This document shows, piece after piece, positions 1 to 64,000 of a stretch of DNA of 64,000 nucleotides (within the stretch, counting starts at the first letter, position 1; the number at the start of each line of letters is the position of its first letter). Location: NCBI GenBank assembly GCA_016197005.1, contig JACPWO010000002.1, positions 210,178-274,177 on the forward strand. The letters run 5' to 3'. The translations under genes were made by a program, and so were the position numbers. Source of the DNA: Candidatus Anderseniibacteriota bacterium. GTDB taxonomy: Bacteria > Patescibacteriota > Andersenbacteria > UBA10190. Below the pieces are notes generated by a model that was given only the letters and a program-made list of their open reading frames with translations, was not told the DNA's origin and searched no databases.

Positions 1-369
1 CATAGGAGCCGATCGTTTTTGGAGGCTTTCAAATTTGCTCAGTCCGGTATTTCGCAGGTCTATGCACAGGAATCGAACGTTCGACGCCAACTATGGCTTT
101 TTGTTATAGGTATTGGCTTGGCGCTTGTCTTACGGATATCGGTGCTGGAAATAGCAATGTTAGTGCTGGCAGGCGGAGTTATTATAAGTTTGGAGTTTTT
201 TAATACTGCACTGGAGAAAATAGAAGATCTGGTATGGCCCGAATATCGTGAAGCTGTCCGTTTTTCTAAGGATGCTGCTGCCGGCGCGGTCTTGATTGCC
301 AGTCTGGCGACGGCAATTGTGGCTGCCTTGATTTTTATACCGGCAATTGCTCGACTCCTGGTATACTAG
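1..369 (+). CDS. dgkA: diacylglycerol/undecaprenol kinase DgkA (frame open to nt 1, possibly 5'-partial)
   Basis: ORF 19..369; LNTALEKIED motif and C-terminal TM helices typical of DgkA; frame open upstream to window edge. Confidence 0.7.
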   Translation, partial: HRSRSFLEAFKFAQSGISQVYAQESNVRRQLWLFVIGIGLALVLRISVLEIAMLVLAGGVIISLEFFNTALEKIEDLVWPEYREAVRFSKDAAAGAVLIASLATAIVAALIFIPAIARLLVY

Positions 370-373
370 CCAC

Positions 374-1621
374 ATGTCTCGGATACAAAAAATTGCGGGG
401 ATTGATGCAGGAACATCGAAAGTCCGAGTTATTGTGGCCCAGAAAGACCCAGAAAGTGGGCAAATCGTAGTAAGTGGCAGTGGTATCGCACCGATGGCAG
501 GGATGCAGCGTGGGGTAATTACCGACATTGAAGAGGCGACAAAAGCAGTTAGTAGCGCTCTGGATGCAGCTGAACGAGTGGCCGGGTTCCCGGTTGAGCA
601 AGCGTACGTCAGTATTAATGGCCCCCATTTACATTCTCAAAATTCTCGGGGAGTTATTGCCGTAGGGCGAGCTGATGGCGAAATAGCTTCTGAAGATATC
701 GATCGAGTCATTAATGCGGCGCAAGCAATTTCACTTCCGGCTAACCGTGAGATTCTCCACGTTCTTCCACAGAACTTTATTGTTGATGGGCAGGAGCATA
801 TTCAGGATCCGATCGGGATGACAGGGGTCCGCCTCGAAGTAGAAACTCATGTTATTGAAGGGTCAGCTCCATTTATTAAAAACTTAGCAAAGGTTGTGAA
901 TCAGTCTGGTGTTCACATTGAGGATTTCGTGTTCGCACCACTAGCGGCTGCGCAAGCTGTTTTAGAAAAGCGGCAAAAGGAGCTTGGGGTGGTGCTTATA
1001 GATATGGGCGCTGGTACTACGAGCCTCGCTATTTTTGAAGATAAATCTCTTTTGCATACCGCTGTGTTGCCGGTTGGTAGTGCTCACATTACGAATGATA
1101 TCGCTATTGGTCTGCGTACCTCAATCGAGGTGGCGGAGGAAATAAAGATTCAATACGGAACCGCGTTGCCAGGTACTATAAAAGGAAATGATTCTATTGT
1201 TATTGATGATGGCGCCAAAGACGGCGGAGAAAGTCATAAAGTTTCACGTAAGGAAGTAGCAGAAATTATTGGTGCTCGTCTTGAAGAAATATTTTCTTTT
1301 GTTGATAAGGAGCTAAAAGCAGTCGGACGTTCCGGACTTCTCCCTGCCGGCGCAGTTATTACTGGTGGAGGTGCTCATTTGCCAGGATTGGTTGAAGTGG
1401 CAAAGAAACGTCTGAGGCTGCCGGCGAGAATTGGTCGACCACAAAATATTGGTGGAGTTATTGACCAGGCCGGGGATCCAGCATTTGCCGTTGCGCTTGG
1501 CCTCATTGCGTGGGCGATTGAGCAGGAATCTCGCACCCCAGGGCGCACTTCAATGCGTATTCCTAATATTGGCAAGACAGTTACACAAGTTCGCGATTGG
1601 TTTAGAACCTTTCTTCCGTAA
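374..1621 (+). CDS. ftsA: cell division protein FtsA
   Basis: ORF 347..1621; internal Met MSRIQKIAGIDAGTSKVRV fits FtsA N-terminus; actin-like ATPase motifs; immediately upstream of ftsZ. Confidence 0.9.
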   Translation: MSRIQKIAGIDAGTSKVRVIVAQKDPESGQIVVSGSGIAPMAGMQRGVITDIEEATKAVSSALDAAERVAGFPVEQAYVSINGPHLHSQNSRGVIAVGRADGEIASEDIDRVINAAQAISLPANREILHVLPQNFIVDGQEHIQDPIGMTGVRLEVETHVIEGSAPFIKNLAKVVNQSGVHIEDFVFAPLAAAQAVLEKRQKELGVVLIDMGAGTTSLAIFEDKSLLHTAVLPVGSAHITNDIAIGLRTSIEVAEEIKIQYGTALPGTIKGNDSIVIDDGAKDGGESHKVSRKEVAEIIGARLEEIFSFVDKELKAVGRSGLLPAGAVITGGGAHLPGLVEVAKKRLRLPARIGRPQNIGGVIDQAGDPAFAVALGLIAWAIEQESRTPGRTSMRIPNIGKTVTQVRDWFRTFLP

Positions 1622-1715
1622 AAACATTCAAATTTGTACATATTACGTGTTCAGTTTGAACACGTATTGTTATTGACAGGTAAGCTTCCACCCTCGTATC
1701 CTTCTAAGGAAGTAT

Positions 1716-2921
1716 ATGCCACTCAAGAAACCCACGATTGAAAACGTAGCGAACATAAAAGTCGTTGGTGTTGGTGGTAGCGGAAATGCTGCTTTAAACC
1801 GGATGATTGAAGCGAATATTCAAGGGGTCGACTTTATTGCTGTGAACACTGATGCTCAAGCTCTTCACTATTCCGGAGCGGGAACAAAGATGCATATTGG
1901 TCAAAACGTAACTCGTGGCCTCGGCGCTGGCATGAACCCAGCTGTTGGTCAGCAAGCAGCAGAAGAGAGTCGTGAAGAGATACATGAACTTTTGAAGGGT
2001 TCAGATATGGTTTTCGTCGCCGGTGGATTTGGTGGTGGTACTGCCAGTGGCGCTCTGCCAGTTGTGTCTGAAATTGCCAAAGAACTAGGTGCTTTAACTG
2101 TAGCTGTCGTGACTCGACCATTTTCTTTTGAAGGTCGTCAGCGTGCCACCATTGCTGAAGAAGCCTTAAGCGAACTTCAAGATCGGGTAGACGCTTCTGT
2201 CGTTATTCCGAATGACCGTTTGCTCCAAATTATTGATAAAAAAACAAGCTTAGTTGATGCTTTCCGAGTAGTTGATGACGTGCTGCGCCAAGGTGTCCAA
2301 GGTATTTCTGATCTCATCACCCACCACGGTATGGTAAACGTCGACTTTGCTGATATTAAAGCCATCGTGCAAAATGCTGGATCTGCTCTCATGGGTATTG
2401 GCCGGGCATCTGGGGAGAATCGAGCAACAGAAGCGGCCCGAGCAGCTATTGAAAGCCCTATGCTTGATGTGACTATCGATGGGGCGAAAGGAATTGTGTT
2501 CAATATTACCGCTGGCCCTGATCTACGGATGCATGAAGTGGAAGAAGTAGCTCGCGCTATTACTGAGCATGCTGATCCCAACGCAAAAGTCATCTTCGGA
2601 GCCGTTATGGATGGAGCACAAGTTGAAGAAGGAGAAATAAAAGTAACAGTTGTGGCGACGGGCTTTGATAAACCGGCGCTGCCTTCTAAGCAAAAGCAAC
2701 GTTATGCTGGTGCCACTCCATATCCAGGAGCAGCTCCAGTATTTCCTGGCTCTTCCCAAATGCCCCAACCTACTCCAGCTGTACCGCAAAACCCTGTATA
2801 TCGCGTAAATACACCAACCACCCGTCGCGACTCCATGGGCGAGGGTGAAGAAGACCTAGAGGTACCTACCTTTATTCGCCGTAAAATGCGCGAGCGAAAG
2901 CAACAGCTACCGGAAGAGTAA
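1716..2921 (+). CDS. ftsZ: cell division GTPase FtsZ
   Basis: GGGTASG tubulin signature, [10 protein letters not shown], Pro/Gln-rich C-terminal tail. Confidence 0.95.
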
Positions 2922-2935
2922 GATCTAAATCTTAG

Positions 2936-2957
2936 AACCGCCGCGAGGCGGTTTTTG
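2936..2957 (+). terminator. rho-independent terminator after ftsZ
   Basis: AACCGCC-GCGA-GGCGGTT stem-loop followed by TTTTT. Confidence 0.6.
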
Positions 2958-3003
2958 CTATTATGAAGGCGATGCGTGCTGTGTTGATGCAGTTGATAGT
3001 CGC

Positions 3004-4308
3004 ATGGTTACTTGGAATAACCGTTGGCATACTGCTATGAAAATCCAAGTTCTTGTTGCGGTTAGTGCGATATTTTTTCTTGGGTATCTGTGGGGAGTCA
3101 TTCACCAAGAATCGCTTACTACTTGTCGACTGGCAGATGAGTTTAGTGGCGTGATTACGCGTGTGTATTCGCTCGAGTCTGATCGTGCACAATATGTTGT
3201 CGCTGGTGATAGCGGGTGTTCTACTTTAGTGACCACCCTACGATTGCCAGAGTATGCGGCTGGTCAACGTATCTCTGTTGCTGGTGAAGTCCAGCCCATA
3301 TCCGATCTTCCTGAAGAATACGTAGGGTATCGTGACTACCTTGATCGACAAGCAATCGATGGGACGGTTCGTTTGGCTGATATAGAGGTAACGGGTGGCC
3401 AGCTATTTATAGGAGAGCGTATCCGCCAATCTTTTCGTAAACAAGTGGAAACTGTATTTGGACAGCCCGAAGCAGGAGTTATGAAGGCAATGCTTTTAGG
3501 GGATCGGGGAACGGTTAGCGAAGAGGCGCAGACAGCTTTTGAACGAACTGGAACAACGCATATTCTTTCAATCTCTGGCTTGCATGTTTCTATTCTTGTC
3601 ATTGTGCTCGCTTTTGTACTTGAATCTCTTCCACTTGGCCCGTGGGTACGGTCGAGCATAACGATTGCGCTTCTATGGATGTACATTCTTTTAATTGGTG
3701 CGCCGCCAGCCGCAGTACGAGCAGCGCTCTTTTGTACATGTATTCTATTAGCCCTTCGACTTCGAGTGTTGGTAAGCTTGTCTACCATATTTTTGCTGGC
3801 CGCTACTGCGATGATTTCGAGTAATCCCCATGTACTACAAGACATTGGCTTCCAATTGTCTTTCAGTGCGATTGCCGGCATGGGTCTAGTTCTGTTTTTA
3901 GTAGGACGTCCACAGTCACCACTTCTTAATGCATTTCTCATATCTCTGGGTGCGACCATTGGCACGTGGCCGATTGTGTCGTACCACTTTGGGCAAATCT
4001 CTCTCATTAGTCTGCCGGCAAATGTTTTAATAGTTCCCACGGTTGCACCACTTCTCATCCTGGCACTCTTATCTATTCTAATTAGTTTTGTGGTGCCAGC
4101 GCTCGGACTCGTCGGTGGTTTCTTTGTACACTTACTATGGAAATATATTTTTTCGGTGGCGTTGTTTATGAGCAACATACCTGGAGCAAGTTTTGCGTTT
4201 GCAACACCTTTCTGGCTAGCAGTGGGGTGGTATGGCGTTGTCGTACTAGGTGCAATATATACTTTGTCTCTTCAAAAACGTTCATGGCGCGAGATCTGGG
4301 TCAATTAA
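3004..4308 (+). CDS. comEC: ComEC/Rec2 N-terminal part (DUF4131 + competence domain); frame breaks at an A5 run
   Basis: MKAMLLGDRG...GTTHILSISGLHVSIL competence-domain motif; multiple TM helices; ends 4308 while the MBL domain continues in another frame. Confidence 0.8.
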   Translation: MVTWNNRWHTAMKIQVLVAVSAIFFLGYLWGVIHQESLTTCRLADEFSGVITRVYSLESDRAQYVVAGDSGCSTLVTTLRLPEYAAGQRISVAGEVQPISDLPEEYVGYRDYLDRQAIDGTVRLADIEVTGGQLFIGERIRQSFRKQVETVFGQPEAGVMKAMLLGDRGTVSEEAQTAFERTGTTHILSISGLHVSILVIVLAFVLESLPLGPWVRSSITIALLWMYILLIGAPPAAVRAALFCTCILLALRLRVLVSLSTIFLLAATAMISSNPHVLQDIGFQLSFSAIAGMGLVLFLVGRPQSPLLNAFLISLGATIGTWPIVSYHFGQISLISLPANVLIVPTVAPLLILALLSILISFVVPALGLVGGFFVHLLWKYIFSVALFMSNIPGASFAFATPFWLAVGWYGVVVLGAIYTLSLQKRSWREIWVN

Positions 4309-5132
4309 CAAGTACCGGCATTCTGGCGATTTCGTTCGCCGTGGCTGCTCTGGCCGGCGAGCCAACAAGCAAAGTTGTATTTCTTGATGTCGGCCAAGGC
4401 GATTCTATTTTATTACAAGATGGAATGCAGCAAATCCTTATCGATGGCGGCAAAGGAGACATTGTCCTTGAGCGTTTGGCTGAAGAAGTGCCTTACTTTG
4501 ATAGAAGTATCGAGGTGATTATCTCAACACACCCGGATCAAGATCATTTGGAAGGCTTGCTCCATATTTTACAACGATATGACGTGAAGTTAGTTCTTCT
4601 GCCACAAGCCGCTAAAGAAGATGCGTTGCAAGAAGCGTGGTTAAATCTTCTGCACGAAAAAAATATTCCGTATCGCTTTGCATGGTCAGGACAAACTCTT
4701 AGTGTAGGGAATATGAAGCTTAGTATCTTAGGACCCTTTGATACTGATGCCGCCCGCGCGGCTACTCGCGGTAACATTAATAACGCTTCGGTCTCAACTC
4801 GTCTAGATTACAACGGACTATCCTTTCTCTTAACTGGTGATGCAGAGCTTCAAGCAGAGCAACTTCTTGTGCACACTCTTCCACTTCAACTTAATGTAGA
4901 CATTTTAAAAGCCGGCCACCATGGTAGTAATTCTTCGACTCATACACCGCTTATCCGAGCTGCTTCGCCGGCAGCAGCAGTTATTTCGGTAGGGGCAGAT
5001 AATACGTATGGGCACCCGCATCCCGCCGTATTGCAACGACTTGAAGGGCTACGGCTATGGCGAACCGATGAAGATGGATCTGTACGTTTTCTGTTCAAGA
5101 ATGGACAATGGCTTTCAGCTGTTGCAAAATAA
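4284..5132 (+). CDS. comEC: ComEC C-terminal metallo-beta-lactamase domain (separate frame; probably the same gene as 3004..4308)
   Basis: ORF 4137..5132; VVFLDVGQGDS, HPDQDHLEGL, GHHGSNSS motifs of ComEC MBL domain. Confidence 0.8.
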   Translation: MARDLGQLTSTGILAISFAVAALAGEPTSKVVFLDVGQGDSILLQDGMQQILIDGGKGDIVLERLAEEVPYFDRSIEVIISTHPDQDHLEGLLHILQRYDVKLVLLPQAAKEDALQEAWLNLLHEKNIPYRFAWSGQTLSVGNMKLSILGPFDTDAARAATRGNINNASVSTRLDYNGLSFLLTGDAELQAEQLLVHTLPLQLNVDILKAGHHGSNSSTHTPLIRAASPAAAVISVGADNTYGHPHPAVLQRLEGLRLWRTDEDGSVRFLFKNGQWLSAVAK

Positions 5133-5161
5133 TGCGCTATTAGGTATCAATAATGCAATAT

Positions 5162-5746
5162 ATGGCAATCGAACGAACATTAGTCATTATAAAGCCAGAT
5201 GGGATCCAGCGTGGTCTTATTGGCGAGATTCTTGACCGCTTTGAACAAACGGGTCTTAAGTTCGTTGGAATGAAGATGGTGTGGCCAGACAAGAAACTGG
5301 TTGGCAACCACTATACCGGCGATGAGAAGTACAACACTGAAGTTGGAGAAAAGGCCCTGAAGAACGCCAAGGAACACGGAAAAGAAATGAATGAAAGTGC
5401 GTTAGACATTGGCCTTCGTATTCGAGAAACAAATATCCGCTATCTTTCAACGGGTCCAGTCCTAGCTTTTGTCCTAGAAGGAAATACTGCTATTAAGAGC
5501 GTTCGGAACATTATCGGTGGCACGAATCCTCTGACAGCTGATATTGGAACTATTCGTGGTGATTACACTATTGATGATTTTGCGCAGGCAGATATTGAGA
5601 GTCGTGCAGTGAGGAATTTGATGCATGCATCAAGTGAACCAGATGAAGCCAAACGAGAAATAGCGCTGTGGTTTTCTGACAAGGAACTCTACGATTACCA
5701 AACTGTAATGGATAAAGTTCTACACGATCCAAGTTGGGGAGCGTAA
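5162..5746 (+). CDS. ndk: nucleoside diphosphate kinase (with ~30 aa insertion and C-terminal extension)
   Basis: MAIERTLVIIKPDG...NIIGGTNP motifs. Confidence 0.9.
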   Translation: MAIERTLVIIKPDGIQRGLIGEILDRFEQTGLKFVGMKMVWPDKKLVGNHYTGDEKYNTEVGEKALKNAKEHGKEMNESALDIGLRIRETNIRYLSTGPVLAFVLEGNTAIKSVRNIIGGTNPLTADIGTIRGDYTIDDFAQADIESRAVRNLMHASSEPDEAKREIALWFSDKELYDYQTVMDKVLHDPSWGA

Positions 5747-5761
5747 AATATTTTCGATTTT

Positions 5762-5790
5762 AAAAACGGCGCCGAGAGGCGCTGTTTTTA
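5762..5790. terminator. bidirectional terminator between convergent ndk and NUDIX genes
   Basis: A-run, ACGGCGCC-GAGA-GGCGCTGT hairpin, T-run. Confidence 0.55.
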
Positions 5791-6249
5791 GTCACTAAGC
5801 TTCTGGAGTGCTTCTTTTGCATAGAAGCGAACGAGCCGAAGAATCTTATATTCACTGTTTTTAATGTCTTCACGTGTGAACCAGCGAAAATTGTGATGTT
5901 CTGCTGCGGCCAAAGAAACATTATTGGTAGCACTCTTCCCGAAATATATAAGGCCGATGTGTTGGTGGGGGGGATTAGCACTATGAATATCCATATAGAG
6001 GGGAGCAAGTAAGGGCGTTGCTTCATTATCTTGAATGTCCGGCTTATTTCCTCCTATCAATTCAACCTCAAGACCACACTCTTCTTTTATTTCTCGTATG
6101 AGAGCTTCTTCTGGGTTCTCATGTAGTTCAATGTGCCCGCCGATAGGCAACCAGCTTTTAAGCTTCTTGTGATCTACGAGAAGTACTTTATTTTTGTGAA
6201 CAATGAAGATGGCAACGGTGAAATCAATAAGATTATGTATATGTGCCAT
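5788..6249 (-). CDS. NUDIX hydrolase
   Basis: NUDIX box GGHIELHENPEEALIREIKEECGL. Confidence 0.8.
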   Translation of the reverse strand: MAHIHNLIDFTVAIFIVHKNKVLLVDHKKLKSWLPIGGHIELHENPEEALIREIKEECGLEVELIGGNKPDIQDNEATPLLAPLYMDIHSANPPHQHIGLIYFGKSATNNVSLAAAEHHNFRWFTREDIKNSEYKILRLVRFYAKEALQKLSD

Positions 6250-6254
6250 GCTAG

Positions 6255-6325
6255 TCGGGCTGTCGGGAATCGGACCCGAACTACAAGACCCCCAGCCTTG
6301 CGTACTACCACTATACTACAGCCCG
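6255..6325 (-). tRNA. tRNA-Pro (anticodon GGG), atypical T-loop (C55)
   Basis: Hand-folded cloverleaf: 7-bp acceptor CGGGCUG/CAGCCCG, D-arm with GG, anticodon loop CUGGGGG, T-arm UCGGG/CCCGA; no encoded CCA. Confidence 0.5.
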
Positions 6326-6368
6326 TTGCTGGAAATCCTACGAGGTAAAGAGTATATTCGCAACACGA

Positions 6369-6440
6369 CGGGGCGTAGCGCAGTGGTAGCGCGCATCGTT
6401 CGGGACGATGAGGCCGCAGGTTCGACTCCTGTCGCCCCGA
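6369..6440 (+). tRNA. tRNA-Pro (anticodon CGG)
   Basis: Hand-folded: acceptor CGGGGCG/CGCCCCG, D-stem GCGC/GCGC with AGUGGUA loop, anticodon stem CAUCG/CGAUG with loop UUCGGGA, T-arm GCAGG-UUCGACU-CCUGU. Confidence 0.85.
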
Positions 6441-6696
6441 CAGATAGTAGTTTCTTCTGCACTGTCATTTGGAGACTAACATGATATAGACGAGAGAAAC
6501 ACGGGCAGAAACACTTTTTGGTTTGTTTGGACTATTGATTGTTTTGGTTGCCGGCCCCGGTACTTTGGTAGGGCCCATATCGCTGGGGCATATTGATCTC
6601 ATGCCATTGTAATGATCGTCGGTTGTATCTGTATGTTTGTTCTACCGGATTATCTACGGAGACGCCGGCAAAACCAAGAAAACAGAGAATGACTGA

Positions 6697-6727
6697 GGAA
6701 CGACTACGCGTTCCCTTTTTATTTTTG
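6697..6727 (+). terminator. rho-independent terminator closing the tRNA-Pro/ORF-less spacer transcript
   Basis: GGAACG-ACUACG-CGUUCC hairpin followed by CTTTTTATTTTT. Confidence 0.5.
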
Positions 6728-6734
6728 GTGTTGT

Positions 6735-6941
6735 TTAGGCGCTAACTTTGGTGAGAGTAGCTTTACGGGAATTTGTCTTGATACAAGAAACGCAGGCTAA
6801 TATACGGCGACCCTGGTATTTGGTCTTCTGAAGATTAGGTCGGAAACGACGTTTGGCTGTGACGTTATAATGACCGCGCAAAAGCTTGCGCTGATTTCCA
6901 ACGCTTGGTCCTTTACCGCAAATTTCACAAATTCGAGCCAT
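6735..6941 (-). CDS. rpmB: 50S ribosomal protein L28
   Basis: MARICEICGKGPSVGNQ...HYNVTAKRRFRPNLQ; ORF 6735..6986 trimmed to internal Met. Confidence 0.9.
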   Translation of the reverse strand: MARICEICGKGPSVGNQRKLLRGHYNVTAKRRFRPNLQKTKYQGRRILACVSCIKTNSRKATLTKVSA

Positions 6942-7035
6942 AATTAAGATAAGAAACAAGGTACTAGAGCAAGCCGTTAAACGCAAGCGCTAATTTGTCT
7001 TTCGTGATCACGCACTGCTTGATACACTATGATCT

Positions 7036-7683
7036 ATGCTATTCCAGATGCTAGCGGTTAACCCGGGGTTACAGGTTGGTGCGATGATACTTGGCTTGGC
7101 AATTGCCATTATTTTGCATGAAGTAGCACATGGTTGGGCTGCTCTGTATCTCGGAGATCCAACGGCTAAATATGCTGGACGTCTTACATTGAATCCTATT
7201 GCTCACGTCGATATGTGGGGGACGATCATTATTCCGCTTCTCCTTATTGTATCTGGAACCGGATTTGTATTTGGGTGGGCAAAACCAGTACCGGTAAATT
7301 ATTTCAATCTTCGTAATGGCCGATGGGGACCAGTTCTGGTTGCATTAGCTGGGCCCGCAACGAATCTAATTCTCGTCATTCTCTTCGGTCTTCTTACTCG
7401 GTTTTCGCCAGATGGAACTGCTCTGCCGTATTTATTCTCAACCGTTGCACTCGTGAATGCTATTCTGATGCTATTTAATCTCATTCCTATCCCGCCACTG
7501 GATGGTTCTAAGATTTTATATCTCTTTCTAGAGAGACGTCCGGATATTCAACAAATGCTGGAACAATATGGGATGTGGATTTTCTTTGCCATCATTATTT
7601 TTGCTCAAGGTTTTCTTTCCTCCCTCGTATTTGGACCGGCAGTCTCTTTGGTAGAGTTTTTCGCCGGAAGATTGCCGCTGTAA
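7036..7683 (+). CDS. site-2 protease family zinc metalloprotease (peptidase M50)
   Basis: HEVAHGW (HExxH) and NLIPIPPLDG motifs, polytopic membrane protein. Confidence 0.8.
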   Translation: MLFQMLAVNPGLQVGAMILGLAIAIILHEVAHGWAALYLGDPTAKYAGRLTLNPIAHVDMWGTIIIPLLLIVSGTGFVFGWAKPVPVNYFNLRNGRWGPVLVALAGPATNLILVILFGLLTRFSPDGTALPYLFSTVALVNAILMLFNLIPIPPLDGSKILYLFLERRPDIQQMLEQYGMWIFFAIIIFAQGFLSSLVFGPAVSLVEFFAGRLPL

Positions 7684-7726
7684 TAATGACTCGTTAAGAT
7701 ACGAGGATTAATAGTGGTAAAAATAA

Positions 7727-7753
7727 AAAAGCCGACAGTTTGTGGCTGTCGGC
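7727..7753 (-). terminator. terminator for minus-strand hypothetical gene
   Basis: GCCGACAG-N7-CUGUCGGC hairpin followed on minus strand by TTTTTTATTTTT. Confidence 0.5.
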
Positions 7754-7759
7754 CGTGGC

Positions 7760-8200
7760 TCATCTCATCTTATCAGCTATGGCACACATGTCGGGGTAGG
7801 CGTCATCCCATGCCTTTTCAAGTAATTCCATGGTCTCCATAACTGACCGTGAGCAATTAAATGTCACCTCCCATCTTTCTTCTCGATCCGATAGCTCTTG
7901 CCTAAAGTGTAGAAGGTAGTCTGTCAGAGGAGAATGTTGAGAAAATTCTTTGAGACAGGCACCAAGGTGCCGAGCCAAGTGTTGTGGCGGTGGCACCAAA
8001 AAACGATTGTCTGCTAGTACGTACATTCCTATTGGTATAAGGCCCCCAGGCTCTGGCTTTCGTAAGACGAAGGAAAGTGTTTGCACGCGATCTTTGATAG
8101 CGAGAAATAAGCACATCGCCAGGATTTTTGGAACAGGGTGCATACCGCCAAAAAACTTTTCTCTAACTCTGGTAATAAAGAGAGTTTCGTCGTCAGTCAT
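7760..8200 (-). CDS. hypothetical protein (146 aa), no recognisable family
   Basis: Only long ORF in this interval; own terminator; function unknown. Confidence 0.45.
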   Translation of the reverse strand: MTDDETLFITRVREKFFGGMHPVPKILAMCLFLAIKDRVQTLSFVLRKPEPGGLIPIGMYVLADNRFLVPPPQHLARHLGACLKEFSQHSPLTDYLLHFRQELSDREERWEVTFNCSRSVMETMELLEKAWDDAYPDMCAIADKMR

Positions 8201-8257
8201 GGCTGGGTCCTTTGACCAGGGTGGAAAGAACGATCTCTCCGTTACCCTACTTCTCTT

Positions 8258-8286
8258 TTGACAATCTAGGCAACCTTTTCTATATT
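8258..8286 (+). promoter_or_regulatory. sigma70-like promoter for str operon (TTGACA-17-TATATT)
   Basis: Perfect -35 TTGACA, 17-nt spacer, -10 TATATT about 55 nt upstream of rpsL. Confidence 0.55.
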
Positions 8287-8340
8287 GTGTGCACTGCCCC
8301 GCTTGGCGGGGTTGTTAATTAGTCTATTTATCAGGTAATT

Positions 8341-8763
8341 TTGCCTACTTTAAACCAACTTATCCGCAAGGGACGCACCCGCCGATTGAGAAAACCAAAG
8401 TCTCCGGCTCTTTTACGTGGATACAACGTGTTGAAAGACCGACCAGTTATCTTCAAGAAAGGTTCACCTTTTAAGCGTGGTGTCTGTTTACAAGTAAAGA
8501 CAATGACCCCGAAGAAACCAAATTCCGCTCTGCGTAAAGTTGCTCGTGTTCGTCTATCTAATGGAATGGAAGTAACTGCTTTTATCCCGGGTGAAGGACA
8601 TAATCTTCAGGAGCATTCGATTGTTGTTATCCGTGGTGGTCGTCGAAAGGATTTACCAGGTGTTCGCTATCAAGTAGTTCGAGGTGTACTCGATACCGTT
8701 GGTGTTGAAGCTCGTCGCCGTGGTCGATCTAAATATGGTGCTAAGAAACCAAAGCAAAAGTAA
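8341..8763 (+). CDS. rpsL: 30S ribosomal protein S12 (TTG start)
   Basis: [11 protein letters not shown]...[18 protein letters not shown]. Confidence 0.95.
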
Positions 8764-8768
8764 TACCT

Positions 8769-9242
8769 ATGCCACGAAAAAAGCGCGTATATAAAAATAA
8801 GAGATACATTAAACCGGATCCTAAATTCGGTAACTTAATGTTGTCTCGTTTTATTAATTACATGATGTACGACGGCAAAAAGAGCACGGCGCAAACAGTG
8901 GTTTATGGAGCGCTCGCACAGGTATCAGAGAAGACAAAAAATGATCCGCTCGTGGTCTTTGATGCCGCTCTTCGTAATGTCACTCCTATCCTTGAAGTAA
9001 AAGCTCGCCGCGTTGGTGGTGCTAACTATCAAATTGCTCAGGAAGTACGACCAGAACGACGGGAGATGCTCGCCATGCGCTGGCTGCGAGATGCAGCGCG
9101 TGCTCGTGGTGGCAAAACAATGGCCGAAAAACTGGCGGCTGAACTCATTGATGCTTCCAATAAAGAAGGTGGAGCAATGAAAAAGCGAGAAGATGTACAC
9201 AAGATGGCCGAGGCTAACCGCGCATTCAGCCACTTCTCTTAA
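8769..9242 (+). CDS. rpsG: 30S ribosomal protein S7
   Basis: [22 protein letters not shown] family match. Confidence 0.95.
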
Positions 9243-9255
9243 ATCCGCTTAAGGT

Positions 9256-11361
9256 ATGTCAACTGATTTAAAGAAGTTTCCGAATGTTACTATAGAAAAA
9301 GTACGGAATTTCGGAATTATTGCCCACATTGATGCTGGTAAAACAACCGTGTCTGAGCGCGTGCTCTTCTACACCGGTCTTACGCATAAGATCGGAGAAG
9401 TGCATGAGGGGGAGGCAGTCATGGATTGGATGGAACAGGAACGAGAGCGCGGCATTACAATTACTGCTGCTGCTACGACTACGTTCTGGAAAGACCATCG
9501 CCTAAACCTCATCGATACACCGGGACACGTCGATTTCACTATTGAAGTCGAGCGCAGCTTGCGTGTGCTCGATGGCGCTGTTGTTGTGTTTGACGGTGTA
9601 GCCGGAGTTGAGCCACAAAGCGAAACGGTTTGGCACCAAGCGGAGAAATATAAAGTACCCCGCATGTGTTTTATTAATAAAATTGATCGCACTGGTGCAG
9701 ATTTTTGGAAAGCGGTTGACTCTATTCATGAACGCCTGACCAAAAAAACTGCCATTATGACCCTGCCAATTGGATCGGAAGATAATTTTGAAGGTCTCGT
9801 TGATTTACTTACAGAAAAAGCTTGGTATTTCGAAGGCAAAATGGGAGAAGTAATTATTGAGAAGGAAATTCCAGCCGAATTGCAGGAAGAGGCTAAGAAG
9901 CGCCGCGCTGAACTTGTAGAAAGAATCGCAGAGTTGGATGAAAAACTAACCGAAAAGTTTCTCGAGGCACAACCTATTGCACTCGACGAATTAAACATAG
10001 CGCTTCGTAAGGGAGTTATTGCGAATGAAATTGTCCCAATTTTTTGTGGATCTGCTTTGAAAAACAAAGGCGTGCAGCGAGTGCTGGATGCGGTTGTTGC
10101 GTACTTGCCTTCCCCCATTGATGTGCCACCAGTTGAAGGCACGGATCCTGATGATCTTGAAAAGAAAATTGTTCGTAAACCAGATCCCAGCGAGCCATTT
10201 GCTGCCCTGGCCTTTAAAGTTGCCAACGACCCCTATGTTGGACAGGTGACATTCTTCCGCGTCTACTCAGGCACGATTAAAACTGGCTCATATATTTACA
10301 ACTCGTCTGTAGGCAAAAAGGAACGCGTCAGCCGTATCCTCCGCATGCATGCTAATGATCGAGAAGAAGTAGAAGAAATTTCCGCTGGTGGTATTGGTGC
10401 GCTCGTGGGTATGAAATTTACCACAACTGGTGACACGCTGTGTGATGAAGATCACCCTCTTATTTTGGAACGTATTACTGGCGCTGATCCTGTTATTTCA
10501 ATTGCAGTTGAACCAAAGACTAAAGCTGATCAGGAAAAGATGGGCATGGCGCTCAAGTCCCTCATGAATGAAGACCCAACATTCCGGGTACGCACCGATG
10601 AAGAGACGATGCAGACAATTATGGAAGGAATGGGTGAACTGCATTTGGAAATTATGGTTGACCGTATGAAGCGAGAATTCGGAGTCCAAGTAAACGTTGG
10701 TAAGCCTCAGGTTGCGTACAAAGAAACAATCACCAAGATTACTGAAGCTGAAGGCCGGTACATCAAACAGTCAGGTGGTCGCGGACAATATGGTCATGTC
10801 TGGCTGCGTCTGGAACCGATGGAGCGTGGTAAGGGTGTTGAATTTGAAGATGATATTAAAGGTGGCGCCGTCCCACGGGAATATGTTCCGGCTATTGAAA
10901 AAGGTGTCATTGAATCCGCTCGCAACGGTGCGATTGCTGGATTTCCAGTTGTCGATATCAAAGCCGTTGCCTACGACGGTAGCTACCATGATGTAGATAG
11001 CTCGGAAATTGCCTTCAAAATTGCTGCTTCGATGGCTTTCCGCAGTGGTGTTAAGAATGCTTCACCAGTTCTACTTGAACCTATTATGAAAGTCGAAGTT
11101 ATTACCCCAGAAAATTACATGGGTGATGTAGTCGGAGACTTGAACGCTCGCCGTGGTCAGATTTTAGGCATGAGTGAACGAGGGACAGTAAAAGTTATTG
11201 ATGCATTAGTGCCGCTTGGTTCCATGTTTGGATATGCAACGCAACTCCGTTCCATGAGTTCCGGCCGTGCCAACTATTCGATGCAGTTTGATCATTACCA
11301 AGAAGTACCTCGCAATATTCAGGACGAACTTGTCGGCGCCAAGACAGTCAAAAAGATATAA
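9256..11361 (+). CDS. fusA: elongation factor G
   Basis: [10 protein letters not shown]1 motif, 701 aa, str-operon context. Confidence 0.95.
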
Positions 11362-11462
11362 CAAAATTTTTAAAGAAAAATCCCCGTTGGTTTTGCGCCA
11401 AGGGGATGACTGTGCACTATATGCTGCGAGTCAGCGATGCATGCGGTAGTCCGCCTGCAATT

Positions 11463-12056
11463 TCAAAGCTCACAGCTGAACAAGAAAGCATCTCCATTTA
11501 CGGCGAGTGGGTGTTCTCGAGGCAATTTGCCTCTGAAACGGAAACCAGCAGAACGCAAAATAAACTGAAGGAAATTGCAATCTTGATGCAGATCCATTTG
11601 TATATCGAGACAGCCTCTCATCTTCAAATACGCTAAGGTCTCTTGAACAAGAAGTGGCGCAATCCTGGCGTATAGGGAGATGTTTTTAACGGCAATCTTT
11701 TGGATCTTTCCGATAGTTGGATCGTTAAGATTAATTGAGAATACGCAGCACCCAACAAATCGCCCATTAATGTACCCGAGCACCGCGTTCGTTTCACGGG
11801 TTAGTATGGCCTCGGTGTAATCATATTCTTGCCAGACATCGGAATCCTCTGGACTCATCATCTCTTCCATGGAAGGCGCGTAGGCAAGCGCTACCGCAGG
11901 ATTGACCCGCGCCACTTCAATGATGTCGGTTGCATGATCAATTAAGATGCTCATTAGCCGTCTCCATTGTGAGGGGATCAAGGGAACATTCCACGCGCAC
12001 TGACTGTAACCGTTACAGACTGTTATCTTTTTGCTCTGAAATTGTAACATTGTCAA
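11463..12056 (-). CDS. hypothetical protein with GNAT-like fold (acetyl-CoA motif not evident)
   Basis: 197-aa ORF antisense to operon direction; secondary-structure pattern resembles GNAT but Q/RxxGxG/A motif absent. Confidence 0.45.
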   Translation of the reverse strand: MTMLQFQSKKITVCNGYSQCAWNVPLIPSQWRRLMSILIDHATDIIEVARVNPAVALAYAPSMEEMMSPEDSDVWQEYDYTEAILTRETNAVLGYINGRFVGCCVFSINLNDPTIGKIQKIAVKNISLYARIAPLLVQETLAYLKMRGCLDIQMDLHQDCNFLQFILRSAGFRFRGKLPREHPLAVNGDAFLFSCEL

Positions 12057-12101
12057 CTTTATCCGCTTGAATTCTAGACATACTCACCGTACGTTTATCT
12101 G

Positions 12102-12479
12102 ATGTCCGAAGAATCTCTCAAGTCGGTTTTGGCACCTGTTCTCAAAGTCTTAAAAGATTTAGGCGGTAAGTTTGTGTTTTCAGATGATACCGGCGAGACG
12201 TTTGTTATTATGTCGAAGAAGGAGCTCGTGAAAAATCGCCGGCAGTCGGAAAAACAATTACCTTTGCTTTCGGCAGAAGCTACCGCTAAAGCAGTTCGAG
12301 AACATGTACCAATACAACTTGATGAAGAAATAATTGAAAACATTAACCGAGATATTGCGTTATCACTTACCTCCGAAGACTCGGATGAAAACTTGGCCTG
12401 GGAGGCGGAGCCAGTAAATATGAAGAAGGTAAGATTCGAATCGCTAAAAGGTGACATATCCCCAGATCTCCAAGATTAA
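12102..12479 (+). CDS. hypothetical acidic protein (125 aa)
   Basis: K/E-rich coding-like codon usage; divergent from 11463..12056. Confidence 0.45.
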   Translation: MSEESLKSVLAPVLKVLKDLGGKFVFSDDTGETFVIMSKKELVKNRRQSEKQLPLLSAEATAKAVREHVPIQLDEEIIENINRDIALSLTSEDSDENLAWEAEPVNMKKVRFESLKGDISPDLQD

Positions 12480-12625
12480 CCCCCTGTTATTGACGGGGGA
12501 AAGACGGTATAGTATACAGACAACAATCTCTTGAAGGCGCCTTGCACTTGCAAGGTGGACTACAAACGCTGAAGGAGGCTTTTGCCCGTTTGGGCATTTA
12601 ATTTGTAATTCATAACGTAAAACCT

Positions 12626-13819
12626 ATGGCTGAAAAATTCGAGCGCAATAAGCCTCACGTTAACGTCGGTACGATCGGCCACGTCGACCATGGCAAAACT
12701 ACCCTGACAGCAGCTCTTCTGCATGTTCAGAATATGCGCGGTGGTGTTAAGAAACTTTTGAGTGTTGATGAAATTGATGCTTCACCCGAAGAAAAAGAAC
12801 GTGGTATTACTATTTCAACTACTCACGTAGAGTTTGAATCTGAAAAACGTCACTACGCTCACGTTGATTGTCCTGGACACGCTGATTACATCAAAAACAT
12901 GATCACTGGCGCTGCCCAAATGGATGGAGCAATCCTAGTTGTATCTGCAACTGATGGACCAATGCCACAGACTCGCGAGCACGTTCTGCTTGCTCGTCAG
13001 GTAGGCGTTCCTCAGATCGTTGTCTTCTTGAATAAAGTGGATGCGGTTGATGATCCAGAATTGGTTGACCTCGTTGAAGAGGAAGTTCGCGATCTTTTGA
13101 GCAAATATGAGTTCGATGGCAAGAATGCCAAAATTATTCGTGGCTCAGCTCTAAAAGCACTTGATACCAAGAGCGTTGATGATGAAGCAGCTAAACCAAT
13201 CATTGATTTGGTTACTGCTCTCGACGAAACAATTCCAGATCCAGTTCGTGATACTGACAAGCCATACCTCATGCCAATTGAAGATGTCTTCTCTATTGAA
13301 GGTCGTGGCACGGTAGTAACTGGTCGTATCGAACGTGGTGTTGTAAAGGTTAACGATGAAGTTGAAATCGTTGGTCTCCGCGACACTCAGAAGACAGTTG
13401 TAACCGGAATTGAAATGTTCAACAAACAGCTCGACGAAGGACAAGCTGGTGATAACGCTGGCGTACTTCTCCGCGGTCTTAAGAAAGAAGATGTTGAGCG
13501 CGGACAGGTGGTCGCTGCTCCTAAATCCATTACTCCTCATACTGAATTTGACGCTGAAGTGTACGTTCTGACCAAAGATGAAGGTGGTCGTCACACTCCA
13601 TTCTTCAAAGGATACAAGCCTCAGTTCTACGTTCGTACAACTGACGTAACTGGTGAAGTTCAATTGCCAGAAGGAACTGAAATGGTTATGCCTGGCGATA
13701 CTATCAGCATCAAGGTAAAACTTGGATCTGCTGTCGCTATGGAAGACGGTATGCGCTTCGCTATCCGTGAAGGTGGACGCACTGTTGGTGCCGGAGTTGT
13801 AACGAAGGTTAACAAATAA
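12626..13819 (+). CDS. tuf: elongation factor Tu
   Basis: [22 protein letters not shown] motifs. Confidence 0.97.
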
Positions 13820-13850
13820 CCGAGTAATCTTTACCTCCTAGTACCTTTCA

Positions 13851-14216
13851 ATGGCCACCAAAGAAAAAGCTGAAGAAAAGAAAGAAGAAGCAGTAGCCGT
13901 ACCAGTTGCGGTGCCTCGCATTCGCATTAAGCTCAAAGCATATGATCATAAACTGATCGACCAGTCTGCGAAGCAGATTGTTGATGCAATTGAGCGCGAT
14001 GGCGGTAAAGTATCTGGCCCAGTGCCATTACCAACCGGTAAGAAGAAATACACCGTCAATCGCTCGACGTTCGTCCACAAAGACGCTCGCGATCAATATG
14101 AGATTCGGGTACACAAGCGCCTCATTGATATCACTGAGTCCACCTCACGCACCGTTGACACTCTGATGAGTCTCAACCTGCCAGCTGGAGTCGATGTATC
14201 GATGAAAACAGGCTAG
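13851..14216 (+). CDS. rpsJ: 30S ribosomal protein S10 (N-terminal ~20 aa extension)
   Basis: [17 protein letters not shown]...[20 protein letters not shown]. Confidence 0.93.
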
Positions 14217-14724
14217 GCCTTAGTAAATAGAAACATGACACCACCCCGCATACGCGGGGTGGTTGCGTTATTTTGTACTCAGGATGAGAGCCGACAGCCA
14301 AGAGATCGTCAATGAGGGCGATCTCGTAGCCGTTTTCGGCTGCCCATTGTTCCACGTCCCTGGTGAGGACAACGCGTCCGAAATGGACAAGGACGAGGTT
14401 TCGCGGACCTGGGGGCAGCGACAGCGGACAGCGTTTTTCCGTGATGTCGCCGTTCTTCCCGTCGTAGGCCCCGTCGGCGATGCGGTCACCCAGTGTCTTC
14501 TCCTTTTCAGGGATGACGACACCGGTGAGTTCCATGACGGTCGGGTACAGTTGACCCGAACTGAGGAACTTACGGAACGCTTCGCGGTCCAGATTGCGGT
14601 TGGCCTTGAGAAGGTCGGTAATGAAGCCGCCTTCAATGAGCCATTGCAGTTGCCCGCAGGAGACCTTCTCCTGGGTGAGGATGTTGAGAACTTGCTGGGC
14701 TTGTCGCAGGGTTGCGATGCTCAT
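14173..14724 (-). CDS. high-GC foreign gene fragment, unknown function (start 14724; 3' end runs into host terminator hairpin, probably truncated near 14275)
   Basis: GC3-rich codon usage (CTG, GCC, GAC, ATC) in an about 60% GC block inside a 45% GC operon; Met start inside an 18-nt palindrome. Confidence 0.5.
14240..14276 (+). terminator. strong hairpin/terminator immediately after rpsJ
   Basis: Perfect 10-bp stem ACCACCCCGC-AUAC-GCGGGGUGGU then UGCGUUAUUUUGU. Confidence 0.55.
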
Positions 14725-14889
14725 CGCAATTCCTTTCTACAATAGTGGGATATACAAGAAGTGCCGACACGGCTATTCATGTATATTCCCGGGTGAAATG
14801 AACTAATGAAGGAATAGCAACTTTACGTATAATTGTCAACTATACATAATGATTCAATGCCTACACACCAACCTGTGTTATGGGGAGAC

Positions 14890-14918
14890 TTTACATTTTC
14901 TAGGGGGTCTTCTATAGT
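14890..14918 (+). promoter_or_regulatory. putative promoter for rplC operon (TTTACA-17-TATAGT)
   Basis: Sequence match about 95 nt upstream of rplC ATG. Confidence 0.5.
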
Positions 14919-15013
14919 GTCACACAAGCGCGTATGCGTGGATTTTCTTATTCGCTAAGTAGTCACATATTTCCGGACCATTCTATGGCCCGTAAATCTC
15001 TGGACTCAATGTC

Positions 15014-15622
15014 ATGTCTAAAGCACTCCTTGGTCGAAAACTCGGAATGTCTCAAGTCTTCTCAGAAACCGGAGAAGTTGTTCCAGTTACGCTCGTTGTA
15101 GCCGAACCTAACGTTATTACCATTCGACGCACCAGCGATAAGGACGGTCACAATACGCTCCAACTCGGTCTGCCAGGTAAACGCAAGAACCAAAAGGAAA
15201 ACCAAAAGCTCACGCCTAATACCCTGAAACGTATGTACTCAGCTCGGCGTGAGTTTTCTATTGAAGCTGCCGAAGACGTGAAAGAACTAAGCGTTGAACA
15301 ATTCACTGTTGGGGAAGTAGTCGAGGTATCCGGCATCTCTAAAGGTAAGGGATTCCAAGGTGTCGTGAAGCGTCATGGATTTAAAGGAGGCCCAGCTAGT
15401 CATGGCCATTCAGATTGGGAACGCAAAGCTGGTTCTATTGGTAGCCGTTTTCCTCAGCACGTTCGTAAAGGTAAGCGCATGGCTGGTCGCATGGGAAGTG
15501 ATCGCGTCACTGTAAAAAATCTCGTGGTCGTTTCTATTGATGCTAAGAAAAACTTACTCGCAATTAAAGGTGCCTTGCCCGGAAAGCGTGGCACTGTTTT
15601 AGAAATTAGAAGCAAAGACTAA
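15014..15622 (+). CDS. rplC: 50S ribosomal protein L3
   Basis: Family match; S10 operon order. Confidence 0.93.
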
Positions 15623-16260
15623 TGGCTACAAAATCAACAATTCAAGTAATGGATCTGTCTTCTGGTAAAGAATCCAAAGCAGACGTGCCAGCGTTTCTGA
15701 AAGTTGAATTCAGCCCGTATGCAGTAGCCCAGGCTGTCCACGTTGGTCGTCAGCGCACTCGTATTCGAAGGGCTCACACCAAAGACCGCAGCGAAGTACG
15801 TGGCGGTGGTAAAAAGCCATGGAAACAGAAAGGTACTGGCCGCGCTCGTCATGCTTCAATCCGCTCTCCAATATGGCGTGGTGGTGGTATTACATTTGGT
15901 CCGCGCGTTCGTCGCGAAACCAGGCTGCGTCTGCCAAAGCGCGCAGTGGGACTAGCGCTGGCTGGCACGCTTGCGGCGCAAATTAAAGCTGGATCACTAC
16001 GTTTGGTGCAACTGCCGAAGGAACTTCCTAAGAAGACAAAAGAAGTAGCAGGATATTTTACCGATCACCGTGGCGTTCTCCTGATTGTCTCGGTTGCTAA
16101 TAAAGATTTGATGTCAGCCGTAAAGAATTTACAAAATGTTACTGCTGTTGTTGTGTCAGAAGTTACCGCTGGCCACGTCCTGGACGCAACCCATGTTTTT
16201 ATGGATAAGGATGCACTGCCTGCTTTGGAGGCACGTTGTGGCGTAACTGTTAAGAAATAA
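15622..16260 (+). CDS. rplD: 50S ribosomal protein L4
   Basis: Family match and order. Confidence 0.9.
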
Positions 16261-16268
16261 ATACCTCT

Positions 16269-16661
16269 ATGAGTTTACTTAGCCAAGCAAAACGAATGCT
16301 GCGAAAAGAAGAGAAGGCAGCTGACAAGAAAACCATTAAGAAAGAAAAAAGTGGTTCGACGAAAGACACACCCGAAAAAGTAATTGCTTCTTCTGACGTT
16401 ATAAATCACGTCGAAACGATGTTGACTGAAAAGAGTATGCACGCCCAGGAAAAGAATGTCGTTGTCTTTCGTGTCCATCCTAAGGCTTCCAAGGGACAGA
16501 TTGCCACCGCCATTGAAGCGAAATATGGCGTAAAACCAATTTCAGTTCGTACAATGCGTGTTCGTCCTAAAATGCGACGACGGGGCATGACAATTGGATT
16601 CACAAAAAAGTGGAAAAAAGCATACGTCCAAGTTAAGGACGTAAGTAAGTTCAACGAATAA
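16269..16661 (+). CDS. rplW: 50S ribosomal protein L23 (N-terminal extension)
   Basis: VINHVETMLTEKSM...NVVVFRVHPKASKGQI. Confidence 0.9.
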   Translation: MSLLSQAKRMLRKEEKAADKKTIKKEKSGSTKDTPEKVIASSDVINHVETMLTEKSMHAQEKNVVVFRVHPKASKGQIATAIEAKYGVKPISVRTMRVRPKMRRRGMTIGFTKKWKKAYVQVKDVSKFNE

Positions 16662-16664
16662 CCT

Positions 16665-17501
16665 ATGCCGATAAAGAATTACAAAAGTACTCGTGCTGCT
16701 CGCAAGAAGATGTCAATTGTTGATCGACGCGAGCTTCATAAAGGTCAGCCTCACAAAGCGTTAACACATGGGCGCAAGCGCCTGTCTGGTCGAGGATCAG
16801 CTGGTAAAATTACTATTCGCCATCGTGGTGGTGGTGCCAAGCGCCTCAATCGTAAAGTAGACTTTGGTCAGGATAAACTGGCGATACCAGCTCGAGTTGA
16901 GCGTCTTGAATTCGATCCAATTCGTTCGGCCCATCTTGCTCTTATTATGTTTGTGGATGGTGTTCGTAGATACGTTGTCGCGTGGGAAGGTGCTAAGGCT
17001 GGTGACACTATCGAACGAGGCGAAAAAGCTTTAGAAAAACCAGGGAATCGTAAACAGCTTAAAGACATTACACCCGGCGTCACGGTCTTTAATGTAGAAA
17101 TGATGCCAGGCCGAGGTGGTAAGATGCTGCGATCAGCTGGCTCTTACGGAACAATCATGGATGTACAAGGTGAATACGCACAATTACAGCTTGCGTCTGG
17201 TGAGGTGCGCTTGATTGCGAAGGAAAGTTATGCCACAATCGGCAAGGTCTCTAATCCAGATCATTGGCTGCAAAGAATCGGTTCAGCTGGACGTTCACGA
17301 CGCTTAGGCCGACGGCCTCAAGTTCGTGGCAAGGTTATGAACCCAGTCGACCATCCTCATGGTGGTGGTGAAGGTGCACAACCGATTGGATTAAAAGCTC
17401 CAAAAACAAAATGGGGTAAACCAGCTCTCGGTGTGAAAACCCGTCAAAAGAGAAGGTATTCTGATAATCTTATTCTTGAAAGACGTAATCGTAAGAAATA
17501 A
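16665..17501 (+). CDS. rplB: 50S ribosomal protein L2
   Basis: HRGGGAKRL...[10 protein letters not shown]. Confidence 0.95.
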
Positions 17502-17503
17502 CT

Positions 17504-17833
17504 ATGGCACGATCACTTAAAAAAGGCGCGTTCATTGACGAAAAGTTAATGAAAAAAGTAAAGGCTCTTCGCCCTGGGTCTTCCGCCGTGATCAAAACCT
17601 GGTCTCGCCGTTCTACTATTTTTCCAGAAATGGTTGGTATTAAGTTTGCTGTCCATAACGGCAAAGATCACATTGAAATTTTAGTTACAGAAAATATGGT
17701 GGGTCACAAATTAGGAGAATTTGTGCCAACTCGTAAGTTCGTTCGTCATGGTGGTCGTTTGCAGAAGGAAGCTGAGGCCGCCGCTGCAGCTGCTGCCGCA
17801 CCGGTTGCTGCTCCTAAGACTGAAGGCAAATAA
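17504..17833 (+). CDS. rpsS: 30S ribosomal protein S19 (Ala-rich C-terminal tail)
   Basis: [15 protein letters not shown]...[10 protein letters not shown]. Confidence 0.93.
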
Positions 17834-17834
17834 T

Positions 17835-18407
17835 ATGCAAGTGAAAGCTGTTCATCGTAACGCTCGTATGGCCCCACGGAAAATGCGTCCGCTGGCTACG
17901 ATGCTGCGTGGAATGCCTACCGTCGACGCCGATGCTCAACTTTTATATACCTCTGGAAAAGCTGCTCAGATCATGCGTCGAGTGATTGCCAGCGCTGTTG
18001 CCAATGCTAAAGAAAATCATGGGATGATCGAGGCACTACGAATAAAAGATATTTGGGTGGATGAAGGAATGAAACTGAAGCGTTTTCGGGCTGGTTCTCG
18101 TGGTATGGCTCACCCCTACACAAAAGCGATGGCTCACGTCACGGTTATAATTGAAGGTCAAGAAGCGGAGCAGGTAAAAAAAGCTCCAGCTATTGAGACT
18201 ATTACTGCCGATACCTACGCCGCACTTGATGGGGTAGAAGAGCTGCCAGTAGAAAAAGCTACTGAGACGCCAAGTGAAAACAAAGAAGGACCAGTCCGTT
18301 CAGTTGAAACGAAGACAGACAAAGCAACGGGCGAAGCTTTCCAGAAAACCAAGATGATGCAACAAGGTGGAAACAAGCAAAAATCTTTTAGACGAAAGAG
18401 CGTATAA
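17835..18407 (+). CDS. rplV: 50S ribosomal protein L22 (long C-terminal extension)
   Basis: ORF 17721..18407 trimmed to MQVKAVHRNARMAPRKMRP. Confidence 0.9.
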   Translation: MQVKAVHRNARMAPRKMRPLATMLRGMPTVDADAQLLYTSGKAAQIMRRVIASAVANAKENHGMIEALRIKDIWVDEGMKLKRFRAGSRGMAHPYTKAMAHVTVIIEGQEAEQVKKAPAIETITADTYAALDGVEELPVEKATETPSENKEGPVRSVETKTDKATGEAFQKTKMMQQGGNKQKSFRRKSV

Positions 18408-18410
18408 CCT

Positions 18411-19172
18411 ATGGGACGAAAAACCAATCCAAATATTTTACGCGTCGGCAACATCACTCATAATTGGGAGGGTCGTTGGTTCGCGGATAAAAAAGAAGAA
18501 TTCCGCACGAAACTACAAGAAGATCTACGTATTCGCGTCTATTTTGAGAAAAATCTCCGTCACGCCTCTATTTCTCGATTAGAAATTTCCCGTCAACCTC
18601 GCGAAACTGTGTTAACTATCCATACCTCTCGTCCCGCCGTCGTTATTGGTCGCGGTGGTTCTGGCATTGAAAAGATTCAAAAAGATTTGGCTAAGAAAGT
18701 AAAAGTAATCGGCCGTGTCCGGATTGATGTACAAGAAGTCCGTAACCCTGATACTGACGCCACGGCTGTCGCTACCCAAGTTGTTGATCAGATTGAACGT
18801 CGTATGCCATTTCGCCGTATTTTGAAAGGTTCTCTCCAGCGTATTCTTCAAGCTGGCGCTCGCGGCGCTAAGATTTCTTTGTCTGGTCGTCTGAATGGGT
18901 CGGAAATTGCTCGTACAGAGTGGTTAGCGGAAGGAAACGTTCCTCTGCATACTTTCCGTGCTGATGTCTCTTACGCTTACCGTGTGGCGTTTACTACCTA
19001 CGGAACAATCGGTATAAAAGTTTGGATTAACCGAGGTGACTTAACAGAAGAAAAACCAGAAGAAGCTGGTAAGCCAATCGGAGAACAGAAGCCAGTGGCG
19101 AAGAAACGTAAACGTCGTTCTTCTCTGGCCGAAAAAGCTAAGACAACGAAGAAGATTCCTGCCAAGAAATAA
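18411..19172 (+). CDS. rpsC: 30S ribosomal protein S3
   Basis: KH/S3-C domains, lysine-rich tail. Confidence 0.93.
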   Translation: MGRKTNPNILRVGNITHNWEGRWFADKKEEFRTKLQEDLRIRVYFEKNLRHASISRLEISRQPRETVLTIHTSRPAVVIGRGGSGIEKIQKDLAKKVKVIGRVRIDVQEVRNPDTDATAVATQVVDQIERRMPFRRILKGSLQRILQAGARGAKISLSGRLNGSEIARTEWLAEGNVPLHTFRADVSYAYRVAFTTYGTIGIKVWINRGDLTEEKPEEAGKPIGEQKPVAKKRKRRSSLAEKAKTTKKIPAKK

Positions 19173-19175
19173 CCT

Positions 19176-19586
19176 ATGATGATTCCTAAGAAAGTTAAAC
19201 ACCGAAAGCATCAGAAGGGATCCGTCCGTGGATCTGCGAAGGGTTCACTGTCGGTAGATTTTGGTCAGTGGGGACTGAAGGCACTGGAAAGTCGTTGGGT
19301 GAGCGCTCGCCAGATTGAAGCGGCTCGACGGGCAATGAGTCGGTTTGCTCAGCGTTCCGGTAAAGTATGGATCCGGATTTTTCCTGACAAGCCAGTTACA
19401 AAAAAGGGTCAGGAAACGCCAATGGGTAAAGGTAAGGGTTCAGTTGATCATTTTGTTGCAGTTGTCCACCGCGGACGCATTATGTTTGAAATTGATGGAG
19501 TAGATGAAATAACGGCTCGAGAAGCATTGCGCCTCGCAGCTCATAAACTTCCAGTTAGAACTAGCATTATTAAAAGAGAACTATGA
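19176..19586 (+). CDS. rplP: 50S ribosomal protein L16
   Basis: [15 protein letters not shown]... Confidence 0.93.
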
Positions 19587-19825
19587 AAAAGATTTTACAA
19601 GGCACAGTTAAGAAAAAGTCCGGTATCAAAACCGTGGCCGTTGAAGTGGTGCGACATACTCGTCATCCAAAATATGGCAAGAGTATGCGTCGTTCTAAGA
19701 TCTATTTAGCGCATGATGAAACAGAAAAGGCACAAATTGGTGAGGCTGTCTTTATTCAGGAGTCTCGACCGCTGTCAGCTCGTAAGCGCTGGCGCATTAT
19801 CGATAGTAAAGAAGCAAAAAAGTAA
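19583..19825 (+). CDS. rpsQ: 30S ribosomal protein S17
   Basis: [42 protein letters not shown]; overlaps L16 stop, so no room for rpmC. Confidence 0.9.
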
Positions 19826-19834
19826 CATTTATAT

Positions 19835-20206
19835 ATGATTCAGATGGGTACAAGATTGCAGGTAGCAGATAACTCAGGAGCAAAACTCCTGAAGGTTGTG
19901 AACGTGCTCGGGAATACCGGTAATCGTTACGCTTACCTCGGTGACGTTATCGTTGCCGCCGTCAAAGTAGCTGAACCAAAAGGTACGGTGAAAAAGAGTG
20001 AAGTTGTTCATGCCGTTATTGTTCGTGTTCGCAAGGAACAAAAACGCAGTGATGGCTCAGCAATCCGATTTGATGACAATGCCGCCGTCGTTGTTTTGAA
20101 GGATACGACCGATATGGTTGGTACGCGCGTATTCGGACCAGTGGCGCGTGAAGTCAGGGCGGCTGGATATCAGAAAATTATTTCCTTAGCTCCAGAAGTA
20201 TGGTAA
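19835..20206 (+). CDS. rplN: 50S ribosomal protein L14
   Basis: [17 protein letters not shown]. Confidence 0.95.
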
Positions 20207-20523
20207 TTCCTAAACTCAAAATTAAGAGCGGCGATACTGTCAAAGTTCTTCGTGGCCGCGATCGCGGAAAAACTGGTAAAGTGTTGTCTGTTATTCCGAA
20301 AGAAGAAAAGGTAATTGTGGAAGGCGCGAACATGGTGCACCGTCACATTCGTCCTCGTCGGGCTGGAGAAAAAGGCCAGCGGGTTATTGTAGCGTCCGCT
20401 ACTCGTATTTCGAATGTTATGCTCGTTTGTCCGAAATGTAAGAAGGCAAGTCGAGTTGGACTCAAGCGTGAAGGCGGAGTTCGCCAGCGTATCTGCAAGA
20501 ATTGTGAAGCCGTTATTGATTAA
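20200..20523 (+). CDS. rplX: 50S ribosomal protein L24 with C-terminal CxxC...CxxC zinc-ribbon extension
   Basis: [25 protein letters not shown] domain; tail VCPKCKK...ICKNCEAV. Confidence 0.9.
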
Positions 20524-20527
20524 TCCT

Positions 20528-21109
20528 ATGTCTGTCACTACACCCATGACGAAGCAGCTGCAGAAAGAGTTGAAGATTAAAAATCTTCACGCGGTGCCAC
20601 GCATCACAAAAGTTGTTGTGAACGTTGGCGTTGGCAAGCACCGTGACGATAAAGGATACGTTGAAGCAGTTATGAAAGACCTAGCCGCTATTACTGGCCA
20701 GAAGCCTCGTGAACGACGAGCTCGTAAAGCAGTCGCAGGTTTCAAAGTGCGTGAAGGTAATCTCGTCGGTTACCAAGTAACGCTGCGTGGTAAGCGGATG
20801 GAAGATTTCATCCAGCGCTTTGTAAATATTACGCTACCTCGTGTTCGTGATTTTCGTGGACTGCCTAGCACTAGTTTTGATGGCAGTGGCAATGTCAGTG
20901 TCGGTATGAAAGAGCATATGGCTTTCCCAGAAATTCAAGCAGATAAAACCGACGTTATGTTCGGGGTTGAAGTTACGTTTGTTACGTCGGCTAAAGATAA
21001 TGATGAAGCAAGAAAACTGTTCGCCGCTCTTGGCTTTCCGTTTACAACGAAAGCATCAGAAGTCGCAGGCTTGCCCACAATGGCTACTTCTGGTATAAAA
21101 AAGGACTAA
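20528..21109 (+). CDS. rplE: 50S ribosomal protein L5
   Basis: ORF 20414..21109 trimmed to MSVTT; family match. Confidence 0.92.
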
Positions 21110-21111
21110 TT

Positions 21112-21297
21112 ATGGCAACAGAAGCTCAAATTGCAAAATCGAAGAAAAAGCCGAAATTTTCTAGTCGGCTGGTACGACGCTGTGCTCAATGTGGTCGTCC
21201 ACGAGGGTACATGCGTGATTTCGGGTTGTGTCGTATTTGTTTTAGGGAACGGGCTGAACAAGGTCATATTCCGGGGATTAGAAAGTCTAGCTGGTAG
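21112..21297 (+). CDS. rpsZ: 30S ribosomal protein S14 type Z (zinc-binding)
   Basis: 61 aa, CAQCGRPRG...CRICFRE. Confidence 0.93.
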
Positions 21298-21300
21298 CCT

Positions 21301-21687
21301 ATGGATCCTATTGCTGACATGTTAACGAGTCTCATCAACGCCCAGCGCGCGCAAAAAAAGCGGGTGGCGGTTCCGTATTCTCGTTTTAAGGAAGCGCTGC
21401 TTGCTACACTCCAAGAACAAGGATTTGTTAGCAGCGTTCGCACTCAAGACAGCCCAGCTGCAAAGTTAATTGTATCGTTGGCCTATACAGAAGATGGCAG
21501 TCCTCGTCTTAATGGGGTTAAGCGTCTGTCGACTCCGGGTCGACGTCGCTACGCTGGCGCAACTCAAATGCCCTACAACTACACGGGTTTTGGAAAAATT
21601 ATTGTATCGACGTCGAAGGGTCTGATGGAAGCAGATAAAGCCAAGAAGGAAAAACTTGGTGGAGAATTAGTTTGTGCTATTTGGTAA
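21301..21687 (+). CDS. rpsH: 30S ribosomal protein S8
   Basis: MDPIADMLTSLINAQRA. Confidence 0.93.
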   Translation: MDPIADMLTSLINAQRAQKKRVAVPYSRFKEALLATLQEQGFVSSVRTQDSPAAKLIVSLAYTEDGSPRLNGVKRLSTPGRRRYAGATQMPYNYTGFGKIIVSTSKGLMEADKAKKEKLGGELVCAIW

Positions 21688-21695
21688 CTATTACT

Positions 21696-22241
21696 ATGTC
21701 CCGCATTGGTAAACAACCTATTACATTACCCACCGGTGTTACCGCGACTGTTGAGTATGAAAAAGTAATCATTAAAGGAGCTAAGGGAGAAATTACTCGT
21801 ATCATTCATCCTGATATTAAAGTTGTAGTTGAAGGAAATGTTGTGACCTGTAGCGTTGTTCGTCAGAGCAAGCAAGCCAGTGCATTGTGGGGTACAACCC
21901 GTGCTGTTATTGCTAGTGCTGCTGAAGGTGTCTCAGCCGGAGTTAAGAAACAGCTTGAACTTCAAGGTGTTGGTTATCGCGCCGCGGTAAAAGGAAAGAA
22001 TCTAGAATTACTCGTCGGTTTTTCACATCCAGTTAAAGTTGATGCTCCAGAGCACATAACATTTTCTGTTGAAAAAGAAATCATTACAGTTGAAGGAGTT
22101 GACCCAATTGTTGTCGGTCAAACAGCTGCTAATATTCGAAAGATTCGTCCCCCTGAGCCATACAAAGGTAAGGGCATCCGTTATGTGGGTGAGCATGTTC
22201 GTCGTAAAGCTGGAAAAGTTGTTGGTGCTACTACTGCCTAA
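21696..22241 (+). CDS. rplF: 50S ribosomal protein L6
   Basis: ORF 21672..22241 trimmed to MSRIGKQPI. Confidence 0.92.
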   Translation: MSRIGKQPITLPTGVTATVEYEKVIIKGAKGEITRIIHPDIKVVVEGNVVTCSVVRQSKQASALWGTTRAVIASAAEGVSAGVKKQLELQGVGYRAAVKGKNLELLVGFSHPVKVDAPEHITFSVEKEIITVEGVDPIVVGQTAANIRKIRPPEPYKGKGIRYVGEHVRRKAGKVVGATTA

Positions 22242-22245
22242 TACT

Positions 22246-22551
22246 ATGAATCACGCTTCTCGAGAACAACGAAAACGTCGCATCCGCGCTAAAATCCGCG
22301 GTACTGCTGAGCGTCCTCGCGCCAGCGTCTTTCGCAGTAATACTCGACTGACCGTACAGCTTATTGATGATGTGGCGAGCCGTACTCTTATCAGTGCCTC
22401 TGGTGCTCCAGATACTGTTGGTTCAACTATTGGCGAGGCTGCTAAGAAGTTAGGTGTCGACAAGATTGTGTTTGATCGGGGTGGTTATCGTTATCACGGT
22501 CGAGTAAAAGCAGTCGCTGAAGCAATGCGTGCTAGTGGCCTTAAGTTTTAA
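22246..22551 (+). CDS. rplR: 50S ribosomal protein L18
   Basis: ORF 22069..22551 trimmed to MNHASREQRKRRIRAKIRG. Confidence 0.9.
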   Translation: MNHASREQRKRRIRAKIRGTAERPRASVFRSNTRLTVQLIDDVASRTLISASGAPDTVGSTIGEAAKKLGVDKIVFDRGGYRYHGRVKAVAEAMRASGLKF

Positions 22552-22558
22552 TTCTCCT

Positions 22559-23047
22559 ATGACTGATCAAGTTCTAGCTAAAGACCGTCGCACCATAGCT
22601 GTTTCGAAAGAACGAGCGCAGTACGATCATGAAGTACTCGATATTGCTCGCGTTGTCCGTGTGGTAAAGGGTGGACGTCGTTTCCGATTCCGTGCCAGCG
22701 TATTAGTTGGTAATCGCAACGGCAAAGTTGGTTTTGGTGTCGGCAAAAGCCGAGACGTTCAATCCGCTATCCAAAAAGCTCAGGCTCAGGCTGAGAAAAG
22801 TTTAATTACTATTGTTCTTGATGGCGCTACGATTGCCCATGAAGTATTTGCTCGCTACAAGGGGGCTCAGCTAAAGCTACGTCCAGCGCAACCAGGAACT
22901 GGTGTTATTGCTGGTAACGTCGTTCGTGCTGTGGCGGAACTTGCTGGCGTAAAAGATCTCGTCTCAAAAGCATTTGGTTCGTCCAACAAGATTAATAACG
23001 TGAAAGCCGCTCTGCTTGCTTTTCAGAATGTAAGTAAAAAGAAATAA
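22559..23047 (+). CDS. rpsE: 30S ribosomal protein S5
   Basis: ORF 22529..23047 trimmed to MTDQ; RVVKGGRRFRFRA motif; followed directly by L15 with no rpmD. Confidence 0.92.
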   Translation: MTDQVLAKDRRTIAVSKERAQYDHEVLDIARVVRVVKGGRRFRFRASVLVGNRNGKVGFGVGKSRDVQSAIQKAQAQAEKSLITIVLDGATIAHEVFARYKGAQLKLRPAQPGTGVIAGNVVRAVAELAGVKDLVSKAFGSSNKINNVKAALLAFQNVSKKK

Positions 23048-23051
23048 TCTT

Positions 23052-23492
23052 ATGGCCTTATCACTTCCTAAAATTAGCCGAAGAAAAAAGCGTATTGGGC
23101 GCGGTATTGGTGCTCGTGGCGCTAAGTCTGGTCGTGGTCAAAAAGGACAGAAATCTCGTGCTGGATATACTCGCAAATTTGGTCATGAAGGAGGACAAAC
23201 TCCATTATATATGCGTCTGCCAAAAGGGCGTGGCACAAAACAGTGGCCAGCTTCTCTTCGCGTTAAATCACTTGCCTTAGAAGTAAGTCGTTTACCACAC
23301 GTTGCTCAAGACGGTATTGTTGGACCAGGATCACTGCGCAAAGCTGGAGTTCTAAAGCGTAAAACACATCGCATTAAACTTATTGGCTCCGATAAAGTTG
23401 CCGCTAAGTACACCGTACGAGTTCATGCCGCTAGTCCAGCAGCTGTAAAAGCAGTCGAAGATGCTGGCGGAAAGGTAGAGATTATTAAGTAG
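23052..23492 (+). CDS. rplO: 50S ribosomal protein L15
   Basis: RIGRGIGARGAKSGRGQKGQKSR. Confidence 0.93.
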   Translation: MALSLPKISRRKKRIGRGIGARGAKSGRGQKGQKSRAGYTRKFGHEGGQTPLYMRLPKGRGTKQWPASLRVKSLALEVSRLPHVAQDGIVGPGSLRKAGVLKRKTHRIKLIGSDKVAAKYTVRVHAASPAAVKAVEDAGGKVEIIK

Positions 23493-23560
23493 TAAGGGAG
23501 ATACACAGTGTTACGTAAGTGACCTGTATATCGTATACTTCTCCTTAGTACTCATCCCCT

Positions 23561-24862
23561 ATGCTCGCTTGGAACAAAGTAACTCAATTATTTCGTATCC
23601 CAGAACTGCGTAAGAAAATCCTGGTTGTCTTAGGACTACTAGCTGTTTTCCGTATTGCGGCAATTATTCCTGTGCCCGGTGTTCCGGCCGAGAGCTTGCG
23701 TAGTTTATTTGCTGGTAACCAACTCTTTGGTCTTCTTGATATCTTTTCTGGAGGCGGACTTTCCAAAGTTTCTATTTTGATGTTGGGCGTCGGTCCTTAT
23801 ATCACAGCTTCAATCGTTATGCAGCTTATGACCATGATTATTCCTCGCCTGGAAGAGATGCAGAAAGAAGAAGGAGAAGCTGGTCGTCGCAAACTCAATC
23901 AATGGACACGATTATTGGCAGTCCCACTAGCAGCTCTTCAGGGTTTTGCCTATTTGAATTTACTTCAGCAAGGTGCCGCTCGCGGTGGTGCCGGTTTTGG
24001 TATTTCCTTTACACAGTGGGAAATGATTATTACGCTGGTGGCAGTTACAACCGGCACAATTTTTCTCATGTGGCTGGGTGAACTCATTACTGAGCAAGGT
24101 ATTGGTAATGGTATCTCCCTTATTATTTTCGTCGGTATTATTTCACGACTTCCCCAAGCTACTTCCCAGATCATTGCTACCTGGACACCAGACCAATTAT
24201 TTACCTACGGACTCTTTCTAGCGGTATCCCTAATTGTTATTGCCGGTGTCGTTCTCGTATCTGAGGGCCAGCGCATTATTCCAATTAGCTACGCTCGTCG
24301 TGTCCGAGGCGGACAAGTCCTAGGCGGTGCCTCTACTCATTTACCACTCCGCGTCAACCAAGCGGGAGTTATTCCAATTATCTTTGCCTTGTCAGTCATG
24401 TTATTCCCAGGAGTAGTGGCTAATTTCTTTGTCGGTTCGCAAAACCCCCAAGTAGCTCAAACTGCTTCCTGGATCGTAAACTTGTTCCAAAATCAACTAT
24501 TTTACGGCATTGCCTACTTTGTACTGGTGGTAGCGTTTACCTATTTTTATACCGCGGTTACGTTCGATCCCGATCAAATTGCTGAAAATGTTCAGAAGCA
24601 AGGTGGCTTTATTCCTGGTATTCGCCCTGGTAAGCGTACATCTGAATATCTCAAATATATTTTGAATCGCATCACGCTTACCGGTGCTATTTTCTTGGGC
24701 ATCATTGCGGTGTTGCCACTCGCCGTACAGGGAATAACGGGTATTAGTACACTGACCATTGGTGGGACGGCATTGCTAATCGTTGTTTCAGTTGTTCTCG
24801 AAACAATGAAACAAATTGAGTCCCAACTGACGATGCGAGAATACGAAGGCTTTTTGCGCTAG
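23561..24862 (+). CDS. secY: preprotein translocase SecY
   Basis: 10 TM helices, SecY signature region, operon context. Confidence 0.95.
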   Translation: MLAWNKVTQLFRIPELRKKILVVLGLLAVFRIAAIIPVPGVPAESLRSLFAGNQLFGLLDIFSGGGLSKVSILMLGVGPYITASIVMQLMTMIIPRLEEMQKEEGEAGRRKLNQWTRLLAVPLAALQGFAYLNLLQQGAARGGAGFGISFTQWEMIITLVAVTTGTIFLMWLGELITEQGIGNGISLIIFVGIISRLPQATSQIIATWTPDQLFTYGLFLAVSLIVIAGVVLVSEGQRIIPISYARRVRGGQVLGGASTHLPLRVNQAGVIPIIFALSVMLFPGVVANFFVGSQNPQVAQTASWIVNLFQNQLFYGIAYFVLVVAFTYFYTAVTFDPDQIAENVQKQGGFIPGIRPGKRTSEYLKYILNRITLTGAIFLGIIAVLPLAVQGITGISTLTIGGTALLIVVSVVLETMKQIESQLTMREYEGFLR

Positions 24863-24902
24863 TAGGCGCCTATCGTTTCTCAGATTGTAGTAACATGGGA
24901 AT

Positions 24903-25568
24903 ATGAGTCTCCCCAAAGTAATTTACGTCATGGGTCCTCCTGGTGCCGGTAAAGGCACGCAGTCGGAGTTACTCAGTCAAGAACTTGGATATCATCGCTT
25001 TAGCACCGGTGATGCCTTTCGCCAAATGGCGAGACAAGACACTCCGCTTGGTCGCCGCGTAGACGAAATTATTCACGGTCAAGGAAAACTTATGCCACCG
25101 AAGGAGGCGGCAGAAATTGTTATTGCTGCCGTGAAAGAATACACCGCGGAAGGGAAAGGTATTATTTTTGATGGTACCCCGCGAACGATTGAAGAGTCAG
25201 AAGCAGTCGATGAATTTTTTTTGAAAGAAGGCTATGGGCGACCATTAGCGATTCGCTTAGTAGTTGATCAAGACGAAATGGTAGCGCGTAACAGCAAACG
25301 ACGGTTTTGTATGGATATAAAAAATGATTTTCCTGTCGTAACCGACGAGGATGTAAAAAAGTGTGAAGAATTGGGGGGCCGCATTGGTCGACGTGAAGAT
25401 GACTCACCGGAGATATTTGCAATGCGCTGGAGCGAATTTATGGACAAGACCTGGCCAGTCATTAAGAAATACAAGCAAGAGGGCATCCTGCAAGAAATTG
25501 ATGGCCATCACAGTATTGAGGAAGTTCACGGCGCTGTCATGCAACTCATAAGTCGCCTTCGTGGTTAG
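24903..25568 (+). CDS. adk: adenylate kinase
   Basis: GPPGAGKGTQ P-loop. Confidence 0.93.
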   Translation: MSLPKVIYVMGPPGAGKGTQSELLSQELGYHRFSTGDAFRQMARQDTPLGRRVDEIIHGQGKLMPPKEAAEIVIAAVKEYTAEGKGIIFDGTPRTIEESEAVDEFFLKEGYGRPLAIRLVVDQDEMVARNSKRRFCMDIKNDFPVVTDEDVKKCEELGGRIGRREDDSPEIFAMRWSEFMDKTWPVIKKYKQEGILQEIDGHHSIEEVHGAVMQLISRLRG

Positions 25569-26319
25569 TCTAAAATCAACTGAAGACATTCAACATCTAG
25601 CAGAGGGGGGCGCTTTATTGGGCAACATCTTAGAAGAGCTTGGCAGTATGGTGAAACCGGGTGTTACCGGTCAGGAACTGGAAGTAGTCGCTCGCAAGCG
25701 GATGCAAGAACATAATGTTATACCAGCCTTTCTGGGTTATGGCGGGGGAGGACACACTCCCTATCCGGCCGCTCTCTGTGTTTCTGTTAATGAGGTAGTT
25801 GTGCACGGAATCCCGAGTAGCCAACCTTTCGTTGAAGGTGACATAGTCAGTATTGATGCCGGTCTCATTTACAAAAATAAGTACTACCTTGATAGTGCTC
25901 ACACGTTTGCGGTTGGAACACTCGCACCCCAAACACAACGCTTACTTGATATTACGAAGCAGTCTCTCGATAAGGGAATTGCTGTAGCTCGCATCGGTAA
26001 TACCACCGGCGATATTGGACATGCAGTGCAATCATTTGTGGAAAGTAATGGATTAGGAGTAGTTCATCAACTGGTCGGTCACGGGGTTGGGTTTGACGTT
26101 CATGAAGAGCCCCAAGTACCTAATTTTGGGAAGCCAGGACGTGGGCATATATTAGAGGAAGGTCTGGTTATTGCTATTGAGCCAATGGTGACTATTGGTG
26201 ACCCGGCTGTTATTACTGAAGCGGATGGATGGACTATTTCTACGAAAGCTGGCGGTCTGGCCGCACATTTTGAGCATACCGTGGCAATCACGAAAGACGG
26301 GCCGAAAGTGCTAACCTAA
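25561..26319 (+). CDS. map: methionine aminopeptidase type I
   Basis: Pita-bread fold motifs, operon context. Confidence 0.9.
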   Translation: MVSLKSTEDIQHLAEGGALLGNILEELGSMVKPGVTGQELEVVARKRMQEHNVIPAFLGYGGGGHTPYPAALCVSVNEVVVHGIPSSQPFVEGDIVSIDAGLIYKNKYYLDSAHTFAVGTLAPQTQRLLDITKQSLDKGIAVARIGNTTGDIGHAVQSFVESNGLGVVHQLVGHGVGFDVHEEPQVPNFGKPGRGHILEEGLVIAIEPMVTIGDPAVITEADGWTISTKAGGLAAHFEHTVAITKDGPKVLT

Positions 26320-26324
26320 GGTAC

Positions 26325-26726
26325 ATGATTTTGGCAGTAGATTTAGGAGATAGGCACGTGGGAATGGCTTTGGGAAATCCACCGGAGATTCCAGTGCATC
26401 GATATACCACGTTGGATCGCAAGCTGAAAGATGCGTTGGTCGAGATTGCGGGCATTGTCGAAAAAGAACACGTAAAGACGGTGATTGTTGGTGTACCGAT
26501 CAGTTTATCGGGTGAGGAAACAGAACAGACATATAAAAGTCTCGCCTTCTTAGAGCAGCTAACTAGAAAACTTCATCCTGATGTCGAAGTAGAAAGCGTT
26601 GATGAAACGCTTACTTCGGTTGAGGCTCGGCGGATTATCTCAGTAGAAGGTGGAAAACCGGAGGATGAACATATGGAGGCGGCGCGACTTATGCTTGTGC
26701 AGTACTTGCATGAACGCAATACCTAG
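26325..26726 (+). CDS. ruvX: Holliday junction resolvase-like RuvX/YqgF (putative pre-16S rRNA nuclease)
   Basis: MILAVDLGDRHVGMALG N-terminus, 133 aa. Confidence 0.8.
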   Translation: MILAVDLGDRHVGMALGNPPEIPVHRYTTLDRKLKDALVEIAGIVEKEHVKTVIVGVPISLSGEETEQTYKSLAFLEQLTRKLHPDVEVESVDETLTSVEARRIISVEGGKPEDEHMEAARLMLVQYLHERNT

Positions 26727-27405
26727 ACACGTTGCTATTATCCCTGACGGCAATCGCCGGTGGGCAAAAGGGCAAGGATTATCTGCTTTTGATGGTCATC
26801 AAAAGGGAGTCGATATTTTTCGTGATGTTGTAAATCATGCCGCTGATAAAGGGGTGCGGGCTATTTCCCTGTGGGGTATGTCGATCGATAACTTTGTTAA
26901 GCGAAGTCCTTTGGAAATAAAGGGACTCGTAAATATTTTTCAGAAGGAGTTTGAACGCATGTTAACAGATAGCGATATCCATGAGAGAAAAATGCGCGTG
27001 CGCGTGTTTGGCCGATGGCAAGAAAAATTTCCTCGGAAACTTAGGAGCGCAATAGAGGCGGTTGAAGAGGCCACTGCGAAATATTCTAATTACGCTATGA
27101 ATCTATTTTTGGCATATAACGGAACCGATGAAATGATTCAAGCGGTTCAGAAAATTGTTGAGAGTGGTCAAAAAAAGATAACCTCGAGTGTTATTAAAGA
27201 GCATTTATTTACGAAAGATCTACCCTCTGTAGATTTGCTTATCCGCACAGGTGGAGAACCACACTTATCAGCTGGGTTTATGATGTGGGATGTGGCTGAT
27301 TCGGAACTCTATTTTACCGATACCTATTGGCCGGCCTTTACTACTAATGAATTTGATATAGCTCTGAGTGAATACGCTACACGACGAAGAAAACATGGGA
27401 AATAA
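26710..27405 (+). CDS. uppS: undecaprenyl diphosphate synthase (cis-prenyltransferase)
   Basis: ORF 26650..27405 trimmed to MNAIPRHVAIIPDGNRRWA. Confidence 0.9.
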   Translation: MNAIPRHVAIIPDGNRRWAKGQGLSAFDGHQKGVDIFRDVVNHAADKGVRAISLWGMSIDNFVKRSPLEIKGLVNIFQKEFERMLTDSDIHERKMRVRVFGRWQEKFPRKLRSAIEAVEEATAKYSNYAMNLFLAYNGTDEMIQAVQKIVESGQKKITSSVIKEHLFTKDLPSVDLLIRTGGEPHLSAGFMMWDVADSELYFTDTYWPAFTTNEFDIALSEYATRRRKHGK

Positions 27406-27442
27406 AAACTCCTGACCCACAAAGTGTCAGGAGAGTTTTTTT
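27405..27442. terminator. bidirectional terminator between convergent uppS and GNAT genes
   Basis: CTCCTGAC-N9-GTCAGGAG hairpin flanked by A-run and T7. Confidence 0.6.
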
Positions 27443-27954
27443 AGGTCCAGCCAGTACTGAACCTCTTGGACCATCGTATGCTCAAGCGGACGTTCCACAG
27501 GAACACCGTCAGTGGTCATGCCAAGTGATTCGTAGAATCTACGGCCTCGCTCGTTACTTGCAAGCGTCCACACAAATACTTTTTTCACTCTGTGTTCGTG
27601 CAGGAGCCCAAAGGCTAGGTTGGCCAGAGACGCACCGACCTTTTGTCCCCAGTAACCTGGATGGACGTACAGAACGTAAATCTCGCCTAGTAACTCTCGG
27701 CGATCGTGCTCGCTGCTAACACCGAATCGAATGAAGCCAATCGTCTGACGATTGAAGCGCGCCACGTAAGTTTGGATCTTCGTGGGTGGCTCCAAGAGTC
27801 GCTTCCATACTCGAGGCTGTGTTTCTTTTGTACACATCTGCAGCTGCTCCGGAGTGAGCAAATTCTCATAGGCTACTTGCCAAGCCTCAGCGTGAAGCTC
27901 AGCAATGCCGTCGGCATCGTCAAGCTGCGCCGGTCGAATGAACCAAGGGGGCAT
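27427..27954 (-). CDS. GNAT family N-acetyltransferase
   Basis: YVHPGYWGQKVGASL motif A, 175 aa. Confidence 0.8.
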   Translation of the reverse strand: MPPWFIRPAQLDDADGIAELHAEAWQVAYENLLTPEQLQMCTKETQPRVWKRLLEPPTKIQTYVARFNRQTIGFIRFGVSSEHDRRELLGEIYVLYVHPGYWGQKVGASLANLAFGLLHEHRVKKVFVWTLASNERGRRFYESLGMTTDGVPVERPLEHTMVQEVQYWLDLKKLS

Positions 27955-28027
27955 TTCTATACCGTTTGTTCAATGGAGGGTACAAGTTGGTAGGTACAGA
28001 ATACTTATTTATTATTATTTGTCAAAT

Positions 28028-29092
28028 TTACTCTACCGGTTCAGGAACCTTTTGTTCACGTAAGAACTCTGCCGCTTCTTCTGGTGCCATAGTATTAATT
28101 TCAAGGCCCGTACCTAACTCAAATCCACCCCACTGTCCCAGTCTAGGCAAAATAGAGACATGCCAACGAAAATTGCCGAACAGGCGATCGTCGCAAACAA
28201 ATCCGTTATCGTCGCATGGAGCGGAATGAATGTAATAGTTGTACGCTGGGTTTTTTAATCCGACTGCAATTCTGCCGAGTGCCTGCCGCATCGCTTCCGC
28301 CAAGGAACGCTGCTGCGAAGAATCGATTGATTCAAAATGCGGATTGGATTTATTTGGCAGTACCCACGTTTCAAAAGGGACACGAGAAGCAAAAGGACAA
28401 AACACAGTGAAATCCTCATTTTCCCACACAATGCGCCGCCCATCAGATTTTTCGAAATCAAGAATAATAGTAAATGCCTTCTGATCGTTTTTAGCCGCGT
28501 ACCGCTCAGTTCCATGTAAGAGGTCACTTATATCATTAGGAAGAACCGGAACAGTAAATATTTGGTGATGTGGATGCTCCAGTGAACCGCCTGCCTCTGG
28601 CCCTTGGTTTTTAATGATCTGAATGTAGTTTACGGATTGTTTAATCTGCAGTTGTCTATATCGCAGCACGAGCGCCTCAATTTCCATCGCCATTAGTTGT
28701 TCCGAGGCGTAGCCACCAAATTGATTGTGCCACCGAGTAGCTAGAATTTCGTGGTAGCCAACTGCCTCCGCTGCCCGATACGGACCAACTTGCCAGTGAC
28801 GTAGCTCGTCATGTGGTTGAAAAGCCGGATATTTATTACCAAAGATATGTACTTGCCAACGTTCAGGATCATCTGGGAGACGCAGCACATCAGGCTCTTG
28901 GGTAAACTTTCCCAGATTACAAAAAGGGCAGTCGTCTTTATATTTCGGCGTTTTATATGCATTAAATGAATGCCGCTTAGAGTCGCCGGCAAAATCATCG
29001 GGTCGTTTACCACGTCCAGTGGCAAGGACAACCCATTTTTCGGTTATCGGATCTTGTCTAAGCTCTCCTAGTTCGTGCGGACGTTTCATCAT
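28028..29092 (-). CDS. galT: galactose-1-phosphate uridylyltransferase (class I, HIT-like)
   Basis: CPFC zinc motif and HPHHQI active-site motif. Confidence 0.85.
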   Translation of the reverse strand: MMKRPHELGELRQDPITEKWVVLATGRGKRPDDFAGDSKRHSFNAYKTPKYKDDCPFCNLGKFTQEPDVLRLPDDPERWQVHIFGNKYPAFQPHDELRHWQVGPYRAAEAVGYHEILATRWHNQFGGYASEQLMAMEIEALVLRYRQLQIKQSVNYIQIIKNQGPEAGGSLEHPHHQIFTVPVLPNDISDLLHGTERYAAKNDQKAFTIILDFEKSDGRRIVWENEDFTVFCPFASRVPFETWVLPNKSNPHFESIDSSQQRSLAEAMRQALGRIAVGLKNPAYNYYIHSAPCDDNGFVCDDRLFGNFRWHVSILPRLGQWGGFELGTGLEINTMAPEEAAEFLREQKVPEPVE

Positions 29093-29813
29093 ATATGCCC
29101 TTCCACATATTGATTCTGACTTGTACTACCTCTAATAAAACATCGATGTATGCCTTTGTGGATACTTTACTGTCGGGGTCGTTTACCCAGTGAATTGGCT
29201 GTTCGGAAATTTTATAGCCTTTACGTCGGGCGACGGCGAGGGCTTCAACATCAAATCCCCAGCGGTCGATAGTAAGAACGGGGAAGACATCGTCGGAAGC
29301 TTGGGCGGTAAACACTTTAAATCCAGCTTGCGTATCTTTTATTCCAGGAATAGCCCAAAACTGAATCCATAAATTACCCATATCTCCCATAAGTTCTTTA
29401 TATTTTGGCTGGTGAACAGCAATTTGGGCACCCCTTATGTCCCGAGAACCAATGACAACATCATTGCCACGTTGGAGGAATGGTAAAAACTTCGCGAAGT
29501 GATCAATGGCAGTAGAATTATCTGCATCCATGAATAGTCGGTATTGTCCGGAAACGTGGGTCATACCAAAACGGACAGCGTATCCCTTGCCGTGGTTGCG
29601 ACCATATTGGAGTAATTTGATGCGAGGCTCAATGATCGCATGTTCGCGAACGAGATTCGCGGTATCGTCTTTAGAACCATCATCAACTACGGCAATTTCC
29701 CAGGTGTATGACTGCCGCTTTAAGTACTCAGTTGTTGCCTTTAGGGTGTGGGGTAAACGCTGTTCTTCGTTGTATGCTGGGATAACAACGGAAAGAAATA
29801 TTTTCTCTGCCAT
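29058..29813 (-). CDS. family 2 glycosyltransferase (polyprenol-phosphate sugar synthase-like)
   Basis: ORF 29058..29996 trimmed to MAEKIFLSVVIPAYNEE; DxD in VVDDGSKDDT. Confidence 0.8.
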   Translation of the reverse strand: MAEKIFLSVVIPAYNEEQRLPHTLKATTEYLKRQSYTWEIAVVDDGSKDDTANLVREHAIIEPRIKLLQYGRNHGKGYAVRFGMTHVSGQYRLFMDADNSTAIDHFAKFLPFLQRGNDVVIGSRDIRGAQIAVHQPKYKELMGDMGNLWIQFWAIPGIKDTQAGFKVFTAQASDDVFPVLTIDRWGFDVEALAVARRKGYKISEQPIHWVNDPDSKVSTKAYIDVLLEVVQVRINMWKGIYDETSARTRRA

Positions 29814-29841
29814 GCTCTTAGTATAGCGTATACTTATAGAT

Positions 29842-30621
29842 ATGAAGAAACGCCCAATTGTTGTCGGGAACTGGAAGATGGAGCTCTCACATAAAGCTGA
29901 GCTCGAACTCATTCGCGCCCTCAAAAATATGTTGAAAGGGGTACCAATCAAGAGTGAGGTGGTAGTGTGCCCATCGTATCCATCTTTACCAGCCATCGCT
30001 GAGGCGCTAAAGAAAAATAGTAAAATAGCAGTAGGAGCACAGAATGTTTTTTTAGAAGAAAAAGGCGCCTACACCGGCCAGGTTTCTGTCTTGGATATTA
30101 AGCCGTTCGTGAATTGGTCTTTAGTGGGACATTCTGAGGTACGAGCAGCAGCGGGAGTTACTGATGACATAGTTGTGAAAACGGCGGCTATGCTACGAGG
30201 ACACAATATTAATCCAATTGTCTGTATAGGGGAAAGTGAAGAGGAACGCAGAAGCGAACAGACCGTTACAAAAATTCGCACTCAGGTTGCCAGCTTAATT
30301 GAAGGCCTTGATCGTACTTCTCTGGTGCAAACAGTTATTGCGTATGAGCCAATATGGGCAATTGGAAGTGGGCAAACACCGGATCCTGATGACGTTGCTC
30401 AAATTGTTCTTCTCATTCGACGTCAACTGACTGATCGGTATGACCAGGAACTGGCTGAGCGGGTGCGGATTATATATGGAGGCAGCGTTACTCCAGAAAA
30501 CGCTGGACATTACGTCGGCGGTCCCAATGCAGACGGATTGCTAATTGGAGGAGCTTCTCTTCACCCCCAAAAATTCATGGAAATTATTCAAGCGGTGGAT
30601 TCCGCTTTCGGCGAGGCCTAA
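29842..30621 (+). CDS. tpiA: triosephosphate isomerase
   Basis: VVGNWKM, AYEPIWAIGSG motifs. Confidence 0.93.
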   Translation: MKKRPIVVGNWKMELSHKAELELIRALKNMLKGVPIKSEVVVCPSYPSLPAIAEALKKNSKIAVGAQNVFLEEKGAYTGQVSVLDIKPFVNWSLVGHSEVRAAAGVTDDIVVKTAAMLRGHNINPIVCIGESEEERRSEQTVTKIRTQVASLIEGLDRTSLVQTVIAYEPIWAIGSGQTPDPDDVAQIVLLIRRQLTDRYDQELAERVRIIYGGSVTPENAGHYVGGPNADGLLIGGASLHPQKFMEIIQAVDSAFGEA

Positions 30622-30641
30622 AAATTGATATACTGAGTCAG

Positions 30642-31643
30642 ATGAATCAGGAGGAATTTCAGCATGATGTGGTAGCCATCGGCGACTCAACCCAGGATAT
30701 TTTCTTGGGAATGTCTGATGCTAATGTCTTATGTGATATCGATCAGAAAAACTGCAAAATTTGTTTTGATTATGCCGATAAGATTGCAGTAGATAAAAAA
30801 ACTGATGTACCAGCTGTAGGAAATGCGGCTAATCATGCTATTGGTGTCGCTCGCCTTGGTTTGAGGTCAGCTATTTACACGGTTGTAGGTGATGATGATC
30901 AGGGAAAGAAGACTAAAAGTGTCTTTGAGGAGAACGGCGTTGTGACAGACTACATGGCGTTTGATCCGAAGCATGGCACAAACCTTTCTATTGTTATTAA
31001 CTATCGTTCTGAACGCACTATTTTTGTCTATCACGAGCCTCGCGCCTATGATTTGCCTGCTCTCAAGCCAACTCAATGGATTTATCTCACCTCAGCGTCA
31101 GGTGAAGGGGTGAACGAGCTCCATCAGCAGACACTCGATTTTTTGCGGAAGAACCCAAATGTGAAGCTAGCCTTTAATCCTGGTACCCACCAGATACATT
31201 TAGGTAAGGAAAAACTGCTACCGCTTCTAGAGCGATGTGACATGCTATTCCTGAATCGAGAAGAGAGTGCGGAGATACTTGAAGCAAAAACACTCGACGT
31301 ACGCGAACTTATGAACGTCTATCACGGAATTGGGGCAAAAACGATGGTGATGACAGACGGACCGAAAGGATCGTATGTATCTGATGGTAAAACAATCTGG
31401 TATGCCAAGATTTTTGATGGCCCGGTTATTGAACGCACTGGTGCCGGTGACAGTTTTGGTTCCGCGTTCTTGTCAGCGACCATCAAGGGAAAACCAATTC
31501 CGGAAGCCATGATGTGGGGGAATGCAAATTCTACTTCGGTAGTGCAGTTTATTGGCGCTCGAGAAGGCTTGCTGACTGAAGAAGCAGTCGCGAAAATGAT
31601 AGAAGAGAATTCATCCATAACAGCAGAAGTCTATGCCGGTTAA
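30642..31643 (+). CDS. PfkB-family carbohydrate kinase (candidate phosphofructokinase or ribokinase-like)
   Basis: TGAGDSFGSAFL motif; embedded in glycolytic operon. Confidence 0.75.
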   Translation: MNQEEFQHDVVAIGDSTQDIFLGMSDANVLCDIDQKNCKICFDYADKIAVDKKTDVPAVGNAANHAIGVARLGLRSAIYTVVGDDDQGKKTKSVFEENGVVTDYMAFDPKHGTNLSIVINYRSERTIFVYHEPRAYDLPALKPTQWIYLTSASGEGVNELHQQTLDFLRKNPNVKLAFNPGTHQIHLGKEKLLPLLERCDMLFLNREESAEILEAKTLDVRELMNVYHGIGAKTMVMTDGPKGSYVSDGKTIWYAKIFDGPVIERTGAGDSFGSAFLSATIKGKPIPEAMMWGNANSTSVVQFIGAREGLLTEEAVAKMIEENSSITAEVYAG

Positions 31644-32637
31644 ACTCGCAATCAATGGTTTTGGTCGGATTGGTCGGGCAGCGTTTAAAATTGCCTTGGC
31701 TAATCCAGAAGTAGAAGTTGTTGCTATTAATGATCTCGGAGATTTAACAAATCTTGCCTATCTTCTTAAATTTGATAGTGCCTATGGAAGATATTCTCAT
31801 GATGTACGGGCCGAAGAAGGCAAGTTAGTCGTAGGAGAGAAGATCATCCAAGTGTTTCAAGAAAAAGAGCCGGCGAAGTTGCCATGGAAAGATCTTGGTG
31901 TTGATGTCGTCATTGAATCCACTGGATTCTTTACGGAAGAAGAGGGAGCGCGCGGACATATTACCGCCGGTGCAAAGCGAGTCATCATTTCTGCTCCAAC
32001 TAAGAGCGAAAGTCTACCGACAGTGGTGCTCGGAGTTAACAATAAAGATCTTGAGGGTAAAGAGATAATTTCCAATGCTTCCTGTACAACGAACTGTTCT
32101 GCCCCAGTTATGGCAGTACTGAACGACGTGTTTGGCGTAAAAAAAGCTCTTCTTACAACTGCGCATGCGTACACTGCAACACAAAGTCTAGTTGATGGCC
32201 CGGGTAAAAAAGATGATTTTCGGCGTGGACGTGCTGCCGCTATTAATATGGTACCAGCCGAAACTGGTGCCGCTATTGCTGCAACCAAAACGATTCCGGA
32301 GCTCGAAGGAAAGTTTGATGGTGTCTCGATTCGCGTACCAGTGCCTGTCGTTTCAATTTCGGACATTACAGCGGTACTTAAAAAAGATGTGACAGCGGAG
32401 GAAATTAACAACGCGTTTATTGAAGCTTCAGAGCAAGATAATTATCGGGGTATTTTGACAGTCACAAACGAGCCGGCAGTTTCAACTGATTTTATTGGCG
32501 ATCCACACTCCGCGATTGTTGATTTGGAAATGACAAGAGTAGTGGATGGTGACCTCGTGAAAGTAATGGCTTGGTATGACAACGAGTGGGGATATTCGAA
32601 TAGGCTGATAGAGCAAGTAGTGAAAATTGGAAAATAG
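31633..32637 (+). CDS. gap: glyceraldehyde-3-phosphate dehydrogenase
   Basis: INGFGRIGR, ASCTTNC motifs. Confidence 0.95.
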   Translation: MPVKLAINGFGRIGRAAFKIALANPEVEVVAINDLGDLTNLAYLLKFDSAYGRYSHDVRAEEGKLVVGEKIIQVFQEKEPAKLPWKDLGVDVVIESTGFFTEEEGARGHITAGAKRVIISAPTKSESLPTVVLGVNNKDLEGKEIISNASCTTNCSAPVMAVLNDVFGVKKALLTTAHAYTATQSLVDGPGKKDDFRRGRAAAINMVPAETGAAIAATKTIPELEGKFDGVSIRVPVPVVSISDITAVLKKDVTAEEINNAFIEASEQDNYRGILTVTNEPAVSTDFIGDPHSAIVDLEMTRVVDGDLVKVMAWYDNEWGYSNRLIEQVVKIGK

Positions 32638-32805
32638 ACAATCTAAATTAGATCTGGTCGAGTACTAAATAACATTACTAGTGCTCTTCTTTTCGTTTTT
32701 TGCATTAATTTATCATTTATAAAGAAAGAAAAAGCGTTCCGCGACGTAGAAACCAGAAGCTCTAGTAATTAGTCAAACACACAGGATAACCGTTACTATA
32801 CGTAG

Positions 32806-33981
32806 ATGAGACGTCTTCGGACAATGGATGATATTCCCCTCGATGGAAAACGAGTACTTGTGCGGGCTGACTTCAACGTAAGTTCAGGCCCAGACGGAAA
32901 GATTCACGATGATGAAGATTATCGGCTGGAAGCAGCTATCGAGACTATCCAAGAACTTCGCCGTCGTCGCTGTAAAGTTATAATTCTTCCTCGACGAGGT
33001 CGACCAGAAGAAGATCCAGAGGGAGCAGATATTACCCCAGTGTGGCACCGACTGCAGGATTTACTTCGAGAAGATATTCAACTTATTCATCATTTATATG
33101 GTGAACCAGTCGAAGCAGCCGTCCAAGGAATGGAACAGGGAAGTATGCTTATGCTTTCCAATGTTCGGGAAGATCCTCGTGAGAAAAAAGAGAATAAGAA
33201 ATTTGCCGAGCAACTAGCGGCCGTTGCGGATGTATACGTGAGTGAATCTTTCAGTGAAGTACACCGCGCTCGAACATCTTTGTCTCTCGTCCCGACGCTT
33301 CTACCAAGTTGCGCTGGCCGAAGAACAGTTCTGGAAGTAGAAATGTTATCTCGTCTCTCGGCTAATGCTAAACGACCATATGTGGCTATTGTCAGTGGCT
33401 CAAAGGTTACTACCAAGGTTGCACTGCTGCAGCGTCTACTCACCCAAGTAGATACCCTTTGTCTTGGTGGTAAAATTGCCAACGTATTTTTGGCAGCCAG
33501 TGGACATTGGAAGGATGGGAATGACCAAGCCGAAATTGAGGCAGCAAAACAGATCATGCAAGAAGCTGGCCCAAAGTTGCTGTTACCAATTGACGTAATC
33601 ATCGGTAACGATGATGGAACGGATGTACGGGAGGTAAGTATTCAAGAAATACCAGAAGGAACAAAAGCTATCTGGGATATTGGTCATAAGTCAACCCAAG
33701 GAATCATTAAAGTATGTGAAACTGCGCAAACTATTATGTGGAATGGGCCGGTAGGACGCTTTGAAGTAGACGCATATGGTCTGGCTACTAAAGCTATTTC
33801 TCAAGCACTGGCTGAACTTTCTTCGTATCGTTTAGTTGGTGGCGGAGATACGGTCAATGCTCTTGAAAAATATCGGCTCACAAAGAAGTACGACCACGTG
33901 TCAGTTGGCGGAGGAGCAATGGTGGCGTTCCTAGAAGGTAAAGTAATGCCAGGGTTAGAACCCTTGTACACCGATGGCTAA
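32806..33981 (+). CDS. pgk: phosphoglycerate kinase
   Basis: VLVRADFNV N-terminal motif, 391 aa. Confidence 0.92.
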   Translation: MRRLRTMDDIPLDGKRVLVRADFNVSSGPDGKIHDDEDYRLEAAIETIQELRRRRCKVIILPRRGRPEEDPEGADITPVWHRLQDLLREDIQLIHHLYGEPVEAAVQGMEQGSMLMLSNVREDPREKKENKKFAEQLAAVADVYVSESFSEVHRARTSLSLVPTLLPSCAGRRTVLEVEMLSRLSANAKRPYVAIVSGSKVTTKVALLQRLLTQVDTLCLGGKIANVFLAASGHWKDGNDQAEIEAAKQIMQEAGPKLLLPIDVIIGNDDGTDVREVSIQEIPEGTKAIWDIGHKSTQGIIKVCETAQTIMWNGPVGRFEVDAYGLATKAISQALAELSSYRLVGGGDTVNALEKYRLTKKYDHVSVGGGAMVAFLEGKVMPGLEPLYTDG

Positions 33982-35317
33982 GATTGAACAAATCACGGCG
34001 CAAGAAGTGCTCGATTCTCGGGGAATTCCTACTGTCCGAGCCACTGTTGTCGTGACAGGTGGATATTTAGGAACAGCAACTGTGCCATCAGGAGCCTCGA
34101 CTGGCTCGCACGAGGCTCATGAATTACGTGATGGAGATGAAAAACGGTATGGCGGAAAAGGGGTGCAGCAAGCTGTAAAAAACGTAACGACAAGTATTCA
34201 CGCTGCTCTTATTGGAAAAGATACCGGTAATCAAGCCAAGATTGATCGCACCATGATTGAACTTGACGGCACTCCTCAAAAAACAAAACTCGGAGCCAAC
34301 GCCATTCTCGCTGTTTCGCTGGCATGTGCTCGAGCGGAAGCGGCTGCTCAGAACTTGCCTTTGTACTTGTACCTTCAAGAATTACTTCCCAACCAAAAAG
34401 CAGTGCTGCCGGTACCACAGATGAACCTCATAAACGGTGGTACTCATGCCAGTAATGGTATTTCCATTCAGGAATACCACGTCGTACCGGCGGGTGCTTC
34501 CAGTTTTGCCGAAGCGCTGCGAATGGGAACAGAAGTAAGCTATGCTCTAAAAACTCTTTTACTAAAGGATGGTTTTCGAGTTGAGGTTGGAGACGAAGGT
34601 GGTTTTGCACCAGCAATTAGCAAAAGTGATGACGCCTTTAATTACTTAGTACGAGCAATTGAAGAGGCCGGATACATTCCCGGGTCTGACATCTGGCTTG
34701 GAATAGATGCGGCGGCATCAGAATTTTATGACAGTGAACAACATATCTATACCCTTGATGGTGGTCCGCTTGCTCCTGCTGATTTAGCGGCGCGCTACCG
34801 AGATTGGCGAGAACGATATCCCCTTATTTCTGTAGAAGATCCGTTTGCCGAGGATCGCTGGGATGAGTGGCAAGTGTTTACGGAGAAACATAAAGAAGTA
34901 ATGCAGATTGTTGGGGATGATTTGTTTGTCACAAATACCCAGCGCATTCAAGAAGGAATTGTGCGGGGGGTTGCTAATGCTGTTCTTATTAAGCCAAATC
35001 AGATTGGTACGTTATCGGAAACATTGCAGGCAGTGGCATTAACACAACGGGCTGAATATAACGTCATTATTTCGCATCGCTCCGGTGAAACCGAAGATAC
35101 CTTTATTGCTGACTTGTCGGTAGCTGTCGGAGCCGGTCAAATTAAAACTGGCGCCCCCGTGCGTTCAGAGCGAACAGGCAAATACAATCGGTTACTAGAG
35201 ATAGAAGCTCAGATGCAAGGCATAAAGCTCGGACATAGCCTGCAACGCTTCCTCGAGCGGCAAACGTCACATTTTGCGGCTGCTGGAATTGAAATTGAGC
35301 GTCGTCCCGCTCGATGA
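33974..35317 (+). CDS. eno: enolase
   Basis: SHRSGETED, LLIKPNQIGT motifs. Confidence 0.95.
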   Translation: MAKIEQITAQEVLDSRGIPTVRATVVVTGGYLGTATVPSGASTGSHEAHELRDGDEKRYGGKGVQQAVKNVTTSIHAALIGKDTGNQAKIDRTMIELDGTPQKTKLGANAILAVSLACARAEAAAQNLPLYLYLQELLPNQKAVLPVPQMNLINGGTHASNGISIQEYHVVPAGASSFAEALRMGTEVSYALKTLLLKDGFRVEVGDEGGFAPAISKSDDAFNYLVRAIEEAGYIPGSDIWLGIDAAASEFYDSEQHIYTLDGGPLAPADLAARYRDWRERYPLISVEDPFAEDRWDEWQVFTEKHKEVMQIVGDDLFVTNTQRIQEGIVRGVANAVLIKPNQIGTLSETLQAVALTQRAEYNVIISHRSGETEDTFIADLSVAVGAGQIKTGAPVRSERTGKYNRLLEIEAQMQGIKLGHSLQRFLERQTSHFAAAGIEIERRPAR

Positions 35318-35342
35318 TAGAATACTAAGCACACATCCTTCT

Positions 35343-35768
35343 ATGACTGATCACGGATCTACTTGGGAGCATCGTCGTACGGAACTTTGGGACCGTATTT
35401 TTCAAGTTACCCAGGACGTCGTAACACTTGCTGAACAAATGACTGAAACGCCTGGGACAAATGTCCTGCGGGGACAACTTGTCCAAGCTGCCATGGATGT
35501 TGGTAAGTTCTTAGCGCGTGCCACGGCCGCTCATGGTGAGGGAGATTTCCAGAGGAATATTGAAGAATCTCGTCTGAAAGCAATTGAATCGGATTACTGG
35601 CTGCGACTGGCATATATTGTGCAGCAACGTGAGGAAGTACAGCGTGATCTCTCAAGTGTAATCTCTCAGTACGGTAGTATTGTTGATTTACTTAATAAAC
35701 TGGGCCGTCACGTCCAAGACACTCATGACGTCGGCCTGCACACTCGCGGCCCGAAAGTGAATTTGTAA
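35343..35768 (+). CDS. four-helix-bundle protein (23S rRNA IVS-type family)
   Basis: ORF 35274..35768 trimmed to MTDHGS; helical, family-like pattern. Confidence 0.6.
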   Translation: MTDHGSTWEHRRTELWDRIFQVTQDVVTLAEQMTETPGTNVLRGQLVQAAMDVGKFLARATAAHGEGDFQRNIEESRLKAIESDYWLRLAYIVQQREEVQRDLSSVISQYGSIVDLLNKLGRHVQDTHDVGLHTRGPKVNL

Positions 35769-37453
35769 TGAAGCGTACGTGGAAGGTCACCGGTGATACC
35801 ACTCCGATTGAAGAGTTGGTGGCGCTGCAACTACAGTTGTGCCGACTCCGAAATATTGATGAAGCAGGAAGTGACCTTTTTTTTGCGCCCAACTACGACT
35901 CTATCATTCATAATCCTCATGAGTTGACGGATATGAGTGAAGCAGTGGAACGAATCACTTCTGCTGTGAAAAAGGGAGAACATATTCTCGTGTGGGGAGA
36001 TTACGACGCCGATGGAGTATCGGCCACTGCAGTATTAACGGAAGCGCTCATAGCAGTCGGTGCTGCCGTTGCTCCGTACCTTCCGCATCGTACCGATGAA
36101 GGGTACGGTCTCAATTTAAAGACACTTAAGACATTGGCTGGTGGATTTGATCTTCTTATAACCGTTGACTGTGGTATTGGGAACTTGGAAGAAATTAACT
36201 GGCTCAAAAGTCAGGGGAAGGATGTTATTGTGGTTGACCACCACGAAATTCCAAAGGAGCTTCCTCCCGCCCGGGCCATTCTGCATCCGCGGCATCCCGC
36301 GGGCAACTACCCCTGGCCACACCTATGTGGTGCGGGCGTAGCCTGGAAACTCTCGCAGGCTCTCTTTCGCCACGAGCCACTGGGCCCACGATCACAGGAT
36401 GATGAAAAATGGTTGCTCGATCTTCCTTTACTTGGAACCCTTGGGGACGTTATGCCGCTCATGGGGGAGAATCGTGGCATTGTTCGGTTTGGTCTTGAGG
36501 TATTGCGGCGGACAAGACGTCCTGGTCTGCGTGCGCTCATGGAAGCAACTCGAGTAGAGCGACAAACGATCACTGCTCGGCAGGTTGTCTTCCGCCTCGT
36601 TCCTCTTATTAACGCAGCGGGTCGAATGGATCACCCGCAAGCGGCACTTGATGTCCTGCTCGCTAAAACAATGGAGCAAGGACAGCTAAAGGCGCAGATA
36701 CTAATGCAATTAAATGCACAACGACGCATCCTGACACGAAAAATATTAAAAGAAGCGGAAGAAAAAGTAGATCCGGCCTTGCCAGTTGTTTTTGCGTTTG
36801 ATAAACGCTGGGCACCAGGAGTTGTCGGTATTGTGGCTGGGCAGCTCGCGCAAAAACATGGCAAGCCCGCGTTAGTTATTGGCAGCAATGGTCGCGAAGC
36901 AGTGGGTTCTGCTCGTACCGCCGCTGGTATTGATATTCACGCTGTTTTGCAGCAGGCAGCAAAACACACCATAAAGTTAGGTGGGCATAAACAGGCAGCT
37001 GGCTTTTCCTTGGCTGAAGGAAGTATTGTCGATTTTCGTGACGCTGTAACTCAAATACTAATGCAGGATTTTGTTGCTGCGAATGATGGAACTTCTTTGT
37101 CGGCTGATGCCATTATTACCCCGCGCCTACTACAATGGGATACACATGCATTGCTTCAGCGATTTGAGCCATTCGGAGAGGGTAATCCAGCTCCCAAATT
37201 TGTTATTCGCAATGTCCCCGTCGTTCGAGTGCGACGAGTCGGGAAAGACCAAAGTCATTTGAAGTTAACTCTCAAAGCAGAAAACCAAGACATTGAAGCA
37301 ATTGGGTTTGGACTGGGGGAAAATGTTGCCGGGTTACCAAAAACAGTAGATGTATTAGGAACACTCAATATTAATACCTTTCGTGGAGTGGGGAATCTGG
37401 AAGTGGCCATGGATGATGTTGCTCCAGCTGGATCTGTTACGATTACGGAATGA
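35768..37453 (+). CDS. recJ: single-stranded-DNA-specific exonuclease RecJ
   Basis: DHH motifs GDYDADGVSAT, VVDHHE; DHHA1 domain. Confidence 0.9.
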   Translation: MKRTWKVTGDTTPIEELVALQLQLCRLRNIDEAGSDLFFAPNYDSIIHNPHELTDMSEAVERITSAVKKGEHILVWGDYDADGVSATAVLTEALIAVGAAVAPYLPHRTDEGYGLNLKTLKTLAGGFDLLITVDCGIGNLEEINWLKSQGKDVIVVDHHEIPKELPPARAILHPRHPAGNYPWPHLCGAGVAWKLSQALFRHEPLGPRSQDDEKWLLDLPLLGTLGDVMPLMGENRGIVRFGLEVLRRTRRPGLRALMEATRVERQTITARQVVFRLVPLINAAGRMDHPQAALDVLLAKTMEQGQLKAQILMQLNAQRRILTRKILKEAEEKVDPALPVVFAFDKRWAPGVVGIVAGQLAQKHGKPALVIGSNGREAVGSARTAAGIDIHAVLQQAAKHTIKLGGHKQAAGFSLAEGSIVDFRDAVTQILMQDFVAANDGTSLSADAIITPRLLQWDTHALLQRFEPFGEGNPAPKFVIRNVPVVRVRRVGKDQSHLKLTLKAENQDIEAIGFGLGENVAGLPKTVDVLGTLNINTFRGVGNLEVAMDDVAPAGSVTITE

Positions 37454-37854
37454 AGGCGAAGCTTTTTACTGATGGAGGGGCTCGTGGTAACCCCGGCCCG
37501 GCGGGAATTGGGTATGTTTTGGATATTGAAGGAAAAGACGCACTTGAACGTGGTGAATATATTGGCGAGACAACAAATAACCAGGCAGAGTATAAAGCTC
37601 TTATTGCTGGTCTTACTTTAGCTCAGTCCGAAGAAGTTTCAGAACTTCATTGTTTTCTAGATAGCGAGCTGGTGGTGAAACAAATGAATGGGCAGTATCG
37701 GGTAAAGCACGTAGACATGAAGCCGCTCCATAAGGAAGCAAAAAGAATCGCCGCTGACTTTACTAAAATTACATTTGCTCATGTTCTCAGGAGTAAAAAT
37801 GAGAAAGCAGATTTTCTGGTAAATAAAGCGATTGACGCAGCAATAGGAAAATAA
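37450..37854 (+). CDS. rnhA: ribonuclease HI
   Basis: FTDGGARGNPGPAGIG ... NNQAEYKALIAG. Confidence 0.88.
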   Translation: MKAKLFTDGGARGNPGPAGIGYVLDIEGKDALERGEYIGETTNNQAEYKALIAGLTLAQSEEVSELHCFLDSELVVKQMNGQYRVKHVDMKPLHKEAKRIAADFTKITFAHVLRSKNEKADFLVNKAIDAAIGK

Positions 37855-37881
37855 AAAATCACCCGGGTGGGTGATCTTTTA
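37855..37881. terminator. bidirectional terminator shared by rnhA (+) and RNase P RNA (-)
   Basis: AUCACCC-GGGU-GGGUGAU hairpin; U-tracts on both strands. Confidence 0.65.
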
Positions 37882-37883
37882 AG

Positions 37884-38306
37884 TGCGAAGATAAGCTATA
37901 AGCCGGATTCTGTCAGGGATGATCATCTATCTAGGCGTACTGTCGCCAGTAAGCTCATGCTCTCTACCTGCTTTGTTCGTTTGAACAAAGCTGCTTGAGA
38001 TTGCATCAGGTGGGGTTTGCCCGCTCCACTTGTTACCAAGCAGGGCCGTGGTCTCTTACACCACAATTTCACCTTTACCTTAGATCGCGCCGCGACCACA
38101 CGGGGATTACCCGTAAAAATCACATGAAGATCGTAAGGAAGTTTGTTTCTGTTGCACTCTTCGCTCCGTATATACGGAGTCCCTCAGCTTACGCTGGGCA
38201 GGAGTTAGCTGCCACCTTTTTCTGTTGTAAAACAACGTTGGATGTCCGGACTTTCCTCTATGTCTCATCTTGCGACGAGCCACAGCAATCATCCACTTAT
38301 CTTCGC
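37884..38306 (-). ncRNA. rnpB: RNase P RNA, bacterial type A (M1 RNA)
   Basis: Minus-strand reads GAGGAAAGUCCGGAC (P4), GGUGAAAUUGUGGUGUAAGAGACCACGG, ACAGAAUCCGGCUUAU; 12-bp P1 helix pairs the two ends; no credible ORF. Confidence 0.85.
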
Positions 38307-38311
38307 ATCGC

Positions 38312-38340
38312 AAATATACGCACATTGAAAGCATTTGTCA
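38312..38340 (-). promoter_or_regulatory. rnpB promoter (TTGACA-17-TATATT on minus strand)
   Basis: Consensus hexamers; -10 lies 6 nt upstream of the inferred mature 5' end. Confidence 0.6.
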
Positions 38341-38352
38341 ACCGCCGTATAC
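38324..38352 (+). promoter_or_regulatory. promoter for polysaccharide cluster (TTGAAA-17-TATACT), back-to-back with rnpB promoter
   Basis: Sequence match about 80 nt upstream of 38431 start. Confidence 0.5.
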
Positions 38353-38430
38353 TCAGCGAAGATGCCAAATTGTATTGACATTTCTGCGTTTACCCGCTAT
38401 TCCTTACCCGTTACCCATTACCTTTAAACT

Positions 38431-39852
38431 ATGAAACGCTCGGAACTTTTCTTTGGAGCGATGCTTGTACCCGTCGATTATTTTGCGCTGCTCGTGGCCG
38501 GAGCAGGTGCATATTTTTTGCGTGTTAGCGGCCCAGCTCAGGAGCTGCGTCCAGTAGCATTCGCGCTTGATCTACCGTTGACAGAATACATGCAACTCGT
38601 GGCAATTGTATCCGCTGCCATTATTGGCGTGTTTGCCATTCAAGGGCTATATACCTTGCAGGCAACTCGCCGAACGGTTGATGAATTCACCCGTATTTTG
38701 GGTGGTATCACGATCGGCTTCATGTTAGTTATTGGTTACATTTTCTTTAGCGCCGAACTTTTCCAATCTCGTTTCATTGTGCTAGCTGCTTATGCGCTAG
38801 CTATTGTATTCGTGACGTTTGGTCGTATTTTCATAAAACGCACGCAGCAAACATTATTGCGGCGAGGCATGGGCGTACATCGGGTACTGCTGGCTGGTAA
38901 CGGCCAATTTGCTGATGAGCTCATCAACCTTTTTCAACAGCGACCGCAATTAGGATATCGGGTGGTAGGCACGGTTGCTCATGTGGAGTGGGCGATGCTG
39001 GAAGAAGTGTATCGTCGCATGGGCATTGATGAAGTTATACAGACCGACCCGACAATGCCGGCCGACGACAACTTACTGCTGCTCGATTTTTGCGAACAAT
39101 ACAAAATTGATTATCGGTATGTACCAAATCTTTTTGAAACCCACGCCGTAAACGTGCATTATCGACAGCTTGGAACTGTGCCACTACTTGAGCTCTCGCG
39201 TACGCCTTTGGAAGGATGGGGGAGGATCGCCAAGCGCACATTTGATGTGATCGGTTCTTTCATTGGACTTATTGTGTCTTTGCCTATATTACTCATTGCT
39301 TCCTTTGCTATAAAAAGTAACTCAGCCGGCCCGATATTTTACCGACAAGTACGAGTGGGGAGAAACATGAAGCCCTTTGAAATTATCAAATTCCGCAGCA
39401 TGTACTTAAAAGATTGTGTGGGACCTCGGTATGGCGGCCGGCAAGCAGCGGAAAAGTACGAAAAGCTACGGTCAGCCGCGAACGAACGTAGCGGACCACT
39501 GTTTAAGATGCGAAATGATCCACGGATTACCAAGGTAGGGCGATTCCTCCGTCGCTGGCGAGTTGATGAACTTCCTCAGCTCATTAACGTACTCAAAGGA
39601 GAGATGAGTTTGTTTGGACCGCGGCCACACTTGGCAGAAGAAATTGCTCGTTATGATAAATATCAACGGAAGTTATTTACAATAAAGCCAGGAGTATCGG
39701 GTATGGCGCAGGTTGCGGGTAATGCCGGTCTTCCCTTTGATGAAGAGGCCCGGATTGATATCGCCTATATTGAAAGCTGGTCGCTGCGACTTGATTTCAT
39801 TTTGCTTCTCAAGACGCTCAAGATTCTGTTTACGGATAGAAACGCGATATAA
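38431..39852 (+). CDS. polyprenyl-phosphate sugar phosphotransferase (WbaP/WcaJ-like bacterial sugar transferase)
   Basis: N-terminal TM helices; C-terminal domain with KFRSM, PLFKMRNDPRIT, ELPQLINVLKGEMSLFGPRP. Confidence 0.85.
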   Translation: MKRSELFFGAMLVPVDYFALLVAGAGAYFLRVSGPAQELRPVAFALDLPLTEYMQLVAIVSAAIIGVFAIQGLYTLQATRRTVDEFTRILGGITIGFMLVIGYIFFSAELFQSRFIVLAAYALAIVFVTFGRIFIKRTQQTLLRRGMGVHRVLLAGNGQFADELINLFQQRPQLGYRVVGTVAHVEWAMLEEVYRRMGIDEVIQTDPTMPADDNLLLLDFCEQYKIDYRYVPNLFETHAVNVHYRQLGTVPLLELSRTPLEGWGRIAKRTFDVIGSFIGLIVSLPILLIASFAIKSNSAGPIFYRQVRVGRNMKPFEIIKFRSMYLKDCVGPRYGGRQAAEKYEKLRSAANERSGPLFKMRNDPRITKVGRFLRRWRVDELPQLINVLKGEMSLFGPRPHLAEEIARYDKYQRKLFTIKPGVSGMAQVAGNAGLPFDEEARIDIAYIESWSLRLDFILLLKTLKILFTDRNAI

Positions 39853-39974
39853 AAAGCTCAGTTTTCTGTCGTCGGAACAGAAAACTGCGTAGTGAGGTGG
39901 ACAAGTTACATAACTTGTTTCCACTAAGAATTAGGAAAGAGTCTAAACCGTAGACAGGACAGTAAATCAAGGAG

Positions 39975-41132
39975 TTGAGAACGCCAATGATGTACTTTAT
40001 CCTTAATCAGATGCGCGTTGCTTTAGTCCATGACTATCTAACACATTTCGGTGGAGCCGAACGTGTGCTTTTAGCTCTGATGGAGCTATACCCCAACGCA
40101 CCCGTCTACACTCTTGTTCACGACAAGGAAAATACTTCTCTAAAAATTGACTCTCGCAGAATTCGAACTTCTTTCTTACAAAAAATTCCTGGAGCAGCTC
40201 GCGCTCATCGATATTGGCCCCTTGCCCTTATGCCAACGGCTACAGAACAATGGGATTTTTCAGATTTCGATGTTGTAATCTCAACGAGTCACAGCTTTAG
40301 TAAAGGAATCATAACTGGCCCGAAGACTTTGCATATCTCGTATTGTTTTACTCCTACGCGCTACGCCTGGGACGACAGTCACCGATACGTACGTGAATTT
40401 TCCCAGAGCCCGTCATTTCAAAAAGTAGCTCCAGTTGCTTTGTCATATATTCGTCTCTGGGACTATTACGCTTCGCAGCGGCCTGACGTGTATGTGACTA
40501 TCTCTCACTATGTTGCTCGGCGCATTGAGAAGTATTATCGGCGGCCAGCAAAGGTAATATATCCTCCGGTCGATGTGAAGCGATTTGCGGTGCAGTCGCA
40601 GAACGACGGATATTACTTAGTTGTTTCTAGGCTCGTCCCGTATAAGCGCATAGATATCGCTATCGAAGCGTGCAAACAACTAGGGCGCCGGCTTCGGATT
40701 GCCGGAGTAGGACCGGAGCTAGAGGCTTTAAAGAAATTAGCTGGAGAAGAGACAGAACTCTTAGGATTTGTTCCTGATGAAAAGTTACCAAGTCTGTACG
40801 CTGGAGCAAAGGCGTTGTTATTTCCACAAGAAGAAGATTTTGGTATTACGCCCTTGGAAGCGGCAGCCAGCGGCAAGCCCACTATCGCTTTTGATGCCGG
40901 AGGCGCTTCCGAAACAATAATTAATGGCAAAACTGGTATTCTGGTGCCCGACCAGACAACTGAAGCTTTGATGCAAGGCATTTTGCAATCTGAAGATACC
41001 ACCTGGGATCCACTCGCTATCCGCCGTCACGCCCAAACTTATGATCGAGAAACCTTCTTGCATGCAATGGAAACCCTAGTGCACAATGAGATGATTTCTC
41101 ATGAATACGCTCGGGGGAAAGCCTTACGTTGA
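39975..41132 (+). CDS. GT4 family glycosyltransferase (start may be an internal Met near 40011)
   Basis: EAAASGKPTIAFDAGGASETI motif. Confidence 0.8.
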   Translation: MRTPMMYFILNQMRVALVHDYLTHFGGAERVLLALMELYPNAPVYTLVHDKENTSLKIDSRRIRTSFLQKIPGAARAHRYWPLALMPTATEQWDFSDFDVVISTSHSFSKGIITGPKTLHISYCFTPTRYAWDDSHRYVREFSQSPSFQKVAPVALSYIRLWDYYASQRPDVYVTISHYVARRIEKYYRRPAKVIYPPVDVKRFAVQSQNDGYYLVVSRLVPYKRIDIAIEACKQLGRRLRIAGVGPELEALKKLAGEETELLGFVPDEKLPSLYAGAKALLFPQEEDFGITPLEAAASGKPTIAFDAGGASETIINGKTGILVPDQTTEALMQGILQSEDTTWDPLAIRRHAQTYDRETFLHAMETLVHNEMISHEYARGKALR

Positions 41133-41754
41133 AGCATTAAAACGGTCACTGTTGTGGCTGCTGGGGTTTAGTGTAGCGCTAGCGGTCTTAGCCTGGGCCG
41201 TCGCCAGCACAATTAAGCCCTCGCACCAAGTATATTTTTCATATCTCGTCTCTTTAGCGGAACGAGAGCCGGCTGAAGAATTCCGGTTTGATGGCTACTA
41301 CGCCATACAAGCAACTGATCTGTTCGCCGCTACGCTTGCAAAATGGATTGGAACTCCGGAAGTAATTTCTGCAGCCTATGAGGCAGCGGAAATTGAGGAA
41401 ATAGGGAGTGATCCCCGACAACTCGTGCGGGCAGTGCACGCCGAAAAGACAGCGCCACAGTTAGTTGAAGTAGTTGTCCAACATAAAAACCCAGATACGG
41501 CTAAAAAATTAGCCAGTGGGCTCATGTCGGTAATGGATCGAAATATTGATCAGTATCATGATCAAGGTATTCCGGCTCTTCAATTTCGCGTCGTTACAAC
41601 TGAGCCTTGGCAAGGGGCTACTTCTATTTCTCGGGGTGTTATTGCGGTTGCGACATTCGTTCTCGTATTGTTTCTTGGTATTAATATCGTGCTGCTTATA
41701 GAAGCAACCAAGCAGAGTAGCGGACAAGAACGACCGGCTGGTCGTACCTGGTAG
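41101..41754 (+). CDS. Wzz/YveK-like polysaccharide chain-length determinant (two flanking TM helices)
   Basis: TM - soluble domain - TM topology typical of PCP family. Confidence 0.6.
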   Translation: MNTLGGKPYVEALKRSLLWLLGFSVALAVLAWAVASTIKPSHQVYFSYLVSLAEREPAEEFRFDGYYAIQATDLFAATLAKWIGTPEVISAAYEAAEIEEIGSDPRQLVRAVHAEKTAPQLVEVVVQHKNPDTAKKLASGLMSVMDRNIDQYHDQGIPALQFRVVTTEPWQGATSISRGVIAVATFVLVLFLGINIVLLIEATKQSSGQERPAGRTW

Positions 41755-41756
41755 CG

Positions 41757-42875
41757 ATGAAGATAGCTATCGACGTTCGATCGTTGATGGAGGGGCGACA
41801 TAGCGGTGTGGAAGAATATACAGTGCAGATTATTCGCGCGCTGATTCGAGTAGCTCCACAACATTCATACCACTTGTTTTACAACTCATATAAAGATGTA
41901 CGGCTGCCAGATTTCGGAAAGGGGCGAGTTATTACCCATGGATTTCGGTTTCCTAATAAAATATTTAACGTCTGGCAGTTAGTAACCGGTCACCCTCATT
42001 GGGACAACCTCATAGACCAGCACGTTGACGTGATATTTGTACCAAGCGTTCGCCTTACACCTCTTTCTGCAGATGTTCCGCTCGTAGCTGTTATGCACGA
42101 CTTATCGTACGAGCGGTTTCCTGAATTCTTAAATGCCTGGCGCCGCGTGTGGCATCGTATGATGCGACCACGTCTCATGATGGAAAATGCGGATCACGTT
42201 ATTAGCGACTCGGAACATACTAAGCAAGATTTAATTCATTTATATAAATTACCAGAAGCGAAAATATCAGTGGTGTATCCAGGAGCTCCAACCTTACCGG
42301 TGCCCCGAGCAGCGGATATACATGCTGTGCGTCGGCGATATGTCTTGCCGGACAAGTTTGTGCTTTCATTTGGCTCGATTGAACCTCGTAAAAATGTCGC
42401 TAGTATTATTCGAGCATGGTCAGCCATTGCTTCTCGTGTGCCACATGATTTGGTCATTGCTGGAGATAAGGGATGGCGGCAGAATGAAATAGAAAAAGTG
42501 ATTCAAAGTTCTTCTTTTAAAAAGCGAATTCATCAAATTGGTTTTGTGGCCGAAGAGGAAAAACTTGCCGTTTACGCGGCTGCAGATTTATTTGTTTATC
42601 CTAGCTTCTACGAAGGATTTGGATTTCCACCACTAGAATCGTTGCTGGCTGGAACACCTGTTATTACGTCTTTTAATTCCGCGCTGCCGGAAGTGGTAGG
42701 AAAATGGGCGACTCTCATCGATCCATATAACCCCTCTCAACTAGCGGCGGTTATGCAGGAAATGTTGCAGCGTCCAGAGCGAGTTTTAGCAGAAACGAAA
42801 AAGGAAATTAGCCGGATATTTTCTTGGGATGGTGCAGCTCGACAGATAGTCCGGATTCTGGAAAAAGCATCGTAG
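41757..42875 (+). CDS. GT4 family glycosyltransferase
   Basis: FVYPSFYEGFGFPPLESLLAGTPVITS. Confidence 0.8.
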   Translation: MKIAIDVRSLMEGRHSGVEEYTVQIIRALIRVAPQHSYHLFYNSYKDVRLPDFGKGRVITHGFRFPNKIFNVWQLVTGHPHWDNLIDQHVDVIFVPSVRLTPLSADVPLVAVMHDLSYERFPEFLNAWRRVWHRMMRPRLMMENADHVISDSEHTKQDLIHLYKLPEAKISVVYPGAPTLPVPRAADIHAVRRRYVLPDKFVLSFGSIEPRKNVASIIRAWSAIASRVPHDLVIAGDKGWRQNEIEKVIQSSSFKKRIHQIGFVAEEEKLAVYAAADLFVYPSFYEGFGFPPLESLLAGTPVITSFNSALPEVVGKWATLIDPYNPSQLAAVMQEMLQRPERVLAETKKEISRIFSWDGAARQIVRILEKAS

Positions 42876-42893
42876 GTCTGTATCCTTATCAGC

Positions 42894-44021
42894 ATGAAGA
42901 TTGCTATCGATGCCCGCTCGTGGGACTGGACTGGTGTTGGGCGATATATCCGCAGTCTGGTGCATGAATATGCCCGTCTAAAAACAGAACATACGTTTAC
43001 TCTCGTTGTGCCTCGAGAAGCGGAGTTATCAGCCGAAGTTCTGAAACAGCCCAATCTTTTCCAGATCGAGAGAACCGACGCTAGTTACTATTCTTTTTCA
43101 GAACAAACGACGTTTCTTCGTGAGATATCACGAATAAAAGCAGATCTTTTTCATTTTCCACATTTCAATGTACCGCTTAGGTTCGGGCGGCCATATGTCG
43201 TGACTATTCACGATACTACCCGCTTTGTTTTTTCAGGACAGCGCCGAACGGGACTCTTCAGCCAAATCGCTTACGAAATCGTATTTGCCCATGCCGTAAA
43301 GAAAGCACGCAAAATTATTTGTGTATCTAAACATACTCAGGAAGAACTTCTCAGTCTTCCCATTTTGAGAGCGGGAGATGTAGCACGTAAGAATGTACAA
43401 ACTATTTACGAGGGAGTGGATGAAGAATTTTTTCGTCCCGTACCAGAACTTGATCGAGCGAAAGTACGAGCCATGCTCGGAACCAAAAATCCATATGTCT
43501 TATACGTCGGTGTGTGGATGAGCCATAAAAACTTACCTCGTCTTTTAGAGTCGTTTCAGTTAGTTAAGGAAAAATATCCTCAGCTCAGGCTTGTGGTAAC
43601 CGGAAAACCAGTACCGACGTACACAAAGGTTCTTGATCGCGTGAAAGAATTGCACTTAGAAAAAGAAGTCATATTTTCTGGATTTGTACCGCATCCGCTG
43701 CTACCAGCTCTCTACCGAGAAGCGGAACTGTTAATCGTACCAAGTTTGTATGAAGGGTTTGGACTGCCAGCACTAGAAGCGGCCGCGCTTGGTACGCCAG
43801 TTGTCGCTTCTAATGTTACGAGTCTACCGGAAATCATGGGAGAAGCAGCTGAGTACGTAAATCCTGAAAATACGGCGAGTATTGCCGACGGAATTCAGCA
43901 CTTACTTGCGAATGACCAGCGCAGTGAAGAGCTCGTTAAAAAAGGTGCCAGCCAAGCTGGAAAGTTTTCGTGGAAGACGTGCGCGGAAGAGACATTATCC
44001 ATATACAACGGTACCAATTAA
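42894..44021 (+). CDS. GT4 family glycosyltransferase
   Basis: [27 protein letters not shown]. Confidence 0.8.
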
Positions 44022-44036
44022 TCGTATATTGTAGGT

Positions 44037-44702
44037 GTGCTTGACGTGATTCCTTCAGGAGCGTCTTCGTATAACCCTCGACCACGACGATCTCGTCGTA
44101 GGCGTTCTGTTCCTAGTCCGAATGTTGTTCAGGTGGAATGGAAATTACCAGCTCGTCTCCGAAAACCAGTCCGTCAACAATTTGCCCAGGAACGTGCCCA
44201 GCGTCGTAGGCGTCAAACAGTCGTTCAATTTCAGCGTCGACCTTTGCATACCCAAGCATTACTGGCTGCGGACAGAGATAGTGCCCGAACAGGTAACCGT
44301 GTTCGTAAGCCTACTCGCCGGTTCTTTGGCGATGCACTTTCTGCTCAGACCAGCGACGTAACCGAAGCAAGTCGCCCACAATTACAGCTCGCTCCACCCC
44401 CATACGTCGGATCATTTGTTGCTAGCCGTCCCACTCAAAGTAAAGCGTCTTCTGTTTCTGCACCACGATTGAAGAAACAGAAAACGTTATCGTATACCAC
44501 TGGTGAACGAGATATTCCAATAACAATTGGTGATGGAGCTCCGGTGCAAGCTACAAATAATGAAGATCTCTTTGTTCAAGTAAAACCTAAGCGCGTAGCG
44601 GCTGGTGTGACGTTTAGTTTGTGGCCAGGAAATTGGTTTCAAAAGCAACCAGCTGCCAAGCAGCCGCAAACAAGTAAAAAAAAACTGATTTCGCAATATT
44701 AG
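44037..44702 (+). CDS. Arg-rich low-complexity protein; probably the N-terminal part of the DUF4012 gene (frame break at A9 run 44676..44684)
   Basis: Disordered R/Q/P-rich sequence; downstream frame open from 44678 and encodes a TM helix straight after the A-run. Confidence 0.55.
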   Translation: MLDVIPSGASSYNPRPRRSRRRRSVPSPNVVQVEWKLPARLRKPVRQQFAQERAQRRRRQTVVQFQRRPLHTQALLAADRDSARTGNRVRKPTRRFFGDALSAQTSDVTEASRPQLQLAPPPYVGSFVASRPTQSKASSVSAPRLKKQKTLSYTTGERDIPITIGDGAPVQATNNEDLFVQVKPKRVAAGVTFSLWPGNWFQKQPAAKQPQTSKKKLISQY

Positions 44703-44812
44703 TCGCGGGGTGTCTTCTTGCTACTGGGCTGGTCTGGCAAGCACAACGTATCGGTATCGCAGTCTCTCGCTTTGATGGTATTCAAGCAGCAGCGGAGGGA
44801 GCAGTAGATAAG

Positions 44813-46666
44813 TTGTTGCAAGGGCAGCAAGTATTAGCGCAAGGAGATTTTGCGGCGGGACAAGAATCATTCGGTGAAGCAAACGTTTTGGTGCAAGAAG
44901 CACAAGGTCAATTACATGATGCGTTATCTTCTTCCCAAACAGTCCTGCAATTCTTGGACGTAAGTGGCACAGTAAAATCTGGTGATAGTATGTTGGCTGC
45001 AACTGCTGCTTTAGCACAAGCTGGTGAGCATACGGCTTCAGGACTAGAAATTCTTTCTCAAGAAAAATCTCTTTCAGAAGCAGTTACAACCGCTCTTCCC
45101 GATATTCGTAGTGCTGCTGAACAGCTAGGCAAAGTGGAAGAAGCATTAAGCCATGTCAATGACGGGATTATTCCGGCTACCGTCCAACCGCAATTTATGA
45201 TGCTTAAGACACTTGTGCCACAAGCTCGCGTTCTGCTAGATCGCTTTCTTAGCCAGGCCGATACTCTTCTCTATCTGTTAGGTACTGAACACGATCGTCA
45301 GTATTTGGTACTGCTGGCTAATAACCATGAACTGCGGCCCGTAGGCGGATTCATCGGTACAACTGCTCTGGTAAATGTGGACAGAGGAGAAGTTGAACAA
45401 GTAGACGTAGCGAGTGTGTATGACGGTGATGGACAACTAAAACAATTTATTGCTCCTCCTGATCCTTTGTCTCCCATAGTTGATCGTTGGTACCTGCGGG
45501 ACTCTAACTGGTTTGTAGATTTCAAAACGTCTGCCCAAAAAGCAGCTGAACTTTTTGAAAAAGAAGGTGGCCCAACAGTGGACGGAGTTATTTTGATGAC
45601 GCCCGAAGTAATTCGAGAAATTCTCGAATTTACGGGCCCCATTGCTGTTCCTGGATATGATCAGCCCATATCTGCCGACACCTTTGTGGAGGTAACCCAG
45701 CGCGAGGTGACCTATGAATATGACCGACAAATTAATCGCCCGAAGCAATTCTTAGCAGATCTTACGCCTATCCTCTTGGAAAAACTTTTCACTGGATCAG
45801 ATAATAAGCTTCAGGTACTGGGAGCGTTGACGCGTTCACTTTCTAAGAAAGATTTATTATTGTCCTTCCGGGATGAAGCCGCCCAAGAGCAAGTAGAGCA
45901 ACTAGGATGGGCAGGAAGTCTGCCCGTTGACGCTCCCGGCTTTTTACACGTGAATAACGCGAATATTGGGGGACATAAAAGTGATGAATTTATTGAGCAA
46001 GAAATAGATTATCGAGTACAAGTTGATGAGAACGGTCAAGCTCAGGCAACGGTAACCATTCGACGTACCCATAACGGACCTACAGAAAAAGGAAACCGCG
46101 AGTTCCCGATAGGTGACGACCCAACGCAAAAAGATAATATTATTTTCCAGCGAGTACTGGTACCAAGCGGCTCGCAGTTACTAGAAGCTAAAGGATTTTC
46201 TCCGAGGCCAACAGATAGTGCTTGGGGATTCAGTCCACCCCAGCCACCAGATGGCGTTACGCTTGAAGCTGATGCTGATCTCGCTGTCTGGCAATCGGGT
46301 CAACAACATGATGCCAGTGGCACCATCATTGGTAAAGAAGCTGGATACACGATGTTTGGGAACTGGATTGTGACCGAGCCGGGCCAGACCTCAGTCGTTC
46401 TGTATCGTTATCAACTGCCCACGCTGATTGAAATGCCTGGCTTATTTAAACCAGCGGCATCAACTTCATTCTTTGTGGCTAAACAATCGGGGGCTAATCG
46501 AACAAGTATCCGGACTGAATTTGCGCTGCCAGTGGGTTACAGAGTTCTACACACAATCCCCGACACTGGAATTACCCGAGAAAGTGATGAAATAACGGTG
46601 TATCGAGGAGATCTATCAACTGATAAGCTTTTCGGAATTGTATTTGAGAAAGCCTCGCGGCTCTAA
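44813..46666 (+). CDS. DUF4012 domain protein (polysaccharide-cluster associated); true N-terminus likely upstream
   Basis: LANNHELRPVGGFIGTTALVNVDRGEV matches DUF4012 core; frame open upstream to 44678. Confidence 0.7.
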   Translation: MLQGQQVLAQGDFAAGQESFGEANVLVQEAQGQLHDALSSSQTVLQFLDVSGTVKSGDSMLAATAALAQAGEHTASGLEILSQEKSLSEAVTTALPDIRSAAEQLGKVEEALSHVNDGIIPATVQPQFMMLKTLVPQARVLLDRFLSQADTLLYLLGTEHDRQYLVLLANNHELRPVGGFIGTTALVNVDRGEVEQVDVASVYDGDGQLKQFIAPPDPLSPIVDRWYLRDSNWFVDFKTSAQKAAELFEKEGGPTVDGVILMTPEVIREILEFTGPIAVPGYDQPISADTFVEVTQREVTYEYDRQINRPKQFLADLTPILLEKLFTGSDNKLQVLGALTRSLSKKDLLLSFRDEAAQEQVEQLGWAGSLPVDAPGFLHVNNANIGGHKSDEFIEQEIDYRVQVDENGQAQATVTIRRTHNGPTEKGNREFPIGDDPTQKDNIIFQRVLVPSGSQLLEAKGFSPRPTDSAWGFSPPQPPDGVTLEADADLAVWQSGQQHDASGTIIGKEAGYTMFGNWIVTEPGQTSVVLYRYQLPTLIEMPGLFKPAASTSFFVAKQSGANRTSIRTEFALPVGYRVLHTIPDTGITRESDEITVYRGDLSTDKLFGIVFEKASRL

Positions 46667-46679
46667 TACAATCCTCTTA

Positions 46680-48296
46680 ATGGTAAAGAATGGGAAATCG
46701 GGCAACGGATCTATTGTATCCGCTGCCTTTATTATCGGGGTTGCTTCACTGGCTAGTGCTTTTGTTGGCCTTGTTCGCCAGCGTGTCTTTTCGACTCATT
46801 TTGGAGCAGGTGATACTTTTGATGCCTTCATTGCTGCTTTTCGTGTCCCAGATCTTATTTTCAATTTAGTTGTCATCGGTGCCTTGTCGGCTGCTTTCAT
46901 TCCGATGTTTACAGAAAAATTAGTTAAGAAGAGCGGTGAAGAGGAAGCATATACCTTTGCCTCTGCCGTTCTAAACATTCTTATTATCGCGGTCGTTGTT
47001 TTGGCGGTAGTGTATGCTGCCTTGGCTCCATGGTTTGTGCCATTAATAGCACCAGGATTTGAAGGGGAGAAACTACAACTGACGATTCGTTTATCCCAGA
47101 TAATGTCAGTACAACCAATTTTATTGGGAGCAAGTTTTGTGTTTTCTGGAATTCTGAATTCCTACAAGCGTTTTGTTGCGTACGCCCTTGCCCCTATTTT
47201 CTACAACCTAGGTATTATCGCCGGTGTCATCTGGCTGGTACCTATGATGGGAATAAATGGACTGGGATGGGGAGTAGTATTAGGAGCTGCCCTTCATATT
47301 CTCGTTCAATTTCCAGCTGTTCTACGAGTTGGTTTTAAGTGGAAACCAGTTCTTACTTCTTCAAATAGTGATTTAAAAAAGTTGTGGAAGATGATGGTTC
47401 CACGTGTGTTTGGTTTAGCTGCCCAGCAAATTAATCTTTTAGTAGTAACTATTTTAGGGTCAGGTCTTTTAGTTGGAAGTATTGCCGTGTTTAACCTAGC
47501 GAATAATATTTACAACTTACCAATTACCATTTTCGGGATTGCTTTTTCACAGGCTGCTTTCCCGACGTTGGCTGAGTATGCTGCGACCAAACGTCACAGT
47601 GAATTTCGCGGAACTTTAACCCGAACCTTTCGCTATATTCTTTTCTTTGCTATTCCCCTATCTGCTCTCTTCTACTTATTCCGTGCTCAAATAGTCCGTG
47701 TTCTTTTTGGAGATGGTGCGTTCGACTGGGAAGATACCGTAATGACGTTCGAGACACTTGGTTTCTTGGTTATTAGTATTTTTGCCCAAGCCACCATTCC
47801 TCTCCTCACTCGCGCGTTCTATGCGAAGCAGGACACAAAGACACCAGTCATTATCTCCATTATTAGTATTGTCGCGAACGTTGCGTTAGCACTGTGGCTC
47901 GCACCGCGTATGGGCGTACAGGGTCTCGCGCTTGCTTTTTCAATTGGTGCCATTATCCAACTGTTACTTTTGCTAGGTATTCTTCATCGTCAGTTAGAAG
48001 GATTCGATGATGTTAAAGTCCTAGCTAGTCTTATGAAAATCGTTGTTGCCTCTATTGCTGGCGCAATCGCCGCCCAGCTCCTTAAATATCCCATTGCCTC
48101 CTTCGTCGATATGCAACGCTTCTGGGGTGTATTAACGCAGCTCATTGGAGCAGTATTCGGTGGTTTACTTGTGTACCTAGTGATCTGTTGGTTAGTTGGA
48201 AGTCCAGAACTTGAAGCACTAAAGCGTTATCTCCCACGTCGATTTAAGATGGCGAGTGGCACCGATACGCCCCGTTTTGAAGGCCACCAGGAGTAG
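46680..48296 (+). CDS. murJ: lipid II / polysaccharide flippase MurJ (MviN family)
   Basis: ORF 46638..48296 trimmed to MVKNGK; 14-TM MOP family, FRVPDLIFNL motif. Confidence 0.85.
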   Translation: MVKNGKSGNGSIVSAAFIIGVASLASAFVGLVRQRVFSTHFGAGDTFDAFIAAFRVPDLIFNLVVIGALSAAFIPMFTEKLVKKSGEEEAYTFASAVLNILIIAVVVLAVVYAALAPWFVPLIAPGFEGEKLQLTIRLSQIMSVQPILLGASFVFSGILNSYKRFVAYALAPIFYNLGIIAGVIWLVPMMGINGLGWGVVLGAALHILVQFPAVLRVGFKWKPVLTSSNSDLKKLWKMMVPRVFGLAAQQINLLVVTILGSGLLVGSIAVFNLANNIYNLPITIFGIAFSQAAFPTLAEYAATKRHSEFRGTLTRTFRYILFFAIPLSALFYLFRAQIVRVLFGDGAFDWEDTVMTFETLGFLVISIFAQATIPLLTRAFYAKQDTKTPVIISIISIVANVALALWLAPRMGVQGLALAFSIGAIIQLLLLLGILHRQLEGFDDVKVLASLMKIVVASIAGAIAAQLLKYPIASFVDMQRFWGVLTQLIGAVFGGLLVYLVICWLVGSPELEALKRYLPRRFKMASGTDTPRFEGHQE

Positions 48297-48304
48297 CGGC
48301 CAGA

Positions 48305-48332
48305 TTGAAAATTATCGTCAAATGGGTATAAT
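48305..48332 (+). promoter_or_regulatory. lepA promoter (TTGAAA-16-TATAAT)
   Basis: Consensus hexamers about 33 nt upstream of lepA ATG. Confidence 0.55.
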
Positions 48333-48364
48333 GCCTCTTCACTACTACCTACCCATATCTCACC

Positions 48365-50137
48365 ATGAGCATTCGTAACTTTGTGATTATTGCGCATATC
48401 GACCACGGTAAATCTACCTTGGCGGATCGGATGATGGAATTGACCCATACGGTCGAGAAACGAAAAATGAAAGAGCAGTTACTCGATTCCATGGAACTAG
48501 AGCGAGAAAAAGGAATCACCATTAAGCTTCAGCCTGTTCGAATGGAATACAAAGGAAATACGCTGAACCTTATTGATACCCCTGGTCACGTCGACTTTCA
48601 GTATGAAGTAAGCCGGAGCCTCCAAGCAGTTGAAGGAGCAATTTTGTTGGTAGATGCGACACAAGGAGTACAAGCGCAAACAGTCTCCAACTTGTATCTT
48701 GCTATGGGGCAGAATCTCGAGATCATTCCGGTACTCAATAAGATTGACCTACCGGCAGCAGATCCAGCAGCCCGTGGGCAAGAGTTGTCTGAACTTCTTG
48801 GTATTGCGAGTGGAGACATTTTACATATCTCCGCTAAAACTGGAAAAGGAGTTGAGGCACTCCTGGACCGCATTACGGAAAAAGTACCACTGGCAAAACA
48901 AGAAACAGGACGGCCACTGCGTGCTCTTGTTTTTGACTCCGTCTATGACGATTACAAAGGAGTTGTGACCTATGTACGAATTGTCGAAGGAAGTGTCTCG
49001 GTTGGTCAGACCATCTCTTTTTTAGGAACAGGAGTTCAAGACAAAGCCATTGAAGTGGGAACATTTGGTCCAGATTTTCGACCAAAGAAAAGTTTATCAG
49101 CAGGAGAGATTGGATATATTGCCACTGGCCTCAAAGACGTTCGTGAGGCCCGCGTTGGAGATACGGTGGTTCTCGCGCAAGAGAAAAGTAAGCTCGAAGC
49201 GCTCGCTGGCTTTAAAATACCGCAACCAAAAGTATTTGCCGGTCTTTACCCTATTGATGGTGGTAAATTTGGTGATCTACGAGAAGCACTTGAACGTCTG
49301 CAACTAAACGATGCCAGCTTAACCGTTCACATTGAGCGTAGCCGTGCTCTGGGCCAAGGATTTCGTGGTGGTTTTTTGGGAATGCTTCATCTAGAAATTA
49401 TTCAAGAACGCCTGCGGCGTGAATTTGAGCTTGAACTCATTATTACCACTCCTAGCGTTCTCTTCCGTGTCCATACGACCGGAGGAAAAATAAAAGAAGT
49501 GCATACAGCCGATGAGTTTCCTGACCCGTCTCACATTGAGTCGGTTGAGGAGCAATTTTGTAAAACAGAAATCATTGTCCCGAATGAATACTTAGGAGCA
49601 GTCTTTGATATGATGCGCAGTCATGAAGGTACGCTGCTGCATCAAGAAACATTGGGTACCGATAGAGCACAGCTGAAATATGAATTACCACTTCGGGAGC
49701 TAGTAGTAAATCTTTATGACCAATTAAAATCTGCTACCGCTGGATTTGGTTCTCTCTCTTATGAGGCTATTGATTGGCGTTTAGCTGATGTGGTGAAACT
49801 TTCTATCATGGTAAATCACGAGGAAGTAGAGGCACTGGCTACAATTATCCCGCGTCACAAAGCGCAAGCACTCGGGCGCAGGGCGGTTGAAAAAATGAAG
49901 GAAGTGTTGCCCCAACAATTGTTTGCTGTACCAATTCAGGCTGCGGTTGGCGGTAATGTCTTAGCACGCGAGACGATCTCGGCTATGCGTAAGGATGTTA
50001 CAGCGAAACTGTATGGTGGAGATTACAGTCGTAAGCGTAAACTGCTCGAGAAGCAAAAGAAGGGGAAAAAACGAATGGCTTCCTCCAGTTCTGTAGACAT
50101 TCCTCCGGAAGCGTATGTAAAAATGTTAAAGAGGTAG
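48365..50137 (+). CDS. lepA: elongation factor 4 (LepA)
   Basis: IIAHIDHGKSTLADR; LepA C-terminal domain. Confidence 0.93.
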   Translation: MSIRNFVIIAHIDHGKSTLADRMMELTHTVEKRKMKEQLLDSMELEREKGITIKLQPVRMEYKGNTLNLIDTPGHVDFQYEVSRSLQAVEGAILLVDATQGVQAQTVSNLYLAMGQNLEIIPVLNKIDLPAADPAARGQELSELLGIASGDILHISAKTGKGVEALLDRITEKVPLAKQETGRPLRALVFDSVYDDYKGVVTYVRIVEGSVSVGQTISFLGTGVQDKAIEVGTFGPDFRPKKSLSAGEIGYIATGLKDVREARVGDTVVLAQEKSKLEALAGFKIPQPKVFAGLYPIDGGKFGDLREALERLQLNDASLTVHIERSRALGQGFRGGFLGMLHLEIIQERLRREFELELIITTPSVLFRVHTTGGKIKEVHTADEFPDPSHIESVEEQFCKTEIIVPNEYLGAVFDMMRSHEGTLLHQETLGTDRAQLKYELPLRELVVNLYDQLKSATAGFGSLSYEAIDWRLADVVKLSIMVNHEEVEALATIIPRHKAQALGRRAVEKMKEVLPQQLFAVPIQAAVGGNVLARETISAMRKDVTAKLYGGDYSRKRKLLEKQKKGKKRMASSSSVDIPPEAYVKMLKR

Positions 50138-50174
50138 CATCTAAGTCTATCTCGGGTGTATAAAGACAAAAGAT

Positions 50175-50396
50175 ATGATCACATATATTGTTATCGTTAT
50201 TATTGCCACCGCTGCGCTTTTAGTACTTCTTGTTAGTAAGCGCAAGCGTCCGGCAATACAGATTATGCCTACCCCTAAGCAATTACTTGATGGACAAGAA
50301 GACTCGGTAGCAGTTTCAGCAGAAAGTTTTGAAAAACTTCCACCTGACAAGGCACGAGAGTGGCTCGATGATTTTTTACAGAAACAGCAGAAATAA
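50175..50396 (+). CDS. small membrane-anchored hypothetical protein (73 aa)
   Basis: N-terminal TM helix IVIVIIATAALLVLLV, KRKRP, acidic tail. Confidence 0.4.
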   Translation: MITYIVIVIIATAALLVLLVSKRKRPAIQIMPTPKQLLDGQEDSVAVSAESFEKLPPDKAREWLDDFLQKQQK

Positions 50397-50400
50397 TTCT

Positions 50401-50955
50401 ATGCCATTTGAATTTCAGGAAACAAAACTAGCTGGCGTTTTTGTCGTTTCCTCCCAAGCTCTCACTGATAATCGCGGATCATTTGCCGAACTATTTAAAA
50501 AGGATACCTTTGCTGAAATACATGCTGGCAACCCTCTCACACAAATAAATTGGTCTCGCAGTAAGAAGAATGTACTGCGCGGGATGCATTACCAATTGCC
50601 ACCCAAAGCGCAATCGAAGCTGGTCGCATGCGTGGCAGGAGAAATATTTGATGTGGCCGTAGATATTCGCAAGGGATCACCAACATACGGGCAATGGGTA
50701 GGGCAGATACTTTCCGCGGAAAGCAAGACAATGCTGTATATTCCCCAAGGATTTGCGCATGGCTTTTGTGTGACGTCAGAGGAAGCGGAAGTTATTTATT
50801 TCTGCGACGAACAGTATTCTCCAGAAAACGAAGGAGGACTCGTGTGGAATGACGTCGAAGTTGCCATCAGCTGGCCGAGAGAAAATCCAATTTTAGCTGA
50901 GCGTGATTTAGCTTTTCCTCCGCTTGCCGCGGTAAAGAACACGTTTACATTGTAA
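50401..50955 (+). CDS. rmlC: dTDP-4-dehydrorhamnose 3,5-epimerase
   Basis: ORF 50329..50955 trimmed to MPFEF; cupin RmlC motifs. Confidence 0.85.
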   Translation: MPFEFQETKLAGVFVVSSQALTDNRGSFAELFKKDTFAEIHAGNPLTQINWSRSKKNVLRGMHYQLPPKAQSKLVACVAGEIFDVAVDIRKGSPTYGQWVGQILSAESKTMLYIPQGFAHGFCVTSEEAEVIYFCDEQYSPENEGGLVWNDVEVAISWPRENPILAERDLAFPPLAAVKNTFTL

Positions 50956-50957
50956 GT

Positions 50958-51920
50958 ATGGCTAAGATCCTAATAACGGGTGGTGCTGGCTTCATTGGCT
51001 CATTCGTTGCCAAGGCTCTCGTTGAAGCAGGGGAAGAAGTTGTTTTGCTTGATAACTTCGATGACTTTTTATATCCAGCTACCTTTAAGCAGGCTCGAAT
51101 TGAACATCTTTTCAAAAAAGAAAAGCGTCCCCAAGTTGTGACTGGGGATATTTTAGATGGAAAGCTCCTGGGAGATGTATTTACTGACGGTCAGTTTAAT
51201 GCCGTCCTTCACTTTGCTGCACTGGCTAATCCTGGTCGTTCCATGACAGAAGCAGGACCGTATACGCTCGTAAACGTAAATGGCACGGTCAATGTACTAG
51301 AGGCAGTATCCCAGCACGAAGTTCCGCACCTCATCGTTGCTGGCAGCTCATCGGTGTACGACGATACCCAAACTCCCTTCAAAGAAGATTCTTACCCGCT
51401 TCGTCCCCATTCTCCTTATGGGGCTTCGAAAGCAGCGATGGAGACATATGTGCAGTTGTGGCACGAAATGCACGGTATTCCGACCACTATTTTCCGTTTC
51501 TTTAGCGTGTACGGCCCGTGGGGACGACCAGATATGGCCCCGATGATTTTTACTGACAGCGTTATGAATGAAAAGAAACTAGAACTTTCCACTGACCGAC
51601 AGCGGGACTTTACTTACATCGATGATATTGTGAGCGGCCTTATGTTGGGTCTCGAACGTACATTAGAATTTGAAATTATTAATCTTGGTCGAGGGGAACC
51701 GCACCCAATTGAAGATTTCGTACAATCGATTGAAAAAGCTGCTGGCAAAAAAGCCATTGTTACTTCCCGGGAAGCACCCGCTGGCGAGATGCGAGTAACG
51801 TACGCAGATATATCAAAGGCAAAAAAGCTCTTCGGATATGCACCAAAAGTTTCAGTCGACGAAGGAGCAGCTAAATTGGTTGACTGGTACAAACAGTACG
51901 GTAGTCTAGTGGCTAGATGA
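50958..51920 (+). CDS. NAD-dependent nucleotide-sugar epimerase/dehydratase (SDR family)
   Basis: TGGAGFIGS Rossmann, YGASK catalytic YxxxK. Confidence 0.8.
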   Translation: MAKILITGGAGFIGSFVAKALVEAGEEVVLLDNFDDFLYPATFKQARIEHLFKKEKRPQVVTGDILDGKLLGDVFTDGQFNAVLHFAALANPGRSMTEAGPYTLVNVNGTVNVLEAVSQHEVPHLIVAGSSSVYDDTQTPFKEDSYPLRPHSPYGASKAAMETYVQLWHEMHGIPTTIFRFFSVYGPWGRPDMAPMIFTDSVMNEKKLELSTDRQRDFTYIDDIVSGLMLGLERTLEFEIINLGRGEPHPIEDFVQSIEKAAGKKAIVTSREAPAGEMRVTYADISKAKKLFGYAPKVSVDEGAAKLVDWYKQYGSLVAR

Positions 51921-52732
51921 ATACTGCAGAGCTTCAGGACGTAGCCCGACGACTTCGCTTTGATGCGATTGATGCTATTTACCGAGCACAATCTGGACAT
52001 CCCGGGAGCTCGCTTTCAACGATGGAAATGCTTGTTGCTCTCTATATTGGTGGCGTCCTAAAGCATGACCCAAAAAATCCACAGAGTGATGACCGTGATT
52101 ATTTTCTGTTAAGTAATGGTCATGCGTGTCCTGGTTGGTACGCTGTTTTAGCTGAAGCGGGATATTTTCCAAAAAATGAGCTACAAAAATTGCGCCAACT
52201 CGACGCTGCTGCTCAAGGTCATCCTCATCGCGGAAGTCTGCCAGGAGTTGAAATTTCCTCTGGCAGTTTAGGACAAGGACTCTCCGTTGGTATTGGTATT
52301 GCGGCTGGTCTCAAGCTTGCGGGCAAAACAAGTCACGTCTACGTCATGATGAGTGATGGTGAGCAACAGGAAGGATCAACCTGGGAGGCAATAATGTCCG
52401 CTCCCAAATTTGGTCTCACGAACCTGATTGCAATTGTAGATAAAAATAAGTTCCAGATTGATGGAGCCACTGAAGATGTTATGCCAGGGCTAGACCCATT
52501 GGCCGACAAGTATCGAGCCTTTAACTGGGATGTACAGGAAATTGACGGTCACCAGTTTGAAGAAATATTTTCGGCTCTCACCAAAGCACAAAGAGCAGAT
52601 AAACCCGCCGTCATTATTTCACACACTAGTCGTGGTAAAGGTGTGTCGTTTATGGAGAACAGTGATCACTGGCATGCTGGGGCAATTACCGATGAACAAT
52701 TTGCGACTGCTAAAAAAGATTTAGGAGTATAA
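51917..52732 (+). CDS. transketolase N-terminal subunit
   Basis: SGHPGSSLS TPP-binding motif; 271 aa split form. Confidence 0.88.
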   Translation: MNTAELQDVARRLRFDAIDAIYRAQSGHPGSSLSTMEMLVALYIGGVLKHDPKNPQSDDRDYFLLSNGHACPGWYAVLAEAGYFPKNELQKLRQLDAAAQGHPHRGSLPGVEISSGSLGQGLSVGIGIAAGLKLAGKTSHVYVMMSDGEQQEGSTWEAIMSAPKFGLTNLIAIVDKNKFQIDGATEDVMPGLDPLADKYRAFNWDVQEIDGHQFEEIFSALTKAQRADKPAVIISHTSRGKGVSFMENSDHWHAGAITDEQFATAKKDLGV

Positions 52733-52735
52733 CTT

Positions 52736-53671
52736 ATGGCCCAAGAACTTATTGCAACCAGGCAAGCATTTGGAGAAGAACTGACGGCAATTATGAAAGA
52801 ACATAATGAAGTAGTCGCCCTAACAGCCGATTTAGGAGAATCACTGCGCATGCTCAAGATCCGAGACGAGATGCCAAATCGATTCTTTGATACTGGAGTC
52901 GCGGAAGCAAATATGGTGGGAATGGCTGCTGGACTTTCGATTGCTGGCTTTATCCCGTTTGCCGGTACATTCGGTGTGTTTATGACCCGGGCTTTTGATC
53001 ACATTCGCGTCCAGATCTGCCAGAATAATCTGCAGGCGGTTATGGTAGGCTCTCATGGAGGAGTATCTAATGCCTTAGACGGGGCATCGGCTCATGCCTT
53101 AGAAGATATTGCCTATATGCGGGCGCTGCCTAACATGACTGTGTTATTTCCTTCCGACGCTAACCAAATGCGAGGAGCGGTACGAACTTTATTAAAACAC
53201 AAGGGTCCAACATATCTGCGCATGTACCGCGAACCAACACCAGTATTTTCTGATCCAAAACGTCCATTTGAAATTGGCAAAGCATATATAGAAAAAGAAG
53301 GAATAGATATTAGTATTATTGCGACTGGCCCACAGGTGGCGTTTGCGCTAGAGGCAGCAGAGCAACTAAAGAAAGATGGAATAAATGCAGAGGTTATAAA
53401 TGTCTCAACGATTCAACCGCTTGATGTCCAAGTAATTGCTCATTCGGCGACCAAGACTGGAAAAGTTCTGACAGTTGAAGATCACAGTATTAATGGTGGC
53501 TTGGGATCGGCAGTAGCAGAAGCGCTAGGCGAGAATGCACCAACACCTATGCGACGAATCGGCGTCCGTCAATTTGGAGAATCAGGAAAATATCATGATC
53601 TTATTGCTAAACTTGGAATTGACTCAGCTGGAATTAGAAAAGTGGCAAAAGATTTCTTGCAAACCAAGTGA
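52736..53671 (+). CDS. transketolase C-terminal subunit
   Basis: Pyr and C-terminal domains, 311 aa. Confidence 0.88.
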   Translation: MAQELIATRQAFGEELTAIMKEHNEVVALTADLGESLRMLKIRDEMPNRFFDTGVAEANMVGMAAGLSIAGFIPFAGTFGVFMTRAFDHIRVQICQNNLQAVMVGSHGGVSNALDGASAHALEDIAYMRALPNMTVLFPSDANQMRGAVRTLLKHKGPTYLRMYREPTPVFSDPKRPFEIGKAYIEKEGIDISIIATGPQVAFALEAAEQLKKDGINAEVINVSTIQPLDVQVIAHSATKTGKVLTVEDHSINGGLGSAVAEALGENAPTPMRRIGVRQFGESGKYHDLIAKLGIDSAGIRKVAKDFLQTK

Positions 53672-53715
53672 CAAACCACAAAGACACGATTGTATAGTTG
53701 TAAAAAAAATATAAA

Positions 53716-53750
53716 ACAAGCTCGATCAAGTTGATCGAGCTTTGATGTTT
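53716..53750 (+). terminator. terminator after transketolase genes
   Basis: AAGCUCGAUCAA/UUGAUCGAGCUU inverted repeat followed by TTTGATGTTT. Confidence 0.6.
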
Positions 53751-53752
53751 AC

Positions 53753-54067
53753 TCAAGCGGGCTCAAGGCAATAGCCGGAGAAGTTCTGAATACTTCCGTC
53801 TGGCATCTCCAAGCCTACAACCTGAGTATGTCCCACATCTTGGGTAGAGGACAGGCGAGAGTCACAGTGAGGCCAATGACCCCCGTCTTGTCTCTTGCAG
53901 GAACAATCCGGGGTGAGAGCAGTCGGTGCAGCATCAACGGCTACAACCCTAAATGGACCCTCACCATGCTCTTTTTCGAGGAGCAGAGAAGTCAAATTTC
54001 GGACGAACACTTTCTGTCCGTGCCGAAAGAGATGAAGTTTTATCTCAGCACGACCGGAATTCGGCAT
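53753..54067 (-). CDS. doubtful small ORF (104 aa) in a slightly GC-elevated spacer; possible histidine-phosphatase remnant (LFRHGQ)
   Basis: Only weak RHG-like motif; equally long ORF on + strand (53828..54082). Confidence 0.2.
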   Translation of the reverse strand: MPNSGRAEIKLHLFRHGQKVFVRNLTSLLLEKEHGEGPFRVVAVDAAPTALTPDCSCKRQDGGHWPHCDSRLSSTQDVGHTQVVGLEMPDGSIQNFSGYCLEPA

Positions 54068-54136
54068 AATGCCTCCATGTAGGTGGAAACTCCTTAGGGT
54101 GTGGAAAAGAACTTAAGATAATAGACTATAATTACA

Positions 54137-55012
54137 TTGATGTCAAATATCCGCTTAACGGAAACTAAGTTATTCATTGACGGTGGTGATCCCACAGAAA
54201 CCGCGGAAGCTACTCATTTCCTCACCCAGGCGGGATACAAGGGACTAGATGGCCAGACTACGAATCCAAGTTTAGTCGCAAAAAATCCAGATATTGTTGC
54301 GAAAATAAAAGCAGACGAAAAACTAACAGCGGCGGAACTACTGCAGAAATATAAAGAGATCGTACAAGATATAGAAAAGTCTGCAGCCGGCGAAATTAGT
54401 ATTGAGGTGTACGCTGATCAAAATACGACAGCAGAAGAAATGGTAGCGCAGGCGCGAGAGATGGGAACTTGGATACAATCACGAGTCATCAAACTTCCGA
54501 CGACGGAACAAGGTTTGTTGGCGGCGGAACAACTCAAGGGAGAGTTACCCTTAAACTTGACACTCTGTTTTTCCCAGCAGCAAGCTGCTGCAATTTACAG
54601 CGCAACTCAGGGATCAGCTTATCCTGTTTTCATTTCTCCTTTTATTGGTCGACTTGATGACAGAGGAGAAAACGGAATTGATCTCGTTGCAAACATCTTA
54701 CGAATGGTTGGCCATCAATCTCATGTGCAGATTCTCACTGCAAGTATTAGAAGTGTTGAACATATTTTAGGGGCTCTTGCTTTAGGTACTCATGCCTTGA
54801 CGCTCCCTTTTGCAAAAGCATTCAAACCCTGGGCAGAGAAAGGATTTCCGCTACCAGGCGAAGATTATGAATATCACTTCAACGGTTCACCGATTCCGTA
54901 CGAAGAATTGGATTTGGCAGCGGATTGGCGCTCGTTTGATCTCCACCACGATTTAACGGCTGTGGGCTTGCAAAAGTTCGTTGATGACTGGAATAGTTTG
55001 TTAGATGGATAA
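54137..55012 (+). CDS. tal: transaldolase
   Basis: LFIDGGDP, TTNPSL motifs. Confidence 0.85.
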   Translation: MMSNIRLTETKLFIDGGDPTETAEATHFLTQAGYKGLDGQTTNPSLVAKNPDIVAKIKADEKLTAAELLQKYKEIVQDIEKSAAGEISIEVYADQNTTAEEMVAQAREMGTWIQSRVIKLPTTEQGLLAAEQLKGELPLNLTLCFSQQQAAAIYSATQGSAYPVFISPFIGRLDDRGENGIDLVANILRMVGHQSHVQILTASIRSVEHILGALALGTHALTLPFAKAFKPWAEKGFPLPGEDYEYHFNGSPIPYEELDLAADWRSFDLHHDLTAVGLQKFVDDWNSLLDG

Positions 55013-55033
55013 ATCCGAGGCTACAATCTAATC

Positions 55034-55864
55034 ATGAAGACTCTCATCATTGGTGCTAAAGGCATGCTAGGAAGCATGCTGGCACAAGTGTTTTCCGACT
55101 GGAAACCCACGGCGTGGGATAGAGCCGAGGTAGATATTACTGATCTTCATGATGTACGGGAGAAGTTACGTGCCCTTGCTCCAAAAGTAATTATTAACGC
55201 TGCAGCATACACAGATGTTGATGGTGCTGAAACGCAGCAGGAATTGGCTTTTGCGGTCAACGAAGGAGGAGTGCGTAATCTCGCAATAGTTGCTAAAGAA
55301 ATTGATGCAACACTTATTCATTACAGCACTGATTATGTTTTTGATGGACAGAAAAAAGAGGGGTATTCAGAAAACGATTCACCGGGACCAGCCGTAAATG
55401 TATATGGGCAATCTAAATTAGCTGGTGAGCGAGCTTTAGTTGAAATAAAGCCGAAGTTTTATCTGCAGCGCAGTGCGTGGCTATATGGTCCAGGCGGGAA
55501 AAACTTTGTCGATACGATGCTGGAGATGGGAAAAACAAATGATAACGTAACGGTGGTAGCGGATCAGTATGGCAGTCCTACATTTACAAAAGACTTAGCG
55601 TTAGCAACTCGAGCTCTCGTATCTGAGAAGTATCCATTTGGCATTTACCATAGTGTTAACGTAGGAACGGCTAGTTGGTTTGATTTCGCTAATAAGATAT
55701 TCCAGATTAAGCATATGCAGGTAGACGCCAAGCCGGTGAATAGTACTGCCTTTCCACGTCCAGCCAGGCGTCCCCAATGGAGTGTGCTCTTGAACGAAAA
55801 TGGTCCTGCCATGAGACCCTGGGAAAAAGCGCTTGAGGAATACCTCGGTCCATCCGAAGAATAA
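55034..55864 (+). CDS. rmlD: dTDP-4-dehydrorhamnose reductase
   Basis: MKTLIIGAKGMLGS, YSTDYVFDG, YGQSK. Confidence 0.85.
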   Translation: MKTLIIGAKGMLGSMLAQVFSDWKPTAWDRAEVDITDLHDVREKLRALAPKVIINAAAYTDVDGAETQQELAFAVNEGGVRNLAIVAKEIDATLIHYSTDYVFDGQKKEGYSENDSPGPAVNVYGQSKLAGERALVEIKPKFYLQRSAWLYGPGGKNFVDTMLEMGKTNDNVTVVADQYGSPTFTKDLALATRALVSEKYPFGIYHSVNVGTASWFDFANKIFQIKHMQVDAKPVNSTAFPRPARRPQWSVLLNENGPAMRPWEKALEEYLGPSEE

Positions 55865-55957
55865 TTCGAATCCATTTCGCTTTCTTTAGGCTCACGGTAA
55901 ACTTTTGAGCTGTAGTGGAAACAGCAGCTAAATGGACTTGACTAAATATAACAATTA

Positions 55958-57568
55958 GTGTATTTTCCTGACATGAATAAAAACTACCAAAACCACTCTA
56001 ATGAGCTCCGAAGGGCTATTGATAGCCTTGAACCGTGGTATGACCAAGTGGAAAAAGCAGTAGACCTTCTTAAAGCCGGTTTTAAGGCTGGCAAAACCGT
56101 GTATGTTGCTGGTAATGGCGGATCCGCTACCTTAGCTCAGCATCTCTCTGATGAAATGGTTGGTCGCTATGAATCTGACCGCCCAGCGTACCCAGTAGTT
56201 GCGCTAACAACCGATGGAGCAGTCCTTACGGTTATTGGTAATGATTATGGCTACGAGCATACGTTTAGTCGGCAAATTGAGGCGCTCGGACGAGAAGGGG
56301 ATATCTTTATGGGCTTCTCTACATCAGGTACATCAAAAAATATTTTAATGGCAGCAGAAATGGCAAGGAAGAAAGGAATGAAAATCATTTCTTTCACCGG
56401 GAATACCGGAACGTTTAAAGACTTAGCTGACGTTGCTGTTGTTTCACCAGCGAAAGCCACTTCTCGCATTCAAGAACTTGATTTACACGCTATTCATTTA
56501 ATGTGTGAGGCCTTTGAGCCAGAACAAAAACAACGCCGTATGGGAATGGATCGGATTGAGGAGCTCTTGGGTCACTTTGTGGGCAAGCGGATTATGGTTG
56601 TTGGTGACGTCATGTTGGATAAATATCTGGCCGGGATTGTCGAACGAGTAAACCCAGAAGCTCCAGTTCCAGTACTGCGTGCTCAGCAAGAACGTGAAGT
56701 AACCGGGGGTGCTGGTAACGCTGCGAAAAATGCTGCCACTCTTGGCGCCAAAGTAATTTTAGTGAGCGTTGTTGGACAAGATGATATGGCTGCCCGCATT
56801 GACAAAGCTGCTCAGAGCGAAGGATATGAATCTCGATTCATTCAAGATCCTAGTCGTCCTACTATTAGCAAAACTCGTTTCTTAGCTAAGATTCGGGAAT
56901 CAAATATTTTATCGGCTGATCCGATTGAAGGTAGTCAACAACTTCTTCGTGTTGATTGGGAGAACCGTGACAAAATATCTGGTGTAGTTGAAGAAAAAGT
57001 CATTCAAACTATTAAACAGATTGCTGGTAACGGTATTGATGGCATCCTTGTATCGGATTACGACAAAGGCGTAATTACTAAAAACGTTGCTGCCGCCATC
57101 ATGGAAGTAGCTCGTAAGCACAATATCGTTGTTGCCGCTGACTTAAAGCCTTCCAATGGCCCTCTTTTCAAAGGAGCAAATATTATTAGCCCGAACCGTA
57201 AAGAGGCACACGAATATTTAGGCCTTGATCCAATTGCTCAACCGACTGGACCTGCCGAAATTGCCAAGCGTCTGCGAGAGAGAATGGATACTGGTGTATT
57301 CGTAACTCTTGGACCAGATGGAATGTATGTAAATGCCGGTGGAGTAAACCAGCATGTACCACAGGATCATGTCGTGAAAGTATATGACGTCTCTGGAGCT
57401 GGTGATACTGCTGTTGTTACGCTTCTTTTATCACGACTGGCTGGAGCTAATCCGCTTGAGGCTGCCAAGCTCGCGAATGCTGCTGGGGCAGTAGTTGTCG
57501 GAAAAGTTGGAACGGTTGCTATTACTCCCGACGAGCTGCGTAGCATGCTTTTGCATCGACATAAATAA
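55958..57568 (+). CDS. fusion protein: sedoheptulose-7-P isomerase (GmhA, SIS domain) + D-glycero-D-manno-heptose-7-P kinase (HldE/RfaE domain I)
   Basis: N-terminal GNGGSATLAQHLSDE SIS motif; C-terminal PfkB-type kinase MVVGDVMLDKY, VTGGAGNAAKN, DVSGAGDT. Confidence 0.8.
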   Translation: MYFPDMNKNYQNHSNELRRAIDSLEPWYDQVEKAVDLLKAGFKAGKTVYVAGNGGSATLAQHLSDEMVGRYESDRPAYPVVALTTDGAVLTVIGNDYGYEHTFSRQIEALGREGDIFMGFSTSGTSKNILMAAEMARKKGMKIISFTGNTGTFKDLADVAVVSPAKATSRIQELDLHAIHLMCEAFEPEQKQRRMGMDRIEELLGHFVGKRIMVVGDVMLDKYLAGIVERVNPEAPVPVLRAQQEREVTGGAGNAAKNAATLGAKVILVSVVGQDDMAARIDKAAQSEGYESRFIQDPSRPTISKTRFLAKIRESNILSADPIEGSQQLLRVDWENRDKISGVVEEKVIQTIKQIAGNGIDGILVSDYDKGVITKNVAAAIMEVARKHNIVVAADLKPSNGPLFKGANIISPNRKEAHEYLGLDPIAQPTGPAEIAKRLRERMDTGVFVTLGPDGMYVNAGGVNQHVPQDHVVKVYDVSGAGDTAVVTLLLSRLAGANPLEAAKLANAAGAVVVGKVGTVAITPDELRSMLLHRHK

Positions 57569-57605
57569 AAAAATACCTCTCGGCCGCGAAGGCGAAAGGT
57601 AAGAA

Positions 57606-58295
57606 CTACAACTGATGAAGCTTTTCAAGAGTGACCTCTTTCCAGCTTCGGAACACTGCCCTGGCGCCCGCCGCCAGGAGTTTTTCGACTGTCTCCTTAT
57701 AGTAAATGGGCATTCCGATAACGGGAGATCCGGCCGCAACTGCTGCTCGTACTCCCACTTCAGAACCCCCAAATACTAACTGCCGCGCTGGATCGATGTT
57801 GAAGCGTCGCGCTGTCTCCAGATATACGTCGGGAGCTGGCTTACCGTAAGCAACATCTTCGCGTAGGACTGTGTTGCGTTCGTTGAAGATGTCACCTAGT
57901 CCAGAAGCTCGAATGAGTCGCCACGTATAGCGAATTCCCCTAAGGGATCCAATGGCAATCGGCAGGTGCGCTTTCTCCGCTGCATTGAGGAATTTCACGA
58001 AACCTTCCCGAGGATTGATGTCCCCCCAGTGTTCGAGCTCAACAAGCTTCGCATCGTACTGGTCACGTTTAAGTTGAAGAATTTCCTCCGCATTTCCACC
58101 GGTGAGGTGCGCGAATCTCTTCGCAACTTCTGGATCACCCGAACCAATGTAGTCCGGCACTTTCTCCAGCATTTCCTCAAATGTACTCGCAATACGGAGA
58201 TCACTTGCTATCTCTAACCACAGGGGGGTGTGAGCAAGTGTTTCTAGGTCAATGCTGGCACCCTCTAAGTCGTTTGTTATAAGTTCAAAGTCCAT
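57606..58295 (-). CDS. HAD-superfamily hydrolase (subfamily IA-like) with divergent motif I
   Basis: C-terminal LVFGGSEVGVRAAVAAGSPVIGMP typical of HAD motif IV; motif I reads NDLEG instead of DxDGT. Confidence 0.6.
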   Translation of the reverse strand: MDFELITNDLEGASIDLETLAHTPLWLEIASDLRIASTFEEMLEKVPDYIGSGDPEVAKRFAHLTGGNAEEILQLKRDQYDAKLVELEHWGDINPREGFVKFLNAAEKAHLPIAIGSLRGIRYTWRLIRASGLGDIFNERNTVLREDVAYGKPAPDVYLETARRFNIDPARQLVFGGSEVGVRAAVAAGSPVIGMPIYYKETVEKLLAAGARAVFRSWKEVTLEKLHQL

Positions 58296-58363
58296 TCACG
58301 TTCTCCAAGAGAGGTCAGTAAGGAGTGTTGTTATTACTGGCATAAAGGCATAGTATTGTCAAT

Positions 58364-58903
58364 ATGCAAAAAGTTGTTTTCCTTGATCGGGATGGGACTC
58401 TCAATATAGATCCTGGTACTCCCGTTTTTTTGCCAGAGCATTGGGAGTGGCACGATAAAGTTTTTGAGGCACTTCGTCTGCTTCAGGATGCTGGCTACGT
58501 TCTTGCTGTCGTTACGAATCAAACTGGTATAGGTCATAAATTATATACTGAGGAGCAGATGGCAGAGTTACACCGTTTTATGTTGAAAGAACTAGAAGAA
58601 AAAGGTTTGGATATAGCTGTCGTGGCATATTGCCCGCATCATCGCGAAGAAAATTGTGATTGTCGAAAACCAAATATTGGCATGGCGAAACAGGTAGAAA
58701 AGAAAATAGGTACTATCGATTACGCGAGTAGCTGGATGATAGGAGATAAAGTAGCTGATTTTGAGTTTGGTAGAAATATAGGTGCAAAAACTACCCTTAT
58801 TCGCAGTCAATATTGGACCGAAGATACTTTAACGGCGCAGCCAGACCTGATTGTTGACTCACTCTTTGAGGCAGCGCAGCATATAACTAATGATCATGCG
58901 TAA
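58364..58903 (+). CDS. gmhB: D,D-heptose 1,7-bisphosphate phosphatase (GmhB, HAD IIIA)
   Basis: FLDRDGTLN motif I, CPHHREENCDCRKP zinc loop. Confidence 0.8.
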   Translation: MQKVVFLDRDGTLNIDPGTPVFLPEHWEWHDKVFEALRLLQDAGYVLAVVTNQTGIGHKLYTEEQMAELHRFMLKELEEKGLDIAVVAYCPHHREENCDCRKPNIGMAKQVEKKIGTIDYASSWMIGDKVADFEFGRNIGAKTTLIRSQYWTEDTLTAQPDLIVDSLFEAAQHITNDHA

Positions 58904-59966
58904 AGTTTCTGATAAAATTACAACTCGCGAAGAACTTGCTCCGAAAGTAGCCAAGTGGCGCGAGGAAGGAAAAATCGTCGGCTTCACCTCTGGAAGTTTT
59001 GATATTATTCACGCTGGTCACGTTAGCTATCTAGAGAAAGCAAAAGAAAAGTGTGACATCCTTATTGCTGGAATAAACACTGATGCTTCTGTTCAAAGTT
59101 ATAAAGGGCCGGATCGACCAATTGTCCCAGAGGCAGGGCGAGTCAAAATGATGGCTGGTCTTGAGAGCATAGATTACGTCTTTACATTTGAAGAGCGACG
59201 TAATCGCACAAATCTTGAGGTTCTTAAGCCGTCTTTATATATCAAAGCGGGTGACTATACCGCTAAGCAATTAACGAGCGGGGATGTGGTAAAGAAATAC
59301 GGGGGAGATATTCTCCTGCTGCCGATGGAAGAAGGATTTTCTACTACTAATCTCATTAAGAAAATAGTGAAGCTGTATGGTGGCACGGTAGAAGATGAAG
59401 CTGACGAGAGTGTGAAAGCAAAGACAGAAAAGCGAGATCCACAAAAGGCCATACTTATTGATCGTGACGGGACAATTAATGAAGATATTGAGTATTTACA
59501 TGAGCCGGAAAAATTTAAGCTGTTGCCGAATGTTGGTGAAGGATTGAAGAAATTTCAAGAAATGGGATACAAAATTGCGGTCATTACGTTGCAAGCAGGT
59601 ATAGGTGTTGGTTATTTTACCAAGGAAGACTTTTTTAAGGTAAACCGTGAGATGTTTAAGCAACTGGCGCCATTTGGTATCACGATTGATAAAATATACT
59701 TTGCTACGCACAGTAAAACAGAAGATGGGAAAAATCCGAAAGAGGCTCTCCTCGAACGAGCATGTGAAGAATTGGACCTCGATCTAACTCAATCTATAGT
59801 CATTGGTGATAAAACGACTGATCTTTCTGTGGGTGAAGTAAGAGGTTGTATAAAGATTGGTGTTAAGACAGGGAAAGCCTTGCAAGATGGACAAGTGGAA
59901 GTAACACCAGACTATATAGCGAAGGATATTTTGGATGCAGCAACGTGGATAGAATCACGGAAATAG
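58890..59966 (+). CDS. fusion protein: heptose-1-P adenylyltransferase (HldE/RfaE domain II, cytidylyltransferase fold) + GmhB-like HAD phosphatase
   Basis: N-terminal GFTSGSFDIIHAGHVSYL; C-terminal ILIDRDGTINED HAD domain. Confidence 0.78.
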   Translation: MIMRKVSDKITTREELAPKVAKWREEGKIVGFTSGSFDIIHAGHVSYLEKAKEKCDILIAGINTDASVQSYKGPDRPIVPEAGRVKMMAGLESIDYVFTFEERRNRTNLEVLKPSLYIKAGDYTAKQLTSGDVVKKYGGDILLLPMEEGFSTTNLIKKIVKLYGGTVEDEADESVKAKTEKRDPQKAILIDRDGTINEDIEYLHEPEKFKLLPNVGEGLKKFQEMGYKIAVITLQAGIGVGYFTKEDFFKVNREMFKQLAPFGITIDKIYFATHSKTEDGKNPKEALLERACEELDLDLTQSIVIGDKTTDLSVGEVRGCIKIGVKTGKALQDGQVEVTPDYIAKDILDAATWIESRK

Positions 59967-60706
59967 CAAGCATCGCCCAGAAGGCTGGTGCGTGGTTGGC
60001 AGAGATGTTCACACGTAATGAATCTTCTTCAGCAGCTGATATTGCCTCACAGCAGATTATTGTGCCTGAGTTACAAAAGTATTTTCCTACTATTCCAATT
60101 TTAGCCGAGGAACGTATGGAAGGTGCTTCACTACTCCCTTCCAGTGATGATACGAAGGACCTTCCGTTTACATATTGGTCAGTTGACCCACTAGATGGCA
60201 GTGCTGTTTTTGATAACAAATGTTCTGAATGGGCAGTAAGTATTGCCCTTATTGAAAACCACAGACCAACACTCGGAGTATTGCATTTTCCGAGATTTGA
60301 AATAACCGTACAAGCAGAAGAAGGAAAAGGGTGCTGGCTAAACGGAAAGCAAATTCACGTTTCTGCCAAACGACCTCTTAGTGAGTGGCTTATTGGAGTA
60401 GATCTTTGTAGATCAGTTGAAGACGAATTTGTGGTAGATACGCTCCTGCCCCTTATTCGTAAATTCAGATACGTGCGGAATTTTCCTACAGTTGCCAGTA
60501 ATCTAGAACTGTTATTGGGTCACACTGGTCTCTGGATTACTAATAATGTGAGAAATTGGGATCTAGCTGCGGCTGCTATTGCTGTGCAAGAAGCAGGTGG
60601 AGTCGTGCAGCAACTTGATGGGCAACCAATAAATTGGAAAAGCGTACGTATGCCTCCTATTATTTCCGTTGCAGATAAAAGCCTCCTTGCGGAAATACCA
60701 TCTTAA
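59945..60706 (+). CDS. inositol monophosphatase / CysQ family phosphatase
   Basis: YWSVDPLDGSAVF metal-binding motif. Confidence 0.7.
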   Translation: MDRITEIASIAQKAGAWLAEMFTRNESSSAADIASQQIIVPELQKYFPTIPILAEERMEGASLLPSSDDTKDLPFTYWSVDPLDGSAVFDNKCSEWAVSIALIENHRPTLGVLHFPRFEITVQAEEGKGCWLNGKQIHVSAKRPLSEWLIGVDLCRSVEDEFVVDTLLPLIRKFRYVRNFPTVASNLELLLGHTGLWITNNVRNWDLAAAAIAVQEAGGVVQQLDGQPINWKSVRMPPIISVADKSLLAEIPS

Positions 60707-60732
60707 TGGTATAGAAATGGTGCCACAATTGT

Positions 60733-61374
60733 GTGGCAATAGCTTCAATTCGAATCCTGGAGTACAACATGGAGACACGGCCGATTCTTATAACCGATCA
60801 CGCCGGAACGGTAGTCAAAGAGGTCTGGGATGGAAAGAACAAGCGATATGGCTATCCCTTCGCTAACGCTGGCATTGAACTTTCATATGGCGCTGGCAAA
60901 GCGCTCCGTGCTTTTCAAGACAGCGGGCTGCTAATTGTCGTGGCAGCTAGTCATTCTGGAGTGGCACGTGACTACTATACCGAGGAGCAAATGCATCAAC
61001 ATCATGCCGAGTTAAATCAGATACTCGAGAATGAATTTGGTGTGCATGTGATGGCGCTGGGTCTTTGTCCACATCTGCCCGATGCAGGATGCGAGTGTCG
61101 GAAACCTGGTATTGGCATGCCAATACAGATCCAGCAACAGCTACGGGAGAAAGAGATCGAGATTGATCTCGCCCGCAGTATTGGAGTGGGTGATAAAATA
61201 GAGGATTGCCAGATGGCTCGTAACTTTGAGATTCGAACGACGATCCTGATCGAAGGCGGACAATGGACCCGCAACCGTCTCCCGAAGGATTCCCCTGAGA
61301 CTGTCATCGTTGGCAGCTTAATTGAAGGAGCATACTGGTTTCGGACAGGTAAGACGTGCCTTGATCTCGTATGA
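60733..61374 (+). CDS. GmhB-like HAD IIIA paralog with altered catalytic motif (TDHAGT in place of DRDGT)
   Basis: CPHLPDAGCECRKPG zinc loop conserved; second Asp of DxD replaced. Confidence 0.65.
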   Translation: MAIASIRILEYNMETRPILITDHAGTVVKEVWDGKNKRYGYPFANAGIELSYGAGKALRAFQDSGLLIVVAASHSGVARDYYTEEQMHQHHAELNQILENEFGVHVMALGLCPHLPDAGCECRKPGIGMPIQIQQQLREKEIEIDLARSIGVGDKIEDCQMARNFEIRTTILIEGGQWTRNRLPKDSPETVIVGSLIEGAYWFRTGKTCLDLV

Positions 61375-61517
61375 CCATGCCTCATAACGCGCCTCGTTCA
61401 AATTGGACGGGGTTTTTCTTTTGACAAAACCTGAATATTTTGCTATTACATACAAGTCGCCATGGGGCGATAACGGAGAAATCCGCAACTGAAACTTGCC
61501 AATTTGGAGAGTCAACA

Positions 61518-62123
61518 ATGTCGCAAGAAATCATTTTGAAAGTCGCGCCGCTGGGTGATGCAGTTATGTGTGCTACTATTGCAAGCAGACTCATTTCCTA
61601 CGGGCTTTCTGTTCGTATGGCCGTCAGCAAGCTCGGAGCAACCCTGTTGGGGAATACTGGTATTCCTTTGACTACGGAAGCTGTCACTGCGCCGCTTGTG
61701 ATCGATGTGTGTGACTATTTGAAACAAGATTGTCATCACGCAAAATTCAAAGGGAGTATTGTCAACGACAACTACCTTCGGGGTGGGTTTGCTCATCTTG
61801 TGACGTGGATGACTCGTCACATTGAAATGGAGTTGGGGCGCATGGAAGTTACATTGCCGACTAGTCTTGATGTTGGTCCTTGCAATGTGAAATTGCCGGT
61901 TACAGAGCTTCAACAGAAAAAGGTACACCAACTTCTTTTAACAGAAGGTATTATGTCGGGGAAGCGGCCGCTTGTGATTATGGCAGCGGAGGCAGGGAGT
62001 CCGAACCGTCGGATTAGTCCGGAAACGTTGCAAGAAGTTGCAATAGGTCTTGAAGAACAAATGGATATTGCGCTTCTGACACCCTTGCCGACTCTTAGCA
62101 TGCAACTCGTAATTAAGGGTTAA
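61518..62123 (+). CDS. GT9 family heptosyltransferase, N-terminal half only (C-terminal nucleotide-sugar domain missing; apparently interrupted by integrated element)
   Basis: ORF 61440..62123 trimmed to MSQEIILKVAPLGDAVMCAT (GT9 N-terminal ALGD motif) preceded by GGAG; only about 200 aa vs about 330 expected. Confidence 0.6.
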   Translation: MSQEIILKVAPLGDAVMCATIASRLISYGLSVRMAVSKLGATLLGNTGIPLTTEAVTAPLVIDVCDYLKQDCHHAKFKGSIVNDNYLRGGFAHLVTWMTRHIEMELGRMEVTLPTSLDVGPCNVKLPVTELQQKKVHQLLLTEGIMSGKRPLVIMAAEAGSPNRRISPETLQEVAIGLEEQMDIALLTPLPTLSMQLVIKG

Positions 62124-63719
62124 GTTCGGTGATGGTAGCTCAATATGGGCCTGAATATCAAACTCCTGGCGCCATACCACTATTCTATCAACTACACCCC
62201 GAATCGTCCGCTTTTTGCTCTGCGGCAGCATGGTCTTAAAGACGCGAGTTGCCTCAATGCACATCGCCCATAGCTCATCTTCGGGGCTGAGAGAGTTAGT
62301 CTGGCTTTGCTGCTGGAGCTCTTCCACTTGTTTGTGGTATCCCGCCTCTCGGTTTTTACTTTCACGAACCAGCTTCTGGTAAATGCCGAGCTCCATATCG
62401 CCTGTGCCGAGCCCCAGGGCGTATTGCTCCCGAATTTTTACTTCTTTGTCGATGAGCTCTTGTAGTCGCGCATTATCTTGTTGAGTGCTTGTATTTTCAG
62501 CGACGGCTTGCAGATGAAATTTGCCGTGCTTATGGAGCAGGTCAGGATCAGTCATGTGAGTCACGAGACCGGTCCACACCGCTTTATCCAAAGCCTTTGT
62601 GTTGACACCTGGATAGGTGCACTCAGTCGGCAGGGGATGCTTTAAGATTTTTTGCGTGCAGCTGTAATATGAGTGTCCGACTTGTCGGCCGTTGCCGGTG
62701 CGCTTGTAGCCGCAACCGCACATCACCAGGCTGGTTAGAAGATAGGCATTCTTCCGATTTTTCTTGGCGTACCTTTGATTGCGCGTCAGCATTTCCAGTG
62801 CCTTCTCGTATGCCCCATCGTCTTCGATGATGGTTGGCACCGCATACGGAATCCACTCTTCTTTGGGACGTACTTTCCGGCTACTCTTTTTTACCTTCTT
62901 ATACTTTTCATGGTTAGTCGGATTTTTCGCTACAATCGCTTCGTTCTTGTTGAAGTAGATAAAACCTTTAGAGTAGGTGTCATATTTGAGAGTGCGGATG
63001 ATTGATTCTTTGACCCAGTGATCCTGCTTTTTCTTAGGCGGCATAATGCCGAGCTTGTAGAGCTTCTCAATAATTTTTCGCAGGCTTACCTGCTCATGCA
63101 CGAACCATTTATAGATCAGGCGGACTACTCGCGCCTCGGGTTCGCTGATCTCGTACCGAGGAGGCTGACCGGGTTCGCGGACAATGCGGTAGCCATAGAT
63201 GGCGTGGCCGTTAATGAGCTTGCCCGCTTTCGCTTTGAACATTTTGCCGCGCCGGAACCGCTCGGCGATTTTTAAGCGTTCATATTCATGGAAAATACCT
63301 TGTACCGATTGCATCAGTTTGGCTTCAGGTGTTATGGCATCAATGTCGTGGAGGGTCACGAACTTGAGACCGAGCTCGCTGAGTTCGTTGATGACTAACT
63401 CTTGATGGTAAAAGATACGAGAGAGACGTCCTCGGTCGTAGACATACAGAATCTGGAACTTGCTTGCAGTAGCGGCATCACGCATGGCATCAAGGCCGGG
63501 GCGCTGCAAAATTGAGCCGGTCCAGCCGTCATCCTTGAACAGAAACTCCGGCGGGAGAATGTGGCCATCATTTTTGATGCGGGATACGACCTCATCGATC
63601 TGCGACTCGATGGTAGCTTCATTCTCCTGTCCCTCAGTCGAGACACGCACGTACGCTGCGGCGATGAGCGATTGCACGGCAGGGGAAGGAGTAATAGTAT
63701 TGGTTTTAGGTGATTGCAT
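61938..63719 (-). CDS. large serine recombinase (resolvase/invertase N-domain + recombinase + zinc-ribbon domains)
   Basis: AAYVRVSTEGQ catalytic Ser motif, 593 aa, coiled-coil/zinc region; 3' end overlaps GT9 ORF. Confidence 0.85.
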   Translation of the reverse strand: MQSPKTNTITPSPAVQSLIAAAYVRVSTEGQENEATIESQIDEVVSRIKNDGHILPPEFLFKDDGWTGSILQRPGLDAMRDAATASKFQILYVYDRGRLSRIFYHQELVINELSELGLKFVTLHDIDAITPEAKLMQSVQGIFHEYERLKIAERFRRGKMFKAKAGKLINGHAIYGYRIVREPGQPPRYEISEPEARVVRLIYKWFVHEQVSLRKIIEKLYKLGIMPPKKKQDHWVKESIIRTLKYDTYSKGFIYFNKNEAIVAKNPTNHEKYKKVKKSSRKVRPKEEWIPYAVPTIIEDDGAYEKALEMLTRNQRYAKKNRKNAYLLTSLVMCGCGYKRTGNGRQVGHSYYSCTQKILKHPLPTECTYPGVNTKALDKAVWTGLVTHMTDPDLLHKHGKFHLQAVAENTSTQQDNARLQELIDKEVKIREQYALGLGTGDMELGIYQKLVRESKNREAGYHKQVEELQQQSQTNSLSPEDELWAMCIEATRVFKTMLPQSKKRTIRGVVDRIVVWRQEFDIQAHIELPSPNLTLNYELHAKSRQGCQKRNIHLFFKTYCNFLQRFRTNPTVRTPCLRCHNHKRPLPRHNTFC

Positions 63720-63770
63720 ATTAGGTCATCTGCCAGAGGCTCCAGTTCCAAATGAGGCCTCTGGTTTTAT

Positions 63771-63980
63771 TTACGGATCAAAGAGCTCAGCTAATTTTTT
63801 GCTGCTCACACGCCACGCCTTGCCAAGCTTTACTGCTGGTAGCTGTTTGCGGCGGACCATACGGTAGACCGTAATGCGGGCTACTTGTAGCTTTTTGGCC
63901 ACTTGTTCGAGGGTTAGGTACTGGTCTTCCTTATTCATATCTCTTTCATTATACCATATGTATCTTTCGTAATCATCCAC
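63771..63980 (-). CDS. excisionase-family helix-turn-helix DNA-binding protein
   Basis: LTLEQVAKKLQVARITVYRMV HTH, 69 aa, immediately upstream of recombinase. Confidence 0.75.
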   Translation of the reverse strand: MDDYERYIWYNERDMNKEDQYLTLEQVAKKLQVARITVYRMVRRKQLPAVKLGKAWRVSSKKLAELFDP

Positions 63981-64000
63981 AGGCTAATATGCCGGATTTG

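Follow-up and report, generated by a model that had tools for sequence, protein, structure and literature searches.

The interval between fusA and tuf in Andersenbacteria: a clade-fixed gene beside a probable descendant of rimI

In the 64,000-nucleotide stretch of Andersenbacteria DNA analysed here (the window), the 1264-bp interval between fusA and tuf is probably occupied by two genes with separate histories, one a diverged descendant of rimI and the other a gene fixed in the clade (here called X), in a str cluster that is split by unit boundaries. The adjacency of fusA and tuf is among the most stable of bacterial gene pairs. The ORF list places exactly two ORFs in the interval, one on the minus strand and one on the plus strand, and NCBI lists the products of both, HYR90_02545 and HYR90_02550, as hypothetical, in a MAG assigned to Candidatus Andersenbacteria. 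The initial annotation had recognised two real genes here, with host-like GC and lineage-specific content rather than a recent acquisition, and that description holds: both ORFs were mapped, X has a large family of homologues (see below), and GC is 0.41-0.48 in the interval and about 0.42-0.49 in the operon genes on either side. Its picture of a single two-gene insertion splitting fusA from tuf does not survive comparison with relatives, where X occurs without any GNAT gene in roughly half of the 45 loci spanning the junction. The interval genes are flanked by no convincing repeats of the kind left by mobile elements; a 12-nt inverted repeat around the minus-strand ORF (11458-11469 and 12033-12044, one mismatch) is at chance level, since by our own estimate about two are expected in the 1.4-kb region. 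The genes of the cluster are these:

8341-8763: rpsL
8769-9242: rpsG
9256-11361, plus strand: fusA (EF-G), a 701-aa ORF that closes the upstream rpsL-rpsG-fusA unit
11463-12056, minus strand: GNAT-like gene, maximal ORF of 197 aa with a TTG start
11463-11954, minus strand: GNAT-like gene, probable CDS of 163 aa with its ATG at 11954, as called by NCBI (HYR90_02545)
12102-12479, plus strand: X, an acidic protein of 125 aa and pI 4.75 (HYR90_02550) with the C-terminal peptide KVRFESLKGDISPDLQD
12626-13819, plus strand: tuf (EF-Tu), a 397-aa ORF that opens the tuf-rpsJ unit
13851-14216: rpsJ

The strongest regularity at this junction concerns X. In 49 related loci (L001-L049) the genes follow one another as M50 peptidase, rpsL, rpsG, fusA, a variable gap, X, tuf and rpsJ, and in all 49 of them X is encoded on the operon strand, after fusA and directly upstream of tuf. 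The fusA genes of all related loci are 73-83% identical to that of the window, and the tuf genes of relatives 82-93%. The X family numbers 116 homologues, all from CPR or Andersenbacteria-labelled sources, and with so many homologues X is certainly a real gene. On this distribution X would belong to the str cluster of Andersenbacteria as a fixed gene particular to the lineage. A literature search on Andersenbacteria and ribosomal operons returned nothing.

The earlier description of the plus-strand protein as acidic is borne out by its pI, and the median pI of the family is 4.4. The X proteins share an architecture in which a folded N-domain is followed by a disordered, acidic tether that varies in length, and the last 17 residues form an invariant C-terminal peptide. 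AlphaFold2 models X with a pLDDT of 74.8 (76-91 across residues 11-90), the linker measures 4-55 aa with 29% Asp or Glu, and the consensus of the terminal 17-mer is [RK][VI]RFEP[LI][RK]GDL[PS]P[ED]LQ[ED]. No fold match for X was found in PDB or BFVD, and searches of Pfam, PDB and BFVD gave no sequence relative outside its own family that could anchor a function. The X gene sits between the genes of two translational GTPases. The C-terminal peptide might dock onto a conserved component of the translation apparatus (EF-Tu, EF-G or the ribosome); alternatively, X might act on the adjacent tuf unit.

X also appears to have a promoter of its own, placed close to its start codon:

12067-12095, plus strand: X promoter, with a -35 box TTGAAT at 12067-12072, a 17-nt spacer and a -10 box TACGTT at 12090-12095

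In the window the -10 box ends 6 nt ahead of the ATG. The corresponding pattern, TTGnnn-16..18-TAnnnT (spacers mostly 17 or 18) ending 4-9 nt and mostly 6 nt before the ATG of X, with no Shine-Dalgarno sequence, was found at 43 of 49 loci, and the sequence around this element is not conserved among them. As a comparison set, the genes of the window show the same promoter-to-ATG pattern in 9 of 68 cases. This implies that the mRNA of X starts from this promoter and is leaderless, a prediction that follows from a promoter ending only about 6 nt before the ATG. Promoters, leaderless start and terminators are all predicted here from sequence conservation. A search of the literature on leaderless genes in CPR yielded no specific result.

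The region between fusA and X behaves quite differently. In relatives, fusA and X are 56 to 3227 bp apart, and the slot is empty in about half of them. The commonest tenant of this boundary in the clade is rimI, usually divergent from X. Genes of rimI type, recognised as GNATs by Pfam and with rimI as their best NCBIfam family, occupy the slot at 11 distinct loci; between fusA and X they are read from the minus strand at L045, L046, L048/L049, L011, L013, L019, L028, L031 and L032. At L006 and L010 the slot GNAT is co-oriented with X. The divergent arrangement recurs in about a dozen relatives. It is present in the near relatives L045 and L046 (fusA 81-83% identical), with the same layout as in the window, and the slot gene is gone from L001-L003, which are equally near. 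On a neighbour-joining tree of fusA the rimI state is widespread, and degeneration and loss are patchy. Genes that are not GNATs are also found in the slot, namely a DUF559 gene, a riboflavin kinase, a Fic gene, a TrpR-like gene and a repeat protein, so that position in the slot does not by itself prove descent from rimI.

When the window gene was tested as a positional descendant, its slot and orientation were found to match the rimI of close relatives, with colinear sequence similarity. The scores of slot genes against the NCBIfam rimI model (TIGR01575) form a graded series, from L011 (104 bits) through L048 (86.3), L046 (80.8), L019 (72.2) and L045 (40.1) down to the window gene, which stands at the low end with 14.2 bits (E = 0.036), below the equivalog cutoff of 86.4. 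This rimI model is nevertheless the only NCBIfam match of the minus-strand protein. Against Pfam Acetyltransf_1 (PF00583), whose cutoff is 20.7 bits, the 197-aa form scores 20.0 (E = 8.8e-4) and the 163-aa form 20.2 (E = 7.3e-4), with profile positions 3-104 of 116 covered, and the PHROG acetyltransferase family phrog_3810 provides a weak, independent match (E = 0.0025). In Smith-Waterman comparisons the protein aligned colinearly with the rimI product of L031 (residues 28-158 with 22-151), at a score reached by 1 of 3000 shuffles; the score against L045 rimI was reached by 14 of 3000, and unrelated slot tenants used as controls gave z below 1.3. The set comprised 16 comparisons, which brings the best shuffle result to a corrected p of roughly 0.005. 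In statistical terms the case for homology with rimI is thus a modest one. With hhalign, the protein matched the slot proteins of L004 and L012 at E = 6e-4 and the canonical junction rimI at E = 0.08 over 30 columns; the L004/L012 pair in turn matched the canonical junction rimI set weakly (E = 0.18). A single-sequence AlphaFold2 model reached a pLDDT of 38, too low to be of use; only the order of the secondary-structure elements fits a GNAT fold.

Two features of the protein set it apart. GNAT motif A (Q/R-x-x-G-x-G/A) forms the loop between beta4 and alpha3 that binds the pyrophosphate of acetyl-CoA, and in the multiple alignment the AVAPxxRRQGIG of junction rimI corresponds to AVKNISLYARIA in the window. 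This region contains no Gly and its Arg/Gln positions are substituted, the acetyl-CoA loop RRQGIG having become LYARIA. The protein also lacks the C-terminal (W/F)HPxNR(I/V) tail common to the other junction proteins. The initial annotation had called it GNAT-like without an acetyl-CoA P-loop; the absence of motif A stands in the alignment, and the GNAT similarity proves to be only weak, with Pfam below its cutoff.

Such a sequence could also belong to an unrelated orphan (acquired by horizontal transfer, arisen de novo or drawn from another GNAT lineage) that inserted at a permissive boundary between fusA and X. The database searches speak for it: at E <= 0.001 the protein found only itself among 5.8 billion proteins in a word-indexed search, and only itself again in an exhaustive phmmer search of 1.84 billion representatives, while phmmer against PDB gave no sequence match and an HMM of the canonical junction rimI failed to detect the protein (E = 1.1). 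The missing tail and the ability of the slot to take unrelated genes point the same way. We nonetheless regard an orphan as unlikely, because its strand, size and position would have to coincide with those of rimI at L045 and L046, the loci most closely related, its GC is host-like, and the sole NCBIfam match, the full-domain colinear alignments with flat controls and the graded scores within one slot all argue against it. Descent from rimI therefore remains our preferred reading, and the minus-strand gene is probably a fast-diverged rimI descendant that is catalytically impaired.

If so, the gene would be a local and very rapidly diverged copy that has kept an intact ORF and a terminator. The reading frame and its signals bear on whether it is coding at all:

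11372-11407, minus strand: intrinsic-terminator-like hairpin of the minus-strand gene, with stem 11380-11390 / 11398-11407 followed by UUUUUCUUU

The RNA of 11362-11462 on the minus strand, which contains this hairpin, folds at -30.8 kcal/mol (z = -3.0), a stability matched by 0 of 200 shuffles. A simple terminator scan missed the hairpin because of a bulge within its stem; read on the plus strand, it follows directly after the fusA stop and has no U-run. The ATG at 11954 is preceded, at a distance of 6 nt, by a GGAGA sequence (11965-11961). By our own arithmetic, which takes a stop-codon frequency of about 0.054 per codon, the chance of 163-197 open codons at the composition of the interval is roughly 1e-4 to 2e-5. 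A dead rimI remnant, or an ORF that has never been more than a chance occurrence, would agree with the lost P-loop, with the lack of any homologue by which purifying selection could be demonstrated, with the ambiguity of the start (TTG 12056 or ATG 11954) and with the deletion of the gene in the nearest relatives. At about 15-20% identity, however, stops would be expected in such a remnant, and the estimated probability of none in 163 codons is about 1e-4; GNAT-register similarity persists over the whole domain, a GGAGA precedes the ATG, and a strong hairpin with a U-run follows the stop. A non-coding ORF is accordingly a quite improbable account. As a coding descendant of rimI, the gene would no longer encode a standard, acetyl-CoA-dependent RimI; its product could be a pseudoenzyme with a changed role, or the gene could be on its way to the loss seen in the nearest relatives.

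The initial annotation had also likened the divergent pair to a toxin-antitoxin or regulator-effector module, which we now consider very improbable indeed. There are points in favour of it, since the divergent GNAT/X arrangement repeats among relatives and GNAT toxins have a similar size. The known GNAT toxin-antitoxin pairs are co-transcribed antitoxin-toxin operons whose antitoxins are of the RHH or DUF1778 type. TacT/TacA, AtaT/AtaR and KacT/KacA likewise set a GNAT-sized protein beside a small acidic one, but the window genes are divergent rather than co-transcribed, the GNAT is of rimI lineage and is missing the acetyl-CoA loop on which a toxin would depend, and X has no RHH or DUF1778 domain. 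This last point upholds the earlier remark that the partner is unlike an RHH antitoxin, since no Pfam match of any kind was found among the 116 members of the X family. X is moreover always co-oriented with tuf, often in loci without a GNAT, and has its own predicted promoter, linked to tuf rather than to the GNAT; at L006 and L010 the GNAT shares the strand of X, and the slot GNATs are rimI-type housekeeping genes rather than TacT/AtaT toxins. Neither protein has a meaningful match in PADLOC-DB, where the GNAT-like protein matched nothing and X gave only a chance-level hit to KwaA (E = 0.058). A toxin-antitoxin annotation of the interval, tempting as it is, is thus not supported. The initial annotation had further stated that relatives carrying the insert as ordinary housekeeping genes would count against it; the comparison bears this out for rimI, an ordinary gene, and not for X, which has no known function.

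Downstream of X, the 3' part of the interval carries a series of predicted signals for tuf:

12480-12499, plus strand: hairpin CCCCCUGU-UAU-UGACGGGGG directly after the X stop, without a U-run, overlapping the tuf -35 box
12490-12518, plus strand: tuf promoter, with a -35 box TTGACG at 12490-12495, a 17-nt spacer and a -10 box TATACA at 12513-12518
12529-12576, plus strand: structured tuf leader RNA, with helices P1a (12529-12532/12573-12576) and P1b (12536-12539/12567-12570), hairpin P2 (12540-12555) and a conserved bulge UGGACUACAAA
12583-12605, plus strand: second hairpin TGCCCGTTTGGGCA with a T-rich tail, terminator- or attenuator-like, some 30 nt before the tuf ATG

That tuf needs its own promoter had been anticipated, and the candidate TTGACG-17-TATACA is well supported by conservation. 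It is conserved in an alignment with L003, L045, L046, L004 and L012, and an element of the form TTG[ACT]NN-16..18-TANNN[AT] precedes tuf at 36 of 37 loci, among them the ones that carry large insertions between X and tuf. Its usual form is TTGAC[TGA]-17-TA[CT]A[AC]A, usually 70-160 nt upstream of tuf. A generic promoter and terminator scan gave counts at background level and missed the real elements, which emerged only when loci were compared for conservation.

The palindromes noted earlier within 12480..12600 also acquire a context, the first of them (12540-12555) being helix P2 of a conserved leader. A covariance model, R1, finds the leader motif upstream of tuf in 14 loci. On the alignment fitted to the covariance model itself, the bases can pair in 97.5% of cells and compensatory changes occur at 11 of 14 pairs, values reached by 0 of 500 shuffles; the copy in the window scores 12 bits against R1 (E = 0.006 in a local search). 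When the tuf leaders were aligned with MAFFT alone, the 5' strand was misaligned and RNAalifold predicted no structure; the covariance model resolved this. Rfam families gave no match at E <= 1 in window positions 11300-12700, and in L011, L028 and L004 the site of the leader likewise matched no family. The predicted tuf leader is thus a covariation-supported RNA structure in front of tuf-rpsJ, hitherto unreported. The second hairpin is also present in L003, with changes in its loop. On these predictions tuf would have a conserved promoter to itself, and its transcript would begin with a structured leader that resembles a terminator.

What X does can be addressed only tentatively. It could be an unrecognised, lineage-specific translation component of Andersenbacteria, either docking to EF-Tu, EF-G or the ribosome through its tethered C-terminal peptide or reading the tuf/S10 leader RNA in trans, a proposal to which we attach rather low confidence. 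In its docking version X may be functionally analogous to the tails of stalk proteins. If the proposal is true, rimI-X-tuf would form a clade-specific neighbourhood for the modification and regulation of EF-Tu. Between fusA and tuf, an additional and uncharacterised gene has become fixed throughout a CPR lineage, in a cluster broken into units with separate predicted promoters; the most constrained part of that gene's product is a docking-type C-terminal peptide, which makes X a candidate for a new factor associated with translation, in organisms whose ribosomes are reduced. The slot next to it offers, in one place, what would be a decay series of rimI, from the full equivalog through a loop-less version to deletion, and could serve as a model for the loss or repurposing of an enzyme gene.

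Several known systems help to place these observations. The product of rimI is an N-terminal protein acetyltransferase, with the alanine of ribosomal protein S18 as a substrate in E. coli, and to our knowledge rimI outside this clade is typically not sited between fusA and tuf. In E. coli RimI also acetylates the N-terminus of EF-Tu (PMC9079301), which would give a rationale for a rimI beside tuf. The window gene resembles RimI in domain length and GNAT register and, like the rimI of its relatives, adjoins the region of tuf, the gene of this known substrate; it differs in its 14 bits against a cutoff of 86.4, in the loss of motif A, in lacking the clade-specific C-terminal tail and in having no detectable homologue in global searches. 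For X, the closest likeness is one of architecture only. The archaeal and eukaryotic stalk proteins P1/P2 combine a folded domain, an acidic tether and a C-terminal docking peptide, and the C-terminal tail of bacterial SSB has an analogous layout, but X has neither sequence nor fold similarity to them, and the likeness is to be read as a lead rather than as functional evidence. The predicted start of X resembles the leaderless mRNAs mapped in Actinobacteria and Deinococcus, where a TANNNT -10 box lies 6-8 nt before the start codon; X, known here from sequence alone, has TAnnnT 6 nt before its ATG. The tuf-rpsJ leader, structured and terminator-like, is analogous in position and form to the leaders of ribosomal protein operons, of which the E. 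coli S10 operon with its L4-responsive attenuator leader is an example; it matches no Rfam family. Finally, the cluster retains the order rpsL-rpsG-fusA ... tuf-rpsJ-rplC-rplD of the classical str operon (rpsL-rpsG-fusA-tufA) and the S10 operon. Unlike these, it has the extra conserved gene X fixed between fusA and tuf, and it is split into at least three predicted promoter-defined units whose boundaries hold variable tenants.

The window carries a ribosomal str/S10 cluster from the Andersenbacteria, a part of the Candidate Phyla Radiation (CPR). The genes of interest are arranged as follows, with rplC, rplD and others coming after rpsJ:

8341-8763, rpsL
8769-9242, rpsG
9256-11361, fusA
11463-12056, minus strand, GNAT-like ORF (197 aa, TTG start)
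12102-12479, plus strand, ORF of the acidic protein X (125 aa)
12626-13819, tuf
13851-14216, rpsJ

The initial annotation had placed two ORFs between fusA and tuf, and the 1264-bp interval holds them exactly as described. Both proteins have public entries as "hypothetical" in a Candidatus Andersenbacteria MAG (HYR90_02545 and HYR90_02550). The GC content of the interval (0.41-0.48) is the same as that of the flanks, which agrees with the earlier suggestion of host-like, old or lineage-specific content. Between the M50 peptidase gene and rpsL there is also a 146-aa ORF (7760-8200, minus strand), with no match in Pfam, NCBIfam, PADLOC or PHROGs and no counterpart in the related loci by tblastn.

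An initial search for relatives of X returned 9 homologues with 40-59% identity, and a profile search extended the family to 116 proteins, all from CPR/Andersenbacteria-labelled or unlabelled metagenomic sources and all lacking a Pfam domain. Genomic context was compared in 49 loci with an X homologue (L001-L049), taken from Logan and JGI contigs encoding single homologues, GTDB species representatives and JGI metagenomes. X lies between fusA and tuf on the operon strand in all 49, within the conserved order M50 peptidase, rpsL, rpsG, fusA, X, tuf, rpsJ, rplC. The loci belong to one clade, since their fusA genes are 73-83% identical to the window copy throughout. The distance from X to tuf is mostly 80-430 nt, with insertions there in 4 loci. 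Some of the records carry the title 'uncultured Candidatus Saccharibacteria', probably an automatic name. X is a clade-wide fixture and no part of a mobile pair; its family is uncharacterised and strongly constrained in position, and the str cluster is re-architected in a lineage-specific way.

The boundary between fusA and X, here called the slot, is variable: fusA and X lie between 56 and 3227 bp apart, and of the 45 loci in which the junction is covered about half, among them the close relatives of the window L001-L003, have no gene in the slot. Its commonest tenant is rimI. A GNAT gene occupies the slot in 11 distinct loci (L049 is the same as L048 and was counted once), on the plus strand in L006 and L010 and on the minus strand, divergent from X, in L011, L013, L019, L028, L031, L032, L045, L046 and L048. 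These proteins match Pfam Acetyltransf_1 with E values of 1e-9 to 1e-15, and their best NCBIfam family is rimI (TIGR01575, cutoff 86.4 bits), with scores of 104 bits in L011, 86.3 in L048, 80.8 in L046, 72.2 in L019 and 40.1 in L045. Other tenants are DUF559, riboflavin kinase, Fic and TrpR-like proteins, along with several orphan ORFs (150-180 aa, minus strand) in L004, L012, L018, L034 and L042. The Fic-domain gene is that of L047 (761-1816, plus strand), where a 600-aa gene without a Pfam match (2407-4209, plus strand) also parts X from tuf. In a neighbor-joining tree of fusA the rimI state is widespread and the degenerate and empty states are patchy; the window clusters with L003, whose slot is empty, and L045, whose rimI has already diverged.

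The junction rimI proteins carry an extra conserved C-terminal tail, (W/F)H(P/S)xNR(I/V)..(Y/F), past the GNAT domain. The proteins considered for this tail, all on the minus strand, are:

L046, 1261-1815
L031, 3302-3850
L019, 4291-4824
L004, 4379-4888
L012, 4336-4872

The L004 and L012 proteins are otherwise unrecognisable and yet keep the (W/F)HPxNR(I/V)..Y tail of the canonical proteins. The slot of L013 holds two tandem minus-strand GNAT genes (3669-4370 and 4395-4871), one rimI-like and the other a diverged 233-aa paralogue with 31% identity, an arrangement that may capture gene duplication and divergence within the slot.

A second permissive boundary appears to lie between rpsJ and rplC, where the relatives have a variable junction of 119-2259 bp, often with minus-strand ORFs of about 180 aa. 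The window has a 183-aa ORF there (14173-14724, minus strand) that shares 44 nt with the end of rpsJ. The GC content of this ORF is 0.55-0.57 against about 0.45 around it, it has no match in Pfam, NCBIfam, PADLOC or PHROGs and none by tblastn in the related loci, and it is possibly a more recent acquisition.

The NCBI start of the window's minus-strand GNAT-like protein is an internal ATG at 11954, which gives 163 aa; this start is preferred because GGAGA lies 6 nt upstream and because it coincides with the first GNAT-domain strand in the alignment. Downstream of the gene, on its own strand, is a good hairpin with a U-run (11372-11407). A 12-nt inverted repeat with one mismatch (11458-11469 and 12033-12044) brackets the maximal ORF, and is probably meaningless since about two such pairs are estimated to occur by chance in 1.4 kb. 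The protein scores 20.0-20.2 bits against Pfam Acetyltransf_1 (cutoff 20.7), has rimI as its only NCBIfam match (14.2 bits), and matches a PHROG acetyltransferase family with E = 0.0025 and the L004/L012 pair with E = 6e-4 in hhalign. These weak profile signals all point one way. The most direct evidence comes from pairwise alignment: by Smith-Waterman the protein is colinear with the L031 junction rimI over nearly the whole domain (28-158 versus 22-151) with a score reached by 1 of 3000 shuffles; the score with L045 was reached by 14 of 3000, and three unrelated slot tenants used as controls gave z values of -0.7 to 1.3. In a multiple alignment the beta4-alpha3 framework is recognisable (L045, LAVAAQYRQQGIASHLVQRVL; window, IAVKNISLYARIAPLLVQETL), LYARIA stands in place of the acetyl-CoA pyrophosphate loop RRQGIG, and the protein has no C-terminal tail. 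The earlier reading of a GNAT-like protein without a P-loop is upheld, though weakly as regards the GNAT likeness.

The main rival to descent from the slot rimI is that the gene is an unrelated orphan insertion, and it is true that a word-indexed search of 5.8 billion sequences and an exhaustive phmmer search of 1.84 billion representatives each returned the protein itself alone. Set beside the colinear match to L031, we consider this rival unlikely, and we lean towards the gene being a local descendant of the junction rimI. That leaning is held to somewhat better than even because the statistics are modest: the junction-rimI HMM gives E = 1.1, and a single-sequence AF2 model (pLDDT 38) is uninformative. 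The frame is still open, which would be improbable under neutral drift at such divergence. A rimI descendant of this kind would have been freed from its original constraint and would now be either a pseudoenzyme or a gene in late decay; in the nearest relatives it has already been deleted. On this reading the GNAT half of the interval is a familiar gene, rimI, found in an uncommon position and unusually decayed. A second GNAT of the window, canonical and 175 aa long (27427-27954, minus strand; Acetyltransf_1 E = 5e-14), is not rimI, as it scores only 25 bits with TIGR01575, and the 64 kb of the window showed no canonical rimI. E. coli RimI has dual specificity, acetylating the N-termini of both S18 and EF-Tu (PMC9079301), so that a rimI beside tuf makes functional sense in those relatives whose copy is canonical. 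It is doubtful that this holds for the loop-less version in the window.

The proposal that the divergent pair forms a toxin/antitoxin-like or regulator/effector module did not survive the comparison, for X stands alone in about half of the loci. X is independent of the GNAT, which is found on either strand and belongs to the rimI lineage; X goes with tuf and has a predicted promoter of its own; neither an RHH or DUF1778 domain nor a meaningful match in PADLOC was found; and the GNAT of the window is missing the cofactor loop, which a toxin of this type would need.

The upstream regions of X as a whole cannot be aligned across loci. Nevertheless, 43 of the 49 have TTGnnn, 16-18 nt and TAnnnT, with no Shine-Dalgarno sequence, and the ATG follows after 4-9 nt (mostly exactly 6); this pattern is expected by our arithmetic at about 0.4% of random positions. 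The window version is:

12067-12072, plus strand, -35 box TTGAAT
12090-12095, plus strand, -10 box TACGTT, after a 17-nt spacer
12102, plus strand, ATG of X, after 6 nt

With 6 nt between the -10 box and the start codon, the expected transcription start is the A of the ATG. Such spacing is a signature of leaderless mRNA, established in Actinobacteria and Deinococcus, and the X mRNA is probably leaderless. In L001 and L003 a hairpin after fusA overlaps or directly precedes the -35 box; from this and from the promoter kept at the ATG we infer that X opens its own transcription unit. The TTGnnn-TAnnnT pattern, with a spacer of about 17 nt, also abuts 9 of 68 gene starts in the window (e.g. 55034, 58364 and 50958). 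A Shine-Dalgarno sequence is present at few window genes, and (A)TAACCT, ATACCT or AAACCT directly precedes many starts (e.g. 8769, 12626, 16665, 18411 and 19176). Judged by sequence, these patterns suggest that this genome uses a non-Shine-Dalgarno initiation signal and that its first genes are often leaderless.

The AF2 model of X (pLDDT 74.8, with a 116-sequence alignment as input) predicts a helix at 6-19, a beta-hairpin at 23-37, helices at 39-48, 58-68 and 75-92, disorder at 96-107, and then a C-terminal segment of moderate confidence. The family has a median pI of 4.4. After the conserved INRDIA helix comes a linker of 4-55 residues (29% D/E, 5% K/R), and the extreme C-terminus is a near-invariant 17-mer, [RK][VI]RFEP[LI][RK]GDL[PS]P[ED]LQ[ED], which contains 4 of the 5 invariant columns of the whole family. 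No relative was found in Pfam, NCBIfam or PHROGs, in PDB profile searches (best E = 0.027) or by Foldseek (best E = 0.21 in the PDB and 0.069 in BFVD), and PADLOC gave a chance-level KwaA match alone (E = 0.058). The build of X, in which an acidic tether links a folded domain to an invariant terminal peptide, is the one to expect if the protein docks on a conserved partner, and the translation apparatus is the likeliest partner because X is fixed between the genes for EF-G and EF-Tu. We put this forward tentatively, as a minority prospect; that X instead acts on the adjoining tuf leader is less probable still.

A candidate tuf promoter had been proposed for the window, and it turns out to be conserved, aligning with those of L003, L045, L046, L004 and L012:

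12490-12495, TTGACG
12513-12518, TATACA, after a 17-nt spacer

Of 37 loci, 36 have the pattern TTG[ACT]NN-16..18-TANNN[AT] between X and tuf, mostly as TTGAC[TGA]-17-TA[CT]A[AC]A and mostly at 70-160 nt before tuf. Where large insertions part the two genes, it remains next to tuf; in L047 it lies about 130 nt upstream of tuf despite the 600-aa gene after X. In many loci the promoter is followed by a shared leader made up of P1a, a small internal loop, P1b, P2, a bulge and a U-run:

P1a, CCUC/GAGG
P1b, GGCG/CGCC
P2, a hairpin of unrelated sequence and length among loci
3' bulge, conserved, UGGRUAAAA
U-run, directly after P1

Minimum free energy folds gave this architecture in 15 of 19 leaders, and a covariance model built from three copies found the motif upstream of tuf in 14 loci. 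The leader lies at 12519-12625 in the window, at L011:5482-5537, L028:1284-1339 and L005:7439-7496, and in 11 further loci. The covariation is strong. In an alignment that was itself fitted to the model, 97.5% of cells are paired (35-45% in slid controls), 11 of 14 pairs show compensatory changes, and 0 of 500 shuffles reached the observed values. The window copy scores 12 bits (12529-12576, E = 0.006) in a local search. Of the two palindromes noted earlier in this region, the first is P2 of the leader; the second (12583-12596), with its T-rich tail, is an additional terminator-like hairpin, common to the window and L003.

The leader matches no Rfam family and is apparently an undescribed structured RNA, a candidate for a new element controlling the tuf-rpsJ unit in cis or by attenuation. 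That it might be the target of X is speculation. Equally speculative, but suggested by the position of tuf at the head of a tuf-rpsJ-rplC-rplD unit, is that the leader may be an attenuator of the ribosomal-protein type, by analogy with L4 and the S10 leader of E. coli.

Follow-up and report, generated by a model that had tools for sequence, protein, structure and literature searches.

Gene Organization of the rpsJ–rplC Region

In the 64-kb stretch of DNA analyzed here (the window), which belongs to a MAG of Candidatus Andersenbacteria (CPR/Patescibacteria), the gene order tuf-rpsJ-rplC-rplD-rplW-rplB... is retained, and it is the same as in the canonical S10 operon. In that operon, described in Escherichia coli, rpsJ and rplC are contiguous, and the L4-regulated leader lies upstream of rpsJ. 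In contrast, the two genes are not adjacent in the window: rpsJ has its own terminator, rplC is preceded by a conserved promoter and a 5' UTR that belong to it alone, and the gap between them, which in this lineage holds variable cargo, is 797 bp long (Table 1). The latter value agrees with the spacing of about 800 bp between the S10 and L3 genes that was given in the initial annotation of the window.

Table 1. Features of the rpsJ–rplC region. Coordinates are those of the window.
Feature	Position	Strand	Basis or remarks
rpsJ (ribosomal protein S10, 121 aa)	13851..14216	+	PF00338, E = 2.4e-35
Fortuitous ORF tail, ~31 codons and stop	14173..14272	-	Without homology to the family
rpsJ intrinsic terminator, native	14240..14276	+	Consensus scan, reported on both strands
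Junction of the terminator tail and the truncated gene	14264..14272	.	Breakpoint somewhere within these 9 nt
Truncated CDS, ~codons 1-151, of a putative DGR variable-protein gene	14273..14724	-	N-terminal helical region and about the first half of the predicted C-type-lectin fold
Conserved structured 5' leader	14704..14804	-	RNAalifold, pair counts, covariance model
Target-gene promoter	14811..14839	-	-35 TTGACA (14839-14834), 17-nt spacer, -10 TATTCC (14816-14811)
50 nt, origin not assigned; the right-hand edge of the insert is within	14840..14889	.	No homology match
rplC promoter, ancestral, and 5' UTR	14890..15013	+	Consensus scan; alignment to relatives
rplC (ribosomal protein L3, 202 aa)	15014..15622	+	PF00297, E = 1.5e-16

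The rpsJ terminator consists of the hairpin ACCACCCCGC-ATAC-GCGGGGTGGT (14240-14263), with a 10-bp stem and a 4-nt loop, followed by a T-rich tail that extends to ~14276; a terminator with a 10-bp stem straight after rpsJ had indeed been predicted. The symmetric hairpin could stop antisense transcripts too. Upstream of rplC, the promoter-like sequence TTTACA-17-TATAGT (14890-14918) matches the consensus at 10 of 12 positions, the region 13700-15200 containing five promoter-like sites compared to 1.5 expected from shuffled sequences. The segment 14840-14889 demonstrates no detectable homology either to the DGR target loci described below or to the sequences that precede rplC in relatives. A search of 14150-15100 on both strands against Rfam 15 yielded no match with E <= 1; over the entire window, Rfam families above the gathering threshold were limited to RNase P RNA and two tRNAs.

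The central part of the gap differs from its surroundings in composition. The GC content of the block 14280-14730 is 0.583 (z = 4.6 compared to all 451-nt windows), and the maximum of the whole window (0.585, 451-nt windows) begins at 14277. The GC profile proposed as a check in the initial annotation is therefore not uniform, with the block at its maximum, but the GC content is slightly under the ~60% given there for 14280..14730. At ~36.2 kb, the window has a second GC peak, which corresponds to recJ. The block is covered by an antisense ORF (14173-14724) of 183 aa. In its 152 codons that have homologs in other genomes, GC3 equals 0.70, compared to 0.39 +/- 0.04 in 19 host genes, and the strong GC3 bias ascribed to this frame is thus real. 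The tail of the ORF crosses the rpsJ hairpin and 44 nt of rpsJ in the antisense direction, which bears out the observation that its 3' end runs into the host terminator.

Homologs of the Antisense ORF

No significant match to the antisense ORF was found in Pfam or PHROGs. A protein search identified 22 homologs besides the window ORF, mostly of 207-215 aa; the ones with a query coverage of 83-87% align to residues 1 to ~154, and the close homologs that bear a source name come from Andersenbacteria. A typical protein of the family has ~208 aa and contains an N-terminal helical region and a predicted C-type-lectin (CLec) fold. Genes for Avd and/or RVT_1 are situated 0.5-1 kb downstream of the homologs in loci L001/L002, L003/L089, L086, L087, L090, L094, L100, and L101 (the contig of L094 extends no further than Avd), and Avd/RT adjoin the target gene wherever the contig extends far enough. 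A 134-nt stretch at the 3' end of the gene (VR) is repeated ~500 bp downstream (TR), and the mismatches between VR and TR fall on TR adenines in 17 of 18 cases in L001 and in 20 of 21 cases in L003. Because of the Avd/RT neighbors and the adenine-specific mismatches, which are the hallmark that defines TR and VR of a DGR, we assign the family to DGR variable proteins. Thus, the statement that the protein matches nothing has to be abandoned: the ORF belongs to a large family of this kind.

In DGRs, the RT copies TR with adenine errors, and the cDNA overwrites VR, diversifying the ligand-binding face. DGR variable proteins with the CLec fold include Mtd of a Bordetella phage, TvpA of Treponema, TaqVP of Thermus, and AvpA of nanoarchaea. 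Unlike these, the family described here has no sequence-level match to Pfam or PDB, and its proteins are very small (~208 aa), with an N-terminal helical region; the window copy, moreover, lacks VR and half of the fold.

In other Candidatus Andersenbacteria, the order of elements in the intact loci is promoter, structured leader, gene with VR, TR, Avd, and RT, with Avd on the opposite strand wherever its strand was recorded. The RTs of the intact loci are 62-73% identical across CPR phyla. These loci resemble the CPR DGRs of architecture B3 (Wu et al., 2018, PMC5758913) and may be likened to DGR clade 2 (Roux et al., 2021, PMC8144416). These surveys (PMC5758913; PMC8144416) are in accord with both the target-TR-Avd-RT layout and the restriction of the RT clade to CPR. 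In contrast to DGRs of CPR/Patescibacteria, the 64-kb window yielded no RT, Avd, or TR.

When 1.84 billion cluster representatives were searched with a profile of the family, this revealed 3640 relatives with E <= 1e-3, including 1599 with E <= 1e-10; most of them have ~200 aa, and the match reaches the VR-bearing end. Searches of full-length homologs and multi-domain relatives against Pfam and of the family profile against PDB sequences produced nothing significant. A scan of viral contigs for the family found no relatives and so gave no support for a phage origin.

Truncation of the Gene

Several comparisons bear on the end of homology. All 16 aligned homologs part from the window sequence after ...SHPEYK, where protein P0018 ends. 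Coverage by homologs in tblastn is limited to 14724-14263 of the window. The blastn alignment of L001 with the window (14738-14273, 74.6% identity, E = 7e-86) ends exactly at 14273, and in the MAFFT alignment the identity is lost after GAGTACAA. The end of homology is ~17 nt upstream of the start of VR/TR identity in L001; with the ambiguous similarity in 14264-14272 included, the distance to VR becomes 25-35 nt.

Over its non-variable part, the window copy retains 71% amino acid identity to P0002 (E = 2e-61), whose locus carries VR, TR, Avd, and RT, and the promoter and leader of the fragment are also homologous to those of the family. At the same time, tblastn searches of the 64-kb window found neither RT nor Avd (E <= 10), searches for VR and TR by tblastn and blastn gave only chance-level matches, so that no VR/TR pair could be assigned to the window copy, and neither the stop codon nor the terminator of the target gene was found in it. 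As homology stops upstream of VR and the ORF tail is formed by the hairpin and rpsJ antisense sequence, the fragment can be described as the 5' remnant of a DGR target gene. From its sequence, it is homologous to DGR variable-protein genes but is a probable remnant rather than a working member of the family. Its cut end at 14273, its composition, and its absence from this site in 80 related loci match the earlier description of a truncated accessory gene unlike its surroundings. In the structural model, the truncation point lies midway through the predicted lectin fold, so that all C-terminal β-strands of the CLec domain (E167-206) are lost together with VR.

The preserved part contains neither stop codons nor frameshifts in the 152 homologous codons. 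The window copy differs at 3 of 41 positions that are conserved in >=93% of the other copies, the respective numbers for 14 close homologs being 0-6. The dN/dS ratio between the window copy and four other copies is 0.12-0.26, and that among intact copies is 0.12-0.24. A different state was observed for an orphan copy represented in five samples (L095-L099), in which a TAA codon interrupts the frame immediately upstream of VR and RT is missing from the surrounding 3 kb; in L095, the older of the two orphans, GC3 has drifted to 0.54, compared to 0.70 in the window copy. Since the frame is intact and both the conserved residues and the atypical GC3 are kept in the window copy, the loss of its 3' end looks recent, and a recent deletion offers the simplest explanation.

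Structured Leader of the Target Genes

The AT-rich stretch adjacent to the block is AT-rich, as originally described, but it is not an anonymous spacer, as 14730-14839 correspond to the minus-strand leader and promoter of the fragment itself. The TTGACA hexamer is invariant in all five aligned upstream sequences and also precedes each full-length copy inspected, at a spacing of 16-18 nt. The -10 hexamer TATTCC might be taken for a sign of promoter decay; this was rejected, as the intact copy L092 has the identical hexamer.

The ~100-nt leader has three parts, namely, the conserved 5' segment GUUCAUUUCAC, a long stem-loop whose pairs covary, and a second hairpin at the SD/AUG. In the second helix predicted by RNAalifold, the SD sequence AGG is paired with CCU/CCC, and UUGCAAU is paired with AUUGCAA around the AUG. 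The 18-nt palindrome TTGCGATG-CT-CATCGCAA (14712-14729), in which the start codon had been placed by the initial annotation, lies within this second hairpin of the minus-strand gene. In the alignment of ten distinct leaders, all from the close, Andersenbacteria-type subfamily of target genes, 90.9% of cells are paired in the consensus structure, and changes on both sides are observed in 13 of 22 pairs. None of 500 shuffles reached the observed pairing, and slid controls gave 33-48%. The helix at the start codon covaries as well: a UTR base changes together with a codon position, in most copies by the synonymous replacement between the Ile codons ATC and ATT, and the observed forms are TTGCGATG/CATCGCAA, TTGCAATG/CATTGCAA, TTGTGA/TCACAA, and TTGCC/GGCAA. 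The minimum free energy fold of the window leader agrees with the consensus (z = -2.8), and the covariance model gives it 97.9 bits. Matches of the model, from 27 sources, are confined to upstream regions of target genes, with the exception of two weak ones (~11 bits, E 0.85-0.92) on the opposite strand of the start-codon palindrome. No Rfam family matched the leader.

Leader hairpins sequestering the SD and AUG serve in translational control, for instance in RNA thermometers and protein-titrated operators. The leader resembles such elements in pairing the SD AGG and the AUG in a 10-bp helix, and differs from the known ones in having no Rfam match. The leader may function in translational control; alternatively, the perfect DNA palindrome could be a protein operator. 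Somewhat speculatively, the leader may be an undescribed cis-regulatory RNA that is specific to the DGR variable-protein genes of CPR and gates their translation, with the remnant still being expressed and regulated. If this is true, the remnant may yield an antisense transcript converging on the rpsJ terminator.

Origin of the Gap Between rpsJ and rplC

To place the insert in the history of the locus, we compared 80 rpsJ loci of related genomes and measured the rpsJ–rplC gap. In the nine closest relatives among Andersenbacteria in which both genes were found (83-89% identity of S10), the gap is 220-2249 bp (median 893). In 67 other Patescibacteria, its median is 206 bp, and only one of the 67 has a gap of <=20 nt. 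Overall, the gap in related loci is 67-2249 bp in all cases except one, the latter being an artefact of overlapping tblastn matches.

A terminator-like hairpin is located 3' of rpsJ in 10 of the 12 nearest relatives. The hairpin core CCCCGCAT..GCGGGG is common to the rpsJ terminators of the window, L006, and L008; the respective hairpins are CCCCGCATACGCGGGG, CCCCGCATATCGCGGGG, and CCCCGCATTAGCGGGG. We considered whether the hairpin could have been brought by the insert, as a DGR-type cruciform or as the target gene's own terminator. Both versions were rejected: L006 and L008 have the core and no insert, and the terminator of the target family has a different sequence. On the other side of the gap, the rplC promoters of L007, L008, L013, and L014 align base for base with that of the window, including an invariant T-run, TTCTAT, and an identical 17-nt spacer, with a small 5' UTR hairpin downstream. 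Hence, the TTTACA-17-TATAGT promoter is present, as reported earlier, but it is not new.

The gap in relatives harbors diverse cargo, such as HTH_XRE (L008), the AbiEii toxin (L013), DUF3152 (L085), and several unknown ORFs. In none of the 80 related rpsJ loci does it contain a DGR or a target homolog. One candidate, an ORF in the gap of L010 with a VR-like C-terminus, was rejected as a DGR target (hhalign probability 1.8%, no repeat in the locus). The comparison with syntenic loci suggested in the initial annotation therefore has a two-sided outcome, as the block is absent from this site in 80 loci, and orthologs of the terminator and promoter are present.

Since relatives possess orthologs of both elements, the stop of transcription behind rpsJ and its restart ahead of rplC are ancestral in this lineage, and the split of the operon predates the insert. 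Accordingly, the earlier conclusion that the inserted DNA had divided the S10 operon does not stand. The rpsJ–rplC gap is an ancestral inter-operon spacer and a hotspot for accessory DNA, with the fragment being its current cargo. As the split is older than the insert, the remnant would play no part in organizing the transcription of rpsJ and rplC and would leave the expression of the ribosomal genes unaffected.

High GC Content as a Trait of the Target Gene Family

In nine intact DGR loci with >=500 nt of flanking sequence, the target gene has a GC content of 0.52-0.59 and GC3 of 0.59-0.77, exceeding the rest of the locus by 7-15 GC points. The difference from its own RT, measured in four loci, is 9-19 points (RT 0.40-0.47); Avd, measured in one locus, has a GC content of 0.42. 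The Andersenbacteria homologs, with GC content of 0.52-0.59, reside in hosts of 0.40-0.51, and their own RT and Avd are host-like. The values of dS between copies of the target gene are 0.9-2.5, which points to active maintenance of the bias instead of a donor mark that is fading. Hence, the high GC content is a trait of the gene family within Andersenbacteria and gives no pointer to a high-GC donor; resident homologs being equally GC-rich, no compositionally distinct donor is indicated. Relatives carrying the block with host-like composition, named in the initial annotation as possible counter-evidence, were not found in the literal sense; instead, the gene occurs with the same atypical composition in other loci.

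Alternative Explanations

According to the initial annotation, a fragment from a distant high-GC donor was inserted, brought or created the terminator and the promoter, and thus split the S10 operon. In its favor are the GC peak that the block forms in the window, the highest of all (z = 4.6), and the absence of the gene from this site in 80 related loci. Nevertheless, we consider it highly improbable: relatives lacking the insert have an orthologous terminator and promoter, a gap of <=20 nt is an exception among other Patescibacteria, the named close homologs are from the same lineage, the gene is GC-richer than its own RT/Avd at every locus measured, and at the observed dS its bias is maintained. 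An assembly artefact, in which part of the DGR locus of another, co-occurring Andersenbacteria population was mis-joined into the contig, is suggested by the source being a MAG, by the compositional discordance of the block, and by its presence in one assembly only. It seems hardly credible, however, as two chimeric joins would be needed within 600 bp of non-repeated sequence inside a 492-kb contig, both flanks line up with relatives at the orthologous terminator and promoter, and equal discordance is seen in every intact locus measured.

The truncated gene might also be still functional, either producing a short protein, composed of the N-terminal helical region and half of a domain, or acting as a regulated antisense unit that converges on the rpsJ/tuf transcript. 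The intact frame of 152 codons with the residues conserved in the family, dN/dS as low as among intact copies, the maintained GC3, the invariant -35 hexamer, the -10 hexamer equal to that of the intact L092, and the wholly preserved leader fold with its 97.9 bits are all consistent with this possibility, which we still regard as unlikely. A recent deletion explains these signs of conservation equally well; the C-terminal β-strands and VR are removed, and the last ~31 residues come from the terminator hairpin and rpsJ antisense sequence. Among the best 150 representatives of the family, an end at about profile position 154-155 is found only in the window copy and in one nonsense-mutated copy. 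Continued use of the short product is structurally implausible on the predicted fold.

Evolutionary Scenario

Very probably, what remains at 14273-14839 (minus strand) is part of a DGR target gene that resides in an ancestral gap and lost its 3' end by deletion. In this scenario, a DGR cassette, or the target gene alone, would have entered the rpsJ–rplC gap with the gene pointing toward rpsJ. A later deletion would have taken the 3' end of the gene, together with the rest of the cassette if it was present, and fused the gene, ~17 nt upstream of VR, to the tail of the rpsJ terminator, with the breakpoint in 14264-14272. Retro-insertion of an mRNA copy of the target gene is unlikely, as the fragment includes the untranscribed -35/-10 promoter. 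The resulting remnant would be incapable of both diversification and formation of the lectin fold. Its transcript, if made, would most likely be terminated by the symmetric rpsJ hairpin, with the first stop codon still ~65 nt away; this would give a non-stop mRNA, and any protein made from it would be handled as a non-stop product. Against the former presence of a whole cassette at this site stands the absence of a DGR or target homolog from the gap in all 80 related rpsJ loci. The lack of decay, the plausible promoter, and the perfectly folded leader would fit a gene in use equally well, and the junction is carried by one assembly only.

DGRs of CPR, their architecture, and their occasional ribosomal-protein neighbors have already been documented (PMC5758913). 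In particular, ribosomal-protein genes are situated between DGR genes in five CPR DGRs (Wu et al., PMC5758913), and DGR parts beside ribosomal-protein genes therefore have a precedent. Orphaned 5' remnants of target genes are not known to be described in the two DGR surveys consulted (PMC5758913; PMC8144416). The decay of DGR target genes also has a precedent, in the orphan copy of L095-L099.

Several implications follow for the family. This large family without a Pfam model, which numbers at least 1599 clusters (50% identity, E <= 1e-10), would consist of small DGR variable proteins of the CLec type. Its target gene is kept far GC-richer than its own retroelement and its host. The leader RNA ahead of DGR target genes, supported by covariation, is the most novel by-product of the analysis.

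In summary, the apparent anomaly of the locus is removed, as no ribosomal operon was broken by foreign DNA. Remnants of target genes can be recognized without VR, TR, or RT, and the fragment between rpsJ and rplC is probably the trace of a hypermutation system that a streamlined CPR genome gained and then lost.

Structured leader and elevated GC content of DGR target genes

The target gene of the diversity-generating retroelement (DGR) is preceded by a conserved, structured 5' leader both in the window and at homolog loci (see table). The leader comprises GUUCAUUUCAC at its 5' end, a long covarying stem-loop, and a hairpin in which both SD and AUG are sequestered. Compensatory changes were observed in 13 of the 22 leader pairs, and an Rfam search with the leader returned no match. 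It may represent a new cis-regulatory RNA motif.

The target genes are also distinguished by base composition. At the nine intact loci with a flank of at least 500 nt, their GC content exceeds that of the remainder of the same locus by 7-15 points; where the reverse transcriptase gene (RT) was measured, the excess over the RT of the same locus is 9-19 points. This excess persists despite saturated synonymous sites between copies.

An orphan copy and the region downstream of the variable repeat

The target gene has a second orphan copy at the related locus L095, flanked by dprA and an mfd-like helicase gene, with no RT found within 3 kb. This copy carries an in-frame TAA shortly upstream of the variable repeat (VR), which is otherwise readable, and its GC content has moved towards that of the host. 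The sequence is identical in L096-L099, giving five sequencing runs in all. The conserved element CCCTTGG(N)CACTTGAACCCTTGGC, followed about 40 nt downstream by a terminator hairpin, may function as the DGR target-recognition region; both the element and the terminator region are wholly absent from the window.

In the window, the ORF directly upstream of recJ matches 23S_rRNA_IVP below threshold, scoring 29.2 bits where the cutoff is 33.8. Proteins of this family are four-helix bundles related to Avd; tblastn detected no similarity between this ORF and the Avd encoded at the homologous DGR loci.

Coordinates of features in the window and at related loci (L handles)
Feature	Locus	Position	Strand	Remark
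Structured 5' leader	window	14704-14804	-	conserved, precedes DGR target gene
Same leader	L001; L003; L086; L087; L090	7920-8021; 7922-8021; 7918-8021; 221-323; 337-435
Same leader	L092; L093; L100; L102	104-204; 622-725; 211-313; 1246-1342
Target gene with GC excess	L001; L003; L086; L087	8001-8627; 8001-8642; 8001-8624; 303-926
Target gene with GC excess	window	14273-14724
Target gene with GC excess	L090; L093; L094; L100; L102
Orphan target copy	L095	975-1700
CCCTTGG(N)CACTTGAACCCTTGGC	L001; L003; L095	8628-8690; 8643-8700; 1690-1740		directly 3' of VR
rpsJ-rplC gap	L007; L008; L010; L013; L015; L085	4331-5730; 917-1809; 4382-6630; 1036-2588; 3510-4660; 4298-6433
Cargo ORF (196 aa)	L010	5575-6165	+
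Tandem repeats	L015	3510-3640		immediately 3' of rpsJ stop codon
Gap with additional ORFs, fusA-tuf	window	11362-12625
fusA-tuf gap ORF	window	11463-12056	-	weak sub-threshold GNAT acetyltransferase match
fusA-tuf gap ORF, alternatives	window	12102-12479 or 12095-12457	+ or -	no match
ORF upstream of recJ	window	35274-35768	+
rplC promoter (TTnnCn-17-TATnnT) and 5' UTR	window	14890-15013	+	conserved
rplC promoter region	L007; L008; L013; L014	~5640-5730; ~1720-1809; ~2500-2588; ~4800-4888

Interrupted junctions of the str/S10 cluster

The gap that separates rpsJ from rplC is a hotspot of accessory genes in relatives. L008 carries an XRE-type HTH protein there, L013 an AbiEii toxin, and L085 a DUF3152 protein; several other gap ORFs have no family match. 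The C-terminus of the L010 cargo ORF (…VVWLDRDWYHFRPAAVRAS) looks similar to the VR part of the target proteins; the hhalign probability is only 1.8%, and no TR-like repeat was found at this locus. In one relative, L015, the gap contains 7-nt tandem repeats of the TAGTAAC/CAGTAAT type. The fusA-tuf gap of the window holds extra ORFs, and therefore further junctions of the str/S10 cluster are interrupted in this genome too.

Downstream of the conserved rplC promoter, the 5' UTR contains a small candidate hairpin (ACCCGTGC...GGGT-like). The promoter and 5' UTR may constitute a ribosomal-protein regulatory leader of an operon beginning at rplC.

What the first reader, a model, noticed from the sequence alone, without database searches (positions are those of the whole stretch)
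44037..46666. A9 homopolymer (A_AAA_AAA slippery heptamer) separates an Arg-rich ORF from the DUF4012 ORF; the -1 frame restores a TM helix
The 221-aa Arg/Gln-rich ORF ends 24 nt after an A9 run (44676..44684). The -1 frame is open from 44678 and runs into the DUF4012 ORF. It first encodes a predicted TM segment (FAILVAGCLLATGLVW) that DUF4012 proteins normally carry at their N-terminus, but no ATG/GTG start exists there.

A one-A insertion, or a -1 ribosomal slip on A_AAA_AAA, would give a single protein of about 876 aa. This is a programmed frameshift, a phase-variable homopolymer, or a homopolymer length error. Note that the ComEC break (see next) also needs +1 A, which hints at systematic under-calling of A-runs.
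Basis: partly seen in the sequence, partly recalled or inferred. Interest (0 to 1): 0.55.

Follow-up and report, generated by a model that had tools for sequence, protein, structure and literature searches.

The report
Conserved slippery A9 frameshift site
A run of nine A's splits a cell-envelope gene of an uncultivated groundwater bacterium into two reading frames, and the same split recurs in dozens of distant relatives, so it is a built-in recoding signal and not a sequencing error.

Summary
An A9 run (44676-44684) separates a 221-aa Arg-rich ORF from a TM-helix plus DUF4012 ORF that lies in the -1 frame and has no start codon before the helix. In-frame homologues of 820-990 aa show that the two halves are one ancestral gene.

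It is not a base-calling error. An independent assembly gives the same sequence. Thirteen other Candidatus Andersenbacteria lineages from different samples carry exactly T-A9 at the same spot and need the same +1 nucleotide. Their synonymous sites are saturated and both halves are under purifying selection.

A profile census found 39 separate clusters of stand-alone N-terminal proteins that end in KKK or KKN plus a short tail, against about 11 fused forms.

Three in-frame relatives keep the tract (two A9, one A10). One relative has A10 and needs -1 nucleotide. Runs of nine or more A or T are otherwise almost absent from 311 kb of Andersenbacteria DNA. No RNA structure near the site is conserved.

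Best reading: programmed recoding, most likely RNA-polymerase slippage on T-A9. It would give a short soluble N-terminal protein plus a minority full-length membrane protein, as in Thermus dnaX, Shigella mxiE and Citrobacter tssM. -1 ribosomal frameshifting and DNA-level phase variation remain rivals. This is a new member of a known kind, apparently undescribed.

The parts
44037..44702 (+). ORF1 (frame 0, GTG start, 221 aa). It encodes the Arg-rich, predicted disordered cytoplasmic N-terminal region of the ancestral DUF4012 protein. Standard decoding ends at TAG 44700-44702.
   Evidence: The N-terminal motifs M.DV.P, WKLPARLR.P, PPYVG, ERD.P and SLWPGNWF align with fused homologues. AF2 gives pLDDT 56 and pTM 0.19 with one helix at residues 39-59. 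dN is well below dS against relatives.
44675..44684 (+). T-A9 tract, the proposed slippage/recoding site. One extra A in the mRNA, or a -1 ribosome slip, joins ORF1 to the downstream frame.
   Evidence: Exactly T-A9 is found at the homologous position in 13 other split lineages and 2 in-frame ones, and T-A10 in 2 more. T at -1 is present in 18 of 18.
44678..46666 (+). ORF in the -1 frame (662 codons plus stop) encoding the TM anchor and the DUF4012 ectodomain. It has no canonical start codon before TTG 44813.
   Evidence: The 45 codons between the tract and the first start show dN 0.15 against dS 1.08 versus L003.
44690..44737 (+). Codons for the TM helix FAILVAGCLLATGLVW, readable only in the -1 frame.
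   Evidence: Across the 7-member clade, the 25-codon stretch spanning most of this helix and the 10 codons after it (about 44693-44767) has 7, 12 and 1 invariant positions of 25 at codon positions 1, 2 and 3. It has 0 stops in this frame against 10 in the ORF1 frame. AF2 predicts a helix at residues 2-24.
44686..44688 (+). TGA in the third frame. Transcripts with A8 or A11 would end as ..KK(K)N*.
   Evidence: A stop within 1-11 codons in this frame is seen in all split loci.
45293..45709 (+). Pfam DUF4012 (PF13196) core match.
   Evidence: residues 206-344 of the -1 frame ORF, 100.2 bits, E = 1.9e-28.

Best explanation
ORF1 and the DUF4012 ORF are one gene whose expression depends on a conserved slippery tract, T-A9, placed exactly between the cytoplasmic N-terminal region and the membrane anchor.

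Proposed mechanism (inferred):
- RNA polymerase slips on the nine A's (dT9 in the template) and makes a mixed mRNA population.
- A9 transcripts give a 221-aa soluble, basic, disordered protein.
- A8 and A11 transcripts give almost the same protein, ending ..KKN or ..KKKN.
- A10 transcripts (also A7 or A13) join the frames and give the 876-aa N-in, single-pass membrane protein with an extracytoplasmic DUF4012 domain.

Every cell would therefore make mostly the short form and some of the long form, from an envelope-polysaccharide operon (GT4 glycosyltransferases, DUF4012, MurJ-like flippase).

Shown: the tract, its frames, its conservation, and purifying selection on both halves. Inferred: that the shift occurs at the RNA-polymerase level, and that both products are functional.
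For: 1. One ancestral gene. In-frame homologues of 820-990 aa cover 96-100% of the fused sequence, including the ORF1 motifs.

2. Not an artefact. The NCBI contig and a Logan assembly are identical. The exact 221-aa ORF1 product is recorded on 4 contigs, and no fused variant of this species is in the protein database.

3. Conservation.
- Fourteen lineages have exactly T-A9 with the downstream ORF in the -1 frame.
- ORF1 is intact in all 12 complete loci.
- Synonymous sites are saturated, with dN well below dS on both sides.
- Chance retention of three AAA Lys codons in 16 lineages is about 7e-10 at the window's AAA usage of 0.645.

4. Census. Thirty-nine separate 50%-identity clusters of stand-alone ORF1-like proteins end in KKK or KKN plus 1-18 aa, against about 11 fused forms. 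The residue before KKK always has an NNT codon, or is Val, which L018 encodes as GTA.

5. Features that fit polymerase slippage.
- All nine A's are conserved, although a ribosomal heptamer needs only seven.
- T is at -1 in 18 of 18 loci, whatever the amino acid and in two different codon phases.
- The tract is kept in in-frame relatives (L009, L010 and L027), the Thermus dnaX arrangement.
- L173 has A10 and needs -1 nt.
- Runs of nine or more A or T are otherwise avoided, which is Baranov's criterion for slippage-prone length (PMC1088944).
- Stops lie close by in both unproductive frames.

6. No conserved structure upstream or downstream, and no internal promoter or terminator.
Against: - There are no RNA or protein data, so transcript heterogeneity is inferred.
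- A_AAA_AAA is also a valid -1 ribosomal shift site, and it gives the identical protein.
- A9 is also mutable at the DNA level, and CPR mismatch-repair status is unknown here.
- One A10 in-frame lineage (L027) and one A10 out-of-frame lineage (L173) look like ON and OFF states of a phase-variable tract.
- The proposed role of the conserved T (a weak rU:dA pair at the hybrid edge) is my inference.
- A separate function for the short product is unproven.
Confidence: 0.55

Rival explanations
1. Programmed -1 ribosomal frameshifting. Tandem tRNA-Lys slip back one base on A_AAA_AAA (run positions 3-9). Translation continues as KKK-TDFAILV.., and non-shifted ribosomes stop at TAG 44700.
For: - The heptamer is in the correct phase in the window, and in the different phase of L018 (GTA AAA AAA AAG).
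- Fourteen of 15 split lineages need a -1 shift.
- A_AAA_AAA and A_AAA_AAG are known bacterial shift sites (PMC3711429, PMC5009743).
Against: - No conserved downstream hairpin or pseudoknot: z-scores run from +1.8 to -3.5 and the structures sit in different places. No conserved upstream Shine-Dalgarno sequence either.
- It does not explain why the first two A's and the preceding T are invariant.
- It does not explain why in-frame relatives keep A9 or A10.
- It does not explain L173, which needs the opposite shift.
Confidence: 0.15
2. DNA-level phase variation. The A9/A10 tract is a contingency locus that switches by replication slippage. A9 is the OFF state of a surface or envelope protein, and a minority of cells are ON.
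For: - The gene lies in an envelope polysaccharide cluster, a typical class for phase variation (PMC3711429).
- Both A9 and A10 occur at the site, in frame or out of frame, in different lineages.
Against: - Of 15 lineages whose in-frame length is A10, 14 show A9 and one shows A10; none shows A8 or A11. Two lineages whose in-frame length is A9 also hold A9. Tract length is therefore conserved largely regardless of frame.
- About 39 stand-alone clusters against about 11 fused forms would mean OFF nearly everywhere, for a strongly conserved (dN well below dS), near-universal CPR family (PMC6744442).
- No length variant of this species is in the database.
- Logan contigs run through the tract without breaking.
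- The conserved T at -1 is unexplained.
Confidence: 0.17
3. A true gene split. ORF1 and a TM-less DUF4012 protein (started at TTG 44813/44816, as annotated) are made and act separately, or one half is a decaying pseudogene.
For: The NCBI annotation and gene callers call two genes.
Against: - The 45 codons between the tract and the first start, including the TM helix, are under strong purifying selection in the -1 frame.
- The starts chosen by gene callers differ between relatives and fall inside or after the helix.
- Without the anchor, an ectodomain would stay in the cytoplasm.
- ORF1 is intact in all complete loci.
Confidence: 0.05
4. Homopolymer length error in sequencing or assembly (true length A10).
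For: The break sits on the longest homopolymer in the window.
Against: - The sequence is identical in two assemblers.
- The same A9 is seen in 13 other species-level lineages from at least 8 other runs.
- In-frame relatives also have A9.
- No other gene in the window is broken at a long A run.
Confidence: 0.02

Closest known systems
Citrobacter rodentium / Yersinia pseudotuberculosis tssM (T6SS) transcriptional frameshifting (Gueguen et al. 2014, PMC4256274)
   Same: An envelope membrane protein gene is interrupted at a poly-A tract at a domain boundary. Slippage adds A's and gives a truncated and a full-length form from one gene, and the site is conserved in a second genus.
   Different: That tract is A11, in Proteobacteria, and the split removes a C-terminal periplasmic domain. 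Here the tract is A9 with a conserved 5' T, the split precedes the only TM helix, dozens of lineages share it, and there is no experiment.
Shigella flexneri mxiE / spa13 (T9/A-run slippage) as summarised in PMC1088944 and PMC5009743
   Same: Two overlapping ORFs are joined by one non-templated nucleotide, and the longer product needs slippage.
   Different: Those are plasmid T3SS regulator and secretion genes in a single genus.
Thermus thermophilus dnaX (A9 transcriptional slippage; PMC1088944)
   Same: Exactly A9, with stops close by in both other frames, and two products that share an N-terminus. The in-frame relatives L009 and L010 have this same arrangement.
   Different: In dnaX the templated frame gives the long product. 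In the window the templated frame gives the short product.
E. coli dnaX and IS-element -1 programmed ribosomal frameshifting (A_AAA_AAG/A)
   Same: A lysine-codon slippery heptamer in the right phase, and a short zero-frame product.
   Different: Those sites have a Shine-Dalgarno sequence and/or a hairpin as stimulators. None is conserved here, and the run is longer than the ribosomal shift needs.
Poly-A phase-variable surface genes (e.g. Mycoplasma fermentans p78, cited in PMC3711429) and poly(A)-tract rescue in insect endosymbionts (Tamas et al. 2008, from my own knowledge)
   Same: A homopolymeric A tract inside a surface or essential gene, with frame restored by length change.
   Different: Phase-variable tracts vary in length between strains. 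Endosymbiont tracts are scattered decay products and are not conserved at one site across lineages.

Membership tests
Programmed transcriptional slippage (realignment) site | Run of about 9 or more A or T in the sense strand at the junction of two overlapping frames | tested here: met
   A9 at 44676-44684, with ORF1 and the -1 ORF overlapping across it.
Programmed transcriptional slippage (realignment) site | Run and frame arrangement conserved among diverged orthologues, with both parts under purifying selection | tested here: met
   Fourteen DNA-verified lineages and 39 protein clusters. dS is saturated and dN/dS is about 0.1-0.3.
Programmed transcriptional slippage (realignment) site | Long A/T runs otherwise avoided in the organism's genes (Baranov 2005 criterion) | tested here: met
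   In 311 kb, outside the site: A9 = 0, T9 = 1, A8 = 9, T8 = 7. This is a sample of loci, not whole genomes.
Programmed transcriptional slippage (realignment) site | mRNA length heterogeneity at the run on a homogeneous DNA template | not testable with these tools
   No reads or transcriptomes are available.
-1 programmed ribosomal frameshift cassette | X_XXY_YYZ heptamer in the zero-frame phase | tested here: met
   A_AAA_AAA at 44678-44684.
-1 programmed ribosomal frameshift cassette | Conserved stimulator (3' hairpin or pseudoknot at 5-9 nt, or 5' Shine-Dalgarno-like sequence) | tested here: not met
   Folding of 14 loci shows no common structure, and the window's z-score is +0.55 downstream. 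A Shine-Dalgarno-like AAGGAGG occurs only in L028.
-1 programmed ribosomal frameshift cassette | Same shift direction in all members | tested here: not met
   L173 (T-A10) needs +1 frame, that is -1 nt.
Phase-variable contingency locus (slipped-strand mispairing) | Tract length differs between close strains or within populations | tested here: inconclusive
   The exact 221-aa ORF1 product, which requires A9, is recorded on 4 contigs, and no variant protein of this species is in the database. Across lineages, 16 of 18 tracts are A9. No read-level data.
DUF4012 (PF13196) membrane-anchored proteins | Pfam match above gathering score, and an N-terminal TM anchor before the domain | tested here: met
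   100.2 bits against a cut-off of 28. The TM helix is present only in the -1 frame reading.

The most novel reading that the evidence does not exclude
The T-A9 tract is an ancient, family-wide programmed slippage signal in CPR bacteria. It fixes the ratio between a free, Arg-rich cytoplasmic peptide and the membrane-anchored DUF4012 envelope protein, and both products are needed. The invariant U just 5' of the run is a mechanistic determinant of RNA-polymerase realignment. This would be the first recoding event defined for the Candidate Phyla Radiation.
Probability: 0.4. Interest if true: 0.72.

Novelty: new member of a known kind. Interest (0 to 1): 0.62.

Why it matters
- Annotation pipelines call this locus as a hypothetical protein plus an N-terminally truncated, anchor-less DUF4012 protein, in many Patescibacteria genomes. 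Recognising the recoding corrects the gene model for a family that is a hallmark of CPR and Gram-positive envelopes.
- It gives recoding research a new case with natural replicates: dozens of lineages, both frame arrangements and two codon phases. That makes it useful for asking what makes an A9 run slip, including the role of the conserved 5' T.
- It shows that uncultivated, reduced-genome bacteria use decoding tricks to make two proteins from one envelope gene.
- It can be tested directly with existing groundwater metagenome and metatranscriptome pairs.

Tried and rejected
- **Sequencing error.** Rejected by the independent assembly and by cross-lineage conservation.
- **Systematic A under-calling via ComEC.**
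  - The A8 at 53702 is intergenic, next to a hairpin.
  - ComEC (3004-4308, Competence domain; then a Lactamase_B ORF) has only an A5 in the overlap, and an ATG at 4289.
  - I first looked for ComEC in the wrong places.
- **Internal start or reinitiation for DUF4012.** There is no canonical start before the TM helix, gene-caller starts are not conserved, and there is no promoter or terminator between the ORFs.
- **Conserved stimulatory RNA structure.** None found. Only L018 has an 8-bp hairpin abutting the run.
- **L014 frame change.** It is a scaffold N-gap.
- **Metagenome-contig scan.** It added only duplicates of known types.
- **ORF1 word-based protein search.** It found only 5 hits. The HMM census was needed.
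- **Function from structure.** The AF2 model of TM plus DUF4012 (pLDDT 71) has no meaningful PDB fold match (TM-score 0.2 or less) and no PDB sequence match. ORF1 is predicted disordered.
- **A9 before the TM helix in other Patescibacteria classes** (L039, L043, L131). These are in frame and come from AT-rich genomes with many such runs, so I treat them as the likely origin (juxtamembrane poly-Lys) and not as evidence.
Full report
**What is there**

The window matches Candidatus Andersenbacteria MAG GCA_016178385.1, contig JACOTL010000006.1. An uninterrupted A9 lies at 44676-44684 and is the longest homopolymer in the 64 kb.

- ORF1 (44037-44702; GTG start; 221 aa; 28 Arg) reads the run as three Lys codons. 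It stops five codons later at TAG 44700-44702.
- The -1 frame has TAA at 44675-44677, formed by the T before the run plus its first two A's. It is open from 44678 to 46666.
- That frame starts KKTD-FAILVAGCLLATGLVW, a TM helix at 44690-44737, and carries a Pfam DUF4012 match (100 bits).
- The first ATG/GTG/TTG in that frame is TTG 44813, after the helix. This is why NCBI annotated an anchor-less 616-aa protein (P0001).
- One extra A gives an 876-aa protein.

**One gene, not two**

A search with the fused sequence found 92 relatives. Most are 815-990 aa and cover 96-100% of the query.

The alignment shows ORF1's motifs at the N-terminus of those single proteins: M.DV.P, WKLPARLR.P, HTGD.Y, PPY.G, ERD..Y and LP.S..P. 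The TM helix and the DUF4012 region follow.

The neighbourhood is an envelope-polysaccharide cluster. It holds GT4 glycosyltransferases upstream, then a MurJ-like flippase, LepA and rhamnose-pathway enzymes downstream.

**Not an artefact**

A Logan assembly of SRR12113387 is base-for-base identical over 5.1 kb, including the A9. The exact 221-aa ORF1 product, which requires A9, is recorded on 4 contigs. No fused variant of this species is in the 5.8-billion-cluster database.

The six closest relatives (55-70% aa identity; five other SRA runs) were all called as proteins that start inside or after the TM helix. Their DNA shows why:
- Each has exactly T-A9 at the same place.
- An ORF1 homologue in frame 0 ends 2-5 codons after the run.
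- The TM helix follows in the -1 frame directly after a TAA.

More cases came from GTDB representatives and further look-ups.

| Tract state | Loci |
|---|---|
| T-A9, needs +1 nt | L018, L024, L028, L169, L170, L171/L172, L174 |
| T-A9, in frame | L009, L010 (and L089) |
| T-A10, in frame | L027 |
| T-A10, needs -1 nt | L173 |
| No tract, in frame | 16 GTDB representatives |

With the window and its six closest relatives, that makes 14 lineages with T-A9 needing one extra nucleotide. A frame change in L014 is only a scaffold gap.

**Strength of conservation**

- Between even the closest pairs, synonymous sites are saturated (pS 0.57-0.80).
- The 45 codons between the tract and the window's first possible start have dN/dS of about 0.14 (window against L003) and 0.09 (L007 against L008).
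- ORF1 has dN 0.36-0.56 against dS of 1.8 or more.
- Over the 25 codons that follow the tract and cover most of the TM helix, invariant positions are 7, 12 and 1 of 25 for codon positions 1, 2 and 3. There are no stops in the -1 frame and ten in the ORF1 frame.
- ORF1 is intact from its start through all motifs in all 12 complete split loci.
- AAA makes up 64.5% of Lys codons in the window. Keeping AAA AAA AAA in 16 lineages by chance is therefore about 7e-10 (assuming independence).
- The base before the run is T in 18 of 18 loci. The codon it belongs to encodes Ser, Ala, Gly, Ile, Arg, Pro or, in a different phase, Val (GTA in L018).
- In 311 kb of Andersenbacteria DNA (48% GC), all 16 A9 and both A10 runs are at this site. 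Elsewhere there are nine A8, seven T8, one T9 and no A9.

**How common it is**

I searched a profile built only from stand-alone ORF1 proteins against 1.84 billion representatives and got 53 hits.

- Thirty-nine are separate 50%-identity clusters of 178-336-aa proteins. They end in KKK (37) or KKN (2) followed by 1-18 residues.
- Ten are full-length fused proteins and one is a partial fused protein.
- The residue before KKK is S, V, G, R, D, A, T, P, I or L. All of these have NNT codons or, for Val, GTA. It is never K, E, Q, M or W, although the region is rich in K, E and Q.
- This fits a T before the run everywhere.

Clustering favours the more divergent short proteins, so the ratio is not a frequency. 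Even so, the split form is clearly a normal state of this family.

A neighbour-joining tree of the C-terminal region puts the window and its six closest relatives in one split clade. The other split loci are interleaved with in-frame tract-bearing lineages. The tract-less genes form their own clade. The tract therefore looks old, and its frame relation has changed several times.

**Mechanism**

Three processes slip on A runs: RNA polymerase, ribosomes and DNA polymerase (PMC3711429). I rank them as follows.

*RNA-polymerase slippage (about 0.55).* It explains the most observations.
- The whole A9 is conserved, and nine is the length at which selection against A/T runs appears in many bacteria. 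It is also the length used by Thermus dnaX (PMC1088944).
- Such runs are avoided elsewhere in these genomes.
- The invariant T makes a 10-bp stretch of A/T only. My inference is that a weak rU:dA pair at the upstream edge of the hybrid eases realignment.
- The tract is kept in in-frame relatives. There it would yield the short form by slippage, as in Thermus dnaX.
- One lineage needs a deletion instead of an insertion.
- Stops lie within 1-18 codons in both unproductive frames, so all non-productive transcripts give nearly the same short protein.
- No RNA structure is conserved. L018 alone has a perfect 8-bp hairpin abutting the run. That recalls hairpin-stimulated slippage (Penno et al. 2015, cited in PMC5009743).

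*-1 ribosomal frameshifting on A_AAA_AAA (about 0.15).* It would give the same protein and may contribute. It lacks conserved stimulators and does not explain the extra conserved bases, the in-frame tracts or L173.

*Phase variation (about 0.17).* It is plausible for an envelope gene, and both A9 and A10 occur. However:
- Tract length is conserved regardless of frame.
- Among 15 lineages whose in-frame length is A10, 14 show A9 and none shows A8 or A11.
- The split state dominates a strongly constrained family that is characteristic of CPR and Gram-positive bacteria (PMC6744442).
- Read-level data are still needed.

Separate-gene or pseudogene readings (0.05) and sequencing error (0.02) are unlikely, for the reasons given above.

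**What the products are**

- AlphaFold2 on the -1 frame ORF gives pLDDT 71 and pTM 0.70. The model has a TM helix, a helical region of about 170 residues, and then mixed alpha/beta and beta-rich domains.
- No solved structure matches it by fold (TM-score 0.2 or less) or by sequence.
- ORF1 is predicted disordered apart from one basic helix at residues 39-59. It looks like a cytoplasmic tail carrying short conserved motifs.
- DUF4012 has only been discussed as a CPR- and Gram-positive-enriched family found in an EPS cluster of Bifidobacterium longum (PMC6744442).
- Whether the free short form regulates, competes with or chaperones partners of the full-length protein is speculation. The precedent is tssM, where both forms and their ratio matter (PMC4256274).

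**Comparison and novelty**

The site works like known programmed transcriptional slippage sites:
- Shigella mxiE/spa13 and Citrobacter/Yersinia tssM for the out-of-frame arrangement;
- Thermus dnaX for the in-frame relatives.

It meets the sequence-level and evolutionary criteria of that class. The defining biochemical criterion, heterogeneous mRNA from homogeneous DNA, cannot be tested here.

Full-text searches found no paper that links CPR/Patescibacteria with transcriptional slippage at a gene or with programmed frameshifting. Only three papers mention DUF4012 at all.

I class it as a new member of a known kind. It has unusual comparative depth, and it has a practical consequence: these loci are mis-annotated as two genes.

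Noticed in passing
window 3004-5132: ComEC is in two overlapping ORFs. The Competence domain is at 3004-4308, and the Lactamase_B domain is in the -1 frame (open from 4137, ATG at 4289). The overlap holds only an A5 (4274-4278) and a T6. This looks like two adjacent or overlapping genes, or an old split, and not a homopolymer miscall.
   Followed up: partly
window 53702-53750: An A8 run lies in intergenic DNA and is followed by a 13-bp inverted repeat (AAGCTCGATCAAC / GTTGATCGAGCTT). It is probably a bidirectional terminator between the transketolase gene and a 104-aa minus-strand ORF (53753-54067) of unknown function.
   Followed up: partly
L018:2102-2122 (GTDB contig CAZUSC010000088.1): A perfect 8-bp hairpin (ACCCGTTC-TACA-GAACGGGT) directly abuts the A9 tract in this one lineage. 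The geometry is that described for hairpin-stimulated transcriptional slippage.
   Followed up: partly
L039:3318, L043:3524, L131:1722: DUF4012 genes of other Patescibacteria classes (Doudnabacteria and others) also have an in-frame A9 encoding KKK/KKKK just before the TM helix. This suggests the Andersenbacteria tract arose from a juxtamembrane poly-Lys. Those genomes are AT-rich and have many A8/A9 runs.
   Followed up: partly
window 37883-38304 (-): Bacterial RNase P class A RNA (202 bits). The 127-aa '+' ORF listed at 37995-38378 overlaps it and is probably spurious.
   Followed up: no
window 61941-63719 (-): A large serine recombinase (Resolvase, Recombinase and Zn-ribbon domains) near the window end. 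It may mark an integrated mobile element.
   Followed up: no
window 6254-6441: Two divergently oriented tRNA-Pro genes (GGG and CGG anticodons) lie 43 nt apart.
   Followed up: no
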